The translations under genes and the position numbers were made by a program. A model generated the notes under the pieces. It ran no database searches. It was not told the DNA's origin and saw nothing but the letters and a program-made list of their open reading frames with translations. This document shows positions 1 to 27,487 of a DNA stretch of 27,487 bases, piece by piece; the stretch's first letter is position 1; each line of letters opens with the position of its first letter. This stretch comes from Salpingoeca rosetta (lineage: Eukaryota > Protista > Choanoflagellata). The stretch lies in contig JAWQFM010000002.1 of assembly GCA_033442325.1 (NCBI GenBank), positions 1,048,266-1,075,752 of the forward strand. Direction: 5' to 3'.

Positions 1-4
1 ACAG

Positions 5-95
5 AATCTCGGATGAGAGCGAATGCTTTGTGGACGTGGCGTATCCGTCCTGCGAGGACCTCAACGCGTACCTCATCAGCAGCTTCTTTGACTGA
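5..95 (+). CDS. Terminal coding exon of an unidentified upstream gene (partial)
   Basis: CAG acceptor at 2-4, then one base plus an open frame ISDESECFVDVAYPSCEDLNAYLISSFFD ending TGA at 93-95. Third positions are GC-rich as in the other exons here, and low-complexity 3' UTR-like sequence follows. Peptide not recognised. Confidence 0.6.
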
Positions 96-854
96 TCGTG
101 CATGTGCTGCCCTTGTTGCACTGCAGCTCTTCTTCTCGCTGTTTCCATCTGTTGGTGATTGAGTCATCACACACACACACACACACAAACATACACACAC
201 ACAAACATACACACACACACTCTCTCTCTGACACTGTTCTGACTCTTTGCCCTTTCTTCCATCTCCTCTCTGTCCCCACCCCCCTCCTTCCCCTTCTTCT
301 TCTTCTTCTTCTTCTCCTGTCCCTTCTTGCTGTCCTTTCCTTTGGTGCTTTCTGTAATGGACTATCTATTCGGTCTTTCCATTTATTGACTGACAGACTG
401 ATTGATTGATTTATCTGATTTGAGTGCCATTCCTGCCTGCATGCGTGCATGCCCTTTTTTGCCCCCTGTATGTAACATGATGTGACATGACATGATGATG
501 CTTCCCCTTTGCTCTCCCTGCTTGCTTCTCTGTTTTATCTTTCTTTCTTTCTCTCTCTCTTGCCTGTCCATCCTGCTCTCTGCCTTTCTTTTGCCCATGC
601 CTGGTTTTATGCCGTGTGCATGTGTGTGCATGTGTGTGCATGTGTGTGCTCGCAATGCGCACCCTGTCACATGTCACACATCACACAGCCACAATCCCGT
701 CCAATCCAATCCAACAGTACCCAACACCATAAACCAACACCGACGACAATTTGTGAACATGTTCCATCACCTTTCCCCTTTACTGTACCTTTTTCCTCTC
801 GTCTTCGTCGTCCTCCTCGTGCTTCTCTCTGTGAACAAGCCAAGACAACCAACC

Positions 855-2210
855 ATGGGTCGCATGCACGCACCTGGCAAGGGTATCTCCCGCTCTTCCC
901 GCCCCTTTGTCCGCACAGCCCCCTCCGTACGTTTCTTCAAGACCAGACTCCCACTGCTCCTGTGAACATGACATGCTGTCCGATATTCTCGGTGGTGATT
1001 TGTTGTCACATCACGTTGTACTCGTCACCGTCGTGCTCGTTTGTGCTTGTGGTGGTTTGGTGGTTTGTGGTGATGGTTTGTGGTGCTCTTCCATCCACAT
1101 CATATCGCTTCCTCTGTTTCCATTCTTGCCTTCCACCAAGCCTTGCCTTCTCTTCCTCTCCTCCCTTCCCTTCTCCCACTACATTTTACTTTCCTATTCA
1201 CACTCACTCACTCATTCTTCTCACCCACGCACTCACTCTTCTCGCTCGCTCACGCACTCACTCACTCACACCAACTGACACCGCTCCTGCCGTTGCCCAC
1301 ACAACAGTGGCTGAAGAACCTGTACTCTGCTGACGATGTCAAGGAGAGCATTGTGAAGCTTGCGCGCAAGGGTCACACCCCCTCCAAGATTGGTAATGAC
1401 GCCGTGCCTTTGGGCTTGAGTTTCTCGGGTTGATCATGCAGCACCAATACCATGTGCATGCTGTTGGACATTGTCCTCAGCTGGGTGGCGGTGCTGTTGA
1501 TCTGTACATGCCTGGCTCTTGCCGACCTCCTGGCCTGTCATGGCCGTTGGTGTGCGTGCCTGCATAGCAGCACCGCATCAAACGTGAGGCTCTTTCTCTT
1601 TCTCTTTGAGGGCCTTTTGTTGTCGTTGTTGTTGTTGTTGTTTAATGTAAGTTATTGTTGTTGTTGTTGTCGTCGTCGTCGTTGTTGTTGTTGTGTCTTG
1701 TTGTGTCTGTGTGTTTGCACCTAACATGCTTGCTGTGTGCTGTGGGATGGCTGAACATGATGCTGAACACTGGCGCTCGCCACACCACATCTCCTCCCCC
1801 CATCTCTCCTCTTTCCATTTTCTTCCCCTCTCTTCCTCCTCTTCTCTCCTCCCCCGCCCCCTTGCCTAACCTTCACAACCCCCCCCCAATCTGTTTTGTT
1901 TCCAGGTGTGATTCTTCGTGATAGCCGTGGCATCTCGTCCACCAAGGCCATCACCGGCACCAAGGTGCTCCGCATCCTCAAGGCCGCCGGCCTTGCCCCC
2001 GAGATCCCGGAGGACCTGTACTGCCTCATCAAGAAGGCCGTCGCCATGCGCAAGCACCTGCAGGAGAACCGCAACGACAAGGACTGCAAGTTCCGCCTCA
2101 TTCTCGTTGAGAGCCGTATCCACCGCCTCAGCCGCTACTACCGCACCAAGGGCGTCGTTGCCCCCAACTTCAAGTACGAGAGCGCCACCGCCAGCGCCCT
2201 CGTCGCGTAA
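855..2210 (+). CDS. RPS13: 40S ribosomal protein S13 (uS15), 153 aa, 3 exons: 855-926, 1308-1392, 1906-2210
   Basis: Spliced translation [24 protein letters not shown]|[29 protein letters not shown]|VILRDS...[18 protein letters not shown]...[18 protein letters not shown]...[12 protein letters not shown] is typical eukaryotic S13. Both introns are GT-AG (927-1307, 1393-1905). Total 462 nt, in frame. Confidence 0.98.
1481..1583 (+). promoter_or_regulatory. Candidate structured poison (PTC-containing) cassette exon in RPS13 intron 2
   Basis: Acceptor-like TTGTCCTCAG ends at 1480, donor-like GTGAGG starts at 1584, and there is an in-frame TGA at 1498-1500 when spliced to exon 2. Positions 1488-1499 pair with 1565-1576. 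No transcript evidence available. Confidence 0.4.
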
Positions 2211-2249
2211 ACGCACCCATCTCCCTTGCGCGTGACAGCATGATGTGCG

Positions 2250-3223
2250 NNNNNNNNNNNNNNNNNNNNNNNNNNNNNNNNNNNNNNNNNNNNNNNNNNN
2301 NNNNNNNNNNNNNNNNNNNNNNNNNNNNNNNNNNNNNNNNNNNNNNNNNNNNNNNNNNNNNNNNNNNNNNNNNNNNNNNNNNNNNNNNNNNNNNNNNNNN
2401 NNNNNNNNNNNNNNNNNNNNNNNNNNNNNNNNNNNNNNNNNNNNNNNNNNNNNNNNNNNNNNNNNNNNNNNNNNNNNNNNNNNNNNNNNNNNNNNNNNNN
2501 NNNNNNNNNNNNNNNNNNNNNNNNNNNNNNNNNNNNNNNNNNNNNNNNNNNNNNNNNNNNNNNNNNNNNNNNNNNNNNNNNNNNNNNNNNNNNNNNNNNN
2601 NNNNNNNNNNNNNNNNNNNNNNNNNNNNNNNNNNNNNNNNNNNNNNNNNNNNNNNNNNNNNNNNNNNNNNNNNNNNNNNNNNNNNNNNNNNNNNNNNNNN
2701 NNNNNNNNNNNNNNNNNNNNNNNNNNNNNNNNNNNNNNNNNNNNNNNNNNNNNNNNNNNNNNNNNNNNNNNNNNNNNNNNNNNNNNNNNNNNNNNNNNNN
2801 NNNNNNNNNNNNNNNNNNNNNNNNNNNNNNNNNNNNNNNNNNNNNNNNNNNNNNNNNNNNNNNNNNNNNNNNNNNNNNNNNNNNNNNNNNNNNNNNNNNN
2901 NNNNNNNNNNNNNNNNNNNNNNNNNNNNNNNNNNNNNNNNNNNNNNNNNNNNNNNNNNNNNNNNNNNNNNNNNNNNNNNNNNNNNNNNNNNNNNNNNNNN
3001 NNNNNNNNNNNNNNNNNNNNNNNNNNNNNNNNNNNNNNNNNNNNNNNNNNNNNNNNNNNNNNNNNNNNNNNNNNNNNNNNNNNNNNNNNNNNNNNNNNNN
3101 NNNNNNNNNNNNNNNNNNNNNNNNNNNNNNNNNNNNNNNNNNNNNNNNNNNNNNNNNNNNNNNNNNNNNNNNNNNNNNNNNNNNNNNNNNNNNNNNNNNN
3201 NNNNNNNNNNNNNNNNNNNNNNN
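2250..3223. other. Assembly gap (974 N)
   Basis: Run of N. It hides the RPS13 3' UTR and the 3' end of the convergent RPRD1-like gene. Confidence 1.
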
Positions 3224-3264
3224 GCAAGCAGTGATTGGTCATGTCACGGGCCAATGTGACTCAC

Positions 3265-4363
3265 TGGTAATGTCCTTGATTGGCCTGTCGTCAAACACGG
3301 CTGGTGGGAGGGATCGAATCTTGGCCATGGCCGCGGCGAGCGAAGGAAACTGCTCCTCGTGGGCATCCACTTTCCTAAACAATTCGCGCTTCTGCAGCGG
3401 GGGCGTGGGGGGTGGCGCGCATCGCGAAAGTGAATCAACAAAACGTAAAGGGGTAAGGCTGTAAAGCCACACCATCCACCCGCGTGCGTGCAGCAAGTGT
3501 TGTTACATTATTGATGCGCTGAAATGACACGCAGAAGTGTGCTGGCGCGCACATGTAGTGACACGCTGAAGTGTGCTGAGGTGATATGCAAACACACATA
3601 CACCCACAAACACACCACATACACACTCACACACACACATCACATACACACACGCACACACTCACACTCACATCACATACACACATGCACGCACATTGAT
3701 TGGCTGGCCAAGGTCGACATCTTGCAAAGCATCTGTGCTGACAGCAGGGCCGCTGCTGTTGGCGCTGGCCACGGGCTGTGACGAGCGGAGGCGCTTGCGC
3801 AGTTCATTCAGGAACTCAACAGGATACGCTGCACGGTCTTGCCAGATGGAAATGACCCGAATCAGCTGCTGTTGGCCCTTTGCATCAAGCACCCTGTGCA
3901 GGAGGCAACCGCACCGCGGGCGTGTGAGCGGCTGCAATGCAATTGGAAGGTTTGTGTTTGCCATGTTTTGGCCACCAACCGCAGCTCCAGCACACAGGCA
4001 GACAGGCAGACACAGAGGCACAGTCACAGACACTCAGACACAGGCAGACTGACACACAGACACACACACACACACACAGACTGATAGACAGACAGACACA
4101 CACACGCGCACGCACGCACATGCACACACGCACATGCAGACAAACACGTGCGTGGAACTTACTTGTACACTTCGGGGAGCACGGTTGGAAGCACTGGCTG
4201 GAAGGCAGTGATGTAGGCCATGCCTTTCTTCCTGCCTTGGAGAATCACGTCATTGGCCAAGAAGATGAACTTGAGCTTCTGCTTTGTCGGCGCTGTTCAC
4301 GGGCCAGCGCAGGCAGAAGGGAGAGAGACAGGGGCGACAGGGGAAGAGAGAGAGAGAGAAATG

Positions 4364-4407
<44 letters not shown>

Positions 4408-4809
4408 GAGTCAGAGAGAGAGAGAGAGAGACAGAGAGACAGAGAGACAGAGAGAGAGACAGAGAGAGAGAGACAGAGAGAGAGACAGAGAGAGAGAGAC
4501 AGAGAGAGAGACAGAGAGAGAGACAGAGAGAGAGAGAGAGACAGTGAGAGGAATGAGGGAGGGAAGGGAGTGTCAACAACTCGAGAAACAACTCGAGCGA
4601 ACAACAACTCCACAAACAGCTTGAGCAACCATTAAATCCCCCACCGCACACACACACACACCTTGTTTGAGCTCTTGCTGCCACACTTTGACAATGTCGT
4701 CTGCGTGCTTGGAAAAGTGGAACAGCCAGAGCGAGAGTGACTGGATGCTGTCCTGGCTGGTCGACAGCGTCGACAGCTTGCGTATCAACGATGCCTTGTT
4801 TAATGACAT
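3265..4809 (-). CDS. RPRD1B: RPRD1A/B-like (Rtt103 family) RNA Pol II CTD-interacting domain protein, 3'-partial. Exons 4809-4662, 4292-4163, 3893-3695, 3391-3265; remainder in gap
   Basis: [49 protein letters not shown]|[24 protein letters not shown]...|[20 protein letters not shown] is a CID domain ([18 protein letters not shown]). Exon 4 [17 protein letters not shown] resembles the CREPT coiled-coil region. All junctions are GT-AG and frame-consistent. RPRD1A and RPRD1B cannot be distinguished (likely co-ortholog). Confidence 0.9.
4345..4545. repeat. (AG)n/(AGAC)n compound microsatellite in RPRD1-like intron 1
   Basis: About 200 nt of GAGA/GACA repeats, with a duplicated GAAATGAGTCAGAG unit. 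It reads as a long pyrimidine tract on the sense strand. Confidence 0.9.
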
Positions 4810-5328
4810 GTCGCGTGTCCGTGTATTTAAGTGTGTGTGTGTGTGCGTTTATGTGTCTGTGTGCAGCGAACAACAGGCGATGCTGTGTTAGTGGTGCAGC
4901 AGCAGCAGCAGCAGTGGATGGCTGCTGGAGTGCAGGCAAGAGCGAGAGAGGGGAGAGGGTGACAGAGGGTGTGAGCGTTGTCCTTCCTTTCCTTCTCTCT
5001 TTCTTTCTTCCTGCTGCTCGCTTGTCTGGCAGTACTGAAAAGTAGATGAAGATGTGGTCAATTATCGCCCACTGAGGCTTATTTTTGGTCGTGGGAAAGA
5101 AACAAGCGGTGAGAGACAGAAAGGAGGAAAGGCAGAGGAGGAAGTGAGGAGAGTGGCTGGCTGGTGGGCTGACCCTCTTCTGGGCTTGTATGTGTTGTTG
5201 TGTTGTGTGTGGAGGAGACAAGAGACACCAGAGAGCGGGTGCGAAAAGTGCCACGACCGCTCGCAACTCCAATCCAACCACCTCTGTCTTGGTTCAGCTT
5301 TGTTGAAAGCGTCAACTGACATGTAAGT

Positions 5329-8300
5329 TTACTTGCGACCACGACCACCCCTGCTGCCACCACGACCACCACGACCACCACGACCACCACGACCACCACC
5401 GCGACCTCCCCTGCTGCCGCCACGGAAGCCACCACGACCACCACGACCACCACGACCACCACGACCACCACGACCACCACGACCACCACGACCACCGCGA
5501 CCACCACGGCCACCACGGCCACCACGACCACCGCGACCACCGCGACCACCACGACCACCGCGACCACGACGAGCAGCTGCATCACCATCATCTTGCATCA
5601 TCTTGGCGCGCTTGCGGTCGTGTGCACCGGCCTCTTCCTCCTGCAGTGGTTCACAATTCAAGCCAGCAAGCAAGCAGGTGAGTTTGCATACATGTATGAA
5701 ACGACATCAACTACATTCCACACACGAGCACACACACACGCACACACGCACACACAAACCGCACCTCCTGTTCCTTTTCGAGGAGCTCTGCAAAGTCTTC
5801 GGCAGCGGCGAAAACTGAGGACTTGACGCCGTCATCACCGCCCATGCCGTGCTCCATATCCTCGTCTTCATCCTCGTCGCCAGACGACTCGGCAAGCATG
5901 CGCTCCAGGGCGGACTCGTCAAGGTCGTCTTCTGCTCACGTGCAAGATGGATGGGTGAGCGCCAACCGGGCGTGAGTGCGCATCCAACAAATGCGTAGTT
6001 GGGTGGCCATGTCAACGAAATGTCAGAGACAAGAGAAACAGAAATTGTGAGCACAGCGTACGAGCGCAAAACACCTCACCTTCTTCATCGAGGGCATCGT
6101 AGTCGACGTTGTCGTAGTCAAACTCGTCCTCCGAGCTACCGGCATCCTCAGCCTCACCCTGCTCTTCATCGTCGCTATCAGAGGCAACAGCGGCCGCCTT
6201 CTTCGCGCGCTTCTTGACAGGACCCTCAACGTCACCCTCACCTTCATCCTCATCCTCCTCGGCTTCTCCGGCTGTCTCCTCCGCTGTTGCCTTTGCCTTC
6301 TTCTTCCTCAGCTTCTTTTCCTTCTTGTCTGCGGTGTCACCGTCGCCACCGGCACCTTCAGCCTCTTCGTCGCTGTCGGGGAACGAGTCGTAGTCTGACG
6401 CGTCGTCAAGGTCGTCCGAATCACTTTCTCCGTCGTCCCGGCCCATCGCGCTGGGAGCCGTGCAAGGGCGTGGTTGGTAGCCGGGTGGGGGTGATTTGTG
6501 ATTGGTGGGTGGTGGGTGTCGTGTGAGGAGGTGTGGTGCAGTTGCTACAAAGTTGATGTAGAGTTGTTGCTTTTGCTCTACAAGCACAAAGATAGGCGCA
6601 TGTGCATGCAGCACACAAGCGAGAACACAACTCTTCACACATACACATACACAAGCAAGAACACACAGCCAAACACACACACGTACACGCATACATACAT
6701 ACACACACGTATACATACATACACACACATACGCGCATACACATACACACATCCACACATCCACACATACACACATCAACACACACGCAACAGGTATTCT
6801 GTGTGATGCTGTGTGATGAAAGCTACGCACGTTGCAAAGTCGAAGCCCAAGCCGCCGTCAACCTCCTCGCGCGCAATGGCTGCGTCCAGGCTCTCGGGCT
6901 CATCAACAGCCTTCTTGGTCTTGCCGAGGGACTTGCGCAACTTGAAGTACCTGCACAGCACCGCACCACATGGCCGCAGCGGCAGCAAGAGCAATCGTGT
7001 GAGTTGTGTTGATCGTGGTGAGTTGTGACACAGAGCTATTGAAACGAGAAGGACGCATGCAACACACACACACACACACAAGCATGCACACATGCACGCA
7101 AACACACACACACAACAACAACACAAGCATGCACACATACACGCAATCACACACACACAACAACAACAACACAAGCATGCACACATGCACGCAAACACAC
7201 ACGCACACACACACAATAACAACACAAGCATGCACACACACACACAGCGCGTCGTACTTGAGGAAGAAGGCCTCATCTGGTGCGACTTCAGACTCGTCCT
7301 GCTCAAGGAACTGCTGCGAGTTGACGGGCGCAGCAATTGCCCGCTTCGACACCTCCTTCGGCTGCAGTGACCATGTGCAATGGGAGTGGTGAGCGTGGGG
7401 TGAGTGGTGGCGGATGTGCAAGGGATGGAGGCGGCCCATCAGTGGCAGATGCTTTGTTCCAGCACACAACATCGTACAGGGCATGATTATTCGTTAAGGA
7501 CGGGATGTAAGGGGGGGGGGGGGGCTCACCTGCATGACGGACTCGCCACGCTTGACCTTCTGCTTTGGATTCTTGAACATGAAGCGGTCCAGGAACCTGA
7601 AGCGTCAGACGTGCAGCGTTCACGTGAGTCGGAGACGAGATGCTTCTCCATGAACTTCAGGCGAGCGGGAGGACACAATACCGCAAACACACACACATAC
7701 ACAAAACGCACAAACGCACACGCACATGCACATACATAAACGCACACGCACGCACGCACATGCACATACATAAACGCACACACACACACGCACACACAAA
7801 TACAAACACATGCATGCACAAACACGCACACACGCGCACGCGCACACACCAACCTGGCGAGGGAGAAATCCTGCAGGGCATCGCTGTTGTATGTGATGAC
7901 CTTTCCGCTGACGACCGCTTGGGCAAACGCCTTCACGGCAGGGTGGAAGTGGTGGTTCAGCTGCCATGGTGCATGGGCGCAATAGTGGAGGGCGGTGAGC
8001 AATGACTGACGCAAACAGATGCGGCACGCACTCTGAACACACAACACATACACACACATACACACACATACACAAACACATACGCACACATACGCACACA
8101 TACACACACATACACATACACACATACACACACAGAGCGGACAACCACAAAACTCCCCAAGCAAGCACACACTTGCCCCGCCACGGTGCACAAGCAAACG
8201 TGCACAATCCATGGTGCACAGCACTCACCACGGCCACCTCCCAGAAAGCGGTGGTCTCTGCCTTTGCAAATGTCGGCTCGCGCTTCAGAGGAAGGTAACC

Positions 8301-10696
8301 TGAGAGGTGAACCCAGGCACAGATACGTGCACATGATAAGTCAGACATCAGCGCCAACGTGTGCATCTGAAGGTGGACACCTCACCATACTCAGCACCAA
8401 GCGGCCGATGGATGCACACATCACGCACAAGCACATGCTCAGGCACACATGCATATATGCACACCTGAAGGGAAGCGAATGCCGCCATCGATACGGGAGT
8501 TTTGCTTGTGATCAGCATCATCCTCTGTTGCTTCATCGCCTGTCTTCTCTGGCGATGACGTCTCGCCGTCGCTGCCTTCCCCATCTTCCTCTTCCTTGAC
8601 GTGGCTGACCGTGCTATCTGCGCCATCACCGACCTCGTCTTCCTCTTTCTTTACTGCACTGTCGGTGGCTTGGCTGCTGTCTGCATGGGCTGCATTTGCC
8701 GTTTCCTCGCTGTCCACTTCGGGCGCGTCAACAAAGATCTCCTCCTCGTCAACCGCCTCGCCCTGGAACATGGCCTGGACCGCCGTCTTGGCATTCACAA
8801 CCTGCACCCAGCGGACACGAGGAAGAGGCGCGCGAGTGATGAGTGGGGGGGGGGGGGAAGCGGCCAGATGAGAAGTTGGTGGTGGTGGTGGTGGTGGTGA
8901 TGGTGGTGGTGGTGGTGGTGGTGGTGGCACCCATTGCATGTGCAGGTGAATGGTGCGAGCGACAATCAAGATGAGTCCGATTCAGGGAGGCCACACGAAC
9001 CTTTGACAGGACAATGAGCGCCGCGCAGGCAAAGCTGGGAGGAGCCTGCAGGCAAACTTGGAAGAGGCGCTTGCAGAACGCGCGCACTCTGTCCAAGACG
9101 GGGTCTGCAATGATGGCCTTTTGCAGGAGCGTGAGGTAGAGGCCGTGCTTGGACGATGACGGCAGCCGGTCATCAAACAGCGACGCGTACAGCGCACTGC
9201 ATGCGTATATATGTAGAATGCGGTGTGTGAGTGGGAGTGGTGGCGGTCGCTTGCTTTTCGACCACAGGAAGCAACGCACAGGTTGCATGGAGGCATCTTA
9301 ACATATGAACGCAAACAGAAAGATGCTTGCACACACAGGCGCGCACGCACGCACGCACGCACACACGCACGCACGCACACACGCACGCACACACGCACAC
9401 ACACAATTGCACGCACACACACACACGCCCACGCGCACGCACACAATTGCACGCACACGCACACAATTGCACGCACACACACACACACACACACCGATAG
9501 AAACGGTCTGAGATGGAACGGCTGGAGTTCATGACTTGGAAGAGCAGCATGAGCGCCTGTCAACGGTGAGGGAACGAAGGGGACAAGACGTGAGTTTGGG
9601 CACACATTGTGTGACTGTTGGCACCAAGCTGAACACACATCCGCGCACAGTTCATATGTGTGCACATGTGTGGAATTGCACACAGAGGGGCCAAAGAGAC
9701 AACGGGAGACCAGAAAGAACAGAAACATCATCACCACCCCAAGGGATGACGTGACGTCATTGCCTCTCCCATCTTCCCCATCCAACATCTTCCCCATCTT
9801 CCCCATCTTCCCCGGCCCACATCTGCCCTGTCCAACAGCTCTACCCTCCGTGTCCTCTCCACAGTGCAGGATACCTGCACGCTGCAGTTGAAACTGCCAA
9901 TGTGTGTGATGCGGAAGAGGTCGCTTGCGTGCGCCTCGAACATCTCGTTGCTCGCGGCGCCGCGGTACGGGTTGGCGCGGTTGATGCCCGTGAGAACGGC
10001 AGAGAGCAACCGGTAGTGCTCCTCCTCGTCGGGCTTGATCACAGCCTGATATTGGTTTGGGGGCAAGACGAAATCGCCAACGTTGGTTGTTGAGGTGAGT
10101 GTTGGGGCGAGTGTTGAGGTTAGGGCGTGGGAACGCGAGTGATATACACAGGAAACACAACGTAGGAGTGGAGTGAAGAGGATGATGAAACAAGACGTCA
10201 AACAATTGAGCGAGTGGCACAACATAGTTGGAGCAGCCTACAATTGCGGTACAACTACTCGTCGGCAGAAGCCCAGCAAATTGCACACACTAACACACTT
10301 ACACACACACGCACATATACAAACATGCACACGCGTATGTGCAAATGAATGCACACACACGCACACACACACACATTCACGCTCATACATGCACACATGC
10401 AAGCACACATACGCAAACACAGGTACACACCTTGAAGAACTCAAAGTAGATGGAGACGAGCTTCGCAGCAATATCCGCCATGCTGTGGGAGAGCTCAATC
10501 TGGGTAAGGAAGGTGATGGCGTAGTACTGGGCACGCAGCTTGATGTTTGGGCGGAACAACAGCTGCTGTACTTCCTTGATGACCACCATCGTCATGGACG
10601 GGTGCTCCCGCAGCAGCGTCTGCAAGTAGTAGATGGCACGCGAGGCCACCTTCTTGATGGGGTCGCCCATCGTGTTCACAATCAGCGCCAGCAGGC

Positions 10697-10772
<76 letters not shown>

Positions 10773-11908
10773 CATGTGTGTGTGAGATAGAGTGTGGAAA
10801 GGAAAAAAGAGAAACCATAGGACGAAGGGCAGCTCGTTGACACAGTGCACGAATGACCACAGGCACATGCAATGAATGACCACACGCACACACACACACA
10901 CACACACATGAACACATGAACACATGAACACAAGAACACACACCTGCTCCTTCTCGGGGAAGCCTGTGAGGAGGTTGTAAGTAAGGGTGAGGGCCTTGCT
11001 CTTGATGTTTGCCTCCGGGTCCTGAATAAGCTTGCCGAGAGCCTCAATAAAGCTGCTGTAGTGCTTCTTGATGACGTCCTCGTAAACCCACATCATCACC
11101 ACTCGATCCTGACATCACCAACAAGCAAACAAACAGCATGTCAACAAAGGCGCCGGCCATTGTGTGTGTGTGTGTGTGCCTGTGCGTGTGTGTGTGTGTC
11201 TGTCTGTCTGTGTATATGTGTCTGTGTGTCTCTCTGTGTGTGTCTGTGTCTGTGTCTGTTCATCCGCGTGCTGCACTTGTGAATGGACGCCTTCGGCTTG
11301 CGTGCAGTTGTTGCTGAAAGCGATTGCACTTTTACAGTTCGTACCAGGTTCTTGCTCTTGGCCTTGTCTGATGCGAACCCCTTCTCAAGCAGCTCCACGA
11401 GCGGACGGTGGGCGAGTGGGATGAGCTTGCGCTGTGGCAGCAGGCGTGACGTAAACACCTCATGCAGTGAATCTGTAAGGGGCACGTGCAAGTGGCAGTG
11501 ACGTGAGATGTCATACATGGCGTAGAAGGTGGATCAACCAATGGCAGGTTGGCGTTCATGTGCATGCTGACACAAGCGTCTCATGACGATGCAATAATGC
11601 TCGCAGACCTACAAACACACACACACACACGCACACGCATACACACACGCACGCACACACGCGCGCGCGCACACACACGATTGCAAGCAGACACGGAATC
11701 CCAGAGTGTGCCCAACGCACCGCTGGCCATGATGGCTTCGCGCTTGCTCTTCTTTGTGACGCATTGCAGGAGCGACTCGAGGGCGTTGAGACGGTGGACA
11801 GCTGAGTGCTGCACGCGCATGACGAGGGCGGCGTGCTTATCCGCCAAGGTACCGGAGTTGAGGATGTTCCTCAACCAAGACTGGTCGTTGCCGCGCACTT
11901 TGTTCACG

Positions 11909-11979
<71 letters not shown>

Positions 11980-12807
11980 GTGTGCGTATGAGTGTCGTGA
12001 GTAAAGGCCACGAGTGATGGCCTGCGGAGCGATGGCCTACGCATGCAAACACATGCACACGCACACGGTTAGCTGCTGCACAGACAAACGCAGTCACGCA
12101 CGTGCTTCGTAGTTTTCGGCCTCTGTCTCCAGGAGAGAGCGGCCATATTTGCGGAACTGAGCAACAATGGCCGGGGAAGCGATGATCTTGCCACGGGATG
12201 TTTGGTCGAGCGTGGCTGTTGCCCGGTTTGGCTTTGTCTCTGTGAGCACATCGATCCAAGGCATGCCGCCCTCCACCAGCTGTGTGTTGCGAATCGCGGG
12301 ATCAGGCAGGGTAATGCCCTTGTACTTGTCCATGGCTGCTTGCAGCTCCTCCACTGTCATGTCCTCTGGTGCCTTTGGGGCGGCGCTGGCGTCTGTCGCT
12401 GACGAGTCGTTTGCTGTGTCTGCGGGCTTGCCCTCCTTCTTTGCCTTCTTTGCCTCCTTCTTTGCCTTCTTTGCCTGTTTCTTCTCCTTCTTCTTCTCTT
12501 GCCTCTTCTTCTCCTTCTTCTCCTTCTTCTCCTTCTTCTCTTTCTTCTTGTCCTTCATCTCAGTCACGTCCTTGGCCTTGTCGGTGATCTCCTCCTTGAC
12601 CACCTTCTCTGCCTTCTCTGCCTTCTCTGCCTGAACCTCCTTCACCTTCTTTCCACCCTCCTCTTGCTTCGATCCGTTCGTGGCCTTCTTGTCCTGCTTC
12701 TCCTTCTTGTCTTTGGCTTTCTTCACCTTGGTACCCTCGGCGGGCTTCTTGCCAACGGCTGCATCGCCAGTCTTCTTCTTCCTGTCGTTGCTCGCAGGCT
12801 TGCCCAT
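5329..12807 (-). CDS. CEBPZ: CEBPZ/NOC1/Mak21 (CBF domain) 60S ribosome biogenesis factor, about 1179 aa, 17 exons: 12807-12102, 11909-11721, 11472-11345, 11108-10944, 10697-10431, 10045-9875, 9556-9495, 9196-9001, 8801-8465, 8299-8229, 7960-7854, 7596-7530, 7361-7258, 6950-6831, 6450-6080, 5931-5765, 5640-5329
   Basis: Family motifs in order: [138 protein letters not shown]. All 16 introns are GT-AG with consistent phases. Total 3540 nt. Confidence 0.95.
5332..5571 (-). repeat. Coding 9-bp repeat (CGT GGT GGT)n encoding an RGG/GAR tail on CEBPZ/NOC1
   Basis: 15 contiguous RGG units (5562-5428) plus 8 more, interrupted by F/S/G, just before TAA at 5331-5329. Synonymous codon variation (CGT/CGC/AGG, GGT/GGC/GGA) is present. 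Confidence 0.9.
10699..10770. repeat. (TG)36 microsatellite; reads (CA)n directly into the 3' splice site of CEBPZ intron 4
   Basis: Perfect dinucleotide run abutting the acceptor AG at 10699-10698. Confidence 0.95.
11911..11974. repeat. (TG)32 microsatellite; reads (CA)n directly into the 3' splice site of CEBPZ intron 1
   Basis: Perfect dinucleotide run abutting the acceptor AG at 11911-11910. Confidence 0.95.
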
Positions 12808-13031
12808 CTTCGACGATGCTCTTGTCTGCGCACGCACGATGTGGTGGTGTGTGGCTTGGTGTTGTGTGTGTGTGTGTGTGGCTGCGCGTTTTGCCTTGTT
12901 GAAAAAACACACCACGTGCAACCAAAAAAAAAGGTTTGGCCTGTTGCAGGAATCCAACTCTCCGCCTTCAAAAAAACAAAGCATTTACTTGCTTGTGGTT
13001 GGCGCCCGCGCCGTTTTTGAAGAAGAAGAAG
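12808..13031. promoter_or_regulatory. Short bidirectional promoter/5' UTR region between CEBPZ (-) and PIBF1 (+)
   Basis: Only 224 bp between the divergent ATGs (12807 and 13032). Contains A-tracts and a CACGTG E-box at 12913-12918. Confidence 0.7.
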
Positions 13032-20352
<7,321 letters not shown>

Positions 20353-20518
20353 TGGAATGCAGCACACACACACACACACGCACGCAGGCATGAGCATATG
20401 CACATGTTCGTAATTCAACAGGCATTTCCTTCAACTTTGGTGTGTGCACCACGTCAACGTCGTCGCGATGATATTACAGATTGTTTACTCGAAACTGTCA
20501 ATCCCTCACACACTCACA

Positions 20519-20618
<100 letters not shown>

Positions 20619-21072
20619 ACCATCGAACGTCAACACTTTTGTGTGTGTGTGTGTGAGGGAATGGGATCTAAAACGAGGCTCAAGTCAGAAAACCTGACAC
20701 ACGCACAGAATGCTAAGAGAAAACAACCACAGCAGGACAAACGATTAAACAGGCAAGCAGGCAGGCAAGGTTTGGAAAGGGGGAAGAAGAGGTTGCTGAC
20801 GAGACGCTGACAGGGACACACAACACGAAAAAGCACAACAACACAAGCACGATAAAACAGCAAGGAGGAAAGGCAGAGAGGAGAAAAGGACGCTTAAACA
20901 ACAAGGAGATGTTGCGAAAAGCAACACGCAGGATGTTGAAGAATGGAGCGCTGGTGCTGTATCGGGCTGGATCATGGTACCTCGCTCGCCCCCTGGCCCT
21001 TAACAACCAATACCAGTGACAACCCGGGGAGGCGTGCGTGCGCACTGTCAAACGGTGGGCTGCGTGTGCAGA

Positions 21073-26638
<5,566 letters not shown>

Positions 26639-26785
26639 GGCCGGTGGTGATGATGGCGATGATGAGCTTTGATGCGGGATGGATGGATGGACGGATGGAT
26701 GGGTGCGTGTGTGCAAAGGAAACAACCAAAACAACGAAGAAAAAGGCGGGAAATCTTTCGCCAAGAGCAAGGAGAAAAAAGAAAA

Positions 26786-26848
26786 AGGCCTCAGGGGATT
26801 CGAACCCTCGATCTTCGGTTGACATGGAGAAGGCAAAAGGCGAAAGCC
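26786..26848 (-). pseudogene. Degenerate tRNA (Thr-UGU-like) relic; only the 3' half is recognisable
   Basis: Minus strand reads TGT CA ACCGA AGATC GAGGG TTCGAAT CCC-C TGAGGCC T followed by T-runs: anticodon, 3' anticodon stem, 5-nt variable loop, T-arm with perfect B-box GGTTCGAATCC (26806-26796; one base missing in the 3' stem), and acceptor 3' strand. No A-box, D-arm or matching 5' anticodon stem. Confidence 0.55.
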
Positions 26849-27048
26849 ACACCCCCTCCTGTGTGCACCGCAACCACAAGAACCAGCCAGCCGGTCCTTG
26901 TCAGACAAGCAGACTCTTCTCTTCCCCCCTTCCCCTCCCACCAAAGCAACCAACCCCACTCCCCTCTTTCCCTGTTCGTCTCTCTCGTTTTGTTCGACCA
27001 TCTCCTCGATCGTCTCCTCAGCTCTTCCTGGCATCTCGCCCGCGCCAC

Positions 27049-27079
27049 CAAGCCCTCAAGCCCTCAAGCCCTCAAGCCC
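27049..27079. repeat. (CAAGCCCT)~4 tandem repeat; G-quadruplex-capable on the minus strand
   Basis: Minus strand reads GGGCTTGAGGGCTTGAGGGCTTGAGGGCTTG. Confidence 0.85.
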
Positions 27080-27190
27080 GCCGTCCGCGCCACACGGATT
27101 GCCCACTGAGCGATTGACCTCCAACCCAGCCCCACAACCCCACACACCGCTCCTCAGGCTCCACACACACACACACACAAACACACAGCC

Positions 27191-27330
27191 ATGGCTGACC
27201 AGCGACTGACGCACGGCGTGTCCGTGGCAGCTGTGCGGCGGTTCCTGGATGATCTGAAGCGCGAGTTCCCCGACACGTACACTGAGATGACCACGGAGGA
27301 TGCCTGCAAGCAACTGGTTGTTGTTGACAG
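27191..27330 (+). CDS. N-terminal fragment resembling the lineage-expanded Salpingoeca TPR-repeat protein family (partial; possibly truncated or chimeric)
   Basis: Good start context (CACAGCCATGG) and coding-like codon usage. MADQRLTHGVSVAAVRRFLDDLKREFPDTYTEMTTEDACKQLVV matches, from memory, the conserved start of that family (RLTHGVSV...MTT.DACKQLVV). No TPR motif is visible in the window. Sequence after 27330 looks intronic. Confidence 0.55.
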
Positions 27331-27487
27331 GCAAGTCCTGTCTGTTGAGTCATCATTGACCTCCCTTCTTCACGACACCGAAATTCACATTCACCTCTCT
27401 TGTGTTCTGGAATGTTCGCGTGATTTCCCTCCAACCTGTTGCACGTGCAGTGTTTAGCTTGTGTGGTTGCTCGATGTTACATGCTCT

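Follow-up and report, generated by a model that had tools for sequence, protein, structure and literature searches.

Does an intron of a choanoflagellate ribosomal protein gene sense the protein that the gene encodes? The question is raised by RPS13 (uS15) of Salpingoeca rosetta, the gene that opens the window, that is, the whole 27,487-nt stretch of DNA analysed here, whose coordinates are used throughout. In intron 2 of this gene the first-pass annotation had proposed a cassette poison exon of 103 nt (1481-1583) under the control of a two-state RNA switch. One fold (state A) would mask both splice sites of the exon, another (state B) would free its donor, and free uS15 might move the RNA from one to the other.

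The structure of the gene is fixed by RNA reads from three stranded RNA-seq runs of 2026 (X22, X23 and X24), which carry the same species label. The raw reads were mapped to 840-2249, with the repeat at 1612-1705 left out, at a read identity cut-off of 95%, and the limit for listing a joint was 3 reads. Read counts are given below in the order X22, X23, X24.

855 to 926, forward strand: RPS13 exon 1, coding part, with the ATG at 855; joint 926>1308 in 1422, 729 and 2077 reads
927 to 1307, forward strand: RPS13 intron 1, with GT..AG ends from the joint table; read depth 4-35 vs 2000-5000 in exons
1308 to 1392, forward strand: RPS13 exon 2, bounded by joints 926>1308 and 1392>1906
1393 to 1905, forward strand: RPS13 intron 2, phase 1, inside the Gly codon of ..KIG|VILRD..; canonical joint 1392>1906 in 1655, 928 and 1896 reads
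1906 to 2210, forward strand: RPS13 exon 3, coding part with the TAA stop, from translation

The protein matches 40S S13 of S. rosetta; the translation of exon 3, which served as the query on its own, is 99-100% identical to '40S ribosomal protein S13 [Salpingoeca rosetta]'. From ~40 nt past the stop codon the window has 974 N (2250-3223), which represent a gap in the assembly or else a withheld stretch, and the end of the 3' UTR and the downstream neighbour are unreadable there.

Intron 2 had been described as low in complexity outside the element of interest. This holds for its (GTT)n run and the pyrimidine-rich 3' part that follows. The 5' part, referred to here as the block, is of mixed sequence with ~57% GC and is unremarkable, for intron 1 is laid out in the same way and a complex 5' block is therefore nothing special in this gene. 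Among the joints listed in the three runs, intron 1 has no alternative one.

The S. rosetta genome (55.4 Mb) holds RPS13 in three near-identical copies within ~190 kb of one contig. One is the window copy, L001, and the other two were located by genome search.

G000:C2:911721-914948, reverse strand: RPS13 copy L002
G000:C2:858620-861851: RPS13 copy L003

Over the gene (780-2249), with substitutions and gap columns counted, the aligned positions that depart from the window copy number 29 in L002 and 116 in L003. The differences among the copies are mostly intronic, and the encoded protein appears to be the same in all three. Across 1471 to 1609 there is no difference between L001, L002 and L003. 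In an older public reference assembly only two RPS13 copies were found, identical to L002 and L003. Searched against the S. rosetta genome, the block was carried by the three RPS13 copies only and is unique intron sequence within RPS13 intron 2.

The proposal depends in the first place on whether the splice sites around the supposed exon are used. Four features are needed to follow the RNA evidence.

1474 to 1480, forward strand: candidate 3' splice site TCCTCAG; no joint 1392>1481 listed in the 3 runs (limit 3 reads)
1584 to 1589, forward strand: alternative 5' splice site GTGAGG, junction 1583|1584; joint 1583>1906 with GT..AG ends
1393 to 1583, forward strand: exon 2 extension of 191 nt, probably retained with the alternative donor, from joint 1583>1906, the lack of a listed joint into 1481 and continuous depth
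1431 to 1433, forward strand: first in-frame stop (TGA) of the extended exon 2, from the sequence read in frame from G1392

As annotated, an acceptor-like TCCTCAG ends at 1480 and a donor AAC|GTGAGG lies at 1583|1584, and a transcript joining G1392 to 1481 would read GCT GGG TGG CGG TGC TGT TGA, with its stop at 1498-1500. The donor is used. Joint 1583>1906 was carried by 10, 17 and 18 reads, with 7, 10 and 15 distinct starts and on the sense strand throughout, which relative to the canonical junction amounts to 0.6% (X22), 1.8% (X23) and 0.9% (X24). In each of the three runs the GT at 1584 functions as a 5' splice site that is paired with the acceptor of exon 3 at 1906. It provides the sole alternative junction listed in RPS13 besides two minor classes, namely 1-nt slips at the canonical site with few reads and a non-canonical joint 2102>2144 inside exon 3 (4 reads, X23 only).

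The upstream side of the supposed exon behaved differently. Joint 1392>1481 was not listed, meaning fewer than 3 reads, in any of the three runs, vs the ~10-18 reads per run expected if the transcripts using donor 1584 were cassette inclusions. One of the two junctions proposed for the poison exon is thus present and the other stays below the listing limit. Because 1583>1906 is seen and 1392>1481 is not listed, the isoform is best described as an extension of exon 2 through an alternative 5' splice site, not as a cassette exon. Sense-strand depth in the intron is 1-3% of exon depth and flat over the block; it runs unbroken at 13-55 from 1404 to 1591, and the block showed neither antisense signal nor read pile-up in the three runs. 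From this continuous coverage, not from linkage read by read, we infer that the 191 nt are retained.

The two donors are similar on paper. Both the alternative and the constitutive one (1392|1393) match CAG|GTAAGT at 5 of 9 positions, and predicted accessibility revealed no difference between them. Within intron 2 the donor consensus is matched best by AAT|GTAAGT at 1647-1652, with 7 of 9 positions, inside the (GTT)n repeat that was left out of read mapping.

Reading on from exon 2, the TGA at 1431-1433 sits 150 nt upstream of the 1583|1906 junction. Assuming that 1393-1583 is retained, this premature stop precedes the last exon junction by more than 50 nt, and the extended message would encode only a 66-residue stub and is a predicted target of nonsense-mediated decay (NMD). 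The unproductive product is probably cleared by this route, because UPF1 is encoded in the S. rosetta genome. The idea of a premature stop reached by unproductive splicing survives in a modified form: an alternative junction is seen, and the stop that its product would use is the one at 1431-1433 in the exon 2 extension.

What does this isoform represent? The explanation we favour, and consider probable with considerable room for doubt, is a constitutive, low-level unproductive leak through a weak alternative 5' splice site, without regulation. The spliceosome would occasionally pick the downstream GTGAGG over the constitutive donor and pair it with the normal exon 3 acceptor in ~1% of steady-state transcripts. 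Exon 2, now longer by 191 nt, would be read into the TGA, and the message encoding the stub would probably be removed by NMD. If this is right, we are looking at an ordinary cryptic splice site. Several observations weigh against it. A single reproducible, stop-bearing junction in a ribosomal protein gene also fits autoregulated unproductive splicing, for which there are precedents (PMC2095825, PMC8216456). With NMD active, a steady state of 1% could mask a far higher usage, and the linkage of exon 2 to the 1583 donor is not directly seen in reads. Further, the block contains hairpins that beat most shuffles, and L001 to L003 agree throughout 1471-1609.

These hairpins lead to the question of whether the block is folded in a way that could control the donor. 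The features concerned are the following.

1432 to 1502, forward strand: hairpin B, which equals state B; dominant predicted fold, pair probability 0.98
1547 to 1581, forward strand: 3' hairpin just upstream of the alternative donor, predicted in minimum free energy folds, where it takes the second GCAGCACC copy; z -2.88, 6 of 500 shuffles
1582 to 1620, forward strand: predicted hairpin containing the alternative donor; z -2.79, 9 of 500 shuffles
1488 to 1499, forward strand: 5' arm of the putative state A helix, partner 1565-1576; 12 bp verified, ensemble probability ~0
1565 to 1576, forward strand: 3' arm of the putative state A helix; minimum free energy folding places it in the 3' hairpin instead

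All pairings that the annotation had described are present in the sequence. GCAGCACC occurs twice, at 1438-1445 and 1567-1574; state A has 12 bp with 2 G-U, the helix of CCTCA with TGAGG has 5 bp, and state B has 13 bp with one bulge. The balance between the two states is where the model departs from the proposal. In the partition function of 1393-1620 state B reached a mean pair probability of 0.98 and state A of ~0. Forcing state A costs 3.2 kcal/mol vs the minimum free energy fold, and 11.6 kcal/mol if the CCTCA/TGAGG helix is imposed as well. In the minimum free energy fold the 3' hairpin absorbs the second GCAGCACC copy, so that both copies are paired together and competition between them is not needed. 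Two comparably stable, mutually exclusive folds are accordingly absent from the predictions; both helices could form, and state B would dominate.

A similar picture emerges from comparison with dinucleotide shuffles. The fold of 1393-1620 has a z-score of -2.47 and that of 1425-1595 one of -1.82, only marginally beyond chance. Unbiased 90-nt windows gave z from +0.3 to -3.0 and the hand-cut hairpins ~-2.8 to -3.0; hairpin B, again at hand-cut ends, has z -2.97 with 5 of 500 shuffles. At such hand-cut ends the individual hairpins are more stable than ~98-99% of shuffles. The switch-like pattern fares less well. We scored bistability as the best 14-nt segment with strong duplexes to both an upstream and a downstream partner, and the value of -17.8 kcal/mol was equalled by 10-11 of 200 dinucleotide shuffles (5%). 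This carries a general caution: patterns of AG, GT and stop together with alternative helices are easily found in GC-rich introns, where they may look like a switch.

Natural variation offers another view of the helices. Hairpin B is intact in paralog L003 despite a 5-nt insertion and A1470T, both of which fall in apical loops. The RNA reads depart from the assembly at G1438T (23-54% of reads), G1496C (38-65%), C1590G (~20%) and A1470T (0-40%), the last being the L003 allele. G1496C breaks a central G-C pair of state A and of state B, and G1438T loses a state B pair; for neither is there a partner change among the listed variants, and modelled stabilities drop by 1-5 kcal/mol. Such unphased, uncompensated variants are evidence against constraint, not proof. 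The block has 4 variant sites over 217 nt vs 18 over 580 nt for the remaining intron parts, a difference in density that by a hand estimate is well short of significance. Taken as predicted structures, hairpin B and the 3' hairpin may influence donor choice; nothing shows that they toggle.

Within these bounds, the isoform could still be regulated. Excess free uS15 would bind hairpin B and/or the 3' hairpin, shift the 5' splice site from 1393 to 1584 and send RPS13 mRNA to NMD, closing a negative feedback loop. We regard this as unlikely, though it is the alternative with most in its favour. The alternative junction and the premature stop it implies were found in all three runs, the hairpins flank the alternative donor with z of about -2.8 to -3, UPF1 is present, and precedents in other organisms make regulation plausible. 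On the other side, the helix variants are uncompensated and usage is only ~1%.

In this context the known systems are instructive. Human rpS13 inhibits the splicing of its own intron 1 by binding near both splice sites, as minigene and in vitro experiments showed (Malygin et al. 2007, PMC2095825). The likeness to S. rosetta lies in the protein family (uS15), in an intron of the own pre-mRNA as the proposed sensor and in fewer productive mRNAs as the outcome; the human case concerns intron 1 and a block of splicing by the protein, whereas that of S. rosetta would concern intron 2 and an alternative 5' splice site. In yeasts, RPS13 intron structures are conserved in two clades, and the two are not homologous to each other (Hooks et al. 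and Gao et al. 2021, PMC8216456). There, as proposed for S. rosetta, structured intron RNA has been proposed to serve in autoregulation, but for the yeasts the structures are backed by many genomes that covary, and the S. rosetta block has neither covariation nor similarity to an ortholog. AtGRP7 and AtGRP8 exert feedback by an alternative 5' splice site and a premature stop (PMC2602770); in AtGRP8, splicing from a cryptic 5' splice site further downstream leaves the first part of the intron, with its stop, in the message, an isoform architecture shared with that inferred for S. rosetta. Splicing feedback is also described for RPL10a (PMC4937301) and RPS9 (PMC3315480). For AtGRP7/AtGRP8, RPL10a and RPS9, NMD sensitivity and protein dependence come from experiment, and for S. 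rosetta there is the junction alone. The cassette poison exons of SR and hnRNP genes share with the S. rosetta intron a stop-bearing segment bounded by AG and GT; they need both junctions, however, and S. rosetta shows the downstream one only.

The S. rosetta RPS13 event thus belongs to a well-known kind and is not a new kind. Were it regulated, the ribosomal protein genes known to control themselves by unproductive splicing would gain a choanoflagellate member, and RPS13 would have a third, apparently independent intron solution beside those of human and yeasts. S. rosetta is genetically tractable, which makes the idea testable. A search of the full-text literature returned no paper on splicing feedback of choanoflagellate ribosomal proteins, nor on choanoflagellate snoRNAs in RPS13.

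The annotation had named conservation of the block in orthologous choanoflagellate introns as a check, and none was seen in the one genome compared, that of Monosiga brevicollis; for the other choanoflagellates, S13 is available from transcriptomes, which lack introns. The M. brevicollis RPS13 gene (P0005, locus L004) has an intron of ~1025 nt at the same codon and phase as S. rosetta intron 2. Local alignment of this intron with the block found no similarity (the score was equalled by 66 of 300 shuffles), and a covariance model of the block gave a best E of 0.9 against it with filters off; both comparisons have low power at the distance between these species. An Rfam search of the M. brevicollis RPS13 gene returned nothing. 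The M. brevicollis intron 2 (L004 2839-3863) is itself ~1 kb of complex, non-repetitive sequence and by far the longest intron of that gene. For regulation by uS15, the lack of conservation with M. brevicollis counts as a point against.

A binding site for uS15 could also be recognizable as a mimic of its rRNA site. The best local match of the block to 18S rRNA (block 1547-1571) was equalled by 12 of 200 shuffles and falls late in 18S, at a position that does not resemble the central-domain uS15 site. Mimicry of 18S is thus not supported, which again speaks against regulation by uS15. S15/uS15 sites are marked by a three-way junction and, one turn away, a G-U/G-C motif; in both helices here, by inspection, G-U pairs stand beside G-C pairs, but the two G are on opposite strands. 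The S. rosetta 18S rRNA gene used here was located through a primer-like pattern and lies at L007 880-2988; with 2109 nt vs 1831 positions of the Rfam model it has sizeable expansions, and a conserved 18S word occurs in at least 13 copies over many contigs.

An improbable explanation is that the transcripts using donor 1584 start inside intron 2, for example near 1426, as a separate non-coding RNA. In X23, 10 molecules begin at 1426 at a depth of 49, and depth past ~1498 is 1.5-2 times the depth before. The cluster at 1426 occurs in one run only and may consist of PCR copies, coverage continues from exon 2 into the intron, and reads of the allele with the 5-nt insertion that drop out at the 95% identity cut-off can account for the dip at 1451-1497.

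It is highly improbable that the block is cut out of the intron as a stable RNA, be it a snoRNA or some other small RNA, and that its splice signals are incidental; the annotation itself had named an excised snoRNA as the alternative to its switch. snoRNAs are often hosted by introns of ribosomal protein genes, and vertebrate RPS13 hosts U14. The block is structured, and its flat coverage is compatible with a processed RNA since ordinary mRNA libraries rarely capture snoRNAs. The sequence features of such an RNA are nevertheless missing. Rfam searches of the whole window at the gathering threshold and of 700-2250 at E up to 10 found nothing relevant; the CUGA D box is absent throughout 1393-1620, and inspection found no ANANNA or ACA box at the required places after either hairpin. 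Antisense complementarity of the block to 18S does not exceed chance (143 of 200 shuffles are as good), and only three gene copies carry the block. We set aside the snoRNA reading as unlikely on the missing boxes and the lack of rRNA complementarity beyond chance, and the read data give it no pile-up.

Least credible is the cassette exon with its two-state switch, which has all of its motifs and pairings in place and a donor in use, but which is largely refuted for these libraries by the missing joint into 1481, by a state A that the ensemble hardly contains and that costs most when the splice-site helix is added, by a bistable pattern found in shuffles and by the G1496C allele that breaks a central pair of both states. 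The first-pass annotation is in this sense partly supported: a minor unproductive 5' splice site stands, and the cassette exon and the balanced switch are not supported.

A last observation concerns the window copy itself. Its specific alleles (1796, 1801, 1955, 2228-2233) are absent from the RNA reads; C1955, for example, appears in ~0.1% of ~2000 reads. Other alleles, 893T, 1438T, 1496C, 1590G and 1815T, occur in the RNA reads and in no assembled copy. Two explanations offer themselves: a difference between the sequenced strain and the assembly, or a window copy that is silent or in part misassembled.
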